Shown: piece by piece, positions 1-64,000 of the stretch | How positions within the stretch are numbered: position 1 is the first letter of the stretch | Layout: every line of letters begins with the position of its first letter | Source: Kiritimatiellia bacterium | GTDB lineage: Bacteria > Verrucomicrobiota > Kiritimatiellia > RFP12 > UBA1067 | Direction: 5' to 3' | Length of the DNA stretch: 64,000 bases | Assembly (NCBI GenBank): GCA_050949565.1 | Contig: JBMNFY010000017.1 | Location: 64,001 to 128,000 of the forward strand | Program-made: the position numbers and the translations under genes | The notes under the pieces: model-generated | The model's input: only the letters and a program-made list of their open reading frames with translations | The model's database searches: none | Told to the model about the DNA's origin: nothing

Positions 1-340
1 CCTTCTTGATCTCGGCGATCTTGCGGACCTGCTCGCGCGTGACTTTGCCGACCTTATCGCGGTTGGGGACCCCGGAGCCCTTCGCCAGCCCAGCCTCTTT
101 CTTCAGCAGCGTGGAGGCAGGCGGGCTCTTGAACACAAGGGAAAAACTGCGGTCCGCATACACCGTGATGACCACGGGGATGATCAGGCCCGCTTTGTCT
201 TGAGTCTTGGCGTTAAATTCTTTGCAGAACGCCATGATGTTGACGCCTTGCGAGCCCAGCGCGGGGCCCACCGGCGGCGCAGGATTCGCCGCACCTGCGG
301 GAATCTGCAGTTTCACGATACCCGTGACTTTCTTCGCCAT
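1..340 (-). CDS. rplK: 50S ribosomal protein L11 (3' end runs off window)
   Basis: Manual translation from ATG at 340: [46 protein letters not shown]; follows nusG. Confidence 0.97.
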
Positions 341-452
341 AACTTTTACCTACTGTGTCTGTCGCGGCCCTCCCGGCATCCCCACCGGTACAGACGGACC
401 GCAGTTGACGAGCCGCCGCCGCGCTCCAAACGCAACGGGATCGGCCGGACGG

Positions 453-1019
453 CTACGCGTTCTCGTTGACCGCGCGCTCGATCTGCCAATACTCCAGCTC
501 GACCGGAGCGGAGCGCCCGAAGATCGCTACAGAGACCTTCAGCTTGCCCCGGTCAGGATCCACCTCATCGACGGTACCGCTGAAACTCATGAACGGACCG
601 TCGATGATCTTTACGGCCTCACCCGGCTCAAACTGAACCTTAGGCTTGACCTTTTCCTTGTCCTTGTCCGCCGCCTGATTGACGATCGCATCAACCTCGT
701 CGGCAGAAAGCGGCATCGGACGTTCGCCGCCAATAAAACCGATCACCCCCGGCGTCTCCTTAAGAAACCGCCAAGTGGGTTCCAGCACGTTGCGCTCCCC
801 GTCATAGAGGGCCAGGTTAATCAACACATAACCTGGAAAAAACTTACGGGTGACGGTAGTCTTGACCCCGTTCCTGACCTCGGAAACCTTCTCAGTGGGG
901 ATCATGACCTCGCCAATATACTCCCCCATCTCCTCGATCCGCACCCGCGCCTCAATCGAGCGCTTGACCTTCTGCTCCTGACCAGTCAGGGTGTGAAGCA
1001 CAAACCATTGTTTTGTCAT
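453..1019 (-). CDS. nusG: Transcription termination/antitermination factor NusG
   Basis: [18 protein letters not shown] motif GPFMSFSG...VAIFGR; secE-nusG-rplK synteny. Confidence 0.98.
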
Positions 1020-1034
1020 GGACGGCCCCCCGCG

Positions 1035-1238
1035 TTAGGCATGGATTAACTGCAGGAAAAACATGATGGTTTTGTCGCAGCACAACACCACCACGGCCAA
1101 GATCACGATAAACGTAATCACGACGATCGTCGAATCGACCAACTCTTGACGGTCAGGCCAAGAGATCTTTTTGAACTCGACCCCGACATCGCCGAGATAC
1201 GCTCCCAGACTCTGGATGATTTGCTTTACGTTGCTCAT
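1035..1238 (-). CDS. secE: Preprotein translocase subunit SecE
   Basis: EFKKISWP motif plus one TM helix; between tRNA-Trp and nusG. Confidence 0.95.
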   Translation of the reverse strand: MSNVKQIIQSLGAYLGDVGVEFKKISWPDRQELVDSTIVVITFIVILAVVVLCCDKTIMFFLQLIHA

Positions 1239-1329
1239 GTCCCAAGACCCTTCGGTCGTTCCGCTCTCAAAACGCGAAAACCTGTTGCCGCTCCCCCGGC
1301 AGGGACGGCGACAGATACCCGTTCTAAAC

Positions 1330-1406
1330 TGGCAGGCCAGGAGGGACTCGAACCCCCAACGCCCGGTTTTGGAGACCGGTACTCTGCCAAATTGAGCTAC
1401 TGGCCT
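1330..1406 (-). tRNA. tRNA-Trp(CCA)
   Basis: AGGCCAG acceptor stem, anticodon arm CCGGT-CTCCAAA-ACCGG, GTTCGAG T-loop, encoded 3' CCA. Confidence 0.97.
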
Positions 1407-1427
1407 AAAAACTTCCTCGAGAGACGA

Positions 1428-1580
1428 CTACCTCGTTTCGCGATGCAACGTACGCTTCCGCTCCGTCGGGCAGAACTTCTTCATCTCCAGACGGTTGGTC
1501 GTCGTACGCTTATTGCGCGTCGTCGTGTAATTGCGGCGCTTGCACTCAGTGCACGCCAAAATGGCTAATTCTCTCGGCAT
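1428..1580 (-). CDS. rpmG: 50S ribosomal protein L33
   Basis: [25 protein letters not shown]...LEMKKFCP...HRETR; start trimmed to ATG 1580. Confidence 0.96.
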
Positions 1581-1665
1581 ATCCGCCTCTTTGCTCCTGT
1601 TTAAACCCCGTGCCACGTCCGGGACGCCGCAACGCCCCGGACGGACACGCTCACAGGAAGCTCAC

Positions 1666-2874
<1,209 letters not shown>

Positions 2875-2921
2875 TTTAGGTTTCCTCCTGTGAGTAGTGA
2901 CAAAAAGTCCATCGTCAAAGC

Positions 2922-2997
<76 letters not shown>

Positions 2998-3314
2998 CCT
3001 ATCCATCGCCCCGCGCGGGGCAAAAAACCCCTTACCCAACATCCCCGACGGCTTTAAGCCAACCCATCGTGACATCGTGCAGGAGTCCATTAAACCTTGC
3101 CAATGTTTGTTTCCCGCTTCCCGAAGGCACAACTCCGGAAAAAAGAAAACCCGATTAGATTACTGAATGCCTCCGGGGATGTCAACACCGACGGGAAATT
3201 TTTTGCGAGGCTGTCAGGCTGTCAAATGTCACCCCAAAACCAGGACTTCCCCCAAAACCTCTTGCCTTGCCCCCATCCTTTCTCCATCATATGTTCACAA
3301 CAAGGGACACTGCC

Positions 3315-4686
3315 ATGAAGAAACGAAGCCGGAGCAGGATCCTCACTGCGTTGTTCATCGTGTTCGCAACGATGACCAACGCCGCTCCCACTGGGGTGAC
3401 GGTCAACGGCACCGCTCTCGACGATGCCGTCTCGTCCGGTGGCACGGGCTGGACGTATAACGCGCCTACACTCACGCTTTCCGGGGCAGAGCCCCTCACG
3501 CTCTCTGGCGCGAACACGGCGGGTAAGGTGCTCGTCGTCGTCTCGGCGGGCGCGACGAGCGCGGTCACGCTCTCGGATTTGACGCTCCAGACCACCGGCA
3601 GTGGCCAGTGCGTCTTCGAGTTGGAGCAGAATGCCGATATCTCGCTCTTCCTCGCGGGAACGAACACGCTCGCCTCGGGAAGAGACCACGCAGGCCTCGA
3701 AGTTCCCGCGAGCGCGTCGATCTCCATCACCAATGCGCCTAGCGATGCGGCAGGCGCACTGACGGTGACGGGCGGCACTATGGGCGCGGGCATCGGCGGC
3801 GGTTCTAAGGGCACGGGCGGCACGGTCACAATCTCCGGCGGCACGATCGCGGCTACGGGCGGCTTGTACGGCGCGGGCATTGGCGGCGGTTACTTACGTG
3901 CGGGCGGCACTGTGACCGTCCATGGCGGTACGGTCACAGCCACGGGCGGTATGTATGGCGCGGGCATTGGCGGTGGCCGCTCTGGTAACGGTGATGCTGT
4001 GACCATCACCGGCGGCACGGTCTTCGCGCGAGGCAACAACGGCAGTGCGGACATCGGGCCGGGCTTCAGTGGCACGGCTTCCGGCGCGAATATCTTTACC
4101 GGCGGCTCGGTCCGCCTCGCGAACGACAGCATCTCCCCCACGCCCACGGACAACGCTTTCCAAAACGGTGTCGGAACCGCAATGCAAACGCATCTCCCCC
4201 ACGCCCACGGACAACGCGACGCACGTTTGGTGCGTGACGGTAACGAACCTCACACCTAATGCGGCTATCGTCGTTACGGCGCTCGACCCCTACGGCGTCA
4301 GCGACCTCTTTGCCGATGAAAACGGCAAGCTCTACCTCTGGCTGCCGGACGGCGACTACACCTTCGTGGCGGGCAACGCCGGCTACACGGCTACCGTGGA
4401 CGGCGCGGCGACCACGGCGGTCGCCAACGGCCTTGTCGCGCCGCTCTTCGCCACGGACGGCACGGCGCTTGTCTTCGACGGCACGGCGCTCGCCATCAAG
4501 ATCACCAACGCCAAAAGCGGAATATGGTACGCGCTCTACAGGGTGAATACGCTCGGCGAGACCTGGGAACTGCTGCGGAGCGTCCACGCGACGACCGACG
4601 GCGACCTTGCCTTCACGGACATCGACGCGACAGCACCATACCGCTTCTTCAAGGTGAGGGCCAGCATCACTCAGCCCCTGCCATAG
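3315..4686 (+). pseudogene. Secreted Gly-rich beta-helix-like protein (GAGIGGG repeats), frameshifted by a 61-bp insertion
   Basis: Signal peptide MKKRSRSRILTALFIVFATMTNA; three GAGIGGG...GGTVT units; peptide ISPTPTDNA occurs in both ORF 3267..4259 and ORF 4045..4686; deleting 61 bp joins them in frame. Confidence 0.8.
4129..4217 (-). CRISPR. Candidate single-spacer ectopic ('neo') CRISPR unit: 28-bp repeat, 33-bp spacer, 28-bp repeat
   Basis: Perfect direct repeat GCATCTCCCCCACGCCCACGGACAACGC at 4129-4156 and 4190-4217; type I-E-like geometry; no cas genes in window. Confidence 0.55.
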
Positions 4687-4723
4687 GCTGGTGCTGGCGG
4701 AAACAAGAGGTAGTAAGTTGCCG

Positions 4724-5052
4724 AAGGAATCGAAAAATTCGAAGGATTCGATTCCGTCGATTCTCTCGATTCCATCCGTGCGCAGCACAAAAGGTGGCTC
4801 GCGGGGACACTCGCCCCCCAAAAAACCTGAAACCAAACTCTGCGTCTCTGCGTCTCTGCGTTAAATAAACCCGAACCATGAAACACATGAAACTTCATGA
4901 AAATTGAAGGCTTTCCTTTGCGTTCTCTGCGTTCTTTGCGGCTATTTACGTGGCCATGACTATTCGCGACAATTCGCATCATTCGCGGTTAAAACCCCGT
5001 CGCTATGCCCCCAAAAACCTCTGCGTAATCGTGTAATCTGTGGATGTTAAAA
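4724..5052. repeat. Intergenic mosaic of short tandem-triplet modules and a REP-like unit
   Basis: (CTCTGCGT)x3 at 4838-4861, CATGAAA x3, CT[TC]TGCG x3, ATTCGC x3, and GGCTCGCGGGGACACTCGCCC; related modules recur at 55.4-55.7 kb and 59.7-63.6 kb. Confidence 0.8.
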
Positions 5053-5119
5053 ACCGCACGCGGTCCTGCCACCCTATTTCGTATTGCTTTCTTCCGTAAA
5101 AAAAGCCAAACTTCACTTT

Positions 5120-5683
5120 ATGGAACCGTCTGTCACCCTCAAGTATTTCAAGACGCGTTTTGCATGGCGTGATGTCGCCGATGCCGCGCGTACCACCATC
5201 CGCATGGCAGAGGGGGAGAAAGAGCCCAGCAGCGCCTGGAAGCGCCGCATCCTGCTCTCTGAACATTCGCCCATCCGCCAGATGATGTTTAAGTGGAAGT
5301 GGATCAACCTCCCCTATTGGGTCAGCGTTCACTTCGTCCGACACAAGATCGGTATCGAGCACTTCGTCAGCACCCAGCGTACTGACCGCACGGGCGTGGA
5401 CCGTACATCCATGCCCCAGTCCGCGCCGGTCGATCACGAGTGCTTTGCCAATGCGCAGGCGCTCATCTTCATCTCGCGCAAACGGCTCTGCCGTCAGGCG
5501 TCCCCAGAGACGACGGCGGCCTGGAAGCTTGTACTGGATGAAGTCAAACAGTGCGAACCCGAGCTTCACAGCGTCTGTGTGCCGGAGTGCGTCTACCGCG
5601 GCTTCTGCCCGGAGTTCAAGAGTTGCGGCTACGTCGAGACCGCTGCCTATCAAGAGGCGCTGGCCGCTTACCGCGGCACCTGA
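5120..5683 (+). CDS. thyX: FAD-dependent thymidylate synthase (short ThyX-like)
   Basis: EHSPIR, VHFVRH, STQR, RLCRQASPE and PECVYRGFCPE motifs; the RHRxxS signature is degenerate. Confidence 0.8.
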   Translation: MEPSVTLKYFKTRFAWRDVADAARTTIRMAEGEKEPSSAWKRRILLSEHSPIRQMMFKWKWINLPYWVSVHFVRHKIGIEHFVSTQRTDRTGVDRTSMPQSAPVDHECFANAQALIFISRKRLCRQASPETTAAWKLVLDEVKQCEPELHSVCVPECVYRGFCPEFKSCGYVETAAYQEALAAYRGT

Positions 5684-5823
5684 CAATCATCACGAGCGGT
5701 GCCAGAGGCGCCACAGCCAGAAGCGCAGCCGCTGCCACCAGGTGGTCGCCGACGCCGGGGGCGTTGCGTTATTGTTCCGGCGAGCGCCGGGCCGCATATA
5801 CTCACGATCGGAAAGTCCCATAG

Positions 5824-6618
5824 ATGAGATCAGACGATACCACATCGCGCGCCACTCCGCAAAGCACGCATGCTGCGAACGGTGAGCGTCTACAGAATGT
5901 TCTGGCACGCCGGGGTGTCGCGTCGCGACGGCACGCTGCCGAGTGGATTGCCGCCGGCGTGGTCACCGTCAATAGTCAAACCGTATATGAGCCCGGCGCA
6001 CGCGTACAGCCGGAAAAGGACGATATCCGCGTAAACGGCAGACGACTGCCCAAGCAAGCTGAGCGTCTGCGTACTGTCCTGCTTTACAAGCCGCGCGGCC
6101 TGATCTGCTCAGCCGACAACCAACGCGGCGCAACAGTGTGCGATCTGATGCGCCCGCACTTCCGCGAACGGCTCGTGCCGGTCGGCCGGCTCGACAAGGA
6201 GAGCGAAGGGCTGCTCCTGATGTCGAACGACGGTGAACTGACCCACTGCATGACGCATCCGCGTTATGGGCACACCAAAACCTACCACGCGCGCGTCGCG
6301 GGGCGCATGGAAGAGAGCAAGGTTGAAACCCTACGCTCGCGGCTCGAGATCGACGGCTACGTCATCCAGCCGGTGGAGGTCGAAGTGCTGAAGGTGGGGC
6401 GCGACAACACGCACCTGCTGGCCTTCACGCTTGCAGAGGGCCGCAACCGCCAGATCCGTAAAATGTGTTCGCTGGCACACTTCGTTGTGCTTAGCCTCAC
6501 ACGCGTGCGCATCGCCTTTCTCAAGATCGGCGACATGCAACCCGGCGCGTGGCGCGAACTCAGCGACAGTGAAGTCCGCGCCTTGAAGAAACCGCTGCTC
6601 CGCGAGTCTGGCGAATAG
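5824..6618 (+). CDS. rRNA pseudouridine synthase, RsuA/RluB family
   Basis: S4 domain (ERLQNVLARRGVASRR), KPRG, VGRLDKESEGLLL, EGRNRQIRKM. Confidence 0.93.
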   Translation: MRSDDTTSRATPQSTHAANGERLQNVLARRGVASRRHAAEWIAAGVVTVNSQTVYEPGARVQPEKDDIRVNGRRLPKQAERLRTVLLYKPRGLICSADNQRGATVCDLMRPHFRERLVPVGRLDKESEGLLLMSNDGELTHCMTHPRYGHTKTYHARVAGRMEESKVETLRSRLEIDGYVIQPVEVEVLKVGRDNTHLLAFTLAEGRNRQIRKMCSLAHFVVLSLTRVRIAFLKIGDMQPGAWRELSDSEVRALKKPLLRESGE

Positions 6619-6651
6619 ATTTGAGTGCGTCTGCTCGTCCTTGCTCTGCCC

Positions 6652-8895
6652 CTACCGCAGCGTCATCACCGAGCCGACCGGCGCAATGGTCAGTTTCGCG
6701 TAAGTGTCGGTCACGCGCACGAGAGCCGCATAGCCGACGGGGGCCGACGACGGCTTGGTTGCGTTCAGCAGCGCCTGGCGCGTTGCGGCATCAGCCGAAG
6801 CAAAGGTGAAGAGCGTTCCGTAGTAGGGATACACGACCCCTTGCGGCACGGTCAGCGTAACGGCACCCTCAACGGTCAGCGCTCCGGCAACGGCCAGCGA
6901 CGCGCTGTAGCACCCGCCGGTCTCGAACGTCACGGTGAGATCGCCGCTGACGGTCGCCGTGCCGGTCAATTCCGCGCCCGCGCAGATCACGATATTGGTG
7001 ATGCCGTCCAACACAGCACCATCCAGATCGAGCACACCGGCCTCGACGATCAGCGTGCCGTCCACCGCGAGTGTACCTGAGAGCGTCTGCACGGCCGTAC
7101 CGCTTTTGACAACAGTGCCAGCACCGCTGAATGAGCCGCTGAAGATCGCATCGTCAGTCGTGTGGATGCCGAACGTGCCGTTCGCAAGCAGTTCGATCGC
7201 ACCATCGCCGCTGAGCGAGCCGACCGTCTCGCTTGTGCCAGAGACTGCGAGCTTGCCCGGCGCCGCCACCGTGGTCGGCGAGAGATCGGAGAAGACATTC
7301 ATCGCGCTTTGCATGCCCTGCACCGACCACTGCCCGACCAACGTCTTACGCGCGGTCGTGATCAACGAGGTATCTGCGGAATAGTCTTGCGAGTCCACCA
7401 CCGTCCACGTCGTTCCGTCCGCACTGGTCTCGACGGTCCATGTGATCGCATCCCGTCCATCGGCATCGTTTGCGGTGTACCACGCATAACCGTTGAAGAA
7501 CACCGGAGTGGGGAACTCAAGCACCAACGGGTAGAGCGGCGACGCGGAACCATGATAAAACTTGGTGTCCACGCTGCCGTCGATCGCGTCTCCCGGCGGC
7601 TCTTTGCTGCTGGCAGTCTTGCCATAGCTTGTCGCCAGCGTGCCGACGGGATACGGCACATCGGCACCGCCCAAGGTGAGACGGAATTCGGAGAGTTGGT
7701 AGCCCGTATTGACATGGTCGCCTTCGGGACGCGTCGCGCTGGGCTTGAAGCGGACAAACTTGGTCAGAACCCCCGAGACCACCGTCGCCGTGCCGGCCTC
7801 GATCCGGGTTGCGCCGGTATAGGTACTGTCTGTGCCGGTGTAGTAGGTGTTCCCGGTGCCAGTCTGCGTGAGCCCCAGCGCGGAGACGCCGTCCTGCAAC
7901 GAACCGATAAACGTTTCCGCCCCAGCATTGGTCACGACCACCGACATCGGCAGAGCGCCGTCATTGCGAATCACAGTGTTGATACCCTTGGACATGATGT
8001 ACGGCATCGGCACCGTCCGTCGCCTGCAATGCGACCACGCCCTGACCTGAGGCCGTCCCCGCGAAAGCCGTCGTAATCCGTCAAAGTCACCACGCTGTTG
8101 TTCTCGGCGTGCAGCCGACCGGTCGCCGGAAAGCGCGCTGAACACGGCGTTGAAATTGTTGACCGCCAGCCGTCCGTCCTGTCCAATTACGACCGGCTGT
8201 TCAATCGACGTCCCTGCGCCGCCGAACCATTTATCGGTCAGATACGCCTCGACCGCCTGACGCTCTTCCACCGTCAACACGCGGTTATACACCAGCACCT
8301 CGCCGACATACCCGGCGAAGTAGCGGGCATATTGGGAACTGAACCAGTAGTCGCCGAGGGCCGCGCGGAACTCGCGGGTCGTGGAGCTGACGGCCGAGAG
8401 AATATGCAGCGGCTGGCTGGCGAATGAGTAACCCGCCACGCCATTGATCGCCATCTCGCCGTTGAAAGAGAAGTCATTCTGGTCCGCGCTGTTTCCGGTG
8501 TGCCGCCACGTGGTGGAAGAATTGAGGCGCACTCCATTCTTATCTTGGAACGATTCCCCCCAGAGGCCACCCAAGCTTACGTAACTGGTCATACGGTTGA
8601 CGATAAACACTGTACGGGCCTGTGCCGTCTTGCTGGCTTCCAGCCGCGTGCGCACCGCGCCGTCGCCGAACAGCACGGCCGGCTTACCGTTGATCGCGTT
8701 TTCCACCCATTTCGGTCGGTTCGCCGGGTTGGACTGCGTAAAATGGACACCCGCCCCGGACGCATCGTTCCACGCCGCAACAAAACCGTTGGACAGCGCA
8801 AAGGCGCTCGGCTCCGAGGCATCCAACCAATAAGAGAGTCCGTCCTTTAGCGGCACAGGCTTAGAGATGCGAAGCGTGCCCGCCTCCACCTGCAT
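6652..8895 (-). CDS. C-terminal part of a large secreted autotransporter-repeat protein (LamG-like and discoidin-like modules)
   Basis: WLDAS...VAAWNDASG...GYVGEVLVYNR; VKSGTAVQTLSG repeats; continuous with 9214..11883 across frameshifts; ends GSVMTLR without a beta-barrel. Confidence 0.75.
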   Translation of the reverse strand: MQVEAGTLRISKPVPLKDGLSYWLDASEPSAFALSNGFVAAWNDASGAGVHFTQSNPANRPKWVENAINGKPAVLFGDGAVRTRLEASKTAQARTVFIVNRMTSYVSLGGLWGESFQDKNGVRLNSSTTWRHTGNSADQNDFSFNGEMAINGVAGYSFASQPLHILSAVSSTTREFRAALGDYWFSSQYARYFAGYVGEVLVYNRVLTVEERQAVEAYLTDKWFGGAGTSIEQPVVIGQDGRLAVNNFNAVFSALSGDRSAARREQQRGDFDGLRRLSRGRPQVRAWSHCRRRTVPMPYIMSKGINTVIRNDGALPMSVVVTNAGAETFIGSLQDGVSALGLTQTGTGNTYYTGTDSTYTGATRIEAGTATVVSGVLTKFVRFKPSATRPEGDHVNTGYQLSEFRLTLGGADVPYPVGTLATSYGKTASSKEPPGDAIDGSVDTKFYHGSASPLYPLVLEFPTPVFFNGYAWYTANDADGRDAITWTVETSADGTTWTVVDSQDYSADTSLITTARKTLVGQWSVQGMQSAMNVFSDLSPTTVAAPGKLAVSGTSETVGSLSGDGAIELLANGTFGIHTTDDAIFSGSFSGAGTVVKSGTAVQTLSGTLAVDGTLIVEAGVLDLDGAVLDGITNIVICAGAELTGTATVSGDLTVTFETGGCYSASLAVAGALTVEGAVTLTVPQGVVYPYYGTLFTFASADAATRQALLNATKPSSAPVGYAALVRVTDTYAKLTIAPVGSVMTLR

Positions 8896-9213
8896 GCCGC
8901 CCGAATAGGCGATCGAAGCGATGGGGAAGGGAGAAGTCGCCGGTCCCGATCTTTGCCAGCGCGAGCGGTGGCCGGACCGTCACTGATCGTGCCGGTGAAC
9001 GCGGATGAGACGTTGCCGGCGCCGACCGTCAGCGTCGCCGCCTGCGCGCCGCTGTTCGTGACGCTGCCGCCGGCCAGCGTGTTGGTGAGCACGCCGAGCG
9101 TTTCAGCTCCGGCCGTTCAGGTCCAGCACGCCGCCCGACAGTGCCACGCCGCCGCCGATCTGGTTGCCGTGTGTCACCGGTCAGCACCACACGCGTGCCG
9201 GGCTCGGCACCGA

Positions 9214-11883
9214 TCACGTCTTGGACGGCATAGGCGTCAGCCACGCCGCTCTTGGCGAGCGCAAGGGTGCCGCCGCGCACATGCACAGAGCAGGCCGTAC
9301 GTTCTGCTCGCTGCCGCCGAGCGTCAGCGTGCCGTCCCCCCATTTCGACACGTTAGCCAGCCCCGTGATCACGCTGTTGACCGTCATTGTCTCACCGACA
9401 CCGCTCACCTCGAATCCGCCTCCCTGCGCGGTGACCGGCGTGGTAGCCAGCAGCAGGTCGCCGCCGACGGGATTCGCGAGGCGTCCACCATTCAGGTGTA
9501 CCGTCGCACCGCCCAGAGCAGTCTCGTCGGCCGGCAGCACACGACCGGAGACGATCCTCAACGTGCCGGACAGCGATGAGCCAGAACCCTGTAACACCAG
9601 GTCACCCGTGCCGTCTTTAATAGCCGAACCGGTTCCGGTCAATGTTCCCGTGTAGGTGATCGTTCCGTCACCGGTAAAACGGGCAGTACCTCCATTCAAC
9701 ACGACATCGTTGTCGTAGGTTTGCGACGCCGTGCTGTTCGTGAGGCGGTTATCAACGAAGCGCATCGTGTCAAACCACACGGCGGTTCCCGCGTTCGCGG
9801 TGACCGAGCCGTCGCCGCCGACCGAATCGTCATGCACGACGCGCACCGAGTAATCGGTCAGGTTCAGCGCTGAGGGGCCCAGCAATGCGGCACCGTCCAG
9901 CGCGAGGTCCGCGCCTGCCGCGATTGTATACGGCGTTTCCGGCATGCGGCGCAGCCAAACACGGTTGGTGAGTATCAAGCCGCCCGCATTCACGATCTTC
10001 GCGTCCAGCACCGAAGGCCACGCACCCGTTGAGCCGAAGCAGAGCGGCAACCCGCCATTATTGATGGTCAAGACCGGTTCTGGCGGACCTGCCGTCAATG
10101 CAGTAACGCCACACGCCATAACCAGGTTGCCGGCCTCGGCAGACACTGACAGCGTACCGTCCTGCGCCAATGCCAGCATACCTGACAGAAAGTTGTCGGC
10201 ACTTTCTGTGATCAGGTTCGATCCGCCGTCGTCCGTAAACATCCGCGCACGCGCCAGTTCCGTCGCGTTGGTGAAACCGCCGTTCTCGGCATCGTACAAG
10301 ATGCCGTTACGGAAGTTCCCTTGCGGACCTACGGCACCGGTGCCCTGCGCATAGCGAAACTCGACGGAATGCCAGCCTGCGGCGAGCGCGACGTTGTTGG
10401 TGACCACCCGCGCAGCCGATGTATTGTTCAGGATCAGCGGCACCCCGTCGATCGCCAGATAGCCGCCGTCATCAAAACATTTGCCAAAACTGTAGACCCC
10501 GTCTTCGGCCAGATACCACCGGCCGCGATACACATACTGCGTGTTGTTCGGGAAAACACTGGTATCGGCGGTACTGCCTTTCTCGGGCATCGGCCGCCAA
10601 CCGGTGTAGGTCAAAGGGGCACTGAGATCGATCTGCGCACCCGCACCCCGGTATTCATCGAGTCCGGAAGGTCTGGCCAGTTGCATGTTCCCGCCATCGA
10701 ACACGACCGTACCGCCGGCCATCACGTTCGGCCCGCCGATCAGCAGGGTGCCGTCCTTCAACCAGAGCGTGCCGTCCTCAATGCGCGCACCGATCGCGCT
10801 GAACGTGCCGCTGCCCTGCTTCTCAATCGTCGCGCCGCCCTTGAGTACGCCGCGCCAATCGCAATCCTCATTCAAGCCGCCCACGATCAGCGTGCCTTGC
10901 CCCGCGACGGATGAGGTGATGACCGCCTTGGGTCCGGATGAAAGCGTATTGACCGTCTCGCTTTTGCCGTTCAAGTCCAACGTCGCAGTCGGCAGCTTGT
11001 CATTGTAACCAGCCCACGGATTGATCGACAGACCGCCCTTGCCCACGCCGTGCGGCAGCACTTCGTCCTGCCCCAGCCGCAACAGACTGCCTAAGCCCAG
11101 GCTGGCCCCGAGACCGTTCGTGCCGACTACAGTCCCTCCGCTGTAGTCGTTGCCCGAGTTATTGAGAATCACCGAGGAAAACTCGTAGTTGATCCCCAGC
11201 GTGCCGCTCCCGGTAATCGGACTGTCCACCTGCGTCGCACCGCCCACGTAACCGGCGCCGAGAAAACCACCGCGCGGCGATAGTGTGATGCCCCGGTTCG
11301 CGTGAATGGCCAACGTGTAGTCGTTATCATCGTTTTGTAGTCCACCATTGTCCAAGATAATGGCGTCGGACTTATAGGCGCCCGGCACCGGACCGAAGCC
11401 GCTGTCACGCGCCACGCGCGCGTTGCCGTTTGAGACGATCGTGCGGCCGGTAAACAGATTGTCGTCACCCAGAAACGTTCGTCCGGGGCCGGTGATCGTG
11501 ACATCCGCACTGCCCGTCAGCGTGGTGCCGCGCAGGTTGAGCCCGTGCGCCGGCGTATTCAGCAGCGCCGGCGAGATCAGCTCAAAGGTGCCGCCGCGCA
11601 ACCTCCATTCCGCGGCGATACTGTCGGGCGTCGAATCGGGGTTGCCGCGGATTTCGGAAAGGACCACCGTGCCCATGTCGTTTGTAATCTCGTAATAGCC
11701 GGACGCTCCTTGAAAAGTCGCCACGCCGCCGCCACCCGCGATGACGCCGTCAACCCATTTGCTGCCGTCGCTCCACGCCCCCGTTGACGGACTCTTCCAC
11801 ACGCCATCCGCCGCACCGCAGCGCATCGCGGCAACAGCCGTCAACCCGATCACCGCACACACCCCTACCCAGTTCTTGCTCAT
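9214..11883 (-). CDS. N-terminal part of a large secreted autotransporter-associated beta-strand repeat protein with a PA14-like domain
   Basis: Signal peptide MSKNWVGVCAVIGLTAVAA; KQGSGTF/KDGTGDLVL/KWGDGTLTL repeats; PA14-like YSFGKCFDDGGYLAIDG...LAAGWHSVEFRY; frame lost near 9290. Confidence 0.8.
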   Translation of the reverse strand: MSKNWVGVCAVIGLTAVAAMRCGAADGVWKSPSTGAWSDGSKWVDGVIAGGGGVATFQGASGYYEITNDMGTVVLSEIRGNPDSTPDSIAAEWRLRGGTFELISPALLNTPAHGLNLRGTTLTGSADVTITGPGRTFLGDDNLFTGRTIVSNGNARVARDSGFGPVPGAYKSDAIILDNGGLQNDDNDYTLAIHANRGITLSPRGGFLGAGYVGGATQVDSPITGSGTLGINYEFSSVILNNSGNDYSGGTVVGTNGLGASLGLGSLLRLGQDEVLPHGVGKGGLSINPWAGYNDKLPTATLDLNGKSETVNTLSSGPKAVITSSVAGQGTLIVGGLNEDCDWRGVLKGGATIEKQGSGTFSAIGARIEDGTLWLKDGTLLIGGPNVMAGGTVVFDGGNMQLARPSGLDEYRGAGAQIDLSAPLTYTGWRPMPEKGSTADTSVFPNNTQYVYRGRWYLAEDGVYSFGKCFDDGGYLAIDGVPLILNNTSAARVVTNNVALAAGWHSVEFRYAQGTGAVGPQGNFRNGILYDAENGGFTNATELARARMFTDDGGSNLITESADNFLSGMLALAQDGTLSVSAEAGNLVMACGVTALTAGPPEPVLTINNGGLPLCFGSTGAWPSVLDAKIVNAGGLILTNRVWLRRMPETPYTIAAGADLALDGAALLGPSALNLTDYSVRVVHDDSVGGDGSVTANAGTAVWFDTMRFVDNRLTNSTASQTYDNDVVLNGGTARFTGDGTITYTGTLTGTGSAIKDGTGDLVLQGSGSSLSGTLRIVSGRVLPADETALGGATVHLNGGRLANPVGGDLLLATTPVTAQGGGFEVSGVGETMTVNSVITGLANVSKWGDGTLTLGGSEQNVRPALCMCAAAPLRSPRAAWLTPMPSKT

Positions 11884-12008
11884 GGCAGTAACCCTCGCGC
11901 TTAGTTTCGCAAACTGTCTTGGCGAACCTGCTGACACGTAAAACACACTGTGTGGTACAGTAAAAGAAAAGCGGCGCATTGGCAATGGTATTTTAGGAAA
12001 GGGATGAC

Positions 12009-14408
12009 ATGCAGGCTTTTGAAAAACTGGGAGTGTTTTATCTAGGTAAGCAGGTTGAGGCCGCATCGGGCGAAGCGAGCGACAATCTGCTCCTCTATGA
12101 TGCCAAAGACCTGACCACGCATGCGATGATGGTCGGCATGACCGGCAGCGGCAAGACCGGACTCGCGCTGGCCCTGCTGGAAGAGGCGGCGATCGACGGC
12201 ATCCCCGCCATCTTGATCGACCCGAAAGGCGACCTCAGTAATCTCATGCTGCAGTTTCCCGAACTGCGCCCCGAAGATTTCCGGCCGTGGGTGGATGAGG
12301 CCGAGGCGGCACGCAAAGGAATGTCGCCAGAGGCGTTCGCCGCCAAAACCGCTGAAACCTGGCGTAACGGCCTCGCACAGTGGGGCCAGGACGGCGAGCG
12401 CATCCGTCGCTTGCAGGCCTCGGCAGACTTCGCCATCTACACGCCGGGCAGCACAGCCGGACGCCCCCTGCAACTGCTGCGTTCGTTCGACGCCCCGCCA
12501 GCGGCCCTGCTGAATGACACCACCGCGCTGCGCGACCGCGTGATGTCGGCCGTCTCCGGACTGCTCGGCCTGCTCGGTATCGACGCCGACCCGGTTCAGA
12601 GCCGCGAGCACATCCTGCTCTCCAACATTCTCGACCGCGCCTGGCAGGACGGGCGGGACGTGGACTTGACGGCGCTGATTCAGGATATCCAGACACCGCC
12701 CTTCGACCATGTGGGCGTGTTTGCGCTGGAGTCCTTCTATCCCTCGAAGGACCGCTTCGCCCTCGCCATGCGCGTCAACAATCTGCTGGCCTCGCCGGGA
12801 TTCGCCGCCTGGATGACGGGCGAACCGCTCGATATCCAGCGACTGCTCCACACGCCGGACGGCAGGCCCCGCGTTTCGATCCTCTACCTCGCCCATCTCT
12901 CGGATGCCGAGCGGATGTTTTTCGTAACGTGCCTGCTCACCGAGGTGCTCGCATGGATGCGCACCCAGCCCGGCACCGGCAGCCTGCGGGCGCTGCTCTA
13001 CATGGATGAAATCTTCGGCTACTTCCCGCCGACCGCCAATCCGCCCTCCAAACTGCCGATGCTGACCCTGCTCAAACAGGCGCGTGCCTTCGGATTGGGC
13101 GTGGTGCTTTCCACACAGAATCCGGTCGATCTGGACTACAAGGGCTTGGCAAACTGCGGCACGTGGTTCATCGGACGGCTTCAGACCGAACGCGACAAAC
13201 AGCGCGTGATGGAAGGGCTCGAAGGCGCAGCCGCCAGCGCCGGCGACGGCTTTGACCGCAGTGCGATGGAACGCCTGCTGGCCAGCCTCGGCAACCGTGT
13301 CTTCCTGATGCACAACGTCCATGACGATGCCCCGGTGCTCTTTCAAACGCGTTGGGTCATGAGCTATCTGCGCGGACCGTTGACGTTGCCGCAGTTGGCC
13401 GACCTTCCCGGCAACACGTCTGCGCAAACCGCCCCACAGAAGCCTACCGCAACACAGCCCGCGCCACAATCGGACGCAACTCCTCAACCTGCCGCCGTTG
13501 CCCCGGTCGTGCCGCCCGACATTCCCGTTTTCCACTTACGCCCGCCGCAGACAGGGGATGGCGGCACGTATACGCCGACATTGGTGGCCACCTACAAGCT
13601 GCACTTTGTCGATGCCAAAGCCGCCGTCGATAAATGGATCAGCCGCACTTGGCTTGTGCCGTTCGCGGCGACGACCGGCGAACCGCTGTGGGACGAACCC
13701 GTGCTGTACGAAACGGCGGACCGCGACTTGGTTCGCGACACCCCCGCGCAGGCCCGTTATGCGGCACTGCCCGCGAGCGTGACGCGCCCCAAAGTCCTTG
13801 CAACCTGGACCCAATCGTTGGCAGCGGCGCTGTACCAGAACGCCACCCTCGACCTCCACGCCTATCCAGAACTCAAGATGGTGTCGCGCCCCGACGAGCC
13901 GCTCGGCGAATTCCGCGTCCGTGTCTGCCAGATACTCCGCGAACGTCATGACGAGCAGGTCGCCAAATTGAAGGCGAAATACGCACCCGCGCTGCGGACA
14001 CTCAACGATCAGATCCGCCGCGCCGAAGCCAAGGTCGAGCGCGAACGCGCGCAGTCCAGCCAGCGGAAAATGGACACGATGCTTTCGGTTGGCGCCACGC
14101 TCCTCAGCGCCTTTCTCGGGCGCGGGCGCTCGCAGATTGGCACGGTGGGCCGTGCGACAACCGCCATGAAGAGTGCCGGCCGCATCGGCAAAGAGCGCGC
14201 GGATGTCGCACATGCCGAAGAGAGTCTGGAAGTCTTGCAGCAGCGCATGCGTGATTTGGAACAGCAGTTCGAGACGGCAACCGCAGAGTTGAGCGCCGTG
14301 CCACATCCTGAGACGTTGCAGGTCGCGACACAGGCCATCCGTCCACGCAAATCCGATATCCTGATCGAGATACTGGGGTTATGCTGGGTACCGGACGGCA
14401 CGCTCTGA
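12009..14408 (+). CDS. HerA/FtsK-superfamily P-loop ATPase (DUF87/DUF853-like) with C-terminal coiled coil
   Basis: Walker A GMTGSGKT, IDPKGD, Walker B LYMDE, KQARAFG...STQNP. Confidence 0.85.
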   Translation: MQAFEKLGVFYLGKQVEAASGEASDNLLLYDAKDLTTHAMMVGMTGSGKTGLALALLEEAAIDGIPAILIDPKGDLSNLMLQFPELRPEDFRPWVDEAEAARKGMSPEAFAAKTAETWRNGLAQWGQDGERIRRLQASADFAIYTPGSTAGRPLQLLRSFDAPPAALLNDTTALRDRVMSAVSGLLGLLGIDADPVQSREHILLSNILDRAWQDGRDVDLTALIQDIQTPPFDHVGVFALESFYPSKDRFALAMRVNNLLASPGFAAWMTGEPLDIQRLLHTPDGRPRVSILYLAHLSDAERMFFVTCLLTEVLAWMRTQPGTGSLRALLYMDEIFGYFPPTANPPSKLPMLTLLKQARAFGLGVVLSTQNPVDLDYKGLANCGTWFIGRLQTERDKQRVMEGLEGAAASAGDGFDRSAMERLLASLGNRVFLMHNVHDDAPVLFQTRWVMSYLRGPLTLPQLADLPGNTSAQTAPQKPTATQPAPQSDATPQPAAVAPVVPPDIPVFHLRPPQTGDGGTYTPTLVATYKLHFVDAKAAVDKWISRTWLVPFAATTGEPLWDEPVLYETADRDLVRDTPAQARYAALPASVTRPKVLATWTQSLAAALYQNATLDLHAYPELKMVSRPDEPLGEFRVRVCQILRERHDEQVAKLKAKYAPALRTLNDQIRRAEAKVERERAQSSQRKMDTMLSVGATLLSAFLGRGRSQIGTVGRATTAMKSAGRIGKERADVAHAEESLEVLQQRMRDLEQQFETATAELSAVPHPETLQVATQAIRPRKSDILIEILGLCWVPDGTL

Positions 14409-14425
14409 CCATTTCTGCAAAGGCA

Positions 14426-16684
14426 ATGACAACGTACATGCATCAAACAGCCAAGCAGAACCCTCCGGTCGTACCCCTGAGACCTCCTGCCGCTCCAAAG
14501 TTTGCTCCCCGTTTCTTGCCGGCCCTTGTGTTCGCCGCAATCGGGTTGATGTTGATTGCCGGCTCATGGCAGTTCTGTCATCTGACGACCCAGGTGATCC
14601 GGCATGAGAAAGACATGCTTCTGTCGCACACGGCCTCTGTCGCCCGTTCGTTATCGCACACGGATTTCGACACGCTGTCTTTCACCGGGGATGATGCGCA
14701 ACGGCCGGCCTATCGCCTGCTCTGCCGAAAGCTTTCAGCCGCGTCGTGCCACCTCGGTCTGCGAGGTCTTTTCACACTCGCAGAGCGGGACGGCAACTAT
14801 CTCATCGGACCGGAGAGTTATCCGACCAATCACCCGAGAGCCACCCCGCCCGGCACCATCTACCGCCTCCCGCCAGCCGAAGTTTCGCTCGCGTTTTCCA
14901 GAACGGCTGCCCTGTGTCTCCCCGCTCAGTGGCACCGACGAATCCGGCTGCATTTCAATCACCGCGTTTGTCCCTGTGCTGGACCCCGGCTCCGGGAGAG
15001 TCTGCCTTTCTCTTGGCGGCGGACATGGACCTGCCGGTCTTGCGTCGGCGGTTGATGACAAGTCAGCGGAACGTCTGCCGCGCTCACGCTCATCCATCAT
15101 CACCCTGCTCGGCATGCTCGGGTTGCTGATCAGCAGACGCATGCCGCTTCCACGCGCCGATGCGGCAACACCGCCAGCACGTCGAAACATTCCTGTGCGC
15201 ATTGATTCTTCTTGTTGGCCACCGGCTGCTGTCACGTTGCACCTGTATGTCGCCGATGACCCAGCTACGCGCCAAAACACTGCTGGCGGCCGCCCAGCAG
15301 CAAACGGCGCTGGTCGCATCGGAGTTTGATGCGATCAGCAAAAGCCTCGACAGTATCGCGTATGTTTTCGAGAGAGAGCGAAACGATCACGCAAAGTGAG
15401 TTCGCCCAAGTCACGGCACACATTGTCCGTGACTATTCGATCCAGACCGTTACCTGGTCGCCCGCCACAAGACGGGATGAGGTCGACGCCTTCGAAACGT
15501 CGGTCCGTGCATCTGGCATGCAGGCTTACCGAGTCTGGCGCAACGCAGAAACAAATCGGCCGAGACGTGGTGGAAAGCCCGTCGGACATTCTTTATCCCG
15601 TCCGCTTCGTCAGCCCTTTGGAGGGGCATGAGAACGTGCTTGGCTTCGAACAGACGTCCGCGCCGCGCCGTCGGCGAGCCATCCAGCGTGCCTTCGTCAC
15701 CGCATCGCCAGGCCGCCACGCGACCCGAACCGATCATCACGCTTTCAGGCCAGCCGGCTGGGATTTTGATTTATCGCCCCGTCATCTCGAACACACAGAC
15801 TGGTGTCGTGGCTTTGACCTACTGCGCCGAAAACGCCCTGTTGGTTCCCTTGTCTCGGACGGCCGCATTCCCCGACATGCGGGGACTTGTCGTCCAACTC
15901 TTCCATCTGAACCCAGGCACGAGGCGCGAGTTCCTGTTTGCGGTAGGCACCACCACGCCACTTGCCATGCCGTTTGCTGCACAGCAGTGGTCTCGACATC
16001 CGCGCTCAAGCCTGCCGACGGTCAACGCGTCGCTGTTCGCATTTGGAAACTCGTACGGCGTCGTTGTTCAGGCCTCTCCGGCTTGGGTGGCTGCCCGTCC
16101 GCTGCGTCAGCGCGATCACCTCTGCCATTACCGGCGTACTTTTGACCATTCTCATCACGGCCTTTCTCGCCGTGACTGGCCAGCCGCCGTCGCGTGCTCG
16201 AACGCGAGGTCCGCGCACGGACCGAAGAACTGGAACTCGCGCACCAAGAGATCGCAGGCATGCTCAAAACTGCGCCCATCGCCATGATACTCGTGGATCG
16301 CAATATCCGTGTGCTGAATGCCAATCCGTGTGCTGAACGCCTGATGCAAAATGACGTTTTCATGTGCATCGATAAGCCATGCGGTGTTTTTCTGACCTGT
16401 GCACAAACCGCAATCTGGATGTCAAGGGGTGCGGCTTCAGCATCCCGTGCCAAACCTGTGTCCTGCGCAGCGCGGTTCAGAAGTGTCGCCGCCGGAGGTC
16501 CGCCGGTCACAGACCGCGACCTGACCCTGACCACTGAACGCGAAGGCCGGAGCAGAGACCGTTCATGTGAAGTTCGGCGCCGCCCCCGTCAGGCTGAACG
16601 GCCAGCGCCATGTGGTCATCGCCATCTACGACGTGACCGCCTGGTACCGGACGGAGACAGCTCTACTGGACGCTGTTCAACGAA
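14426..16684 (+). pseudogene. Multiply frameshifted N-terminal sensor region (TM, CHASE-like, PAS) of a hybrid histidine kinase
   Basis: Plausible peptides jump between frames: TM LVFAAIGLMLIAGSW; CHASE-like DILYPVRFVSPLEGHENVLGFE; LEREVRARTEELE...PIAMILVD. Confidence 0.65.
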
Positions 16685-18565
16685 ATGGACGACGGCTTCT
16701 TGCTGGTTGAACGGTCGGGTCAGGTGGATGCGCCCGAGTTTTCTATCCGCGCGGCAAATCCTGCCTTGCAGAAACTGACCGGGCGTGATGTTGCTTCCCT
16801 AATCGGTTCAACGCTCGACCGCTCGTTCGCGGTTCCCACTGCGTTGCACGAAAATATCCGGCAGGTTCTTGAAGACGGTGGAGCGATCCATGACCAGTTC
16901 TTTTTTGAAGGCATCGCGAAACACGTCTCCTGCACGGCCTTTTGTCCCGCAGACGGTCAGGCCGCAATCATTCTTACGGACATCACCGACCAGAAACGGG
17001 CTGAACACGCATTGCTCTACGAGCGCAATCTGCTCTACGCGCTGATGGATAATCAGCCCGACCGTATCTTTTTCAAAGATGCGGAGCTGCGTTTCGTCAA
17101 AGTCAGCAAAGAGCAGGCACGTGCGTTAGGACTGGACTCGCCAGCCCAGGCGATCGGCAAAACACTGGGCGAACTCCGGCCTGGTGACGCCTCGCGACGT
17201 GCCATGGAACGCGAACGCTCTGTTCTGAAATCTGCCAAGCCCCTGATGGCGCAGGTCGAAAAGAGTGTGAACGCATCGGGCCGGACATGTTGGGACTCAA
17301 TCTCTATAGCCCCGATCCACGACGCTTCCGGCGAATGCGTCGGTCTTGTCGGTATCGCCCGCGACATCACGCCAGAGATCGAGCTGCAGCAACACTTGCA
17401 ACACATGACCAAGATGGATGCGATCGGCCGGCTCGCGGGTGGCGTGGCGCACGACTTCAACAATTTGCTGCAAGCAATCCTCGGTTATACCGAACTGCTG
17501 CTCGCAGGCATGACCGAAAAATCACCGCAGTACGGCGACCTTAAAGAGATTGAGCGCGCCGCGAAACGCGCAGCCGACCTGACGCGTCAATTGTTGACAT
17601 TCAGTCGCAAACAGCACATCGAGCCGCAGATTATCGACATGAACCAAGCTATTCTTTCCGTGGAAAAAATGTTGAAACGCCTGATGGGCGACCAGATCCT
17701 CATCCAACTCGATTTGCAGCAGGCTCTGGAAAGCGTGATGATCGATCCAAGCCAAATGGAGCAGATCCTGCTGAACCTCGCGATCAACGCAAAAGACGCC
17801 ATGGCTAATGGTGGTACGCTCTCCTTCCGCACCGAAATGGTGATGCTCGACGAGGAGGCCGCATCCTCGCAGCTTGAGGCACATCCCGGCACGTTCGTGA
17901 AACTGACGGTGTCTGACACCGGAAGCGGCATCCCGGAAGACGCAATCCCATACGTCTTCGATCCGTTTTTCACGACCAAGGAACGCGGCAAGGGCACAGG
18001 GCTTGGCCTCTCTGTGATCTACGGCATCGTGAAGCAGTGCGGCGGATGGATATCGGTCTCATCGTCCGCAGATGACGGCACCCACTTTTCACTTTATTTT
18101 TCCGCCCACGAAGCAACAGACGTGGTTACAACCGAGGAGACGCGCCCAGTCGTTGACATGCCCGTCACGCTACCTGGCATTGGCAAGACCATCCTTCTGG
18201 TAGAGGATGAGCCCGGCGTCCGTAACCTTGCCGCTTTGGTCATGCAAAGCGCGGGATATAAAGTCCACACCTGCGTCGGTGCCAGCGAAGCCAAAGCTGT
18301 GTTCGCCAAAGAGTACGCCCGGATTGATCTTTTGTTTAGTGATATCGCGCTGATCGGCCAGAATGGCATCGATCTGGCACTGGATCTCCGCAAGCAAAAT
18401 CCTGCGCTCCCTTGTCTGCTGTGCAGCGGGTACGTAGACGAAACGATGTCTTGGGACTCCCTCCAGAAAGAAGGCTTTCATTTCCTGCCTAAACCATACC
18501 CCGTTGCCAAACTGCTGACGGCAGTGGCCGAAGCGCTGGCCGGGAAGTTTAAACTTAGGATTTAG
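16685..18565 (+). CDS. PAS-PAS-HisKA-HATPase-receiver hybrid sensor kinase (C-terminal portion)
   Basis: [54 protein letters not shown]...FSD...KP. Confidence 0.92.
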
Positions 18566-18592
18566 GAGTTGAGACGCGGATAAAAAAGCAGG

Positions 18593-18662
18593 GCAACGCT
18601 TTTACTCTCAAGATTGCGAACCACTGCGTGGTCGCAACAAGAGATGTTGACTGGCGACCCGC
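18593..18662 (+). repeat. 70-bp hairpin repeat, second copy inverted at 60561-60630
   Basis: 64/70 identical by eye; core TTGCGA-R-CCAC-TGC-GTGG-TCGCAA. Confidence 0.85.
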
Positions 18663-18704
18663 AACCCGCAACCATGCAAAAAACTCCTAAATCCTAAATC
18701 CCAA

Positions 18705-20354
18705 GAGGCTCTTGCAAAACCCCCTCGTGACATGGGCGTCCCGCCCATGAAACACGGGCAGGATGCCCGTGCCACGCCTGCACGCAAGGGATTTTGCAGG
18801 ATTTTCTGACGAAGAGGCGCAGCGGTTGCTGAAAAACGGACGCGACAGGGCGTTTTTCCCGTTTTTCGGATGTTTCCGGGCAGACCCCGGCGCCTCCGCC
18901 CGGTCGCGGGCGGGTTTTCAGGGAGGGCAGTCTGCCGCGGGGCCGGTCAGGGAAGCATTCTGAGCATCTGCTCGGCGGCGATGACCAGCAGCCCGAAGGC
19001 CAGATGCGCCGCCACCTTCGCCGGGCCGCGCACCCGGACGTTCCGTCCGCCGTGCTCTTCGTGCAGATGGCTGTTGACGCGCTCGACGGCCGTGCGTTCG
19101 TGGTAGCGCCGGGCTTCCGCCGGGGAGAACTCGATCTTCTCGCCCCGGCGCGGGTTGTGGTCGATGAGCGCCACGTGCCCCAGCCGCGCCGACATCTCGC
19201 GGATCTCCTTGGCGTCGTAGGCGGCGTCGGCCAGATCATAGAGGTTGACGATCCGTCCGGCGGTCATCTGCGCCAGCGGGATGGCGGCCTGGCTGTCGTG
19301 CAGGCTGGCGGAAGTGAGTATGAAGCTGACCGGGATATCGCCGTCGATCACGTCCAGATGGGCCTTGTAGCCGCGCCAGCATTCTGTCTTGCCCTTGCTG
19401 TTCTTCTTGCAGCCCCAGTCGCAGGACGCGGGCAGGTCGGCCAGGTTTTCCTTCAAGCCGCGGTTGAGCTGCAGTTGCAGCCGTGTCGGATCCGGCGGCG
19501 GCGCCGGGGGCTCGCCCTTCCTGCGCCGGCCGCGTTTGCCGCGCTCGGGGGCGGGGGCCGTCTCCGGCTTGGCCGCGGCCTTCTCGCGGGCGCGGATCGC
19601 GGTGGCGTCGCGGCTGACGTGCCCGGCGAGCTTGTCGCCATAGCGGGCCTTGACCATCGCCTCGTGGATTTCCTGCGGGCACCCGTTTTTGGCGAATTCG
19701 GCGAAGGCGCGCGAGAAGGTCGACGCCGAGGGCACTTCGCCGAGCGTCTCCCAGCCGCACAGCCGGCGCAGGGCCGGACGGTGGCGGATGGCGTCGATCA
19801 GGCCGCTCGTGGTGTCGAAGTTCCAGACGGTCTTGCCTATGAACGCCTTGCACATCGCCAGCCGGTCGCACGGCGGGCAGCCGTTGCCGCACCAGCGGTA
19901 GGCGCCCATGTGATCCTGCGGGGCGCACAGCTCGCAGACCGCGACGAACTGGCGGTGCTTCTCGTCGAGTTCCCCGATCTCGTCCTCCAGCATCGGGAAG
20001 AGCCATGACTGGATGCTGTTCCACAACTGGCCCAGAGGGGGTTGATGTCGCGTTTCCTTCATGCGTTTTTGTCTCCTTTCCGCGTTTGTTTTTCCGTCCT
20101 TACGGATGATGGAGGCATTGTAACATATTGCGCGGCAACAAGATACAACAAAAATCGGGGGGGTAGACAAACACCCCGGAATGTGCGACAATACCCCTGT
20201 TCGTTTTGGGCGCGGTATGGTGCCGTGCAGAAGGCGACGCGGCGTGGGGCGGAGCGTCATGCCCGGCCGCGCCGGGCGGTGGGATGGTTCGCTGACAAGA
20301 CGTCCCGCCCGCAGGCCGTCAGGCGTTGCGGTGTGGGGGTTTTGCAAGAGCCTC
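18705..20354 (-). mobile_element. Insertion sequence (IS5/IS1182-like DDE element), complete
   Basis: Perfect 20-bp TIR GAGGCTCTTGCAAAACCCCC at both ends; CCAA duplicated at 18701-18704 and 20355-20358; internal transposase. Confidence 0.93.
18947..20062 (-). CDS. DDE transposase
   Basis: LRRLCGW...PSASTFSR, RDATAI, GYKAHL, TSASLHDS, ADAAYD, RTAVERVNSHL. Confidence 0.93.
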   Translation of the reverse strand: MKETRHQPPLGQLWNSIQSWLFPMLEDEIGELDEKHRQFVAVCELCAPQDHMGAYRWCGNGCPPCDRLAMCKAFIGKTVWNFDTTSGLIDAIRHRPALRRLCGWETLGEVPSASTFSRAFAEFAKNGCPQEIHEAMVKARYGDKLAGHVSRDATAIRAREKAAAKPETAPAPERGKRGRRRKGEPPAPPPDPTRLQLQLNRGLKENLADLPASCDWGCKKNSKGKTECWRGYKAHLDVIDGDIPVSFILTSASLHDSQAAIPLAQMTAGRIVNLYDLADAAYDAKEIREMSARLGHVALIDHNPRRGEKIEFSPAEARRYHERTAVERVNSHLHEEHGGRNVRVRGPAKVAAHLAFGLLVIAAEQMLRMLP

Positions 20355-20548
20355 CCAAATCCTCCTTCCGTTCGGACAAGGGCGCGATTCGCCGGAAGTG
20401 AATCGCGCCCTTGCCCGAACAGCGACAACTGTTGTATCATTTTAAACGTTTTTCCTGCGGGCTCTTGTGCTGTTCACGCACCACAGATGAGGCTGTTGCG
20501 GATCTGTTTTCAGCCAGTCAGGCCTGCGGGAAAAGGAGGATCACTACC

Positions 20549-21244
20549 ATGTTTTACGACCCTGTCTATTTCATGTTTCTCATTCCAGGACTGATCCTGG
20601 CAGGCATCGCGTCCCTGTTGGTCAAAACCACCTTCAGCCGCTATGCACGGGTTCGCTCATACTCGGGCATGACCGGTGCGCAGGCGGCTGAGCGCATGCT
20701 GCGCGCCAACGGCGTGTTTGACGTGCAGGTCGAGCAGACGCAGGGTTTCCTGTCAGATCATTACGATCCCACCCGCAAAGTGTTACGCCTCTCGCCGGAT
20801 GTGTACGGCAGCAACTCGCTCTCTGCCGTGGGTGTGGCCTGTCACGAAGCCGGGCACGCCCTGCAACACGCCGCCGCATACGCGCCGCTCACGCTCCGCA
20901 CGCTTCTGGTGCCGGCCACCAACTTCGCCAGCATGTTCGCCTTTTATGTTTTCTTTGCGGGATTGCTGTTCAATAGCCAGTCGCTGGTCTACATCGGTTG
21001 CGCGCTGTTTGCGGTCGGCTTTCTGTTTGCCGTGGTCACCCTGCCGGTCGAGTGGGATGCCAGCGCACGCGCCAAACAACACCTGGCGACAACCGGCATC
21101 GTCTCGCCCGATCAGGTGCAGCATGCCGGACGCGTACTCAACGCGGCCTTCCTGACCTATCTGGCCGGCGCAGTCAGTTCACTTTTGACGTTGCTGTATT
21201 TCATGTTCCGCGCGGGGTTACTTGGCGGACGCAGCAGAGATTAA
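20549..21244 (+). CDS. Membrane zinc metallopeptidase (YugP-like)
   Basis: LSDHYDP, HEAGHALQH, TLPVEWDASARA, AAFLTY; RBS AGGAGG. Confidence 0.92.
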   Translation: MFYDPVYFMFLIPGLILAGIASLLVKTTFSRYARVRSYSGMTGAQAAERMLRANGVFDVQVEQTQGFLSDHYDPTRKVLRLSPDVYGSNSLSAVGVACHEAGHALQHAAAYAPLTLRTLLVPATNFASMFAFYVFFAGLLFNSQSLVYIGCALFAVGFLFAVVTLPVEWDASARAKQHLATTGIVSPDQVQHAGRVLNAAFLTYLAGAVSSLLTLLYFMFRAGLLGGRSRD

Positions 21245-21261
21245 GGTAATCGGAGAACATC

Positions 21262-23142
21262 ATGAGCAAGAAAACCCGTGTCTTTAAAGCCGAAGTCCAG
21301 CAGGTGCTGGACCTGGTCATCCACTCCCTCTACTCGAAGAAAGAGATCTTCCTCCGCGAATTGATCTCCAATGCGTCGGACGCCATCGATCGCGCCCAGT
21401 ATCTGGGGCTGACCGACAAGTCGCTGATCGCCGATGCGCCGAATTGGAAGATCGACCTGATCGTGGACAAGGAGGACAAGACGCTGACGATCACCGACAA
21501 CGGCATCGGCATGAACGAGGAGGATCTCGACAAGAACCTCGGCGTCATCGCGAACTCCGGCACCAAGGCCTTCGCACAGGCACTGAAGGAGAAGCAGCAA
21601 ACCAATATCCCGGAGTTGATCGGGCAGTTCGGCGTGGGCTTCTACGCCGCGTTCATGGTCGCCGAATCGGTCACCGTGATCACGCTCAAGCGCGGCGAAG
21701 GGCAGAAGGCGGTCAAGTGGACATCGACAGGCACCGGCAGCTACACGCTGGAGGAGGCGGCGCGCGACAAACCGGGCACAACCATCGTGCTTAAGCTGCG
21801 CGAGGGCATGGAGGAGTTCCTGAACGAGTGGCGGCTGCACGAGCTGGTTAAGAAGTACTCCGACTTCATCGCGTATCCGATCCGCTTCAGTGACACCGGC
21901 GAGGCGCCTGCAGAAGACGCGCAGCCGTTCAACACCATGAAAGCGATTTGGAAGCGCCCCAAGAGCGAACTGACCGAGGAGGCGACCAACGAGTTTTACA
22001 CGCACCTCACGCACGACTACAACCCGCCGCTCAAGACCATCCCGATGTCGGTCGAAGGCGTGGTCGAGTTCAAGGCGCTGCTCTTCCTGCCCAAACAAGC
22101 GGGTATCGACCTGATGATGCCCAACAAGAAGTACGGGCTGCACCTCTACGTACGCAACGTCTTTATCGGTGCCGACTTCGACCTGCTATTGCCGGAGTAC
22201 CTGCGCTTTGTGAAGGGCGTCGTAGACTCCAGCGACCTGCCGCTCAATGTGTCGCGCGAGATGCTGCAAGATGACGCCGTCATCCGTAAGATCAAGAGCA
22301 ACATCACCGGCAAAGTGCTGAGCACGCTGGCGGAGATGATGGCCGACGAGCCGGAAACCTACACCGCCTTTTTCACCGCCTTCGGCCGCGTGCTCAAAGA
22401 GGGTCTGCATCACGACTACGAAAACGCTGACAAGCTCAAAGCGCTGATGATGTTCCGCTCGGCCACACGCGACGGCAACGCGCTGATCTCGCTGGCGGAC
22501 TATGTCAAGGCCATGCCCGAGACGCAGCAAGACATCTACTACCTGATCGCCGAAGATCTGGAGACCGCCAAACGTGCGCCGCACATTGAAGCACTGACCA
22601 AGCGCGGTTACGACGTGCTGCTTTTCACCGATCCGATCGACCAGTGGATCGCCGACACCCTGCGCGAATTCGAAGGCAAGAAGCTCGTCGCCGTTGATAA
22701 AGGCGCGCTGGAGGTCGGCACCGACGAGGAGAAGGCCGCCGCGAAAAAGAAGATCGAGACCGCGGCCGACGACTTCAAAGAGCTGACGGCGTTCATCCAG
22801 GAGCACCTCAAAGACCACGTCAAAGAGGTGCGTTTCTCACCACGCCTCACCGACTCCGCCTGTTGTCTGGTTGCTGACGAGAACGCCTTGAACCCCAGCA
22901 TGGAGCGATTGATGCGCGCCATGAACCAGGATGTGCCGAAACAGCTCCGTACACTGGAGTTGAATCCTGACCACGCCGTGATCGCACGCATGAAGAGCAT
23001 GCTGGAGGCCGACAAGGCCGATCCCCGTCTGGCCGATTTCGCCGACCTGCTTTTCGGTCAGGCGTTATTGGCAGAGGGTTCGGCACCGCAGAACCCGCAG
23101 CGCTTCACTCAGTTGGTCGCCGAGTTGATGACGCAAGTTTAA
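21262..23142 (+). CDS. htpG: Chaperone HtpG (Hsp90)
   Basis: FLRELISNASDA, DNGIGM, IGQFGVGFY, DLPLNVSRE, LELNPDH. Confidence 0.98.
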   Translation: MSKKTRVFKAEVQQVLDLVIHSLYSKKEIFLRELISNASDAIDRAQYLGLTDKSLIADAPNWKIDLIVDKEDKTLTITDNGIGMNEEDLDKNLGVIANSGTKAFAQALKEKQQTNIPELIGQFGVGFYAAFMVAESVTVITLKRGEGQKAVKWTSTGTGSYTLEEAARDKPGTTIVLKLREGMEEFLNEWRLHELVKKYSDFIAYPIRFSDTGEAPAEDAQPFNTMKAIWKRPKSELTEEATNEFYTHLTHDYNPPLKTIPMSVEGVVEFKALLFLPKQAGIDLMMPNKKYGLHLYVRNVFIGADFDLLLPEYLRFVKGVVDSSDLPLNVSREMLQDDAVIRKIKSNITGKVLSTLAEMMADEPETYTAFFTAFGRVLKEGLHHDYENADKLKALMMFRSATRDGNALISLADYVKAMPETQQDIYYLIAEDLETAKRAPHIEALTKRGYDVLLFTDPIDQWIADTLREFEGKKLVAVDKGALEVGTDEEKAAAKKKIETAADDFKELTAFIQEHLKDHVKEVRFSPRLTDSACCLVADENALNPSMERLMRAMNQDVPKQLRTLELNPDHAVIARMKSMLEADKADPRLADFADLLFGQALLAEGSAPQNPQRFTQLVAELMTQV

Positions 23143-23146
23143 GTTC

Positions 23147-24721
23147 ATGCTTGAACGCCTGATGAACCTGCTGAACAGCGACGTGGGGCCGGATCTGCTC
23201 CGGGCCCTGAAAGTCGTGTTTCTGGCAGTTCTGGCAGTCGCCACGTTCGGCATTCTCTACGCACCGACAGTCAAGCCCGGCAAGGTTACGAGCTATGGGT
23301 TGCTGCGCGTTCTATTTGCTGGTGCGCTGTTCGCGGTGCTGATCTATCAAGCCACCTGGCAAATATGGGGCTACACCAACCCCGATTTCGTCAAATTCAT
23401 GCGGCGTTACAACCGCCGTCCGGATGCCGCCGAAAAACAGGTGATGCGCGGGCCGCTATTGGACCGGCGTGGAATGGTGCTGGCCGCGCCGGTGATCGGC
23501 GATGTCTGGGGAAGACGCTATCCGCTGGGCGCGGCGGCGGCCCACCCCTTGGGCTATTATCACTCCACCTACGGCATCACCGCCGTGGAGCGCGTGTGCG
23601 ATCCGACCCTAAGCGGATATGCGATCGACAAGCGCGACGAAGCACTGGGCAAGATGTTGTTCACGCAACGCGCCGCCGAGGGAGAGGCCGTGACCTTGAC
23701 CCTTGACCAACGCTTGCAACAAAAAGCCTATGAGTTGCTTGCAGGTCGCAAAGGTGCTGTGGTGGTCATGCGGCCGCGTAGCGGGGCGCTGCTCGCACTG
23801 GTCAGTTCGCCGGGCTTCGATCCGTTGAATCCGGCCGAGGCGATCAGGGATGAGAAGAACACGCCCGCGTTTAACCGCGCGGTGCAGGGGCGCTATCCGC
23901 CCGGCTCTACCTTCAAAATCCTGATGGCCGCGTTGGCCATCGAGAAGGGTTTGCCGCAAGTCTATGCGTGTCCGGGGCAGGGATACGTTGCCGGATCGGG
24001 CACGCCGCCCATCCGGGACAGCGAGTATTATGCCTATCAGCGTAGGGGGGCGGTCTGGCCGGGCTGGGGTCGCATCGGGCTGAAAGATGCGACCGTCCAC
24101 TCCTCCAACGTCTATTTCGCCCAGCTCGGGGTCGCATCGGGGCCTAAGGCGTTCAACGACATGATGGCCAAGGCGCACATCCGCGAGCCGCTCACCTATC
24201 TGCGGGCCAGCGGCGGCGAGCTTAAAAGCGCGCGCGGCCATGTGCCCGAGGTCACCAAGGCGCGCACGATCGCACTGCTGGCGATCGGTCAGGGCGAACT
24301 CTTGACCACCCCGCTGCACGTGGCTTGCTTCACTGCGGCTGTCGCCGCCGACGGGCGGATGATGCGTCCGCGCCTCTGCCAGGCTGAGCCGATCGAAGAG
24401 ATGTCACGGCTCTGTAGTGTCAAGACAGCCGAGCAACTCCGCGCGATCCTACGCGAGGCAGTCAGTCGCGGCACCGGCAAAGGCGTCGATCTCCCGGGGC
24501 TCAACGTCTGTGGCAAGACTGGCACCGCGCAGGCGCCGGGCGGAGAAGACCATGCTTGGTTCACCTGCTTTGCTCCACAGCGCAAGCCGAACATCGTCGT
24601 CACGGTTTTGATTGAGCGCGGTGGCTTCGGCGCTAAAGCAGCGCTACCCGTAGCGCGTGCCCTGCTCCAAGAAGCCGATCGCCTCGGGTACGTGCGCATT
24701 GGCGAGGAGGCCGCGCCGTGA
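23147..24721 (+). CDS. Class B penicillin-binding transpeptidase (PbpA-like)
   Basis: SxxK (PGSTFK), SxN (SSN), KTG (GKTGTAQ); overlaps the SEDS gene. Confidence 0.9.
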   Translation: MLERLMNLLNSDVGPDLLRALKVVFLAVLAVATFGILYAPTVKPGKVTSYGLLRVLFAGALFAVLIYQATWQIWGYTNPDFVKFMRRYNRRPDAAEKQVMRGPLLDRRGMVLAAPVIGDVWGRRYPLGAAAAHPLGYYHSTYGITAVERVCDPTLSGYAIDKRDEALGKMLFTQRAAEGEAVTLTLDQRLQQKAYELLAGRKGAVVVMRPRSGALLALVSSPGFDPLNPAEAIRDEKNTPAFNRAVQGRYPPGSTFKILMAALAIEKGLPQVYACPGQGYVAGSGTPPIRDSEYYAYQRRGAVWPGWGRIGLKDATVHSSNVYFAQLGVASGPKAFNDMMAKAHIREPLTYLRASGGELKSARGHVPEVTKARTIALLAIGQGELLTTPLHVACFTAAVAADGRMMRPRLCQAEPIEEMSRLCSVKTAEQLRAILREAVSRGTGKGVDLPGLNVCGKTGTAQAPGGEDHAWFTCFAPQRKPNIVVTVLIERGGFGAKAALPVARALLQEADRLGYVRIGEEAAP

Positions 24722-26004
24722 GCCGGAAAAAGAAAAAAAAGCAAGCCCTGGGACCGGTCGGAACCGCCACGGGACTCTTCCTGCTCTCGGCGTTTGCCGT
24801 CGCCTGTGCCTGCTTGGCGATCCTCGGCGTCAAGCTCTCCAATGCGCCGGTCTTGCAGGTGGAGCCGCTGATCCCGTTGGCCGTGTATGCGGTCGGCGTG
24901 CCGCTGATCCTGCTCTGGCTCAAGCTTTCCGGCTGGAAGGGTGACGCCGGTCTGGTCGGTGCCGTGTTTCTGCTCTGCGGCATCGGTCTGGTCATCCAGT
25001 TCCGCATGGGGAGCTTCGCGCAGGGATTGGCCAAGCCTGCGACGATGCTGCCCTTACCGCTCGGGCTGGCCGCCTTTATGGTCGGCACCCTGTTGACCGG
25101 CAAAGGTCGGGGCGCTTGGCTCGCCAAAGCAGGTTGGCTGGCCTACCTTGTGGCGCTGGGCGTGCTGGCGGCCATGCTGCTGCTGGGACGCAGCTTCCGT
25201 GGTGGCACGTATCTGGCCGGCAATCTCAACCCGTCAGAGATTGTGAAGCCGTTGCTGGTGCTTTTTCTGGCTTCTTATCTGAGCCGCCATCAGAAGGCCT
25301 TCTCCGAGACGCAGAAGGGCATTCCTGTCCCACCGTTGCACGCGTTGTTGGGTCTCGTCGCGCTGTGGGCCATCCCGATGCTGATGACAATCGCGCTGAA
25401 AGACCTGGGACTCATGGCCCTGCTCAATGCCGTGCTGATCGTGATGCTGTTCGCGATTGCGCGCAGCACCGGCTACCTGGCGATCGGCCTGGCGGCTGTT
25501 GCGGCGGCGGGCTTCGGCGTGCAGCTTATCTCAGCCAACGCCCGGACACGTTGCGATGTCTGGCTCAACCCATTCGCCGATCCGACCGGCAAAGGCTGGC
25601 AGATTCTTCAAGCGTTAGCCGCCATGTACTCGGGCGGATTGTGGGGTGCCGGGCTCGGCGCGGGCGTGCCGCAGTCCGTGCCCATCGTCACATCGGACTT
25701 CGTCTACGCAGCGGTGGCTGAAGAGATCGGACTGGTCGGCTGCGCCCTGCTGCTGATCGTTTACGCCACGCTCTTCTCGCGCGGACTGCGCGCGGCTGGC
25801 GCGACAAAAACACCCTTCGAGCGGTTGCTGTGCGTGGGCCTGACCGCCTCGCTGGCGACACAGACGATCTTCAACGTCGCCGGCGTCACCAAAGCGCTGC
25901 CGATGACCGGCATCACGCTGCCGCTGATCAGCCACGGCGGCAGCAGCCTGATCACCACCCTGCTGATCGCCGGCATGCTCACCGGCCTCTCCGACCGCAA
26001 GTAA
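24718..26004 (+). CDS. FtsW/RodA/SpoVE family SEDS protein
   Basis: Polytopic; NPSEIVK, KDLG, TSDFVYAAVAEEIG, PMTGITLPLISHGGSS. Confidence 0.92.
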   Translation: MSRKKKKKQALGPVGTATGLFLLSAFAVACACLAILGVKLSNAPVLQVEPLIPLAVYAVGVPLILLWLKLSGWKGDAGLVGAVFLLCGIGLVIQFRMGSFAQGLAKPATMLPLPLGLAAFMVGTLLTGKGRGAWLAKAGWLAYLVALGVLAAMLLLGRSFRGGTYLAGNLNPSEIVKPLLVLFLASYLSRHQKAFSETQKGIPVPPLHALLGLVALWAIPMLMTIALKDLGLMALLNAVLIVMLFAIARSTGYLAIGLAAVAAAGFGVQLISANARTRCDVWLNPFADPTGKGWQILQALAAMYSGGLWGAGLGAGVPQSVPIVTSDFVYAAVAEEIGLVGCALLLIVYATLFSRGLRAAGATKTPFERLLCVGLTASLATQTIFNVAGVTKALPMTGITLPLISHGGSSLITTLLIAGMLTGLSDRK

Positions 26005-26038
26005 ACGCCGCTCTGACGGCTGCGGCACCATACCGCCA

Positions 26039-27814
26039 TCAGCGGGCGAGAATCGCTGCGGCCAACTCCCGCCGCGCGTCGTACAGGGCTTTCGGATCGC
26101 GCGTGTACCCCCACCACGTCGGGGCGATGCGGTCAACGATTTTCTGCACGGCCGCAGCTCCGGCGCGCCGTTCGAGCAGAACGAAATATTCGTAGTCCTC
26201 CATGCCATCGCGGAGGTTTTTCAGCCGCATGCTGGCGACCGGCCCCTTGATCCCGCACGGGACGCCGGGATAAAACAGGTACCCGCCGCCGTTGAAGTGC
26301 CGCGGATGCGCGAATGCCGGATTGTACCACGGCTCGATCACCCGCTGTACGGTGCTCCAGTAAAGCAACCCCGTGATACCGTACTGCCGGTTGATCCAGG
26401 TAGGCACACGGTAAACCAGCAACGGCCGGTCGATATGCCAATAGGGCGGGTCCTTCTCGCGTACCTCTTCGTACGCGGGGTGATAACGCGGCGACCGCTG
26501 CACCAGCGCGGTGTACGACCAGACGGAATCGCCTTGCTTGAGTTTCTGATTGACCGTCTCGCGATCGATAAACGACCAAAGCGGGCACCAAATGTCGACC
26601 GCCGGATCGATATCGGGCCAAGCCGGATCGTGAGGATAGGTCTGCTCGACAACGAGGCATTTCAACTCGGGCGCAGCTTGGTGCACGATCTCGGCCAGAA
26701 CCAGCACCTGCTCGTAATTTTCGGCAGTGTTGGGCTCGTCAAGAAGGTAGACGTACGCCCGGTCCGCCCAGCCGTTCGATTTGACGTACTGGTAGTAATC
26801 GCGGTAATAGCGCAGGGCTTTTTCGCGCTGGTCGGGCGGGACGGTCTTGTAGTTAGCGTTTGTGGTGGAATGCGGCAGGCGTCCGAAAGGCGAGGACGGG
26901 ATTTCGAAATCGGTCACATGCAGCTTTTCGATGAACGCGCGCAGCGCCTCGTGCCTGTTCGTGTCGATGGTCAGCGAACCGTCCGGATTCGCCTGCGGCA
27001 GCAGGCGGCTGGGCAGAGGCGGGTTGAGGCGGTGCTCGGCCATAGCTTCGCAGTAGCGGGCTTCGATCTCACGGAACTCGTCCGAGTTGTACTTCACGCC
27101 GAAGACCGAGGCAATCCCCCAAAAGCCGCCGAAATGATTGCAATGGGTCGGGCCGTCGGGCAGGTCGAAGTCCCAGACGGTCAGCGTGACCGGAAGCTCG
27201 GCTTTACCCTTATCGGTAGACACCCGGACCGTGCCGCGATAGACACCTGCCGGCACCCCCTTGGGCACATGGACGTCGATCCAAAGGGGTTGGTTCTGTC
27301 CCGCAAACACGTCGAACGGCACGGCGTACATGTCGTTACCAGTAGTGATCAGAGGCTCGCCCCAACGTTCGCGCCGCTGGGAAAACGGCTCGATGGGTTT
27401 GCCGGTAACCGGATCAATAAACGGAACGAGCGCGTCCGGGTACAGCCCCGGCGGCAACTCCGCCCGCGGCGTGGACAGACGGACGCGCACATACTCCTCC
27501 CGGTACAGCTTGATGCGGTCGCCGGGAATCTTCGCGCCCCCTTCGCCCACCAGTTCGGGAAGCGTGACTGAGGTCACCCGCAGGTTTTGATCCCGTGCAG
27601 CCACGACCACCTGAAACGATTCGACCTCGTTACGTGCGGCGGCGATCTCCACCGCCGAAGCTCCAAAGGGCGCCTCGTGTTGGAGAATGCGTTCCATGGC
27701 GTGGAGCGCGGTGAGCCCGACGACAGGCCGCTCCGCAGCCGGAGCCGTGGCGGTCAATAAAACCGATGACACAACCAAAAGCAGTAAACTTCGCATAATC
27801 AAACATCCCTTCAC
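26039..27814 (-). CDS. Secreted DUF4091/GH123-like glycoside hydrolase
   Basis: Signal peptide; AARNEVESFQ, YPDALVP, LDEP, GLLYW, SMRLKNLRDGMEDYEY. Confidence 0.8.
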   Translation of the reverse strand: MKGCLIMRSLLLLVVSSVLLTATAPAAERPVVGLTALHAMERILQHEAPFGASAVEIAAARNEVESFQVVVAARDQNLRVTSVTLPELVGEGGAKIPGDRIKLYREEYVRVRLSTPRAELPPGLYPDALVPFIDPVTGKPIEPFSQRRERWGEPLITTGNDMYAVPFDVFAGQNQPLWIDVHVPKGVPAGVYRGTVRVSTDKGKAELPVTLTVWDFDLPDGPTHCNHFGGFWGIASVFGVKYNSDEFREIEARYCEAMAEHRLNPPLPSRLLPQANPDGSLTIDTNRHEALRAFIEKLHVTDFEIPSSPFGRLPHSTTNANYKTVPPDQREKALRYYRDYYQYVKSNGWADRAYVYLLDEPNTAENYEQVLVLAEIVHQAAPELKCLVVEQTYPHDPAWPDIDPAVDIWCPLWSFIDRETVNQKLKQGDSVWSYTALVQRSPRYHPAYEEVREKDPPYWHIDRPLLVYRVPTWINRQYGITGLLYWSTVQRVIEPWYNPAFAHPRHFNGGGYLFYPGVPCGIKGPVASMRLKNLRDGMEDYEYFVLLERRAGAAAVQKIVDRIAPTWWGYTRDPKALYDARRELAAAILAR

Positions 27815-27888
27815 GTATCGCTTCTTAAAGCGATTTCACAAGCGTACCTCATGACGCCTCGTCAATCGATCAAAAAATTCTACGCCGA

Positions 27889-28542
27889 CTATCCCGCGTA
27901 TTCCACCAGCTGCGTAATGCCGTGATACAGATAGCGGCCCCAGCCACAGGTGAAGACCAGTTGCCCGCACACCGCATGCTCCAGATTGGAGGCTTGCAGG
28001 CAACCCGTCGTGCGGAAGGTCCGATTGAACATCGCACCGCCCGCCAGCGTCAGCAGCAATGCCCAGGGATTGAGAAAGACCAAGTGCGCCAAGCTGAACG
28101 CCACGGTGCCGACCATGTGTCGCGTCCGTTCACTGGCAAACAGCGGCGCGTAACGCGCATAGAAAAGTGCACGATACAGGACACCTTGCGGAAAGACCGA
28201 AAGCAACGGGTAGAAGACCATAACCAAAGCCCAGAGGCGCGGTGAGCGGCGCGGCATTTCCAGGAACAATCCGGGATCCATCAGCAGGATTCCTCCCGCC
28301 AGCACAGCAGCCGCCGCAAGCAGGCGTACCCCGAGCCACAACGCCTGCACGCGGTTGATGCGCCAGCCGAAAAACTCGCGCCTCCCCCACCCTTCGCGCT
28401 TCACAAGATACATAGCCGCCGGACAGGCCGCCACCCACAGCACCGGCAGTACGGGAAAACCACCTATCATGAGACGAATAACCGCCAGCAACAGCGGCAG
28501 TCCCACATACAGCAACACACATTCCCATCCCAAACGATTCAT
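27889..28542 (-). CDS. CPBP/Abi-family intramembrane protease-like protein
   Basis: YPLLSVFPQGVLYR, FSLAH, EHAVCG; multiple TM helices. Confidence 0.75.
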   Translation of the reverse strand: MNRLGWECVLLYVGLPLLLAVIRLMIGGFPVLPVLWVAACPAAMYLVKREGWGRREFFGWRINRVQALWLGVRLLAAAAVLAGGILLMDPGLFLEMPRRSPRLWALVMVFYPLLSVFPQGVLYRALFYARYAPLFASERTRHMVGTVAFSLAHLVFLNPWALLLTLAGGAMFNRTFRTTGCLQASNLEHAVCGQLVFTCGWGRYLYHGITQLVEYAG

Positions 28543-28551
28543 GCAACCACC

Positions 28552-28581
28552 AACTTGGGTCGCGGGCTCCGCCCGCATTAG
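28552..28581. repeat. 30-bp hairpin repeat, second copy at 59836-59865
   Basis: AACTTGGGT[CT]GCGGGCT[CT]CGCCCGC[AG]TTAG; 27/30 identical; both copies lie at the 3' end of minus-strand genes. Confidence 0.75.
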
Positions 28582-28594
28582 CTTATTACCGTGC

Positions 28595-29347
28595 TTATCG
28601 CATGAACAACTGCGTTGAGAAAAGGGCGTACGTATACAGGCCGAGCGACATGGCCTGCAGAACGGCCTCGGGTCCGGGCGGCGGGAAGTATCCCGCGACA
28701 CCGTGGCGGCGGGCGAGGTAGCTTCGGACAGTCCGACGGACAGCCTCATCGGGCGACGTGTCAAACGCGACAATCTCCGATATATGGCCGCACCATGACT
28801 GCCGCCATGAAGCGCATGCCGAGACCCCGCCTATCCGAAGGTCGCAGCCGGGCACGGCCTGCGCGAAATCAACCTCCACGATATGCCGCCCGTCGGGAAA
28901 CGTCCACACCGGTTGGCCGTTGACGCGTACGGAAAGCCCTCCGGCATCCTCGGGGTCGTAGGTCAGCGGCAAAGCACGGGCAGCCACTGTCACAGACGCC
29001 CCGGGGGCCTCGACAAGTGCGGCAAAGTGGTTGGATGATTCTGCCGGACACGCTACGATGAAGAGCGTCGAAACCGAAATGGCGCTGGAGCAGAACGGCG
29101 AGGCCGGGGCGCCCGGCGTATCGAACGTGATCCCCTCCGTTTCCAACGCGGGCAATCCCCAAGACGTCGCCCCCGCGATGGCCGGGCTCCATGCCGCCCC
29201 TTCGCGCAAAGATATCCATGACAGCACACAACCGTCCGCATTCACGAGCACCCTGTCCGCGACAGCCTCGCATTGCGACACCACGGCGGCAGACGCATGA
29301 AAAGCGCCTAAAAAGCACAGCAAAACACCCATCAGCATCGTCATCAT
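28595..29347 (-). CDS. Secreted hypothetical protein (LamG-like C-terminal half)
   Basis: Signal peptide; WCGHISEIVAFD...VRSYLARR; start overlaps the upstream stop. Confidence 0.7.
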   Translation of the reverse strand: MMTMLMGVLLCFLGAFHASAAVVSQCEAVADRVLVNADGCVLSWISLREGAAWSPAIAGATSWGLPALETEGITFDTPGAPASPFCSSAISVSTLFIVACPAESSNHFAALVEAPGASVTVAARALPLTYDPEDAGGLSVRVNGQPVWTFPDGRHIVEVDFAQAVPGCDLRIGGVSACASWRQSWCGHISEIVAFDTSPDEAVRRTVRSYLARRHGVAGYFPPPGPEAVLQAMSLGLYTYALFSTQLFMR

Positions 29348-30645
29348 TTTTCATCCTTCCTCTCTTGTTGACACTCCCACTTTGGATCAACGATGTCGCC
29401 GATGATCCGCAGACAATCGGGGTCGGTCTCGAGAACCTTGACGCGGTTGAGGAAGTGCGAATACCGCAGCGACTCGCGGGACGGGCGGTCGATGGAACGG
29501 TCTATCCAGCTATGTGTTTTCAATTTTTTCGATCCGGATCTGGCATACCACGCCTTCCTCTCTTCAAGGGGGAAACTCTTGACCACGGTCTCTGCGAGAA
29601 CCGTCATCGGCACGGGCGAGGCCATCACGTAGGCGCGGAACGTGGCCTCGCGGTAATGGTTGGTCGGCGCGAGCAAGGCCTGATGCAGGATGTTGGTGAT
29701 CTCCGGCGAGTCCCCGTTCCGCCAGAGGATGCCGAGAAGCTCCGCGACATATTCCGACGTCCCCTCGGACGTCCGCGCGAGCGGCGTATCCCGCGACAGG
29801 AGTTCTGCCCCGATCAGGCCGATCATCCCCCCGTCCCTGCCGTGCGCCAGCCTCGCGTTGACGGTTCGCAGCGAGTCGTCCGCCTCGTACCACGGCCGCG
29901 CTGTCGGGGCGACCCAGGAAATAAACTGCGCGGCTCCGTTGGGCGCGACGCGCCTCTCCCCTCCCTCCTTCCCGCCGCCCGGCGCCGGCGTCGGGAAAGC
30001 CTCCCGCCCGGGATCGAAGGGATTCCCGATGACCCGCAGACACTCGGGGTCTGTTTCAAGGGCCTTGGCCCGGTTCAGGAAGTGCGAATACCGCAGCACC
30101 TCCCGTGACGGGCGGTCGAGGAGGCTGTCCTCCCAGGAATTCCCGTACAGGGCCTTCTCCCCGGCTGCGGCGTACCACGCTTTCCGCTGTCCTGCGGGGA
30201 ACTCCTTGACCACCGTTTCCGCAAGAAACGTCATCGGCACGGGCGAGGCCATGATGTAGGCGTGCAGGATGATATCGAGGTAGAGGTTCTTCGGCGTGAG
30301 CAGTGCCCGATGCAGGGTGTTGGTGATCTCCGGGGAATCTCCGCTCCGGTGAAGCGCTTCGGAAATTCTCGTGATATATTTCTTGGTACCCGGAAGGGTT
30401 GACGCAAGCGGGCACTGTTCTCCGACCAGCCCCTCTTTCATGATCCGGATCATCCCGGCCGAGTTCCCAAGGTTGCACCCCGCATTCAGCGACTCCAGCG
30501 AGCCGTCCGGTTCATACCACGGCCTCGTCGTCGGGGCCACCTTATGGATACGCGTGCCGGAATCTGTCGGGCTTGTGTATTGCCCAAAAGAAACCCAACA
30601 CATGCCGAATATCAACGCGGTCAAAAAAATACACCTTGTTATCAT
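29344..30645 (-). CDS. Secreted two-repeat helical protein (partner/immunity-like paralog 3)
   Basis: RBS AGGAGG, signal peptide MITRCIFLTALIFGMCWVSFG; internal ~200-aa duplication; near-identical to 30691..32040. Confidence 0.8.
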   Translation of the reverse strand: MITRCIFLTALIFGMCWVSFGQYTSPTDSGTRIHKVAPTTRPWYEPDGSLESLNAGCNLGNSAGMIRIMKEGLVGEQCPLASTLPGTKKYITRISEALHRSGDSPEITNTLHRALLTPKNLYLDIILHAYIMASPVPMTFLAETVVKEFPAGQRKAWYAAAGEKALYGNSWEDSLLDRPSREVLRYSHFLNRAKALETDPECLRVIGNPFDPGREAFPTPAPGGGKEGGERRVAPNGAAQFISWVAPTARPWYEADDSLRTVNARLAHGRDGGMIGLIGAELLSRDTPLARTSEGTSEYVAELLGILWRNGDSPEITNILHQALLAPTNHYREATFRAYVMASPVPMTVLAETVVKSFPLEERKAWYARSGSKKLKTHSWIDRSIDRPSRESLRYSHFLNRVKVLETDPDCLRIIGDIVDPKWECQQERKDEK

Positions 30646-30690
30646 TGCTTCCTCCTTTGTTTTCATCACACAGGATTTCGGCAAGCGCAT

Positions 30691-32040
30691 TCACTCCCAC
30701 TTTGGATCAACGATGTCGCCGATGATCCGCAGACATCTGCGGTCGGTTTCAAGGGTTTTGATCAGGTTGAGGAAGTGCGAATACCGCAACGCCTCGCGCG
30801 ACGGGCGGTCAATGGAGCGGTCTATCCAGTTGTGAGTCTCCAACGTTTTCGATCCGGATCTGGCGTACCACGCTCTCCTCTCTTCAAGGGGAATCTCCTT
30901 GACCACGGTCTCCGCGAGAACCGTCATCGGCACGGGCGAGGCCATGACGTAGGCGCGGAACGTGGCCTCGCGGTAATGGTTGGTCGGCGCGAGCAGGGCC
31001 TGGTGCAGGATGTTGGTGATCTCCGGCGAATCCCCGCTCCGCCAGAGGGTGCCGAGAAGCTCCGCGACATATGCCGGCGTCCCCTCGGACGTCCGCGCGA
31101 GCGGCGTTCCCTGAGACAGGAGTTCTGCCCCGATCAGGCCGACCATCCCCCCGTCCCTATCGCGCCTCAGCCTCGCGTTGACGGATCGCAACGAGTCATC
31201 CACCTCGTACCACGGCCGCGCTGTCGGGGCGACCCGGGAAATAAACTGCGCGGCCCCGTTGGGCGCGACGCGCCTCTCCCCTCCCTCCTTCCCGCCGCCC
31301 GGCGCTAGCGTCGGGAAAGCCTCCCGCCCGGGATCGAAGGGATTCCCGATGACCCGCAGACACTCGGGGTCTGTTTCAAGGGCCTTGACGCGGTTCAGGA
31401 AGTGCGAATACCGCAGCACCTCCCGCGACGGGCGGTCGATGAGGCAGTCCTCCCAAGAGTCCCCGTACAAAGCCTTCTCTGTGGCTGCGGCGTACCACGC
31501 CTTCCGCTGTCCTGCGGGGAACTCCTTGACCACCGTTTCCGCAAGATAAGTCATCGGCACGGGGGAAGCCATGATGTAGGCGTGCAGAATGATGTCGCGG
31601 TAGAGATTGGTCTTGATGGAATCAGGACCGGGGGCTTTTTTTATCCAGTCCGGGGGCAAAGCAATGCCGCAGTTGAGATTGGTTTGAATGAGCAGGGACT
31701 GATGCAGGATGTTCGTGATCTCCGGGGAGTCCCCGCTCCGGCAAAGCGCTTCGGAAATTTTTGTGATATAATTCTTTGCAGCCGATACAGTCCAAGCAAA
31801 CTGAAGCGGTTCTCCAAGCAGTCCCTCCTTCATGATCTGAATCATCCCGTCCGAGTCTCCAAAGTCAAGGCCTGTGTTTAGCGACACCAGCGAGTCGTCC
31901 GCTTCATACCACGGCCTCGTCGTCGACGCGACTTGATTGATATATTGCGCGGACTGGGTCGGGGGTATGAATTCACTACCGAAACAGGCATACACCCATG
32001 CAACTGCTATCCCAAAAACCATGTGCTTAACTCTTTTCAT
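30691..32040 (-). CDS. Secreted two-repeat helical protein (partner/immunity-like paralog 2)
   Basis: Signal peptide; repeated RPWYE...GDSPEITNILHQ...MASPVPMT.LAETVVK...WYA...SRE.LRYSHFLN...ETD. Confidence 0.82.
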   Translation of the reverse strand: MKRVKHMVFGIAVAWVYACFGSEFIPPTQSAQYINQVASTTRPWYEADDSLVSLNTGLDFGDSDGMIQIMKEGLLGEPLQFAWTVSAAKNYITKISEALCRSGDSPEITNILHQSLLIQTNLNCGIALPPDWIKKAPGPDSIKTNLYRDIILHAYIMASPVPMTYLAETVVKEFPAGQRKAWYAAATEKALYGDSWEDCLIDRPSREVLRYSHFLNRVKALETDPECLRVIGNPFDPGREAFPTLAPGGGKEGGERRVAPNGAAQFISRVAPTARPWYEVDDSLRSVNARLRRDRDGGMVGLIGAELLSQGTPLARTSEGTPAYVAELLGTLWRSGDSPEITNILHQALLAPTNHYREATFRAYVMASPVPMTVLAETVVKEIPLEERRAWYARSGSKTLETHNWIDRSIDRPSREALRYSHFLNLIKTLETDRRCLRIIGDIVDPKWE

Positions 32041-32052
32041 TGTACTCCTCCA

Positions 32053-32945
32053 TTAGTTGTCGTGCTTGGGGAAGCGATTCATCCCCTGTGTCCCGACCGG
32101 GACAGAGCCGAACTTCCCTTCCTTGTCATACCCTTTGATTGGGCCAGCAGGAATGTCATTGCCGCCGGATGTCAACCCGAACATCAGGCACCGCTTGATC
32201 ACCGTCGCCAGCGGCAACTCGCGCGGATAGTATTCCTGCGGCCCCGGCCCGTTGTTCCAATCGGCGGGCGACAAATGATCCCGCGAGAGCGGCATCGTCA
32301 GCGGCGGCCGGTCGGGGCGGAAGGTATAGATATCTCTCCACCCGCACTGGTGCCCGATCTCATGCGCGAGGATATGCGCCGAAACCGTGTTGGTCATCAG
32401 GAGGCCTTGATTGGGATAACTCCTTCCCGCAACGCCGGGCGCGATATTCGGAACGATATAGATTTCAAGCCCGCCCGTGTTAGTCATGACGTTGACGATT
32501 TCTTGCTGAATATTTCTGATCTCCGAATTGAGGTACCAAGATATCTCATTCGTGTACGAAACGGAGGCCTGCGCAAAGCGGAGCCCCTCCTGGCGGTAGA
32601 TGTCGTTGACACCGGTGATGAGGCCGGGGATGTCGGACGCCGATCCGGCGTGGTTACCGTTGTTATCGCAGATGAGCATGAAATGCAAGGCGATAGGATC
32701 GGCATAGTCGTACACCTCGAAATTGAATTGCGGCGAGGAGCCGACGAAGTGCGCGACATTGGCGGTCAGCGTTTCCGTGCCCGGCGCGAGGCCGACCACG
32801 ATCTGGGGCGCGGTGCTTTGCGGGCCGAAGGCGAGCGCGGCCTTGCCGTCGGCAACGGACCACTGCACATCCTCCGCCCTGACGTTCGATGAAAAGGTGA
32901 TCTGGAAGGTTGCGGAGCCGCCGACGAAGAGACCGCTGGGATTAA
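32053..32945 (-). pseudogene. Orphan C-terminal zincin metalloprotease module, paralogous to the 3' third of 34296..37055
   Basis: Homology starts at NPSG; HEIGH; DWNNGPGPQEYYPREL; no signal peptide or credible start. Confidence 0.75.
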
Positions 32946-33035
32946 GGCGGGGATGTCCACGCCGAGATCGCAGCCCGACATGAGCAGCCGATTGACGACG
33001 CCCTCCTGCTGTAGCCCGTTGTCCTAATCGTGAGG

Positions 33036-34280
33036 TCACTTCTTTGCTTCATCCTCCTTCGGTCTGCCGATTTGATTCAGAACATCGCGAAAGAACATCA
33101 CGTCGGTGGACGACTGCTTGGGCGAGCGGTCCGCTATTCGCACAGCAAACCGCTTCCGCTCTTCGCTGGTCTCCCAGACTGGATCAAGCGAACGCATAGC
33201 CGCATCAATCATGCGCGCACCAGAGCCGGGAATCCATGCCGCGTCGACCGCCTTGAGCAGGGCGTTTGTAGCCACCAGATCTGCACCGTACTGGAGGGCA
33301 GCCACGTAGTTGTACCATGCGACGCTGTTCTCGGGGCTAGGCTCGCTTTCGTGCACGAACACCTCGAAGCGATCAGCGACCATGCGGATGAAGTCGCGCT
33401 TCGGCATGTCGAAATCGATGAGTGCCGTACGGTAGGTGTTTTGGTACCATTCCGGCACCAGTTCTTCGGGCGGGTCTCCAGCCGCCGTTGAGTAGTCCGG
33501 CCAGAAAAAGTCAGGATGGCTCACAAATCTGTCGATATCCTTGTCCGTGGGGGGAAGGGGTAACCCCAGTTCGTCCGACAGCTTGGAGAAGTGACCGCCC
33601 GCCTCCCCGCCGGCGTCCCTGAAGCACAGGGCGAGGCGTTTCCTCCGGTTGGAGCTCTTCCATTTTGAATGTGCCTCCAACTGGGCTTTGTCCAGAACGG
33701 CGGCGCAGACCGCGTCGGTCTCGCTCTGCTCCGCATAGATCATGAAGTTCTCGATCCGATTGCATTCGCGGCTGGATAAGGATAAGACTTCTTCCCGTCT
33801 ACTGAAAAGCGAAGCGTACCATTCCGCCCGCGTTTCGGACGGCGTCCTCGCAACGACCGCCTCGGCCAGCCCCGACATGTCGGGCGGCCACGCATTGATG
33901 CACGCCAGCAACGTCTGGTAACGGAACGCGTTCCCCTCCCGGAACAGGGCTTCGGCGAGAACGTTGGTCACGTCGTACGTCCCGCCCCTCACCAGACGGT
34001 TCAGAACCTCCGCCACCCGGTTCGAGTCCCCGCCGTCCGGTTTGGACAGCTCGGACAGCAGTTGGTCGCCGAAATGCCGGACGGCTCCTCCCGGTGGCAA
34101 GCCGTGCGCCAATTCAAATGCGGCGTTGGTGCCGTCGAACGTGTCGTACGGACGCCACCACAGCAGGGCGTTACGGTTTTCGCGCCAGCCTTCCACAAGC
34201 CCGGAAGGCATCGGAAGCTGTTCCGCCCGCGCCGCGAATGCGGCCAGCAGAACAATCATAGCCATGTTTCTGGTCTTCAT
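33036..34280 (-). CDS. Secreted helical protein (partner/immunity-like paralog 1)
   Basis: Signal peptide; VTNVLAEAL...MSGLAEAVV...RAEWYA...SRECNR...ETD aligns with the repeat domain of the downstream pair. Confidence 0.78.
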   Translation of the reverse strand: MKTRNMAMIVLLAAFAARAEQLPMPSGLVEGWRENRNALLWWRPYDTFDGTNAAFELAHGLPPGGAVRHFGDQLLSELSKPDGGDSNRVAEVLNRLVRGGTYDVTNVLAEALFREGNAFRYQTLLACINAWPPDMSGLAEAVVARTPSETRAEWYASLFSRREEVLSLSSRECNRIENFMIYAEQSETDAVCAAVLDKAQLEAHSKWKSSNRRKRLALCFRDAGGEAGGHFSKLSDELGLPLPPTDKDIDRFVSHPDFFWPDYSTAAGDPPEELVPEWYQNTYRTALIDFDMPKRDFIRMVADRFEVFVHESEPSPENSVAWYNYVAALQYGADLVATNALLKAVDAAWIPGSGARMIDAAMRSLDPVWETSEERKRFAVRIADRSPKQSSTDVMFFRDVLNQIGRPKEDEAKK

Positions 34281-34295
34281 TCTTTATCTCCTTTT

Positions 34296-37055
34296 CTATT
34301 GGGAAACGGGGGTTCGCGTAACCATGTTGCGCTCCCCGACATCGGTCAGTTTCAACATGCCGTTGCTACCCGCCCGGCCATAGACCCGTCCGGATGGGAT
34401 GTCCATACCGAGCGTGCTACTCGACATGAGCAGACGATAGACGAGCCCCTCCTGCTGTAGCTCGCGCTCGTAGTACTCTTCCGGCCCCGGCCCATTATTC
34501 CAGTCGTGGGGCAACCGCGCCTGTGAAACGGGGCCACTCACACCCTTACCGTGAATGTCGTCCCACCCGCAAGCATGTCCTAGCTCATGTGCCACAACGC
34601 AGTCCGCCGTGTTACTCGCGATCAGGATGCCTTCCTCTGCCCAGTTGCCCAGCGCCCCGGTGGCCTGAACCATGCTCCACGGGCAGAAATAGACCTCCAC
34701 CCCGTCGTTCTGCTGGATCTGGGCACGAATCAGCTTGTTGGTGTAAAGGTAGTCCGGCGTGTCTCGAGGTTCGGAGGCGTAAAATCCTTGGTTCGTGATC
34801 CAGGTCACGGACGCGAGGCGGAAACCGATGCCGACCTGACGGAAAATGTTCGAGGCCAAGCCGATCTTGGTGTTCACGGCGTCCAGCGTGATGCTTGCCT
34901 CCCCGTTCGTGCTGCAGAGGATGCCGACGTGAATCGGAACCGGGGGGGACTCCTCAAAGATTTTGAAATCCAGTTTGGGTTCGGGGATGCCGCAACCGTT
35001 TTCTATCCTTACCTTGATTGACCCCTCGCCCGGCTGGTTGCCGCGCAGCACGATAGCCCCCCTGCCGGTCTCGACGGGGGGGCCCGACCAGACCGCCGCG
35101 TCGCCGATCTTTGTCCAACGTATATGGTCGCCGTCCACATTGTTGGAAAACTCGAACTTGAATCTCGCCTCGTCCCCGACGCGGAACCCGCTGGGATTGA
35201 CCATGAGCCAGTCCCCTTCGAAGCAGAAAAGACGGACCGGCTCGACAATGATCGTGATCACGCGCAGTTCGGTCTGCCGCGTGACGATCGCGCCCGTGAA
35301 TGTCAGGACCTTCGCCCTGATCTTGAAATTCGAAACCGTCCCGCGCGGCAGGACCGAGACCGAGAGGTCCCGTGTCACCTTGGACACCTCCTGCCCGTCC
35401 TTGAGAAAACACGGCCCGCTCCCGCTGATGCTCCACTCCAGCACCGTGTCCTCCCGGTGCCCGTGCCACGCGAACGCCACGGCATTGCTGCTGTGCGCGA
35501 GCGCGTAGGTCGGCGACACCGGTTCCGTGACGCTGAAGGGGCTGGCGATGAAGCGCCGGCCGTCCCAGGGGTCTGGTTCGTCGGGGGCGTCCGGCGTGGA
35601 CGGCTCGAACGTGCGCGTGACGGTTCTGTCGCCGATCTCTGCCGTGATCGACGGCGAACCGTTTGTTTCCACGCCCGCGCCCATCGGTGCGGGTGCCCCC
35701 TGGGCCTGCTGCGCGGGCGCGGGGAAGACCGCGTTCACCCATGTCTCCATGTTGCCGCTCTCCGGCGTGGCGGTCCCGCTGCTGACGGACCACTGCGGTT
35801 GCCCCGCGATCTCCTCGCCGTCGGGCACGAAGCTGGCCGACACGGAAAAGGACGCGCTGTTGTCCGGGCCGAGGCAGATGATGTCGGGGATGTCGAGATC
35901 GATGCCGGCCACGGTCATCTCCGTGCCGGGCGGACAGGCCGGGGCGTTGGTGGAGAGCGGGAACGTCACCGGGAACTCATTGGTGAAGCCGTGTATGAAC
36001 GTGGCGTTGTCATGGGTGATGCGCACCGTGCCCGTGCAGGGGACGGTGTTGCTGGGGTCGAGATCGACGACCGTCAGCGGGTAGCGATAGCCCGCCGCTA
36101 TGGCGTAAGAGCGTTCCTGCACCCCCGAGTGCGTGATATGCCCGACGGACACGCCCGCGCGGCGCGCGGCGCGCAGCCCGTCAACCCGCACGGAGAACAG
36201 GGCCGTGCCGTAGGCCGCCCAGTCCGCATGCGCAAGGAGGGGGTTCACGCCCGCGTCCGCCTCCTCGCCGTCAGGCCGCCCGTCATCATTGGAGTCTGGG
36301 TCGCCCGGATCGCAGCCCAGCGCGTACTCGTGGAAGTTGTCCAGCCCGTCTTCATCCGCGTCCAGGGCGTCGTCCGGCAGCCAGGGGCAGAGGAAGGGCC
36401 GGTGCGCCGCCTCCCAGGCGTCGGGCATGCCGTCGCCGTCTGTGTCCCGCCGCCGCGGGTGTGTCCTGTTCAGAAACTCTTCCAGCGCGGTCAGCCCGTC
36501 GCGGTCATGGTCGCTGGCGGCATCGGAAGGATCGAGCGGGTCAAGCCCGAAGATGCGCTCCCAAGCGTCGGGCATGCCGTCCATGTCCGTATCCGCCGGG
36601 CTGCGCCCCTCGGCGATCCACCAGCAGTTGGTGCCGTCCGCCAGCGTCGGGAGCGCGGGAGCGGGCGTGCCTGCCCCCGCAGGCATGGCGGCAGCGCCGC
36701 CAGACGTTTGGTTCGACGGGGCTGACGGCGCGGCAGCCGGGGCTCCCGCCGCCTGTCCTTCCTGCGTGGCCGACTGCTGGGCGGTGGCGGCGGGGTTGTT
36801 CGTCACGTCGCGGGGCTTCGTGCAGCGCCCGTCCCTCACACAGGTCAGCAGCAGACCCACCATGAGGATGCGCAACACGGGCGACCAAGACGCCCATGTC
36901 TCCCGCCGGTCTGCCCAGACCCCGCGGAACACGCCCCGCTCCCACATGTACACCACGAGGCACAGCGCGTACGCCGCCACAACCAAAATGCCCGGCAGTC
37001 CTATAAACGCCGTTCCGCCGACATCCGTTCCGCCGCAAAAAAGATTCCCATCCAT
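34296..37055 (-). CDS. Large membrane-anchored protein with TSP3-like Ca-binding repeats and C-terminal HExxH zincin metalloprotease
   Basis: Two N-terminal hydrophobic segments; DTDMDGMPDAWE, DTDGDGMPDAWE; AHELGHACG; start assigned to ATG 37055 after GGGGAG. Confidence 0.82.
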   Translation of the reverse strand: MDGNLFCGGTDVGGTAFIGLPGILVVAAYALCLVVYMWERGVFRGVWADRRETWASWSPVLRILMVGLLLTCVRDGRCTKPRDVTNNPAATAQQSATQEGQAAGAPAAAPSAPSNQTSGGAAAMPAGAGTPAPALPTLADGTNCWWIAEGRSPADTDMDGMPDAWERIFGLDPLDPSDAASDHDRDGLTALEEFLNRTHPRRRDTDGDGMPDAWEAAHRPFLCPWLPDDALDADEDGLDNFHEYALGCDPGDPDSNDDGRPDGEEADAGVNPLLAHADWAAYGTALFSVRVDGLRAARRAGVSVGHITHSGVQERSYAIAAGYRYPLTVVDLDPSNTVPCTGTVRITHDNATFIHGFTNEFPVTFPLSTNAPACPPGTEMTVAGIDLDIPDIICLGPDNSASFSVSASFVPDGEEIAGQPQWSVSSGTATPESGNMETWVNAVFPAPAQQAQGAPAPMGAGVETNGSPSITAEIGDRTVTRTFEPSTPDAPDEPDPWDGRRFIASPFSVTEPVSPTYALAHSSNAVAFAWHGHREDTVLEWSISGSGPCFLKDGQEVSKVTRDLSVSVLPRGTVSNFKIRAKVLTFTGAIVTRQTELRVITIIVEPVRLFCFEGDWLMVNPSGFRVGDEARFKFEFSNNVDGDHIRWTKIGDAAVWSGPPVETGRGAIVLRGNQPGEGSIKVRIENGCGIPEPKLDFKIFEESPPVPIHVGILCSTNGEASITLDAVNTKIGLASNIFRQVGIGFRLASVTWITNQGFYASEPRDTPDYLYTNKLIRAQIQQNDGVEVYFCPWSMVQATGALGNWAEEGILIASNTADCVVAHELGHACGWDDIHGKGVSGPVSQARLPHDWNNGPGPEEYYERELQQEGLVYRLLMSSSTLGMDIPSGRVYGRAGSNGMLKLTDVGERNMVTRTPVSQ

Positions 37056-37734
37056 CGTGCCATCTCCCCGCCGCCCGTGCCGCACCGGGCTCCGCGCGCC
37101 CCCACAAAAAGGCGCGGACCCCAGCCTGTGCCTCATCTGAAGGCTACCGCCAAGCGCCCGTTACGGAAGCACGAGACAGGAGGCCGCGCCCGAGCGGCGC
37201 ACCTCCGAGCATTTCGCTTCTGCATTTGGATAAACTGGCGGTCTCTTCTGGGAAGCGTTAATGCGCGTAAGCGCAAAATCAAAATGTGCAGGACGGTCTC
37301 TAAGACATCCAGCCGCAATGCACGCGGCCTCTCACCTCTGGTCATATCTCGCTGTCATCGCGAGAACAACGACGTGCCGTACCCTCAGCACACATTACCC
37401 TGCATGAAATCGTGCCGTCAGCATACGCCTCACCGGCAGGTATTGTCAATTGTGTTTTTTCGCGTTTTTCACCACCCCCAAAAAACCTACGGTGTCTTTT
37501 CTATTTAACGGACCGTAGCGGGGAAAAACTGCCAATCGCCAAACGGTCAAGCCGTCTGGCAAGACAAGCTCGTAGCCCTGTCACCGGCGAAATGATGGAT
37601 AATTGAAACGCTTGTCTCGACACTGTTATCGGCAAGGAGTTACTGGCGTTTTGAGTGGCATCTGCCGCATGAAAAATGCAATCATAAGAACTGGATGTTA
37701 CTCGGTGTGGGCCAAGCAGAAGGGAAGACATCAA

Positions 37735-39588
37735 ATGCAGAAAATCTGGATGAGTACGTTGCGGCATTTGACAGTGTGCGGATGCGTCTGGATGGCCGGG
37801 AGTTACGGCTGGGGCGACGCCAACAAGCAACCGGGCGCAACCAAGTCCATCGCTGATTGTCGGTTGGTGACTCAATTCGATGGCGTCGATCTGGCGGAAA
37901 TCGGATGCGAAAAGTTGTTGGCGGACGCCATACGGGCGGGAGCGGAAGCCATTCAGATCGAGCGGTGTGAGTTTCATCTCGATGGCGCGGCGCGGACGAA
38001 TGCGCTCGCAAAGCTTGCCAAGGAAATACGCTTCTTCGAGAAGGCGGGCTTCCCGGTGGCGGTTTGGACCACAACGCTGGGTTACGGCAACATGACAAAT
38101 CCAGACTTTCTGCGGCGCTTCCCGAACTATCGCCCGTTGCGTGCGCTGGAAGGAAACACAGCGGCGGTCTGTGCCACGGATGTCGCCTGCCGTGAGGCGA
38201 TTGCCGAGAATGTGCGTGACTTCATTCGGGCGGGGGCGAAAGTCATTCTCCTCGACGACGATCTCGTTCAAGCGTGCCGTCCCGGTATCTGCTGCGTGTG
38301 CGACGAGCATCTACGGCGCATCGCGGCCCGGCTCGGTGCCACGTCCGTCACAGCAGAACAAATTCGTGATGCCTACGCGGGCGCGCCCAACCCGCTCCGC
38401 ACGGCCTGTGTCGACGTCATGGGAGAGACACTCATGGAGTACGCTCAGGCGATGCGGGCGGCGGCAGATGAGATCGATCCGTCCGTGATGATCGCGACCT
38501 GTCTGAGCGTTTCGCAGTATGACCTCGACGGTGTTGACGTACCGGCACTCGTCCGCCTGCTCGCTGGCAAGGGAACTGACCGTCAGTTCGTGCGCCTGAC
38601 CGGTGCCACATACTGGGTGCGTCATCCCCACAACCTGCGCAATTGGGGACAGGGACTCGGCGGCATCGTTGAGTTCTTGCGGTGGCAGTCCGCGTTGCTC
38701 CATGCCTGTGACATCGTACCGCTGGACGAGAATGATCCTTACCCGCGCGATGTGGGCGTCGTCCCCGAGCAATTATGCGAAGCATACGACCGCGCAGTGA
38801 TTGCCGAAGGGGGCATCGTCCGGAACAAGTACATGATGCGCCACAACGTCAAGACGAACAAGGGCATTGATCCAGAATACCTCGCTGCCCATCTGGCGGG
38901 ACAGGACGAAGCCAAGCGGATCGCCGCGACATTCAAGGATGCCTCCCCTATTGGATTTGAGATATTTGCGCCGCCTCGTCTCGTGCGCGACGCCATCCTG
39001 CCTCAGCCGTATGCCGGCAAACGTGCGCTGGTCAAATTCTTTTCTCATCCGATGGCAGGTGCTTTGCTTGCGTCCAACGGTGCGCCAACGCGCTATGACC
39101 GTGATTCTGGCGCACCGCTGGCAGCGTTTGGACCCGCAGCCGCAACACTGCCGGATGCGTGGTTGACGCGCGGCGTACTGCTCGACCGTGACGGCGCGCA
39201 GACTCTCCAAAAGCGCGGCGTTGATGTGGGGTTGCTCGCGGCGGATGCCCGGAATATCGACGGCTGGCGTCTCTACCAGAATGCGAAGGGCGAGAAGTTC
39301 GCCGTTTCTGAAAAAAGCTGGTACGAGCTTGATTGCAGCGAAGAGACACCGACGGCGGTACCGGTCCGCGAAATTTGGCGCTTCTTCACCGGACAGGAAA
39401 TCCCGATCCGCCTCACAGGCGCGCGCGGCGTGCACCTTTTGGCGAAGCGCCGTCCAGACGGGGCGCTGGCTGTCCTTGTGAACAACATGCGCGAGACAAC
39501 CGCAGGACCGTTTGATATTTTTGTCTCCGGCAAGCCGCGTTCGATGACGTTGAAGGGGTATGGATATGGCGTGGCGGTGGAAAGATAA
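37735..39588 (+). CDS. Secreted hypothetical protein, possible glycoside-hydrolase-like barrel
   Basis: Long ORF with signal-like N-terminus; LLDDD...CCVCDEH motif. Confidence 0.65.
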   Translation: MQKIWMSTLRHLTVCGCVWMAGSYGWGDANKQPGATKSIADCRLVTQFDGVDLAEIGCEKLLADAIRAGAEAIQIERCEFHLDGAARTNALAKLAKEIRFFEKAGFPVAVWTTTLGYGNMTNPDFLRRFPNYRPLRALEGNTAAVCATDVACREAIAENVRDFIRAGAKVILLDDDLVQACRPGICCVCDEHLRRIAARLGATSVTAEQIRDAYAGAPNPLRTACVDVMGETLMEYAQAMRAAADEIDPSVMIATCLSVSQYDLDGVDVPALVRLLAGKGTDRQFVRLTGATYWVRHPHNLRNWGQGLGGIVEFLRWQSALLHACDIVPLDENDPYPRDVGVVPEQLCEAYDRAVIAEGGIVRNKYMMRHNVKTNKGIDPEYLAAHLAGQDEAKRIAATFKDASPIGFEIFAPPRLVRDAILPQPYAGKRALVKFFSHPMAGALLASNGAPTRYDRDSGAPLAAFGPAAATLPDAWLTRGVLLDRDGAQTLQKRGVDVGLLAADARNIDGWRLYQNAKGEKFAVSEKSWYELDCSEETPTAVPVREIWRFFTGQEIPIRLTGARGVHLLAKRRPDGALAVLVNNMRETTAGPFDIFVSGKPRSMTLKGYGYGVAVER

Positions 39589-39855
39589 AGAAGACAGTCA
39601 TGCCGATCGGTGTAAGCGTGGCGGCGACTACATACGTCAAAAAGAGGTACAAATGAAAAATAGTTCGCGCCGTCCAAATTTCGTGTTTCACGGTTGAGTA
39701 TTGAAAACTAGAGCATGCCGATCCCGATTTCGACACCGATTGCCCCAGAAACACCCAATTCCACCCAGAACGCATAATACGAAATTATCCCTGTGGCATG
39801 GGGTGGCTCAGGTGTGCTAGTATTATCGCGGATTTAACCCGAAGGGAGGATATGT

Positions 39856-40908
39856 ATGGCTGAAAATCAAGGTAACACTCGTAAAGGGCGCGGATGTGGA
39901 TTCGGTTGCGCGCTGATTGTCATTCTGTTTGTCGGTCTCGGCGTATTGACCGCGCTGGCGCTGGCGGGAAGCCTAGGCGCTCTTTCGGCGCGAAAAGGCT
40001 CTCCTCTGGACAGCCTGATGCGACCGTACAACACCGCCTATGGTGTGGGCGAGGACGAAGCTCCAGACATGATCGAACGCTGGTCGTCCGGCGCGGGCGA
40101 TTTGAAGGTCGTGCGTGTGCCGGTCAACGGTATGATCATGTTGGGTGATTCGGCATGGTATGCCGGCAACGCCAACACGGTGTTGCGCTCGATCCGCCGC
40201 GCAACGCACGACCCCGAGGTGCGGGGGCTTCTGCTGGAGATCAACAGCGGTGGCGGCGGCATCACGGACAGCGACATTATCTACAAGGCACTGCTGGATT
40301 TCAAAAAAGCCCAGGAAGGACGTTACATCGTGTCGTTGATGGGCGATGTGGCCGCGTCGGGCGCGTATTACATCGCGCTGGCGTCCGACCGGATTTTGGC
40401 GCATCCGACGACGCTGACCGGTTCGATCGGCGTGATCATGCAGTCGTACAACTTCAAAGACCTGGCGGCGAAGTTGGGCGTTCAGGACGTGACGATCAAG
40501 TCCGGCGCCAACAAGGATCTTTTGAATCCGTTTCATGAGGTCAAGCCTGAGCAAAAGGAGCTGCTGCAAAAGGTGATCGCGGCGATGCACGAGCGCTTTG
40601 TGGGGTTGGTGGCTGAAAACCGCAAGTTGCCGAAAGAGACTGTGGCACCGCTCGCAGACGGACGTGTGTTTCTGGCCGCCGAAGCGGTGCAGCATAAATT
40701 GATCGACGCAATCGGCTACAATACGGATGCGCAGGCGGCGATGGCGGAACTGCTGAACACCAAGGCGATCAAGGTGATTCGGTATGAAGAGCATGTGACC
40801 CTGCGCGACATCTTTTCGCCCCGTCCCGGGATCGGGGTGGATACGGGATGGCGGCAATGGCTCATGGAAGCGACGGAACGCCGGTTGCTGTACCACTGGT
40901 CATGGTAG
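39856..40908 (+). CDS. sppA: Signal peptide peptidase SppA (S49)
   Basis: INSGGG, AASGAYYIA, TGSIGV, KSGANKD, ADGRVF. Confidence 0.93.
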   Translation: MAENQGNTRKGRGCGFGCALIVILFVGLGVLTALALAGSLGALSARKGSPLDSLMRPYNTAYGVGEDEAPDMIERWSSGAGDLKVVRVPVNGMIMLGDSAWYAGNANTVLRSIRRATHDPEVRGLLLEINSGGGGITDSDIIYKALLDFKKAQEGRYIVSLMGDVAASGAYYIALASDRILAHPTTLTGSIGVIMQSYNFKDLAAKLGVQDVTIKSGANKDLLNPFHEVKPEQKELLQKVIAAMHERFVGLVAENRKLPKETVAPLADGRVFLAAEAVQHKLIDAIGYNTDAQAAMAELLNTKAIKVIRYEEHVTLRDIFSPRPGIGVDTGWRQWLMEATERRLLYHWSW

Positions 40909-43220
40909 TTGGTCATGTACACATGCAGGGCATCTGCGGCGTGGGCATGGCCGGCGTGGCCTATCTGCTTGCGCGGCGCGGCTGGAGTGTGAGCGGGTGC
41001 GACGCGCACCTGAATGCGTGGGCCGACTGGCTACGCACGTACGGCGTATGCGTCGAGCAAGGCCATGATCCCGCCCATCTGACAAACGTCGACTGCGTGA
41101 TCGTCACACCAGCGGTCCCGGCTTCCGACCCCGAATTGCTCGCCGCGCATGAACGGGGCCTGCCGGTCTTCCGTCGCGGCGAGGTACTGGCGAAGCTGGT
41201 GTCGGACGCACGCGGCATCGCTGTCTGCGGCGCACACGGCAAGACCACCACGAGTTGTTTCACGGCGCGGTTACTGCAAGAATTGGGGGCTGTGCCGGAG
41301 TGGTGCATTGGCGGCACCACGCCGCGCCTCGGCGGCGTGGCGGGCTGCGGCAACAGTGATCTGCTGGTGGCGGAAGCGGATGAAAGCGACGGCACACTTG
41401 CGCAGTATGCGCCCGCTGTCACAGTGCTCACCGGCATTGATCTGGATCATTTGGAGCACTTCGATGGCGAGACCGCGCTGACCGCCTGTTTTGCCTCGGT
41501 CGTTGCCCGCACGCGCGAAGGTGTCGCGGTCTGCTGTGACAACGCGCGAGCCGACCAAGTGGGTGCCGCAGCCACGGTGCCGCTGCTGCGTTACGGTCTG
41601 GCGGCGGATGCCGATCTGTGTGCGACGGATGTTCGCGTCGAAGCGGGGCGCGTCACGTTTGACGTGACGTGGCGCGGCGTATCGCAAGGGCACATCGCCT
41701 TGGGCGTGGCCGGACAACATAACGCCGTCAACGCGCTGGGCGCCGCCGCTGCCGCACTGTTGCTGGGTCATGCGCCTGAGGCTGTGTTTGCGGCGCTGCC
41801 GCGCGCCTGTGACGAACTGCCGGGACGCCGTTATGAGTGCGTGGCGGATGTGCAGGGCATTCGGATCATCGCCGATTACGCGCACCATCCGGCCGAACTG
41901 AAAGCCGCGCTGGCAATGGCGCGCGAAGAGCGTCCGGCGCGTCTGGTCGCGCTCTTCCAGCCGCATCGTTACACGCGTACGCTGGCGCTGGGGCCAGAAT
42001 TCCCTCCTGCTTTTGCCGAAGCCGACGAAGTGATCCTGCTACCGGTTTATGCGGCTTCCGAAACGCCGCTGGACGGCGGTTGCATCGAAGACCTGTATGC
42101 CCACTTCCGTCACTCTGATAGCCCGCAGCATGCTGACACCGCCGTATCCGCACCGCGCATCGGCCCGCGCCTCAAACTGGCGCGCACGCTGGAGGAGGCG
42201 TGGGCTTACCTGCGGCTGACACTGGCGTCGGGTGATTTGGTAGTGATCGCGGGTGCTGGTGATGTGATCGGCATGGTCGACTTGATCCGCGCAGATCTCG
42301 CGCGTGGTTGGCCGGCACACCGAGACCCCGAAGGTTTTGAGGCGGCATTGAGGGCGTTGCCAGGGGTTGAGGCGGTGCCGTTCGGTGCGTTGACGCACTG
42401 GTCCTATTATCAGGTCGGCGGCTGGGCACGTTGGCGCGTCGAGGTCGTCGACGAAGCGGCGCTGACGGCCGTGGTGCGTTTGTGCAACGCGCACGGGGTG
42501 AACTGGCGCTTTGTGGGGGCGGGCGCCAACTCCTGGTTCAGCGACCTAGGCGAAGCAGGCTGCGTGGTCCGCTTCGCGCCGGGAGCGTTCCGGGGATTCG
42601 ACGTGCATGGTGACGAGGTAACGGCGGAGTGCGGCTGGATGGGGCCAGCGCTGCTGGATCGGCTGGAGCGCGAGGGGTTTTCGGGGCTTGAGTGTCTTGA
42701 TAGCGTGCCGGGCACGCTGGGCGGCTGGCTGGCGATGAATGCCGGAGCGCACGGTGGCGAAATCGGGGCGCGAGTTGCTTGGATTCGCTGTTTGAATCCG
42801 GTCGGTGAAATCGCTATACTGGACGCTATCGATTGTGGATTTGGCTACCGTCGGTGTGATGGGCTGGCCGGGTGTGTCGCGTTGGCTTGCGGATTGCGGC
42901 TGGAACGCACGACACCGGAGCAGGTCGCAACGTTGCGGAAGGCAGTGCGCGCCAAGCGGATGCCCCTTTCGGGGTTGCGCTGCGCGGGATCGGTTTTCAA
43001 AAATCCGGAGGGCACGGCCGCCGGACGCATGTTGGATGCAGCGGGGTGCAAGGGCATGCGGATCGGCGGCGCGTACGTGACGGATTTTCATGCGAACATT
43101 GTTGCGACCGACAGGACTGCAACAGCCTCGGATGTGTTGGCGGTGGTGATGCGGATGCGCGGTCGTGTCGTGCGCCACAATGACGTGCGGCTGACGGCGG
43201 AAGTTAGCGGTTTTTTTTAG
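40902..43220 (+). CDS. murC: Fused UDP-N-acetylmuramate-alanine ligase / UDP-N-acetylmuramate dehydrogenase (MurC-MurB)
   Basis: MurC: GVGMAG, GAHGKTTT, EADESDG, DYAHHP, FQPHRYTRT; MurB: PGTLGG...MNAGAHG, AGSVFKNP, HAN. Confidence 0.93.
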   Translation: MVVGHVHMQGICGVGMAGVAYLLARRGWSVSGCDAHLNAWADWLRTYGVCVEQGHDPAHLTNVDCVIVTPAVPASDPELLAAHERGLPVFRRGEVLAKLVSDARGIAVCGAHGKTTTSCFTARLLQELGAVPEWCIGGTTPRLGGVAGCGNSDLLVAEADESDGTLAQYAPAVTVLTGIDLDHLEHFDGETALTACFASVVARTREGVAVCCDNARADQVGAAATVPLLRYGLAADADLCATDVRVEAGRVTFDVTWRGVSQGHIALGVAGQHNAVNALGAAAAALLLGHAPEAVFAALPRACDELPGRRYECVADVQGIRIIADYAHHPAELKAALAMAREERPARLVALFQPHRYTRTLALGPEFPPAFAEADEVILLPVYAASETPLDGGCIEDLYAHFRHSDSPQHADTAVSAPRIGPRLKLARTLEEAWAYLRLTLASGDLVVIAGAGDVIGMVDLIRADLARGWPAHRDPEGFEAALRALPGVEAVPFGALTHWSYYQVGGWARWRVEVVDEAALTAVVRLCNAHGVNWRFVGAGANSWFSDLGEAGCVVRFAPGAFRGFDVHGDEVTAECGWMGPALLDRLEREGFSGLECLDSVPGTLGGWLAMNAGAHGGEIGARVAWIRCLNPVGEIAILDAIDCGFGYRRCDGLAGCVALACGLRLERTTPEQVATLRKAVRAKRMPLSGLRCAGSVFKNPEGTAAGRMLDAAGCKGMRIGGAYVTDFHANIVATDRTATASDVLAVVMRMRGRVVRHNDVRLTAEVSGFF

Positions 43221-43223
43221 GAT

Positions 43224-43324
43224 GAGGATCTTGCAAAACCTCTCGTGGCATGGGCGTCCCGCCCATGAAACACGGGCAAGATGCCCGTGCCACACCTGTA
43301 GGCAAGGGTTTTTGCAAGAGCCTC
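43224..43324. mobile_element. MITE-like non-autonomous derivative of the IS at 18705, carrying a REP-like doublet
   Basis: Ends GAGGATCTTGCAAAA...TTTTGCAAGAGCCTC; interior nearly identical to 18705-18800. Confidence 0.8.
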
Positions 43325-43340
43325 TAGATGAGAGAGCGGA

Positions 43341-44246
43341 TTGAACGATATGAAACGGGTTGCGGTCATCATGGGCGGGACCTCCAACGAGCGCGAAGTG
43401 TCGCTCCGGTCGGGTGCTGCGGTGGTTGAGGGGTTAGAGGCGGCGGGATACGATGCGCGGCCGGTGGTGCTGGAGCGGGATCAATTGGAGGGGCTACCCG
43501 AAGGCATCCAAGCGGTCTTCATCGCGTTACACGGCGGGTACGGCGAAAATGGTGGCGTGCAGGCCGATCTGGATCGTCTGGGGTTGCCGTACACCGGGCC
43601 GGGCGCTGCGGCCAGCCGGATTACGATCGACAAGATCGCCACCAAGCGTGTACTGGAACGGGCGGGCGTGCCGACCGCGCCCTACGAGGTGCTGCCGCGC
43701 GGTGTGTCGGAGACCACGCTGTCGTTGCCGGTGGTGGTAAAACCGCCGCGCGACGGATCGAGCGTCGGCATCACCAAGGTGAACGTTGCGGACGAGTGGC
43801 CGGCCGCGTTGGCGGCGGCGCGTGAGGTTGACGCGCAGGGCGAGGTGCTGGTGGAGACCTACATACCGGGCCGCGAGTGGACGGTGGGCGTGCTTGATGG
43901 CGAGGCGTTGCCGGTGGTTGAGATTCAGACGCCGCATGATTGGTATGGCTTTCAGGAGAAGTACACAGCAGGTGTGACGCGTTACGCATTTCCGCAAGCG
44001 GAAGAGGACCGGCCGCTGGTGGCGTCGTGTCAAGTGCTGGCGCTGGTGGCGTTTAAAGCGGTGGGATGTCGTGGCGTGAGCCGCGTGGACTTCCGGGTAA
44101 CGCCTGACGGGAAGCCGTACGTGCTGGAAATCAATACGGTGCCAGGGTTCACGTCGACAAGCCTGTTGCCTAAGGCGGCGGCCCAAGCGGGGATTTCATT
44201 CAGTGCGTTGTGCGCGCGGTTAGTGGAAAGCGCGGCCTGCGGATGA
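43341..44246 (+). CDS. ddl: D-alanine--D-alanine ligase
   Basis: GGTSNEREVSLRSG, LHGGYGENG, GSSVGI, RVDF, EINTVPG. Confidence 0.96.
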   Translation: MNDMKRVAVIMGGTSNEREVSLRSGAAVVEGLEAAGYDARPVVLERDQLEGLPEGIQAVFIALHGGYGENGGVQADLDRLGLPYTGPGAAASRITIDKIATKRVLERAGVPTAPYEVLPRGVSETTLSLPVVVKPPRDGSSVGITKVNVADEWPAALAAAREVDAQGEVLVETYIPGREWTVGVLDGEALPVVEIQTPHDWYGFQEKYTAGVTRYAFPQAEEDRPLVASCQVLALVAFKAVGCRGVSRVDFRVTPDGKPYVLEINTVPGFTSTSLLPKAAAQAGISFSALCARLVESAACG

Positions 44247-44265
44247 TGGAAGGCCGGGATCAGCA

Positions 44266-45138
44266 ATGAAGTGGAAACTGTCCATAGGGAGCAAGGGTAA
44301 AAAACGGGGCAACCGGCTCATGAAAAGCGGTCGGCGTGTGACTGGCGTCGTGACGGATCTGCCAGCCAGCGTGAAACTTACGGCCGCGCTTATGGCCTGT
44401 GTCGTCGTGTTGCTGCTCGGCGTGTGGGGGGTGTGGAAGCTGTTCATCGCCTACTATTTCAAGGGGCAGTCGCTGTTCGTGTTGCGCGACCTGCGCAGTT
44501 CGGTGGTGATCGTGACCGGGCGGACGCTGACGCCCGACCTGATTTGCGAAAAACTCGGACTGCGCGAGGGAGTCAACCTCTTCTCGATCCCGATTGAGGA
44601 GAAGCGGCGCGAACTGTTGGAGCAGGCACCGAACATCCGCGAGATTTCCATCGTGCGGCGCATGCCGGACAAACTGGCAATCACGATCGTAGAGCGCGAG
44701 CCGATCGCGCGTGTGGGGTCACACGGCCGCGTAGTCGATAAAGAAGGCGTGGTGTTCATCCGTTACGCGGGTACGGGGGGACTGCCGCTCATCAAGGGCA
44801 CAGAGTTTTCGCAGATCAAGCCCGGCGAACGCCTGCACGGCAACGAGTTGGCTGCGGTGCGCTTGATCCATAGTACGCTGCGGCCCGAATGTTCGATGCG
44901 GTTACTGGCGGTGGATGCGTCCAAAGAAGACTATCTGTTACTGACCTTCTCTGATTACCGTCAGGCGAAGTTTGCATGGCGCGGGATGGCGAATGACCTG
45001 AAAGAACCCGACGTGCTAATGCAGCGGCATTTTGACAATTTGGCGAAGGCCATGGAAAGTGAGATCGGCAAACCGAGGATGATGTGGGACGCGACGCTGC
45101 CCGATCGTGTCTTCGCGATGCCAGTGGGGGTTCAATGA
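44266..45138 (+). CDS. ftsQ: Cell division protein FtsQ/DivIB
   Basis: Single TM, POTRA-like RRMPDKLAITIVEREPIA; ddl-ftsQ-ftsA synteny. Confidence 0.85.
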   Translation: MKWKLSIGSKGKKRGNRLMKSGRRVTGVVTDLPASVKLTAALMACVVVLLLGVWGVWKLFIAYYFKGQSLFVLRDLRSSVVIVTGRTLTPDLICEKLGLREGVNLFSIPIEEKRRELLEQAPNIREISIVRRMPDKLAITIVEREPIARVGSHGRVVDKEGVVFIRYAGTGGLPLIKGTEFSQIKPGERLHGNELAAVRLIHSTLRPECSMRLLAVDASKEDYLLLTFSDYRQAKFAWRGMANDLKEPDVLMQRHFDNLAKAMESEIGKPRMMWDATLPDRVFAMPVGVQ

Positions 45139-45157
45139 AAGGAAGAGGCAAGGGCAT

Positions 45158-46357
45158 ATGGCGATTCCTCCAATAGCGGCGTTAGAGATCGGCACGTCGC
45201 GCACCGTGGTGTGCGTGGGCGAGTCTGAGAATGGTCGCGTCAAGATCACCGGCACGGGGTCCTATCCCACGACCGGTGTGCGAAAAGGCCAGATATTCGA
45301 TGTGACGCAGGCGCGCACGGGTGTTGAAACGGCGGTGAAGCAAGCCGAGAAGCAATCGGACGTGAGTATTTGGCAGGTGTTGCTGGCGTTGTCCGGCGGC
45401 CATATCATGACTACTGTCAATCCGGGGATGTTGACAATCCGCTCGAGCGATTACGTGGTTTCGCGTGACCACATCGAAGAGGTGATTGAAAACGCCAAGG
45501 AAGTGCATCTCGATCCTGATCGGCAAGTGCTGCACACGATCACCCAAACGTTCACGGTGGACGATCAGCCCGGAATCGTCAAGCCGGAGGGCATGCGCTG
45601 CAAAATGCTCTCACTGAACGTCATGGCGGTACACGGCGTAAAGAGCCGGATCGAGAACGCAGTCAATGTGGCGAAAAGCGCGGGTCTGGAAGTGGTCGAT
45701 GTGGCTTTTTCAGGAGTGTGCGCGGCTTTGGCGGCACTGACGGTGGAGCAAAAACGCAACGGCGTGGTATTGATCGATCTGGGCGGCGGCACCACAAACT
45801 ACGTCGCCTACAGCAACGATGTGGTTGTGGCGCTCGGCAGTGTGGCGGTCGGCGGCGATCACGTCACCAATGACATCGCCTTGGCATTTAACATTCCGCA
45901 GAACAGTGCCGAGGAGTTGAAACGTACCGAAGGTTCCGCGCTGATTGATGCGGAGAGTGGAACGGAGCGGATCACGCTGAAGACTGCCGTAGGTTTTGAG
46001 GAGCGCACGCTGAGTTGCAAGGCACTGCACACGGTGATCAATGCGCGCATGGATGAGACATTGCGCGTGGTACGTGCGCGACTGCACGAGGCCGGTGTGT
46101 TGCCGCATGTCGGCGGCGGTGTGGTGCTGACGGGCGGCGGCGCTTATCTGCGCAGAGTCACCGAGTTGGCCCAGCGCGTTTTCGGCGCACCGTGCCGCAT
46201 CGGTGTGCCGGTGAATGTCGACGGTTTGGAGCAGGAGGATCAGCCCGCCGCGCTGTGCACAGCGGCCGGTCTGGCCTTGTACGGACACATGACCTATGAA
46301 GACCGTGGTGTGCTGGCACCGGTCAAAAACATCTTTAGGGGGTTGTTCAGGCGATGA
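45158..46357 (+). CDS. ftsA: Cell division protein FtsA
   Basis: LEIGTS, IDLGGGTT, GGDHVTNDIA, VLTGGGA. Confidence 0.95.
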   Translation: MAIPPIAALEIGTSRTVVCVGESENGRVKITGTGSYPTTGVRKGQIFDVTQARTGVETAVKQAEKQSDVSIWQVLLALSGGHIMTTVNPGMLTIRSSDYVVSRDHIEEVIENAKEVHLDPDRQVLHTITQTFTVDDQPGIVKPEGMRCKMLSLNVMAVHGVKSRIENAVNVAKSAGLEVVDVAFSGVCAALAALTVEQKRNGVVLIDLGGGTTNYVAYSNDVVVALGSVAVGGDHVTNDIALAFNIPQNSAEELKRTEGSALIDAESGTERITLKTAVGFEERTLSCKALHTVINARMDETLRVVRARLHEAGVLPHVGGGVVLTGGGAYLRRVTELAQRVFGAPCRIGVPVNVDGLEQEDQPAALCTAAGLALYGHMTYEDRGVLAPVKNIFRGLFRR

Positions 46358-47544
46358 ATCAGGAGCAACAACATACAGGATTGCTTTTGCTCGGCGTGGG
46401 GGGCGGCGGTTGCCGTCTTGCCGCGTCGGTCCGCGCCGCCTACGGTGAGGGTCTGCGTGTACTGTGTGTCGATACGGACGCGCAGCCGTTACGCACTGCG
46501 GCTGGTGCCGGCATACCGACTGTGCTGCTTGGCGGCTCGCGGCTCTCCGGCCACGGCACAGGCGGCGACGCGATTCTCGGGCGTCTGGCCGCACAAGATG
46601 ATCTTGAAACACTGTGCGCCCAAATGCAGGATGTGAGAACGGTGGTGATCCTCGCAAGTTTGGGCGGCGGCACGGGCGGTGGTGCCACGCCTGAGATTAT
46701 CAAAGCCTTGCACGATATGGGCTTGGCCACCGTCTGCTTTGCCACGCGGCCATTCACCTTTGAGGGTGATGCCCGCGCAAAGTTGGCTTCCCGTGTGCTG
46801 CCGATGATTGAGGAGACGGCGGATTCGCTGATCGTAATCCCGCTGGATGATCTGTTCAGCGACGCGCACGAAGAAATGCTGGCCGATGCGATTCAGGTTG
46901 CGGAAAATTTGATTTCTGCAGGCGTGACGCTGCTGTGGCGGCTGTTGACCAAGCCAGGCTTCATCCAACTTGATCCCGAAAGACTGCATACCATGGTGCT
47001 GACAGGTGGCAATGCGCGCCTGGGTTTTGCGTCAGCCTCTGGAGCGGATCGTGCGCGTCATGCGGTCGAGGCGCTCAAGAGCTGCCATCTGCTGCGCAAA
47101 GGTGACTCGTTGACCAAGGCAAGCGCTGTGATGCTGGGCATTCTAGCTGGTCCCGATTTGCGGCTGGCTGAAATCGGCGAGGTCATGGATGCGTTACGCC
47201 GCCATGCTAAAAAAGGTTGTTTGTTTGAAATGGGCACAGTGCTCGATGCGCGGTATGAAGGGCGCATCGAACTGGTCGCCCTCTCGTTTGAAAGCTGGAG
47301 TGCCGCAGTCGGCCAGCCTGTTCCGGCGGCCACGGATGCCGTGCCGCCTAGCGCTGCGGAACCGCCGGTGGCCGACACCTTCCCCATCCAGCCGGGAAGC
47401 CGGCGTAGTCGCATGAAAGGCAGCAAGCTCTCCTTCGGCGCAACCGGACGCGGCAAGTTCCGCGACGTGGAACCCACATTGCATGAGGGACAGGATCTCG
47501 ATGTGCCGACCTATATTCGGCGCGGGATCGCACTGGAACGTTAG
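46354..47544 (+). CDS. ftsZ: Cell division protein FtsZ (divergent)
   Basis: GVGGGG, GGGTGGG, PFTFEG, C-terminal DLDVPTYIRR; follows ftsA. Confidence 0.88.
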   Translation: MNQEQQHTGLLLLGVGGGGCRLAASVRAAYGEGLRVLCVDTDAQPLRTAAGAGIPTVLLGGSRLSGHGTGGDAILGRLAAQDDLETLCAQMQDVRTVVILASLGGGTGGGATPEIIKALHDMGLATVCFATRPFTFEGDARAKLASRVLPMIEETADSLIVIPLDDLFSDAHEEMLADAIQVAENLISAGVTLLWRLLTKPGFIQLDPERLHTMVLTGGNARLGFASASGADRARHAVEALKSCHLLRKGDSLTKASAVMLGILAGPDLRLAEIGEVMDALRRHAKKGCLFEMGTVLDARYEGRIELVALSFESWSAAVGQPVPAATDAVPPSAAEPPVADTFPIQPGSRRSRMKGSKLSFGATGRGKFRDVEPTLHEGQDLDVPTYIRRGIALER

Positions 47545-47567
47545 AACGGCTGAACAGAGGGGGCGGG

Positions 47568-49850
47568 ATGAAAAGAGTGTGTGCGCTTCTGGTTTGTTTG
47601 GGCGCGGCTTGGGCGATGGCAGAACCGCTAGCAGGAACCCAACCGCTGACCGGAACGAATGACCTTTCCGATGCCTATCTGAGCGGGCTCGACCGTTTCA
47701 CGTTGCGCGAGACGGAACGCATCGCGGCCGAGAGATCAACGCAATGGCGTCGTCGTTTGTCCGAGGGCGGTCCGGCTGCCGCCGCGTGGCTGGTCACGAA
47801 CAGGACCGAACTGGGCCGCATGCTCGGCGTACGTGATGCGCGCGTGCCCTTCGATGCGCCCGAAACGCTCGGCACACTTTCGCATGACGCGGTCGTGGGA
47901 CATACCGAGACGCATACGCTGTTGCGCATCCGCTGGCCGGTGATCGGTGATTTTGCAGCCGAGGGCCTGTTGCTCGAACCGACACAGTCGTCGGCCATCA
48001 TCACCAACATCGTGCATCTGCCGCATGCGGGCATCACACCTGAACAGGTACTGGGGCTCACGAATGGTGCCGCTGCAGCGTCGCGTCTGGGCTTTCGCTT
48101 CCCGCCGTCGAATTGCCGAATGGTTGTGCCCGCTGTGATCAGTCGAAAAAAATCCAAATACCTGAGCGAACTGCCCGATCTTTCCCGCAAACCGGGCGCG
48201 GCCACGCGCGGCGGCAGAGTCATGACCGCCCGCGAATTTGTCTATCGCCCGGCCTATGTGATGGGACGGCATGTGATCGGCTATGAGGTACAGGAGGTGT
48301 TGGCGCTGATCGATTGGTTCCGCGCCCAAACCCCGTCGGCATCGGTCCAAGTCGAGGGATGGGGCGACGGCGGCATGCTGGCGCTGTATGCGGGAGCGCT
48401 GGACATGCGGATCGATCATACCGTGGTGGCCGGCTACTTCGGCCCGCGTGAGGCCTTGTGGCGCGAACCGATCGACCGCAACGTTTTTGGTCTGCTACGT
48501 CACTTCGGCGATGCAGAGATGGCCGCGCTGATCGCGCCGCGGCGGCTCACCGTCCTGTCCACACCGGGACCGGAAGAGACGATCACACGTGAGTTGAAGC
48601 AGGGCGAAGGCGGCGCTCCGGGCGAGTTGGTCTCGCCGACAGCGGATGCCGTCGACCGCGAGGTGGCGCGCGCCCGCGAGTTGGTGCCGTCCGACGGCGG
48701 CGGCTGGCTCGTGCGGGTGACGGAACGCGAGGCCGCCGACAGCCACGATTCCGCTGCGTCCTTGGCGGGCGGCAAGTGGCACGGTGCGACGGTCGATGCG
48801 GCGGCGTGTGCGGCACGGGAAGCGCGGCTGGTCAAGGGGATGAATGCGTTTTCGCAGCATCTGATAGCGGTTTCGCCGGCGGTGCGCCATGCGTTTCTCG
48901 CCGACCTTGATCTCTCTTCGCCCGCAGCGTTTGACCGTTCCGCCGCAGCGTACCGCACGTATTATCTGGAGCGCGTGATGGGCCGCATTGACAGTGCACG
49001 GACAACAGCGTTGAATCCGCGCACGCGCGTGATCGAGAAGACCGCTGCGTATACCTGTTACGAGGTGGTGCTGGATGTGCTGCCTGATTTCATACTTTAC
49101 GGGTTTCTGTTGGTTCCAAACAACATTCAAGCGGGCGAGCGACGCCCGTTGATCGTCGCGCAACACGGACGCGGCGGCACACCGCGCACGCTCATGTCAT
49201 TGCAGAACGGCGGTCGTAAAACGTACCACGAGATCGCGCCACGCCTTGCGGAACGGGGCTACCTCGTGTTTTCGCCGCAAAATCCGTATGTGTTTGAAGA
49301 CCGCTACCGTCAGCTCGTCCGTAAGGCGAATCCGCTGCAATGGACCCTCTACTCATACATCCATCTCCAGTATGAGCAGATGTTCGACTGGCTGGACACC
49401 TTGCCCTTTGTGGACGGCGCGCGCATTGCGTTCATCGGCCAATCCTACGGCGGCAAGACAGCGGTGCGCGTGCCGCCGGTGATGCCGCGCTTCTGTCTGG
49501 TGGTGGCGACAGGCGACTTTAATGAGGGCATCATCAAGATGGCCTCGACCCGCTATCCCTTCAGCTTCGCGCTGGTGGATGAGTACGAGATGTTCGAGTT
49601 TGATCTCGGCAACACCTTCAACTACGCCGACCTTGCCGGTCTGCTGATACCGCGTCCGTTCATGGCGCAACGCGGCCACACGGACGGTGTGGCCTGGGAC
49701 GAGTTTGTCGGCTACGAATATGCGCGTGTACGACGCCTGTATACGAGACTCGGCTTGTCCGACCGCACGGCGATTCACTGGTTTGACGGCGGACACGAGA
49801 TTGCGGTCGATGCCGCCTGCGATTTTTTTGACCGCTTCCTAAAACCGTGA
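47568..49850 (+). CDS. Secreted tandem alpha/beta-hydrolase (dienelactone hydrolase-like)
   Basis: Signal peptide; two hydrolase-like halves (GWGDGG; GQSYGG...D...GGH). Confidence 0.8.
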   Translation: MKRVCALLVCLGAAWAMAEPLAGTQPLTGTNDLSDAYLSGLDRFTLRETERIAAERSTQWRRRLSEGGPAAAAWLVTNRTELGRMLGVRDARVPFDAPETLGTLSHDAVVGHTETHTLLRIRWPVIGDFAAEGLLLEPTQSSAIITNIVHLPHAGITPEQVLGLTNGAAAASRLGFRFPPSNCRMVVPAVISRKKSKYLSELPDLSRKPGAATRGGRVMTAREFVYRPAYVMGRHVIGYEVQEVLALIDWFRAQTPSASVQVEGWGDGGMLALYAGALDMRIDHTVVAGYFGPREALWREPIDRNVFGLLRHFGDAEMAALIAPRRLTVLSTPGPEETITRELKQGEGGAPGELVSPTADAVDREVARARELVPSDGGGWLVRVTEREAADSHDSAASLAGGKWHGATVDAAACAAREARLVKGMNAFSQHLIAVSPAVRHAFLADLDLSSPAAFDRSAAAYRTYYLERVMGRIDSARTTALNPRTRVIEKTAAYTCYEVVLDVLPDFILYGFLLVPNNIQAGERRPLIVAQHGRGGTPRTLMSLQNGGRKTYHEIAPRLAERGYLVFSPQNPYVFEDRYRQLVRKANPLQWTLYSYIHLQYEQMFDWLDTLPFVDGARIAFIGQSYGGKTAVRVPPVMPRFCLVVATGDFNEGIIKMASTRYPFSFALVDEYEMFEFDLGNTFNYADLAGLLIPRPFMAQRGHTDGVAWDEFVGYEYARVRRLYTRLGLSDRTAIHWFDGGHEIAVDAACDFFDRFLKP

Positions 49851-49928
49851 CGCGCGGGATGCCGTGATCGGGACCCACACGAAAGCAAGTGCCTTCGTGT
49901 GAGTAACAGAGATGTTTTGCGCAGCGCC

Positions 49929-51422
49929 TTACGAACGGTAGTTGGGCGCTTCCCTAATGATCTTGACGTCGTGCGGATGGGCCTCGCGCACGCCCGCACC
50001 GGTGATACGGCAGAAGAGACCGTCGCGCTTCAGATCTTCAATCGTGCGGGCACCGCAGTAACCGAGCGACGACCGCAGACCACCGCAGAACTGGGTCATG
50101 ATCTTCTTGACCGTGCCGGCCAACGGCACGATGCCCTCAATGCCCTGTGGCACGAGATCGTCCTCTTTGACGTTGTCCTGATCGTAGCGCTGGCGGCTGC
50201 CTTTGCCCTCTTTCATGGCGGCGAGGCTGCCCATGCCGCGATAGACCACGTAGTGACGCCCTTCGTGGATGATCTTCTCGCCTGGGCTCTCTTCAGTACC
50301 AGCCAGCAGCGAACCGAGCATCACAGTGTCCGCGCCAGCGACCAGCGCCTTGGGCACATCGCCAGAATGACGGATGCCGCCGTCGGCAATGATCGGAATG
50401 GAGCCGCCGAGCGCCCGCGCCGCATTGTAGACAGCGGTGAGCTGTGGGATGCCGACACCGCACACGACGCGTGTGGTGCAGATCGAGCCGGGGCCGATAC
50501 CGACTTTGACAGCGTGAGCACCGGCCTTTTGCAAAGCCTCGGCACCTTCGGCGGTAGCGATGTTGCCGCCGATCACATCAATGTCGGGATAGTGTTTGAC
50601 GATCCAGCTCACCATGTCGAGGATGCCCTTGCTGTGACCGTGGGCACTGTCAACCACCACCACATCGACCTCCTCGTCCGCCAGCATCTCCATGCGTTCA
50701 TGGTCGTTGGCACTGACGGCGGCAGCCACGCGCAGGCGGTAGCGCGAATCGCGGGTATAAAGCGGTTGAGCGTTCTCAACCAACTCCAATACGTCGGTGA
50801 AGGAATAGAGGCCGACCAACCGCCCGTTTTTGTCCACAAGGGGCAGCTTGCCGATCTTGTTCTCCATCATGATGGTGTAAGCCTGTTCCAGCGTGGTGTC
50901 GGGCGCGGCTGTGATCACGTCCGTGGTCATGACCTCGGAAACGCTTGTCGCACTCTTTTTAGCGAAGCGGAGATCGCTGGAAGTCACGATGCCCGCGAGA
51001 CGATCCTGATCGTCGAGGATCGGAAAACCGCTAAACGAAAGATGGTGCTCTTGGCGATATTGCTGGACGTAGGCCAGAGAGTCGGTGTTGTAGAAAGCGA
51101 CCGGCCGCATGATCAGACCGTTGAGGTGGTGCTTGACACGGCGCACATGCTGGGCCTGAAGTTCGGGCGGCAGGTTCTTGTGGATCACGCCGATACCGCC
51201 CAGCATGGCCATGGCGATCGCCATACGGGCCTCAGTCACGGTGTCCATCGCGGCACTGACAAACGGGATGTTGAGAGTGATGCGGCTGGTCAGCCGCGAG
51301 GAGATCGTGGTCTGGTCAGGGAGAAAGTCGGCATACCGAGTGACCAGTGTGACATCATCAAAGGTCAACCCTTCGAACGGGAACTGTTCCATGAAAGCGG
51401 CAATATTGGCATTTACGTGCAT
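49929..51422 (-). CDS. guaB: IMP dehydrogenase
   Basis: LTFDDV, SAAMDTVT, CBS pair, GIGPGSICTTR, ADGGI, YRGMGS. Confidence 0.98.
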   Translation of the reverse strand: MHVNANIAAFMEQFPFEGLTFDDVTLVTRYADFLPDQTTISSRLTSRITLNIPFVSAAMDTVTEARMAIAMAMLGGIGVIHKNLPPELQAQHVRRVKHHLNGLIMRPVAFYNTDSLAYVQQYRQEHHLSFSGFPILDDQDRLAGIVTSSDLRFAKKSATSVSEVMTTDVITAAPDTTLEQAYTIMMENKIGKLPLVDKNGRLVGLYSFTDVLELVENAQPLYTRDSRYRLRVAAAVSANDHERMEMLADEEVDVVVVDSAHGHSKGILDMVSWIVKHYPDIDVIGGNIATAEGAEALQKAGAHAVKVGIGPGSICTTRVVCGVGIPQLTAVYNAARALGGSIPIIADGGIRHSGDVPKALVAGADTVMLGSLLAGTEESPGEKIIHEGRHYVVYRGMGSLAAMKEGKGSRQRYDQDNVKEDDLVPQGIEGIVPLAGTVKKIMTQFCGGLRSSLGYCGARTIEDLKRDGLFCRITGAGVREAHPHDVKIIREAPNYRS

Positions 51423-51548
51423 TGATAACCTCCTGATTCCTTCGCTTTCCCGCTATTGTATACCCGATTCTGACGTCTTTTGCAATCCTGTTCGCTTGTG
51501 AATTGACGCCTTTGCTACTTTTCACCATAATCGGGGCGTATTCAGATC

Positions 51549-52622
51549 ATGAAACGATCAATTTCCATCCTGTGGCTGGCCCTGCTGGTCGGACTCGTCG
51601 TGCTCGCGGCCTGGCAGAGCCGCCGTTTGGCAGAGGTGCGGCGCGAGCGGTTGCCGGAGTCCTATACGGGGGCGACCTCAGATGTGCCGCCTGCGATCAC
51701 CTTCGTGATGGTCGGTCTGGGCGGCTTTCGCGGCGTGGTCTCTGAAGTGCTCTGGTTTCGCGCCAACCGGCTGCAAGAGGCGGGGCGCTATTTCGAACTC
51801 GTGCAACTTGCCGACTGGCTGACGATGCTCGACCCGCACGCCTCAGAAGCCTGGGTCTACAACGCATGGAATCTCGCCTACAACGTCAGCGTGATGATGG
51901 GACGGCCTGAAGACCGCCTGCGTTGGGTTTTGAACGGGATCGCGCTGCTGCGGGATGAAGGCTTGCGTTTCAATCCGCGCGATGCACGCCTCTATCGCGA
52001 ACTGGCCTGGTTTTATCAGAACAAAGTGGGAGATGTGCTAGACAGCGCGCACCTCACGTACAAGACGGCTCTCGCGCGTCAACTCGCGCCCTGCGTCAAC
52101 ACCAACGGCACGGTTCACGTCACCCCCGAAAACCGTGAGCGATTATCCGCGCTGCGTCTGGATGCCGACCGGATGGTCGCTTTGGAACAGCGCTTCGGGC
52201 CACTGGACTGGCGGCTGGCAAACTCTCATGCGATCTATTGGGCCGCGCAAGGGCTTGAGTTCGCCACCGGCCACGAACGCCTGATGTCCCGGCGCGCCGT
52301 TTACCAGCCCCTGATCCTCAGCGTCGCCAACGGCCGCCTGGCCGACGACATCGAAGCCCAGCAGTGGAAAACAGCCCCCAATCTGGATCTCGCCCTGCCG
52401 ACCGCCGAATTTCTCATGGACACCTACCGCAACCACCCTTCGGCAACCATGAAGATGGTGACCCGGCGTTTTCTCTCGCATGCCATCTATGACCTACACC
52501 GAAACAGACGCGAGGACGAAGCGCGACAGCTTTTCGCGCACTTGGTCGCCTTGCCATCCGAGTCCAAGCGTCAGCCTTCTTTCGAGGACGTGATTAAAAA
52601 AGTCGAGCAACGCTATGAATAA
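51549..52622 (+). CDS. Conserved hypothetical helical protein
   Basis: N-terminal TM, LGGFRG, AWNLAYNVS; overlaps next gene. Confidence 0.7.
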   Translation: MKRSISILWLALLVGLVVLAAWQSRRLAEVRRERLPESYTGATSDVPPAITFVMVGLGGFRGVVSEVLWFRANRLQEAGRYFELVQLADWLTMLDPHASEAWVYNAWNLAYNVSVMMGRPEDRLRWVLNGIALLRDEGLRFNPRDARLYRELAWFYQNKVGDVLDSAHLTYKTALARQLAPCVNTNGTVHVTPENRERLSALRLDADRMVALEQRFGPLDWRLANSHAIYWAAQGLEFATGHERLMSRRAVYQPLILSVANGRLADDIEAQQWKTAPNLDLALPTAEFLMDTYRNHPSATMKMVTRRFLSHAIYDLHRNRREDEARQLFAHLVALPSESKRQPSFEDVIKKVEQRYE

Positions 52623-53706
52623 TCATCCCCGTATCATGTTCAGACTGGCGGCACTGGCGACGTTCTTGCCGCTCCTTCTTGTTGCAAAGGTGCCAGAAGA
52701 AGCGCGTTTGCGGGCCGCCAGTGAAGCCCTGCTGCAAACACCGTTGAGCGTACCGAATCTTCACATTCTCTCTGAGTATGTGCGCAACAGCGACAACCCG
52801 CCCGCTTTGCGCAGTCGCGCTATGGCGGCTTACGCCATGGCCTTGCTCTTGCAGGGCAACACGAACAACTTTGTCCGGGCGCAACAAGCGCATCGGGCGG
52901 CCTACCCCGATGATGCCCAACTCATTCCCCTTACCGCCGAGCACTACTCCGTCCCGTGCGATGCCTGCAACGGAACGGGACGGCGCGAAAAGGCGGTCTG
53001 TCCTCAGTGCTTCGGACGCGGCTCCCAATTTCAACTGAGCCCACTTGTCGCCCAAACGTACCAAAAACGTCTGGGCGAGATCGTCGCGCAATGCCGGGAA
53101 AACGCCGAATACGCCGAAAAGTTTCGGGAGGCCACAAAGACATCGCACGATGACAAGCAAATCGAGTTGTTGCAAGCCCTCACCAACAGCTACCCCCACC
53201 GGACGGATCTCGCGCCCGCAATCGCCCTGCTCGACGATGCACTCGCAAAACGCGAGGTCCGTCTCCGCGCCGCGCAGGAGCAAGAGGAGCGTCGGCGCAT
53301 CGAACGCGAAGCAGCCGCATTGAAAGTACTTGCCCAAGGCCCAGACAGACCCCGCGCCATCCGGGAGTTGCGCACATACCTTGCCGCACACCCGAACGTT
53401 GCTCCTGCCTTGGAACTGCAAGCGGTGCTGGATGAACTGGTTGCCAAAGAAGAACAGCAGCAACGACTGAAAAAAATCGGGATCGGACTGGCAGTGTTGA
53501 CCGGATGTCTGTTCTTGATCTCCGTGATCCGCTTTTTCTCATTCTCTCGCCGCACCTCCTCCTCCTCGGGACCCTTGCCGGGCATGGACAAAATTGACAA
53601 GGCCGACTTCACGGATCCCCTCAGCCTGACGGCGCAAGACAGCCTGACCCGCGCAAAATACAAGACTGCCCGCATCCCTCGCGAGGAAGCCGGGGTTGAG
53701 GACTAA
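52615..53706 (+). CDS. Hypothetical membrane protein with CxxCxGxG zinc-finger pair
   Basis: Signal peptide; CDACNGTG...CPQCFGRG; coiled coil; C-terminal TM. Confidence 0.7.
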   Translation: MNNHPRIMFRLAALATFLPLLLVAKVPEEARLRAASEALLQTPLSVPNLHILSEYVRNSDNPPALRSRAMAAYAMALLLQGNTNNFVRAQQAHRAAYPDDAQLIPLTAEHYSVPCDACNGTGRREKAVCPQCFGRGSQFQLSPLVAQTYQKRLGEIVAQCRENAEYAEKFREATKTSHDDKQIELLQALTNSYPHRTDLAPAIALLDDALAKREVRLRAAQEQEERRRIEREAAALKVLAQGPDRPRAIRELRTYLAAHPNVAPALELQAVLDELVAKEEQQQRLKKIGIGLAVLTGCLFLISVIRFFSFSRRTSSSSGPLPGMDKIDKADFTDPLSLTAQDSLTRAKYKTARIPREEAGVED

Positions 53707-53820
53707 ACGTGAAGCAAAGCCAACCGCTTATCGCCTTGTCGTGGCCTTTGTCCCCCTGTTACACTGGAAGGCGATTCATCCCGGCGGAGCCTTTGTGCCG
53801 GGCATGCTTTTGGAGGAGAG

Positions 53821-55089
53821 ATGAAAACAACGCATGACACGGTCGTGATTCTGGATTTTGGCGCCATTAACAGTCAGGCCGCCGCTAAAATTGTTCGTTC
53901 GCTCAAGGTGTATTGCGAGGTGTTGCCCTACACGGCACCGGCCGAGCGAATCGCCGCGCTGAAGCCCAAGGCGATCATCCTGCAACGCGGCGCGACCTGC
54001 GGCGAAGCCACGCTGGGACGCACCCCCACCGCCGACCCCGCCGCGTTCGGTGTGCCGGTGCTCGATCTCAATGACCTGCCGTGCGACACGGCAACCATCG
54101 AACCCTTCCTGCTCAAGCAGTGCGGCCTGCGGCAGGATTGGACGATCGAGGCTTTTATCGCGGATGCTATCGCCGATATCCGCGAGACGGTCGGCGACCG
54201 CAAGGTGCTGCTGGCGATGTCGGGCGGCGTCGATTCCTCGGTCTGCGCGGTGTTGGTCCACCGTGCAATCGGCGATCAACTCACCTGTGTCTTTGTCGAC
54301 CACGGCCTGATGCGTAAGGATGAACCCGAGGAGGTCGCCCGGGTTTTCCGCGATGGCTTCGGTATCGCGCTGCGCCACGTCAACGCCGAGCGCCGGTTCC
54401 TGAACAAGCTGGCCGGTATCACCGATCCGGAACGCAAACGCATGATCATCGGCGAGGAGTTCATCCGCGTGTTCGAGGAGGAGGCACGTGCCGCAGGTGC
54501 ACCCGATTTTCTGGTACAAGGCACGATCTATCCCGACATCATCGAGAGCGGCGGCGAAGGCGGCAAGTCGGTCAAAGCGCACCATAACGTCGGTGGGCTA
54601 CCCAAAAACATCGACTTCAAAGGACTGCTGGAGCCGATCAAATACCTGTTCAAAGACGAAGTCCGCCAAGTCGCGCTGGCGCTGGGCATCCCCGCTTCAA
54701 TCGCCATGCGCCAACCGTTCCCCGGCCCTGGTCTGGCTGTGCGCTGTATCGGCGAACTAACCAAGGAGAAGCTCGACATCCTGCGTGAGGTCGACGCGAT
54801 CTTCCGTCAGGCGATCGTCGACAACGGACTTGAGAAGCAAGCCAGCCAGTACTTCGCAGCGCTGACCGGCAACCGCTCGGTCGGCGTCACCGACGGTGCG
54901 CGCACCTACGCCTACACGGCGGCACTGCGCGCGGTGCAAACCACCGACTTCATGACCGCACGGTTCGTCAAGATTCCGATGGACATCCTTGAGAAAATCT
55001 CGGAGCAGATCACGACCAACGTGCCGCAGGTCAACCGCGTGGTGTACGACATCACCAGCAAGCCGCCTGCCACCATCGAGTGGGAGTGA
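53821..55089 (+). CDS. guaA: GMP synthase with truncated glutamine amidotransferase domain
   Basis: SGGVDSS, QGTIYPDIIES, KAHHNVGG, PFPGPGL, KPPATIEWE; only 422 aa. Confidence 0.93.
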   Translation: MKTTHDTVVILDFGAINSQAAAKIVRSLKVYCEVLPYTAPAERIAALKPKAIILQRGATCGEATLGRTPTADPAAFGVPVLDLNDLPCDTATIEPFLLKQCGLRQDWTIEAFIADAIADIRETVGDRKVLLAMSGGVDSSVCAVLVHRAIGDQLTCVFVDHGLMRKDEPEEVARVFRDGFGIALRHVNAERRFLNKLAGITDPERKRMIIGEEFIRVFEEEARAAGAPDFLVQGTIYPDIIESGGEGGKSVKAHHNVGGLPKNIDFKGLLEPIKYLFKDEVRQVALALGIPASIAMRQPFPGPGLAVRCIGELTKEKLDILREVDAIFRQAIVDNGLEKQASQYFAALTGNRSVGVTDGARTYAYTAALRAVQTTDFMTARFVKIPMDILEKISEQITTNVPQVNRVVYDITSKPPATIEWE

Positions 55090-55126
55090 GCACGGGCGTC
55101 CTCGCCCGCAACAGCATGTCTTGCAA

Positions 55127-55680
55127 AAGGATAGTTTCAGGGTTCATTGCGGAGCACCGGGAGGGGCAAGTGTCACTTGCCCGCAGCGGCGCATGCGCCG
55201 CCCACGCCCGCAGTACCGGCAGTGCCCACAGTCCCCGCAGCAATCTGGAGTGCGCGGGGCGCGGCACCACACTCCAAAATCTGGACGCAAAACTTGGAGT
55301 GCGGCGGCAAGCGGTATCCCGCGCGACGCCGCTTTCTTCAGCGTCCGGCGTTCAGAAGCGGCGGCGGTCACGCCGCCCGGACGAGCAGACGCTCGTCCCT
55401 CCCGGCGCTCCGCGAGACGAATCGTGGGCTGGAGGGCGAGTGTCCCCACGAGCCGCCCTTCCGCTGTGCGGAAGGATATTTCGGGGTTCATTGCGGAGCA
55501 CCGGGAGGGGCAAGTGTCACTTGCCCGCGGCGGCGCTCCGCGCCGCCCCCACCCGCAGCACCCGCAGTCCCGGCAGCACCCCCCCAAAAAAATCTGCGTA
55601 ATCTGTGGGTGCTCAAAAACCCGAGCCATGCACCCCCCAAAAAAATCTCTGCGCCTCCGCGTCTCTGCGTTAAAAAAACG
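55127..55680. repeat. Intergenic mosaic repeat region between convergent genes
   Basis: ~65-bp direct repeat (about 55127-55192 and 55472-55536) with palindrome GGGCAAGTGTCACTTGCCC; GGAGGGCGAGTGTCCCCACGAGCC; CTCTGCG triplet. Confidence 0.85.
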
Positions 55681-55697
55681 CTCACCTTCCCGCGCGC

Positions 55698-57686
55698 TCA
55701 GACGAGCCGCTCTTGGGCTGCTTCCTGCTCGTGCTGGAGACGCTCCAAGTCTGAGGCGTCGCGTTCCCACTCTTCAGAAAACACCTCGATCTGATCCTGC
55801 ACCACCTTGAGGCGTTTGTTCGTCGCCGCGAAATCCGTGTCGGGTTCGGGGTTGAACAAGATACCGGAGAGCGTCTCAAGTTCGGCTTCCAACTCGGTGA
55901 TGCGCGCTTCGGTTTTGGCGACCTTCTCCTTCAACGCCCGGATCTTCGGTTGCAGCTTGGCGCGCGCTTGAGCACGCGCACGCCGCAAATCCTTGGCACT
56001 GACCGGCGCGTCTCCCTCTTCCGTTTGGGCAGCCTGTGTAGACGCACCGGACGGTGATTCGTCACGATTCTCGTCGGCAATTTTTTCGCGATAGTAGTCG
56101 TAGCCGCCGGGAAAACGCCGCACGCCTGCGGGCGAGATTTCGATGATCGACGTGACCGTGTTGCGCACGAACTCAATATCGTGACTCACCAGACAAACCG
56201 TGCCGTCATACTCCCGGAGCGCCTTTTCCAGCGTGGCACGTCCTTCGAGATCCAAGTGCGTGGTGGGTTCGTCCAGCAGCATGAAATTCGGCGGCGCGAG
56301 AAACAAACGCAGAAAGGCGAGACGAATCCTCTCGCCGCCGCTGAGCACACCGGTCGGCTTGCCGATGTCATCCGCAGAAAAACCGAACGCGCCAAGCTGC
56401 GAGCGCAACTCGCGTTCAGTCGCCGCAGGCTTGCTCCGTTTGGCGCACTCGAAAACCGTGATCTCCGGCGGTATCGTTTCGGAAAATTCCTGTGAAAGGT
56501 AGCCCGGCACCACCTTGTGCCCCAGCGTGCAGGTGCCGGATGTGGGCGTGCGCACACCGGCCATGATGCGCAGAAGCGTGGTCTTGCCCATGCCGTTGTA
56601 ACCCACGACCGCGATTTTGTCGCCGCGTGCAATCGAGAGGTTGACATCGTGTAGCACATTACGCTGACCGTCGTACGAGAAACAGACCTGCTCCAGGCAC
56701 ACGATTTGCGCCCCGGCATGCGGTGCCGGTGCCAGCCGCAGATGACCGGCGGCCATACTGCGCTTGGGCAGAATGATCGCCTCCTCGTCCAGGCGTTCGA
56801 TCATCTTCATGCGGCTCTGCGCCTGAGAAGCTTTTGTGCTGGTCGCCTTGAAACGTTCGACAAAACGCTCAAGCTGTTCGCGCCGACGGTCTTGATTTTC
56901 CTTGGCAGCCAGCAAGTTGGCATGGCGGATCTCACGCTCGCGCAGATAGAAATCGAGATCGCCGTTGTAGCGCGTGGCCGTGTTCGCATCCACCTCGATC
57001 GTCGTGGTGGTCAGCGTACGTAGCAGGTAACGGTCATGCGAGATCAGCACCAGCGTGCCGTCATACGCGCGCAGAAAGCGTTGCAGCCACTCGACGGCAG
57101 GCAGGTCGAGATAGTTGGAAGGCTCGTCCAACAACAGCAGATCGGGCTTCGAAGCCAACACGCGCGAGAGTTCCGCGCGCATCTGCCAACCGCCGCTAAA
57201 ACTGGCGAAGGGCTTGTCGAACTCCTCGGCCGCAAAACCAAGTCCGCCGAGCGAGACCTTGACGCGGGTCTCGATCTCATAACCGCCGAGATGCTCGAAT
57301 GCGGTCTGCACCTCACCCAGACGCGCCAGCAGCCGCGCGCGTTCCGGTTCATCCGTCGCTGTCGCCAGCGACGCCCCGAGCGCGTGCAACTCGTGTTCCA
57401 TCTCAGCAAGTCCGGGTGTCCCGCGCAACGCATATTCAACCAGCGTCTCAGTCTCGGACTCCGCCTCAAGATGCTGACGGATATGCCCGATGCGCGGCGA
57501 CTGCTCAATGATGACCTCGCCAGCATCAGGATCAGCCTCGCCCAGAATCAGGCGGAAGAGCGTTGACTTGCCGGAGCCGTTGGGTCCGATGATCCCGATG
57601 CGCTCACCGGCATTGATACGAAAGTTGACCTCACTCAGAACCTGTTGCGTGCCATACCGCACGCCGATATTACGAAACTCAATCAC
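55698..57686 (-). CDS. ABC-F family ATP-binding protein
   Basis: Two ABC cassettes (GPNGSGKST/FSGGW/LLLDEP; GYNGMGKTT/LSGGE/LLDEP), no TM, C-terminal coiled coil. Confidence 0.95.
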   Translation of the reverse strand: MIEFRNIGVRYGTQQVLSEVNFRINAGERIGIIGPNGSGKSTLFRLILGEADPDAGEVIIEQSPRIGHIRQHLEAESETETLVEYALRGTPGLAEMEHELHALGASLATATDEPERARLLARLGEVQTAFEHLGGYEIETRVKVSLGGLGFAAEEFDKPFASFSGGWQMRAELSRVLASKPDLLLLDEPSNYLDLPAVEWLQRFLRAYDGTLVLISHDRYLLRTLTTTTIEVDANTATRYNGDLDFYLREREIRHANLLAAKENQDRRREQLERFVERFKATSTKASQAQSRMKMIERLDEEAIILPKRSMAAGHLRLAPAPHAGAQIVCLEQVCFSYDGQRNVLHDVNLSIARGDKIAVVGYNGMGKTTLLRIMAGVRTPTSGTCTLGHKVVPGYLSQEFSETIPPEITVFECAKRSKPAATERELRSQLGAFGFSADDIGKPTGVLSGGERIRLAFLRLFLAPPNFMLLDEPTTHLDLEGRATLEKALREYDGTVCLVSHDIEFVRNTVTSIIEISPAGVRRFPGGYDYYREKIADENRDESPSGASTQAAQTEEGDAPVSAKDLRRARAQARAKLQPKIRALKEKVAKTEARITELEAELETLSGILFNPEPDTDFAATNKRLKVVQDQIEVFSEEWERDASDLERLQHEQEAAQERLV

Positions 57687-57738
57687 GGGGAGGTATCATG
57701 CTAAAAAGTGACGCTGCTGACAATCGTATTCATCCAAC

Positions 57739-59673
57739 TCACCGATCGAAAACGACAAAGCATGCATCATGCGCACCGAGAAAAATTTTGGCGGTGACGC
57801 GCCCATCGGGGTCACGGCGGACATCGGTCTCCAGCAACTCGATCTCGCCAGTCGTTGGATCCCAGCGTTCGGGAGCGCCCTTTCCCGTGTCTCGAAAGGT
57901 GCAGGTCACGCTTCCCGGCTCAGCGTTCTCGTTCAAGAGATAATAGACCTCGTGCGCCGCTGTCCGCCGGTGCATGAAGCGCACCTGCATGCCCGGTGCG
58001 TCAGACTGCCAGACACAATCGGGCTTGAGCCCCGGCAACTCGCGCATGTTCGCAGGCAACACCACGCAGTTGGCTGTGCCTGAAAACCGTGCGACTGTCG
58101 TCGACTCGGAGGCGTCATCTTCCGCCATGAGCCAGACCCGCACACCACGTGACGCCAGCGTCCGCACCACGCGTTCGTCATCCGCGTGTCGCAGCGAAGC
58201 GGCGGCGACTGCCAACTCCGTGTACTCGCGTCCGGAAGCAAAGCGGATGCGCCCCTCTCTGACCGACGCGTCTGCCAGCATCGTGCCGTTCACGGCATCG
58301 CACGAATACGCGGCCAGCGAGGGCAACGGCTTTTCTGACCACACCAACAGATCCCCTGCTGGCGCCCCCTGCTGCAACATGACCTGACACCGATGCGCAT
58401 AGAGACAGCCGTCGCGAAGCTGCTTGAACACTGCTTCATCACTGGACAGCGCCCCGCCGACATCCAAGAGTATGCGTGTCGTGCCGTCGGCCAGCAGACG
58501 ATCCACCGCATGTTTCCACGGAAACGGCAGTAACACAGCCGCCGGTGAAGGCTCCGTTTCAAAGGGTGCCAGCCACCCCATCACGAAACGGCGACCCAGC
58601 GTCCGCGCCCCGCCTGCGGCAAGCCGATTGGAATCGCGCACCTCCTCTTTGGCGGAGGCGATGAGGATCGGTCGCCGGAAATACCGGGCCACCTCGACGG
58701 ACTCCACGGGCACCTCGTCGATCCGGATGGCGGCCTCCAGTCCGGCTTCATGCACGAGTTCATTCACGGTCTTGCCACAACGGTCGCGCCACAACTCCCT
58801 GAGTGTCCGCGCCGCGTGCTGCCGCACGAAAGCAGCGGTCGATCCACCTCCCACGGGTACCCCCGCCAACACAGGCAGATGCCGGAAAAGGTTTAAGCCG
58901 CTCCGCTTCAAAAACGCTTCCGGCATGTCAGGCGGCCATGCGTATTCCGTTTGAGGATGTCCGGAGAAGTGTACCCAGAGCAACGTGTTGCCGTATGTCC
59001 GCTCAAACTGTTTCTGAGTGGCAAAGAGCCATTGATTCACATGGCGGAAGAACGTCGTCTCGGAAAACGGATCAATGCGTTGCGGTTCCAATTCCACGCT
59101 CCCGAAACGGAAAACGCGCCACGCGCCGTTTGTCGGCAACGCCGTATCGGACAGGTCGATAAGCTGATGCGGTTGAAGATCGGAAGCACCATCGGGCACC
59201 GCCAGATGCGCCACACTGCGGTATGAGGGCGGTGGCGTAAAAATCTGCGGTATCGTTTCAACTGTGTTCGACGAAGCAGCTTGTACGGTCTCCTGACTCC
59301 ACACCAGCTTTCTGGCGCGCGGGACTTTTTCTGCGTCCTCCTTCGCGACGCAAAAATCACAGAGGCCGACATCCAGCCCCAATTGACGGGCCCGCTCCAG
59401 TGCCCGTTCCAAACCTTGCCATGCCGCCTCATCGACGGTCATCGGCACGGAGAGCAGCACCCCGCCCGCGCCGATGTCACGCGCGCGCTCAAGCTGCCGC
59501 TCCAGCCACTCCGCTTCGGCGGCGTCGCGCCGCACAGTAAGTGCCACACACACGCGCGTCACATTCTGCGGCGGAGTGCGGAACTGATCGTCAAGCTCGG
59601 TCGCACGCGCGGTTAATACCAGCGCGCCGATCCAGCAGACGCAAGAAAATAGGCTGTACGATGATTTCACCAC
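57739..59673 (-). CDS. Secreted glycosyl hydrolase-like protein (GH106 alpha-L-rhamnosidase-like, divergent)
   Basis: Signal peptide; FRTPP, F.KRSG.NL..HLPVL, R.MHRRT...EVYYLLN, PERWDPTTG. Confidence 0.6.
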   Translation of the reverse strand: MVKSSYSLFSCVCWIGALVLTARATELDDQFRTPPQNVTRVCVALTVRRDAAEAEWLERQLERARDIGAGGVLLSVPMTVDEAAWQGLERALERARQLGLDVGLCDFCVAKEDAEKVPRARKLVWSQETVQAASSNTVETIPQIFTPPPSYRSVAHLAVPDGASDLQPHQLIDLSDTALPTNGAWRVFRFGSVELEPQRIDPFSETTFFRHVNQWLFATQKQFERTYGNTLLWVHFSGHPQTEYAWPPDMPEAFLKRSGLNLFRHLPVLAGVPVGGGSTAAFVRQHAARTLRELWRDRCGKTVNELVHEAGLEAAIRIDEVPVESVEVARYFRRPILIASAKEEVRDSNRLAAGGARTLGRRFVMGWLAPFETEPSPAAVLLPFPWKHAVDRLLADGTTRILLDVGGALSSDEAVFKQLRDGCLYAHRCQVMLQQGAPAGDLLVWSEKPLPSLAAYSCDAVNGTMLADASVREGRIRFASGREYTELAVAAASLRHADDERVVRTLASRGVRVWLMAEDDASESTTVARFSGTANCVVLPANMRELPGLKPDCVWQSDAPGMQVRFMHRRTAAHEVYYLLNENAEPGSVTCTFRDTGKGAPERWDPTTGEIELLETDVRRDPDGRVTAKIFLGAHDACFVVFDR

Positions 59674-59861
59674 GCCACCAGTTTAGCAGATTAGGGGGCA
59701 TTGAACACGGCAGAACAAGTAGGATTTAGGAATTAGGAATTAGGAATTTTAACGCAGAAGCGCAGAGACGCAGAGTTTTTTGAGGGGCGCCGCGAAGCGC
59801 GGTAGCGCGCTCCCAGACAAACCAATGCACTAATTAACTTGGGTTGCGGGCTTCGCCCGCG

Positions 59862-60116
59862 TTAGTAGTGGCCTCTGCACTGGACGATCTCCACGGCACC
59901 GTCCTTTATCCGGTAGACAAGCCGGTGGGTATCGTCTATACGTCGCGACCACCAACCGGAAAGGTCGCCTTTCAATGGCTCTGGTTTGCCGATGCCGTCG
60001 TAAGACGACCGTTGGATATCCCGGACAAGCTGGTTGACGCGCCTCAAGGTCTTGCTGTTCTGGCCCTGCCAGTACAGGTAGTCCTCCCACGCCTCATCGG
60101 TCCACAGCAGGTGCAT
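59862..60116 (-). CDS. yoeB: Txe/YoeB family toxin
   Basis: WEDYLYWQ...GIGKPEPLKGDLSGWWSRRIDDTHRLVY...CRGHY. Confidence 0.95.
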   Translation of the reverse strand: MHLLWTDEAWEDYLYWQGQNSKTLRRVNQLVRDIQRSSYDGIGKPEPLKGDLSGWWSRRIDDTHRLVYRIKDGAVEIVQCRGHY

Positions 60117-60117
60117 C

Positions 60118-60375
60118 TCACTCCTCGATCAGCTCGTGTCTCTCCAGTTCTCCCGCCTCGGCTTTCGCGATGGAACTGTGCAGACGGGCTACGTTTCTGT
60201 CGCAGTAGAACGGATCAGCGATCTCGAACGGAATCTTGCCCAACCTGAGCGACTGGCGGACGAAAATGTTGAAAGCCGTCGTCAGGTTCATTCCGAGTTC
60301 CTTGAATAAAATCTCGGCGTCTTCCTTGATCTCGCGGTCAAGCCGTAACGTGACATTCACAGTGTCGTTGCGCAT
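60118..60375 (-). CDS. RelB/DinJ family antitoxin
   Basis: VTLRLDREIKEDAEILFKELGMNLTTAFNIFVRQSL...IPFEI.DPFY. Confidence 0.92.
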   Translation of the reverse strand: MRNDTVNVTLRLDREIKEDAEILFKELGMNLTTAFNIFVRQSLRLGKIPFEIADPFYCDRNVARLHSSIAKAEAGELERHELIEE

Positions 60376-60407
60376 GAGTTTTCTCCTCAGTTGCCGTCAT
60401 TATTCCA

Positions 60408-60427
60408 TTGATACGCGTGCATATCAA
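60408..60427. promoter_or_regulatory. Putative antitoxin operator
   Basis: Inverted repeat TTGATA-N8-TATCAA just upstream of the antitoxin start. Confidence 0.5.
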
Positions 60428-60680
60428 GTGCAATATATGCGCAATACACTAGTTTTTTTTCGCGCACGTAGAGGTTCTTAGAGTAATGCTGCTCAGGTTT
60501 TTATCCACAGATGGGCACAGACTACGCAGATTTTTTTGGGGGCAGGACCGGCCGCAAGTCGCGGGTCGCGAGTCAACCTCTCTTATTGCGACCACGCAGT
60601 GGCTCGCAATCGTGAGAGTAAAAGCATTGCTCGGCCCTTCACGCGAAGGCGCGAAGGCGCGAAGCTTGGTGTGTGGCGGC

Positions 60681-60826
60681 TTGCGGAGCGTCGGGAGGGA
60701 CAAGTGTCACTTGTCCGGGCCGCGTTATGCGCGGCAAAAGTCGTACACCGTGCAGCGTTTCATGTTCACGCACGAACAAGGCGCACTGATCCCGATAGCG
60801 ATACCGATTCCGATACCGATTCGCAC
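60681..60826 (+). repeat. Direct repeat A copy 1 (copy 2 at 61641-61765), flanking the PIN TA pair
   Basis: TTGCGGAGCG.CGGGAGGGACAAGTGTCACTTGTCCGGGCCGCG.TATGCGCGGCAAAAG...(CCGAT)n. Confidence 0.88.
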
Positions 60827-60859
60827 GCCCCCCAATTGCATTGTCCTGACGTTCGGTCT

Positions 60860-61273
60860 CTATTGATTTGCAAGCGTGTTTAGGAAAGACGCGGGGGTCA
60901 GCACGGATACGCGGCCGATGGCCGAGCGCGGGAAATGCCGGACATTGCCAGTGACCAGCGGGGCACCGAGCGCAGCAGCCGCCTCAAGAAAGATAATGTC
61001 ATCGGGATCGGGCAGAGGTGTTTTGAGCGGAAACGGAGTATACGGCGCGACCAGAGCGCACGCCCGGATGGCATCAAGCAGGAGTTGGACGTCGTCGGTG
61101 GAGAAGCGGAACTTCGGGCGACAAAGCACCTCTTCGTATTCCGCCAGAATGCCATCGGTGAGCACGGGCCGACAAACCCCGTCCAAAATGGCGTCGAGGA
61201 TGCGTCCCGGCGGACCGCCGGGTGTGAGTATGCCCGACACTACAACATTGGTGTCGAAGACGGCGGCGATCAC
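60860..61273 (-). CDS. PIN-domain toxin
   Basis: AVFDTNVVVSG, ILAEYEEVL.RPKF, PDPDD..FLE, LVTGN.RHFP. Confidence 0.92.
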   Translation of the reverse strand: MIAAVFDTNVVVSGILTPGGPPGRILDAILDGVCRPVLTDGILAEYEEVLCRPKFRFSTDDVQLLLDAIRACALVAPYTPFPLKTPLPDPDDIIFLEAAAALGAPLVTGNVRHFPRSAIGRVSVLTPASFLNTLANQ

Positions 61274-61572
61274 GTCTGCCCTTGCCGCGCGCGGCGGGCG
61301 TTACGCGCCGCGCGGATTTCGCCTTCGATTTCGGCAGGTGTCATTGCCGCCACGCCGTTGCGGCGGCTTGTCTGCCGCAGATCGGACAGTGCCAGCCGAG
61401 CGCGCGCCAGCCGTACTGCTTCGACCAGACGTTCGGGAGACTCGCCCTCGGCGAGATTGACCAGCAGGGCCATGGGTTGCCCATTGTTGGTGACCAGCGC
61501 CGTTCCGTATGCGGCGAGCTTCTCCCGGACGAGCTTGGGTGCCTTGAGATCCTTAATGGCCAGATAGTTCAT
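61270..61572 (-). CDS. Phd/YefM-like antitoxin
   Basis: LVTNNGQPMALL; MT..EI..EI.A.R; overlaps the PIN gene start. Confidence 0.8.
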   Translation of the reverse strand: MNYLAIKDLKAPKLVREKLAAYGTALVTNNGQPMALLVNLAEGESPERLVEAVRLARARLALSDLRQTSRRNGVAAMTPAEIEGEIRAARNARRARQGQT

Positions 61573-61783
61573 GGGGACATGATAATCTGATTATCAGGAG
61601 ATTGTCAAGGCCGCCACAACGTTCGGATGAGTATGGCGACTTGCGGAGCGCCGGGAGGGACAAGTGTCACTTGTCCGGGCCGCGCTATGCGCGGCAAAAG
61701 CCGTACACCGCGCAGCGGTTCACGTTCACGTACGGACGAGGCACCGATCCCGATACCGATCCGCAAGCCTGGCGCAAGAATTT

Positions 61784-62046
61784 TGCGGTGACAAGAGCCG
61801 CGCTGTGCGCGGGTCGCGGCACCGCTTTCCCTCCGCGCCGTGCGCAGAGACACTCTTAGTCCTCACTCTTAGTCGGTTACGCTTAGTCGTTCACACTTAG
61901 TCTCCAAAACTTGGTCGATTGCACTAATGACGAGTGTGGGGACGAAGTGTTTTGGACGAGGTGTAACCGACGAAGTGTGGGAACGAAGTGCGGCTCGTGG
62001 GGACACTCGCCCTCCCGGCCCTCGTGAACGTTGAACGTTGAGCGTT
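61784..62046 (+). repeat. Direct repeat B copy 1 (copy 2 at 63185-63412), flanking the FGE-sulfatase gene
   Basis: TGCGGTGACAAGAGCCGCGC...CTTAGTC xN...GACGAAGTG xN...GGCTCGTGGGGACACTCGCCCTCCCGGCC...GAACGTTGA. Confidence 0.88.
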
Positions 62047-63030
62047 CTACCGGAGGATTCTGGCGACGCGAAAGCCAGCATCAATGCACCGGCAGTCCTG
62101 ACCGCAGACACTGCGCCCCGCAGAGCGACAGCCCCATGCGAGGCTGATAAAGCTCCCGCCCCGCATCACGCGGGACGTCCCCGCAGGAGCACCGCCCGGA
62201 TCCTGCGCAACCTCCGGATAAGTCTCGCACCAGTCGAGGCACCACTCGTCCACGTTGCCGTGCATGTCGTAGAGGCCCCATGCGTTAGGCAGATAACTGC
62301 CCGCCGGCGCGGTTCCCGTGTTCGGCGCGCAGTCCTGACTTTCTCCGGAACCACCGTTGTGCCAGTAACGCCCGACCTCCGACACGTTCGGGCAGTTTCC
62401 GATCACCGTCAGGTTCTTGCCACTATTCAGCGCCGTGCCCGTCCCCGCCCGACAAGCGTACTCCCACTGCGACTCCGTCGGCAGATCAAGGGTCGCCAGC
62501 CCGGTCTTCGCCCGTAGCCTGCCCATGAACGATTCCGCATCTACCGCGTCATTTGCGGGCCAGTGCGTCCCTGCGGAATAACCGCGAATGTCGCTGTAGG
62601 TCACCTGCTCTACCGGACGGGTCTGATAGTACGTCGTGTTACTGAAATAGCTGGGTCGGTTCCCCATCACCAGTTCCCACTGCCGTTGCGTCACCTCGAA
62701 GACCCCGATATAGAAGTCCTTCGTCAGCGTCACCCGATGTTGCCGTTCGTCATCACTACGGCTCAGTTCGCCCGAGGGACTACCCATCGTGAACGTCCCC
62801 GCCGGGATGCGGCGCATCACCAATTTTGTGGTTTTGTATTCGTCCGTCCAGCCGTCTGACGGCACACCGCTGAGATAGCTCACGGGATAGTTTGACGCCG
62901 ACGTCCCGCCGGAGAGGTCGACCACCATATAAAGGCCGTTCTCCGCCCGCACACTCGACCCTACCGGGTCACTCGCGAGACAGCCCCCCGCCCCCAATAT
63001 AACCGCCACCCAGAAAACCATCCGCCACAT
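62047..63030 (-). CDS. Secreted formylglycine-generating enzyme family (FGE-sulfatase, C-lectin fold) protein
   Basis: IPAGTFTMGS, EVTQRQW, LPTESQWEYACRAG, PNAWGLYDMHGNV.EW, RGGS...GFRV; RBS GGAGG. Confidence 0.92.
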   Translation of the reverse strand: MWRMVFWVAVILGAGGCLASDPVGSSVRAENGLYMVVDLSGGTSASNYPVSYLSGVPSDGWTDEYKTTKLVMRRIPAGTFTMGSPSGELSRSDDERQHRVTLTKDFYIGVFEVTQRQWELVMGNRPSYFSNTTYYQTRPVEQVTYSDIRGYSAGTHWPANDAVDAESFMGRLRAKTGLATLDLPTESQWEYACRAGTGTALNSGKNLTVIGNCPNVSEVGRYWHNGGSGESQDCAPNTGTAPAGSYLPNAWGLYDMHGNVDEWCLDWCETYPEVAQDPGGAPAGTSRVMRGGSFISLAWGCRSAGRSVCGQDCRCIDAGFRVARILR

Positions 63031-63184
63031 AACCGCCTCCGTTTTGATGGCAAAAAATAACACAGGAGAGGGTGGAGAGTGAATAACGAATTAACAACGG
63101 GCTGAGCGGCGCATGGGCAAACGGTACGTGTCGCCTTCACCGCATTGTCTGTTGTGTTTACTTGGAAGATGTAAAATTTTTGAG

Positions 63185-63606
63185 TGCGGTGACAAGAGCC
63201 GCGCTACGCGCGGGGCGCGGCACCGCTTTCTTCCGCGCCACGCGCGGAAACACACTTAGTCCCCCACGCTTAGTCGGTCACACTTAGTCCTCCAAAAACT
63301 TAGTCGATTGCGCTAACGACGAAGTGTTTGGACGAAGTGTCGCGACGAAGTGCGGCTCGTGGGGACACTCGCCCTCCCGGCCCACTTGAACGTTGAGAGT
63401 TGAGCGTTGAGCGCTCGGAATTGAAGTGGCCCTTTCAGGGCACGCTGGCACGGGGCGACGATACCCAGGGCTGCGCTTCGCTTGCCCTGGGCTAAGGTGA
63501 AGCCGCCCCTTCGGGGCTACTCCCAAAAACCTCTGCGTCTCTGCGTTAAATAAACCCGAGCCATGCCACCCAAAAAACCTTCGTGCCCTTCGTGCTTTCG
63601 TGTGAG
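63185..63606. repeat. Direct repeat B copy 2 plus further REP-like hairpins and triplet modules
   Basis: GCCCTTTCAGGGC, CCCAGGGC...GCCCTGGG, GCCCCTTCGGGGC; CTCTGCGTCTCTGCGTTAAATAAACCCGA as at 4846-4874. Confidence 0.8.
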
Positions 63607-63609
63607 ATT

Positions 63610-64000
63610 TCACTTTTTTGAGGCGCAGATCACGGAGTCCATCGCTTGACCACGGCGCAGGACTTTGACTTTTGAGAACCCGACGGACGTAAGATCATCG
63701 CGCATTTCGCCGAAGGTGAAGGTCCCGCCGCCGGGCGTGTTGACCAGCATGTTGACCGCAAAGAGCGCACCGCTTGCCGGGCGTGTGCGAGACGCATCCA
63801 CGAAGACGTCGCGGATCAGAATCTGACCGCCAGGCTCAAGGGCCGCAAACACCTTCGCGAACAGTTTGCGGTTCTGCTCCCGCGAGTTCTGATGGACGAT
63901 CGCGCTCACCCATGCCAGATCGGCCCCCTTCGGCAATGCGTTTTTCATGAAGTCACCGGGGAACAGCCGCACCCTGCGCGTAAGCCCGGCCTGCCGCATC
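63610..64000 (-). CDS. SAM-dependent O-methyltransferase (5' end outside window)
   Basis: PGDFM...ADLAWVSAIVH...ALEPGG.ILIRD...ALFAVNML. Confidence 0.88.
   Translation of the reverse strand, partial: MRQAGLTRRVRLFPGDFMKNALPKGADLAWVSAIVHQNSREQNRKLFAKVFAALEPGGQILIRDVFVDASRTRPASGALFAVNMLVNTPGGGTFTFGEMRDDLTSVGFSKVKVLRRGQAMDSVICASKK

What the first reader, a model, noticed from the sequence alone, without database searches (positions are those of the whole stretch)
4129..4217. Apparent natural off-target Cas1-Cas2 spacer integration ('neo-CRISPR') that knocks out a surface-protein gene
Seen: an exact 28-bp direct repeat (4129-4156, 4190-4217; flanking bases differ, so exactly 28) encloses a unique 33-bp insert TTTCCAAAACGGTGTCGGAACCGCAATGCAAAC. 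The net +61 bp frameshifts the gene, and removing it restores ...ANDSISPTPTDNATHVWCV.... On the minus strand the repeat reads GCGTTGTCCGTGGGCGTGGGGGAGATGC, matching the E. coli type I-E repeat GTGTTCCCCGCGCCAGCGGGGATAAACC at 15/28 ungapped positions, and the insert starts with G. Established: type I-E Cas1-Cas2 duplicates 28 bp and inserts 33 bp whose first base is the G of the AAG PAM; off-target integration at repeat-like sites has been shown experimentally in E. coli (Nivala, Shipman and Church 2018). Inference: this is such an event fixed in a natural genome, acting as an insertional mutagen and possibly seeding a new array.
Basis: partly seen in the sequence, partly recalled or inferred. 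Interest (0 to 1): 0.9.

Follow-up and report, generated by a model that had tools for sequence, protein, structure and literature searches.

The report
Stray CRISPR spacer breaks a gene
A bacterium's own CRISPR memory-writing enzymes appear to have pasted one 33-base foreign spacer into a surface-protein gene instead of the CRISPR array, duplicating 28 bases and breaking the gene: a rare, clean natural example of a known laboratory phenomenon.

Summary
An exact 28-bp direct repeat (4129-4156, 4190-4217) encloses a unique 33-bp insert (4157-4189). The +61 bp frameshifts a signal-peptide/beta-helix-repeat gene.

- It carries a complete type I-E operon with intact cas1e and cas2e.
- Its array has 28-bp repeats and 33-nt spacers in 74 of 77 units, and 68 of those 74 spacers start with G.
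- On the minus strand the insert starts with G.
- In that same orientation the duplicated 28-mer matches the genome's own repeat at 16/28 positions in register. Only 5e-4 of genomic 28-mers do as well.
- The match includes the whole IR2 arm CGTGGGG, so the ruler-anchor motif ends exactly 8 nt before the junction, as in the E. coli I-E ruler model.

A same-genus ortholog and paralogs lack exactly these 61 bp. The insertion allele occurs in two independent metagenome contigs and in contigs from three further DNA studies, so it is real and fixed.

Not shown:
- The protospacer and its PAM: the 33-mer has no other match.
- Any function as a new array: the neo-repeat lacks the Cas6e hairpin, there is no leader or promoter, and there is only one spacer.

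Verdict: a natural off-target I-E spacer integration and a mutagenic scar. It is a new member of a known kind.

The parts
4190..4217 (-). Copy 1 of the duplicated target, the 'neo-repeat'. Read on the minus strand it is the copy that precedes the spacer: GCGTTGTCCGTGGGCGTGGGGGAGATGC. The IR2-like arm CGTGGGG lies at 4197-4203.
   Evidence: Exact 28-nt direct repeat. It is 16/28 identical in register to the native I-E repeat CTTTTCCCCACGCACGTGGGGATGATCC, including positions 15-21.
4157..4189 (-). 33-nt spacer-like insert. On the minus strand it reads GTTTGCATTGCGGTTCCGACACCGTTTTGGAAA, so G comes first. It is of foreign or unknown origin.
   Evidence: It occurs once in the genome. Its GC content is 48% against about 60% for the genome. 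It has the same length as 74 of 77 native spacers and the same first base as 68 of 74. It is absent from the ortholog and homologs.
4129..4156 (-). Copy 2 of the duplicated target. Read on the minus strand it is the copy that follows the spacer. The IR2-like arm lies at 4136-4142.
   Evidence: 100% identical to 4190-4217. A single copy of this site is present in the G002 ortholog and the G004 homolog.
3315..4259 (+). The broken gene, N-terminal part: signal-peptide-like start MKKRSRSRILTALFIVFA..., then beta-helix repeats (Pfam PF18889), then about 34 out-of-frame codons and a premature stop at 4257-4259.
   Evidence: Translation. Pfam Beta_helix_3 at 28.5 bits against a cut-off of 27; the intact ortholog scores 44.9 bits.
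4190..4686 (+). The displaced C-terminal remainder of the same gene, still open in the other frame (ISPTPTDNATHVWCVTVTNL...ITQPLP*).
   Evidence: Translation. It is colinear with the C-terminal part of the intact 453-aa ortholog. It is 88% identical to the relative's protein.

Best explanation
The 61 extra bases are the product of one full-site spacer integration by this bacterium's own type I-E Cas1-Cas2 integrase at an off-target site inside a protein-coding gene. The organism is an uncultivated Kiritimatiellia/Verrucomicrobia-type lineage.

Inferred mechanism: Cas1-Cas2 loaded with a 33-nt prespacer, whose first base G is the last PAM base, docked on a repeat-like 28-bp stretch of the gene. 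That stretch carries the leader-distal inverted-repeat arm CGTGGGG in exactly the position it has in the native repeat. The two transesterifications were made 28 bp apart, with the distal one 8 nt beyond the GTGGG anchor. Gap repair then duplicated the 28 bp on both sides of the spacer.

What is shown: the product geometry, the resident machinery, the repeat-likeness in register, the empty site in relatives, and the presence of the allele in independent assemblies.

What is inferred: the enzyme that did it, the foreign origin of the spacer, and the order of events.

Consequence: a +61 frameshift truncates a secreted beta-helix-repeat protein that has many paralogs in the genome. The unit is most likely an inert scar and not a working mini-array.
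For: (1) Geometry. The duplication is exactly 28 bp and the insert exactly 33 bp. The native array at G000:C10:2-4788 has period 61 in 69 of 72 spacings. In it, 73 of 77 detected repeats are the identical 28-mer, 74 of 77 spacers are 33 nt, and 68 of those 74 start with G. The genome's other array (C8, 33-nt repeat, period 65-68, I-C-like) does not fit this geometry.

(2) Machinery. A complete I-E operon lies on G000:C6: cas3, cse1, cse2, cas6e, cas7e, cas5e, cas1e and cas2e, all above the NCBIfam cut-offs except the full-length cas3 models. The leader and first repeat sit at the end of that contig. Cas1e aligns over its full length to solved I-E Cas1 structures (E 1e-59 to 1.5e-55). The E, H and D residues of the conserved motifs are identical in the printed alignment.

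(3) Orientation concordance. The insert starts with G only on the minus strand. On that same strand the 28-mer matches the native repeat at 16/28 positions in register, against 12/28 on the plus strand. Only 4,715 of 9,317,900 genomic 28-mers (5.1e-4, true repeats included) reach 16 or more.

(4) Anchor in register. Positions 15-21 (CGTGGGG, the IR2 arm) are identical. The composition-based per-site probability of this is 1.5e-4, and the genome has 876 such sites including about 80 true repeats. In E. coli I-E, the spacer is inserted 8 nt downstream of the end of the IR2 motif 'GCGGG' (Goren et al. 2016, PMC5039180, passages read). Here GTGGG ends at position 20 and the junction is at position 28.

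(5) Empty site. The same-genus G002 ortholog (86-91% nucleotide identity, intact 453-aa ORF), the G004 homolog and an own-genome paralog on C1 all lack exactly the 61 bp.

(6) Not an artefact. The identical insertion is in two metagenome contigs: L004, which differs from the window at 91 aligned positions over about 6.4 kb, and L005, which has 3 mismatches over 5.5 kb. Contigs from three DNA runs of three studies span it with 0 differences: X7 record 23, X10 record 5 and X13 record 9.

(7) Uniqueness. It is the only 28/61 event among 67 isolated direct repeats. No degenerate older copies were found.

(8) Precedent. Off-target integration at repeat-like sites is documented for E. coli in vivo (Nivala 2018, seen only as cited). 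It is also documented for P. furiosus in vitro, at a site 43% identical to the repeat (PMC6698737, passages).
Against: No protospacer was found. The 33-mer has no exact match in viral contigs or genome contigs. It has nothing significant in phages or plasmids (best E about 3-4). Its only metagenome matches are the same insertion. The foreign origin and the PAM therefore remain untested.

The site is not the best off-target candidate in the genome. Among sites with the exact IR2 7-mer, about 120 non-array sites match the repeat as well or better, so why this site was hit is unexplained.

The IR1 arm is poorly conserved (3 of 7 positions), and in E. coli IR1 is reported to be important for efficiency.

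The flank shows no leader-like sequence: 7 of 20 identities to the native leader end, and no IHF-consensus hit of 7/9 or better, although the native leader has none either.

All DNA runs laid are flagged as possible sources of the window, so at most one of them may not be independent.
Confidence: 0.88

Rival explanations
1. A repair-mediated event unrelated to CRISPR. A double-strand break or template switch duplicated 28 bp and captured 33 bp of filler DNA, as in end-joining or microhomology-mediated insertion.
For: An A-B-A structure with a unique filler can in principle arise by break repair. No protospacer or PAM could be found to tie the insert to adaptation.
Against: This model gives no reason for several coincidences at once. 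The duplication equals the native repeat length and the filler equals the native spacer length. The filler starts with G in the same orientation in which the target matches the native repeat 16/28 (p about 5e-4) and carries the IR2 arm in register (p about 1.5e-4). The filler has no source anywhere in the genome; the best other match is 14 nt. No other such event exists in the genome.
Confidence: 0.05
2. An insertion or footprint of an unknown mobile element or site-specific integrase that makes a 28-bp target-site duplication.
For: Direct repeats flanking an insert are the classic mark of transposition.
Against: The insert is only 33 bp and has no terminal inverted repeats (none is listed in 4157-4189). 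It encodes nothing. It is single-copy in the genome. It occurs nowhere else in the viral, phage, plasmid, genome or metagenome collections searched, apart from this same locus. From my own recall, not from a call: no transposon family is known to make a 28-bp duplication.
Confidence: 0.03
3. The integration product is a working mini-CRISPR (neo-CRISPR locus) that yields a crRNA and can grow by further acquisition.
For: The unit has the repeat-spacer-repeat layout. An RNA-library contig (X15 record 20, positions 4071-4376, 0 differences) covers it, so the region may be transcribed. Neo-CRISPR genesis was proposed by Nivala et al. 2018, seen as cited.
Against: The native repeat folds into a 7-bp stem with a 4-nt loop (-12.8 kcal/mol, z -3.55). 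The neo-repeat folds differently and no better than shuffles (-7.0 kcal/mol, z -0.48), so Cas6e recognition is unlikely. There is no promoter-like site on the minus strand upstream and no leader similarity. Every assembly seen carries one spacer only. RNA contigs give neither strand nor ends, and DNA carry-over is possible.
Confidence: 0.04
4. An assembly or sequencing artefact.
For: The window comes from a metagenome-type assembly of 21 contigs.
Against: The same junctions are present in two separately deposited metagenome contigs that carry their own SNPs. They are also in contigs of runs from three studies. All sampled words of the stretch are held by 14 DNA runs of 10 studies.
Confidence: 0.005

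Closest known systems
Off-target ('non-canonical') Cas1-Cas2 spacer integration and neo-CRISPR loci in E. coli type I-E (Nivala, Shipman & Church 2018, Nat Microbiol)
   Same: The subtype is the same (I-E) and so is the product: a repeat-length duplication around a spacer-length insert at a chromosomal site that resembles the repeat. Both are proposed as a mutagenic cost and a possible route to new arrays.
   Different: The E. coli events were obtained with overproduced Cas1-Cas2 and supplied oligonucleotides (as described in PMC7054753 and PMC11788318). Here the event is natural, sits in an uncultivated anaerobic-digester/landfill bacterium, lies inside a gene, and is fixed across several populations. 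I could not read the 2018 paper itself; it is not held. Its site-preference data could therefore not be compared with this site.
Putative natural off-target integrations reported by the same paper in two other species
   Same: These are natural genomes with repeat-spacer-repeat units outside canonical arrays.
   Different: A citing preprint describes that evidence as 'circumstantial' (10.1101/148544, passage). From recall only, not from any call, the two species are Yersinia pestis and Sulfolobus islandicus. The present case adds an empty-site ortholog, an in-register anchor motif, concordance of the G-first orientation, and the disruption of a gene.
In vitro off-target full-site integration by Pyrococcus furiosus Cas1-Cas2 (PMC6698737)
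   Same: Paired integration sites lie a repeat length apart at non-CRISPR DNA that shares positionally conserved bases with the repeat. The preferred site there is 43% identical to the repeat; the site here is 57% identical.
   Different: That work used an archaeal system with 30-bp spacing, in vitro on plasmids, with no orientation preference reported.
Two-ruler model of repeat-size determination in type I-E (Goren et al. 2016, PMC5039180)
   Same: The IR2 motif acts as an anchor, and the junction lies 8 nt beyond its end. Here GTGGG occupies positions 16-20 and the junction follows position 28.
   Different: The model was derived from mutated E. coli repeats next to a leader. Here IR1 is largely absent (3 of 7 positions) and there is no leader.
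Isolated or orphan mini-arrays attributed in part to off-target acquisition (Shmakov et al. 2020, CRISPR J)
   Same: One proposed origin of arrays located away from cas genes is off-target spacer acquisition (stated in PMC13142298, passage).
   Different: That paper is not held, so I could not check whether intragenic, gene-disrupting cases with an empty-site ortholog are described there.

Membership tests
Product of type I-E Cas1-Cas2 full-site spacer integration | The target duplication equals the repeat length of the resident I-E system | tested here: met
   The duplication is 28 bp exactly. The native repeat is 28 bp once the invariant following G is assigned to the spacer, and 73 of 77 repeats are identical.
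Product of type I-E Cas1-Cas2 full-site spacer integration | The insert length equals the resident spacer length | tested here: met
   The insert is 33 bp. Native spacers are 33 nt in 74 of 77 units, and the array period is 61 in 69 of 72 spacings.
Product of type I-E Cas1-Cas2 full-site spacer integration | The first spacer base is the PAM-derived G, in the orientation defined by the repeat | tested here: met
   The minus-strand insert starts with G, as do 68 of 74 native 33-mers. The repeat-like orientation is the same minus strand: 16/28 against 12/28.
Product of type I-E Cas1-Cas2 full-site spacer integration | Intact resident cas1e and cas2e | tested here: met
   TIGR03638 Cas1e scores 315.5 bits (cut-off 215.6) and TIGR01873 Cas2e scores 61.4 bits (cut-off 33.15). 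Both ORFs are uninterrupted. Cas1e aligns over its full length to solved I-E Cas1 structures.
Product of type I-E Cas1-Cas2 full-site spacer integration | The target resembles the repeat, with the IR2 ruler anchor 8 nt from the repeat-spacer junction | tested here: met
   CGTGGGG is identical at positions 15-21, so GTGGG ends at position 20 and the junction follows position 28. The ruler distance comes from PMC5039180. In-register identity of 16 or more is reached by 5.1e-4 of genomic 28-mers.
Product of type I-E Cas1-Cas2 full-site spacer integration | The spacer derives from a protospacer flanked by the system's PAM (AAG-type) | tested here: inconclusive
   No protospacer was found in the viral, phage, plasmid, genome or metagenome collections or in the organism's own genome. 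No native spacer has a usable self-match from which to define the PAM. The array also has no phage match.
Product of type I-E Cas1-Cas2 full-site spacer integration | An ancestral empty site exists | tested here: met
   The G002 ortholog and the G004 homolog lack exactly the 61 bp and carry one copy of the site. The G002 ORF is intact at 453 aa.
Product of type I-E Cas1-Cas2 full-site spacer integration | A leader or IHF-type site lies next to the integration site (needed for canonical integration, not for off-target integration) | tested here: not met
   The flank shares 7 of 20 identities with the native leader end. No IHF-consensus match of 7/9 or better was found in the flank, and none in the native leader either.
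Functional CRISPR array (neo-CRISPR locus) | The repeat RNA forms the Cas6e stem-loop | tested here: not met
   The native repeat folds at -12.8 kcal/mol with a 7-bp stem (z -3.55). The neo-repeat folds at -7.0 kcal/mol in a different shape (z -0.48).
Functional CRISPR array (neo-CRISPR locus) | A leader or promoter drives transcription in the sense orientation | tested here: not met
   No sigma-70-like site lies on the minus strand upstream of 4217 within the scanned stretch 3000-5000. This is a consensus scan only.
Functional CRISPR array (neo-CRISPR locus) | A processed crRNA, or further spacer acquisition | not testable with these tools
   Only contigs of RNA runs are available, and they give no strand or ends. 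All assemblies seen have a single spacer.
Transposable element insertion with target-site duplication | Terminal inverted repeats, coding capacity or multiple copies of the inserted element | tested here: not met
   No inverted repeat lies within 4157-4189. The insert is 33 bp and single-copy in the genome. It is absent elsewhere in the collections searched.

The most novel reading that the evidence does not exclude
The stray integration was more than a tolerated accident. By knocking out a secreted beta-helix surface protein, perhaps a phage receptor or another costly antigen, the CRISPR adaptation machinery acted as a natural insertional mutagen. The resulting knock-out was then selected and swept through a widely dispersed population. 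The allele is the only form seen in biogas, landfill, sludge and other metagenomes from several studies, and it is shared by haplotypes that differ at nearby SNPs.
Probability: 0.1. Interest if true: 0.8.

Novelty: new member of a known kind. Interest (0 to 1): 0.6.

Why it matters
Off-target spacer integration has been shown mainly under Cas1-Cas2 overproduction in E. coli and in vitro. Natural examples have been called circumstantial (10.1101/148544).

This locus is an unusually clean natural case. It combines:
- the resident I-E system;
- exact 28+33 geometry;
- a PAM-derived G;
- an in-register ruler anchor;
- an empty-site ortholog;
- fixation in several independent metagenomes.

It shows three things.
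- CRISPR adaptation carries a real mutagenic cost in wild populations.
- The IR2-anchored ruler seen in E. coli appears to operate in a distant lineage even without a leader or an intact IR1.
- Such scars can be found by a simple genome-wide search for A-B-A structures with the host's own repeat and spacer lengths. That makes the natural rate of off-target integration measurable.

It gives no evidence that new functional arrays are born this way.

Tried and rejected
Protospacer search. The exact 33-mer has 0 hits in viral contigs and 0 in genome contigs. Its 2 hits in metagenome contigs are both the same insertion. Blastn against phages and plasmids gave only chance-level partial hits at E 3-4. 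In the organism's own genome the best other match is 14 nt. It shows no similarity to native I-E spacers. The PAM could therefore not be tested. Searches allowing mismatches in the large collections were not possible.

PAM of the native system. Native I-E spacers have no convincing self-protospacers. The whole array has no megablast hit in phages.

IHF and leader likeness. No consensus hit of 7/9 or better was found in either the neo-site flanks or the native leader, so this test is uninformative.

Other events. No second 28/61 event and no I-C-sized event exists among exact repeats. A relaxed scan (at least 24 of 28 matches, periods 60-62) found only simple tandem repeats and REP-like palindromes.

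Empty allele within the species. No contig joining across the 61 bp was listed in the four runs laid (table 5). Contigs drop rare variants, so this says nothing about minority alleles. RNA-library contig coverage of the locus (X15) shows neither strand nor ends, nor even that the source was RNA and not carried-over DNA.

The genome's own repeat is the relevant reference.

Papers. Nivala et al. 2018 and Shmakov et al. 2020 are not held. What I say of them comes from passages in citing papers or from recall, and is marked so. Supplementary files were not consulted.

Full report
**1. The observation**

The window shows an exact 28-nt direct repeat at 4129-4156 and 4190-4217, GCATCTCCCCCACGCCCACGGACAACGC. 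It encloses the 33-nt sequence TTTCCAAAACGGTGTCGGAACCGCAATGCAAAC at 4157-4189.

The bases just outside the two copies differ on both sides: A versus C before, T versus G after. The structure is therefore exactly 28 + 33 + 28.

The window is G000:C17:64001-128000, in a 4.66-Mb assembly of 21 contigs at about 60% GC. In that genome the 28-mer occurs only at these two places and the 33-mer once.

The gene starts at the ATG at 3315 (MKKRSRSRIL..., signal-peptide-like). It carries beta-helix repeats (Pfam PF18889). After the first repeat copy it runs through the insert out of frame to a stop at 4257-4259. The rest of the protein is still open in another frame up to 4686.

**2. What the genome says about CRISPR**

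Cas1 (PF01867) hits two loci.

The first, on C8, lies next to an array with a 33-nt repeat and periods of 65-68. This is I-C-like and does not fit the event.

The second, on C6, is a complete type I-E operon: cas3, cse1, a HEAT-repeat ORF, cse2, cas6e, cas7e, cas5e, cas1e (315.5 bits, cut-off 215.6) and cas2e (61.4 bits, cut-off 33.15). An RNase_H_2-superfamily ORF follows, then a leader and the first repeat at the very end of the contig.

Contig C10 starts inside the matching array. A core-pattern search found 77 repeats, of which 73 are the identical 28-mer CTTTTCCCCACGCACGTGGGGATGATCC. The last four repeats are degenerate, which marks the trailer end. Of the 77 spacers, 74 are 33 nt, and 68 of those 74 begin with G. 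The period is 61 in 69 of 72 spacings.

Cas1e aligns over its full length with solved I-E Cas1 structures (E 1e-59 to 1.5e-55), and the conserved acidic and histidine motif residues are identical in the printed alignment. That these are the catalytic residues is my recall.

Cas1e above the cut-off is found in 5 of 26 genomes searched in the clade, G000 included.

**3. The fit between the event and the machinery**

The insert begins with G only when read on the minus strand. On that strand the duplicated 28-mer reads GCGTTGTCCGTGGGCGTGGGGGAGATGC.

It matches the native repeat at 16 of 28 positions without gaps and in register: positions 4, 5, 8, 9, 12, 15-21, 24-26 and 28. The plus strand matches at 12 of 28. 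Over all 9,317,900 28-mers of both strands of the genome, 4,715 (5.1e-4) reach 16 or more, and about 80 of those are true repeats.

The identical block 15-21 is CGTGGGG, the leader-distal arm of the repeat's inverted repeat (IR2). Its composition-based probability at a fixed position is 1.5e-4. The genome holds 876 such sites in all.

Goren et al. 2016 showed for E. coli I-E that a motif in IR2 ('GCGGG') anchors a ruler, so that the spacer is inserted 8 nt beyond the motif's end. A motif in IR1 anchors a second ruler at 16 nt (PMC5039180; passages from the summary, results and discussion read). Here the equivalent GTGGG occupies positions 16-20 and the repeat-spacer junction follows position 28, which is exactly 8 nt.

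Three independent features point to the same enzyme and the same orientation:
- the lengths 28 and 33;
- the G-first end;
- the in-register likeness to the repeat, with the anchor in place.

IR1 is only 3/7 conserved. The flank has no leader likeness, with 7 of 20 identities to the native leader end. No IHF-consensus match of 7/9 or better was found, and the native leader has none either. This is what one expects of an off-target event and not of a canonical one.

**4. The event is an insertion, and it is real**

A search of 41 related genomes found the ortholog in a same-genus genome, G002, at 86-91% nucleotide identity.

In the alignment, G002 and a G004 homolog lack exactly the 61 bases and carry a single copy of the site. 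The G002 gene is an intact 453-aa ORF, colinear with both halves of the window's gene. A paralog on the organism's own C1 also aligns across the site without the insert.

The exact 33-mer was found in two metagenome contigs, and both carry the same insertion in the same gene. L005 differs from the window at 3 of 5,511 positions. L004 differs at 91 aligned positions over about 6.4 kb, mostly clustered at 8000-9000, with two SNPs inside the gene. The allele is therefore shared by distinguishable haplotypes.

The 451-base stretch around the site is held completely by 14 DNA runs of 10 coded studies, from biogas, bioreactor, landfill, sludge, aquatic and other metagenomes. Any one of them may be the window's source.

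In the four runs laid, contigs with 0 differences span the insertion in three DNA runs of three studies: X7 record 23, X10 record 5 and X13 record 9. One RNA-library contig also spans it: X15 record 20.

**5. Uniqueness**

A scan of the genome for exact direct repeats of at least 18 nt at periods 30-120 gave 777 raw hits and 67 isolated ones. This is the only isolated one with length 28 and period 61, and none has the I-C geometry. The others are REP-like palindromes, protein repeats and simple repeats. A relaxed scan (at least 24 of 28 matches, periods 60-62) found no older, decayed events.

**6. What is not shown**

The source of the spacer is unknown. There are no matches in viral contigs, genome contigs, phages or plasmids, and no second place in metagenome contigs or in the genome. 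Its GC content of 48%, against about 60% for the genome, fits a foreign origin but proves nothing. The PAM could not be checked.

The site is also not the genome's best mimic of the repeat. About 120 non-array sites with the exact IR2 7-mer match the repeat as well or better.

**7. Is it a new array?**

Probably not.
- The native repeat RNA folds into a 7-bp stem with a 4-nt loop (-12.8 kcal/mol, z -3.55). The neo-repeat folds no better than shuffles and into another shape (-7.0 kcal/mol, z -0.48).
- No promoter-like site lies upstream on the minus strand.
- Every assembly carries a single spacer.

The unit is best read as a scar.

**8. Comparison with what is known**

Off-target integration by I-E Cas1-Cas2 into the E. 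coli chromosome, and the idea of neo-CRISPR loci, come from Nivala et al. 2018. I could not read that paper.

Citing papers say three things about it:
- It used overproduced Cas1-Cas2 and supplied oligonucleotides (PMC7054753, PMC11788318).
- IHF-like motifs favoured such events (PMC9456107).
- It gave 'circumstantial evidence' for two other species (10.1101/148544).

P. furiosus Cas1-Cas2 integrates in vitro at non-CRISPR sites that are a repeat length apart and 43% identical to the repeat (PMC6698737). Off-target acquisition is also one of three proposed origins of isolated arrays (PMC13142298, citing Shmakov et al. 2020). The 2020 paper itself is not held.

The present case therefore belongs to a known kind. 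It is a particularly well-documented natural member, and it shows gene disruption and fixation.

**9. Verdict**

This is a natural off-target spacer integration by the resident type I-E Cas1-Cas2, at confidence about 0.88.
- Interest is moderate to high (0.6). It is a textbook-quality natural example, and it offers a handle for measuring the mutagenic cost of adaptation and for testing the ruler model outside E. coli. It is not a new mechanism.
- The boldest reading not excluded is that the knock-out itself was selected and swept. I put that at about 0.1.

Noticed in passing
G000:C6:206027-206986 (L016 8028-8987, + strand): A 319-aa HEAT-repeat ORF (Pfam HEAT_2, 3.3e-11; no NCBIfam hit) sits between cse1 and cse2 inside the type I-E operon. 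That is an unusual extra gene for this operon.
   Followed up: partly
G000:C6:~211109-211840 (L016 ~13110-13841, + strand): An RNase_H_2-superfamily ORF (PF13482, 9.2e-30; weak RecB-like TM0106 hit) lies between cas2e and the leader and first repeat. It may be a stand-alone exonuclease for prespacer trimming, analogous to Cas2-DnaQ fusions; that analogy is recalled and untested.
   Followed up: partly
G000:C8:396817-403700: There is a second CRISPR-Cas locus with a strong Cas1 hit (347 bits) and an array of about 80 units. The repeat is 33 nt (GTCGCGCCCCATGCGGGGCGCGTGAATTGAAAC) and the periods are 65-68. It looks I-C-like by repeat and period, but the subtype was not tested.
   Followed up: partly
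Whole genome, e.g. G000:C10:41203, C1:113314, C17:919220, C17:994316: There are many REP-like palindromic intergenic repeats, in families such as TGGAGGGCGAGTGTCCCCACGAGCCGCC and CATGGGCGGGACGCCCATGCCAC. They account for most of the isolated short direct repeats. Some contain CGTGGGG and so inflate the list of repeat-like sites.
   Followed up: no
G000:C1:96000-108300, C4:61000-63200, C1:24850-25790: The broken gene belongs to a large paralogous family of beta-helix-repeat proteins arranged in clusters. A related genome (G029) has dozens of matches. Redundancy may explain why the knock-out is tolerated.
   Followed up: no
window 8000-9000: Of the 91 differences between metagenome contig L004 and the window, 83 fall within this 1 kb, while the remaining roughly 5.4 kb is almost identical. 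This suggests a recombined or hypervariable segment inside the long minus-strand ORF 6652-8895.
   Followed up: no
window 63464-63518 (+): An Rfam Acido-Lenti-1 sRNA motif scores just above its gathering score (37.7 against 37 bits).
   Followed up: no
window 1330-1406 (-) and 2922-2997 (-): tRNA-Trp(cca) and tRNA-Thr(ggt) genes lie upstream of the broken gene.
   Followed up: no
G000:C15:16564-17305: A tandem array with a 45-nt period (about 17 units, TTTTAACGCAGAGACGCAGAGACGCAGAGGTTGTGGGTTGTGGGG) has no unique spacers, so it is not a CRISPR array.
   Followed up: no
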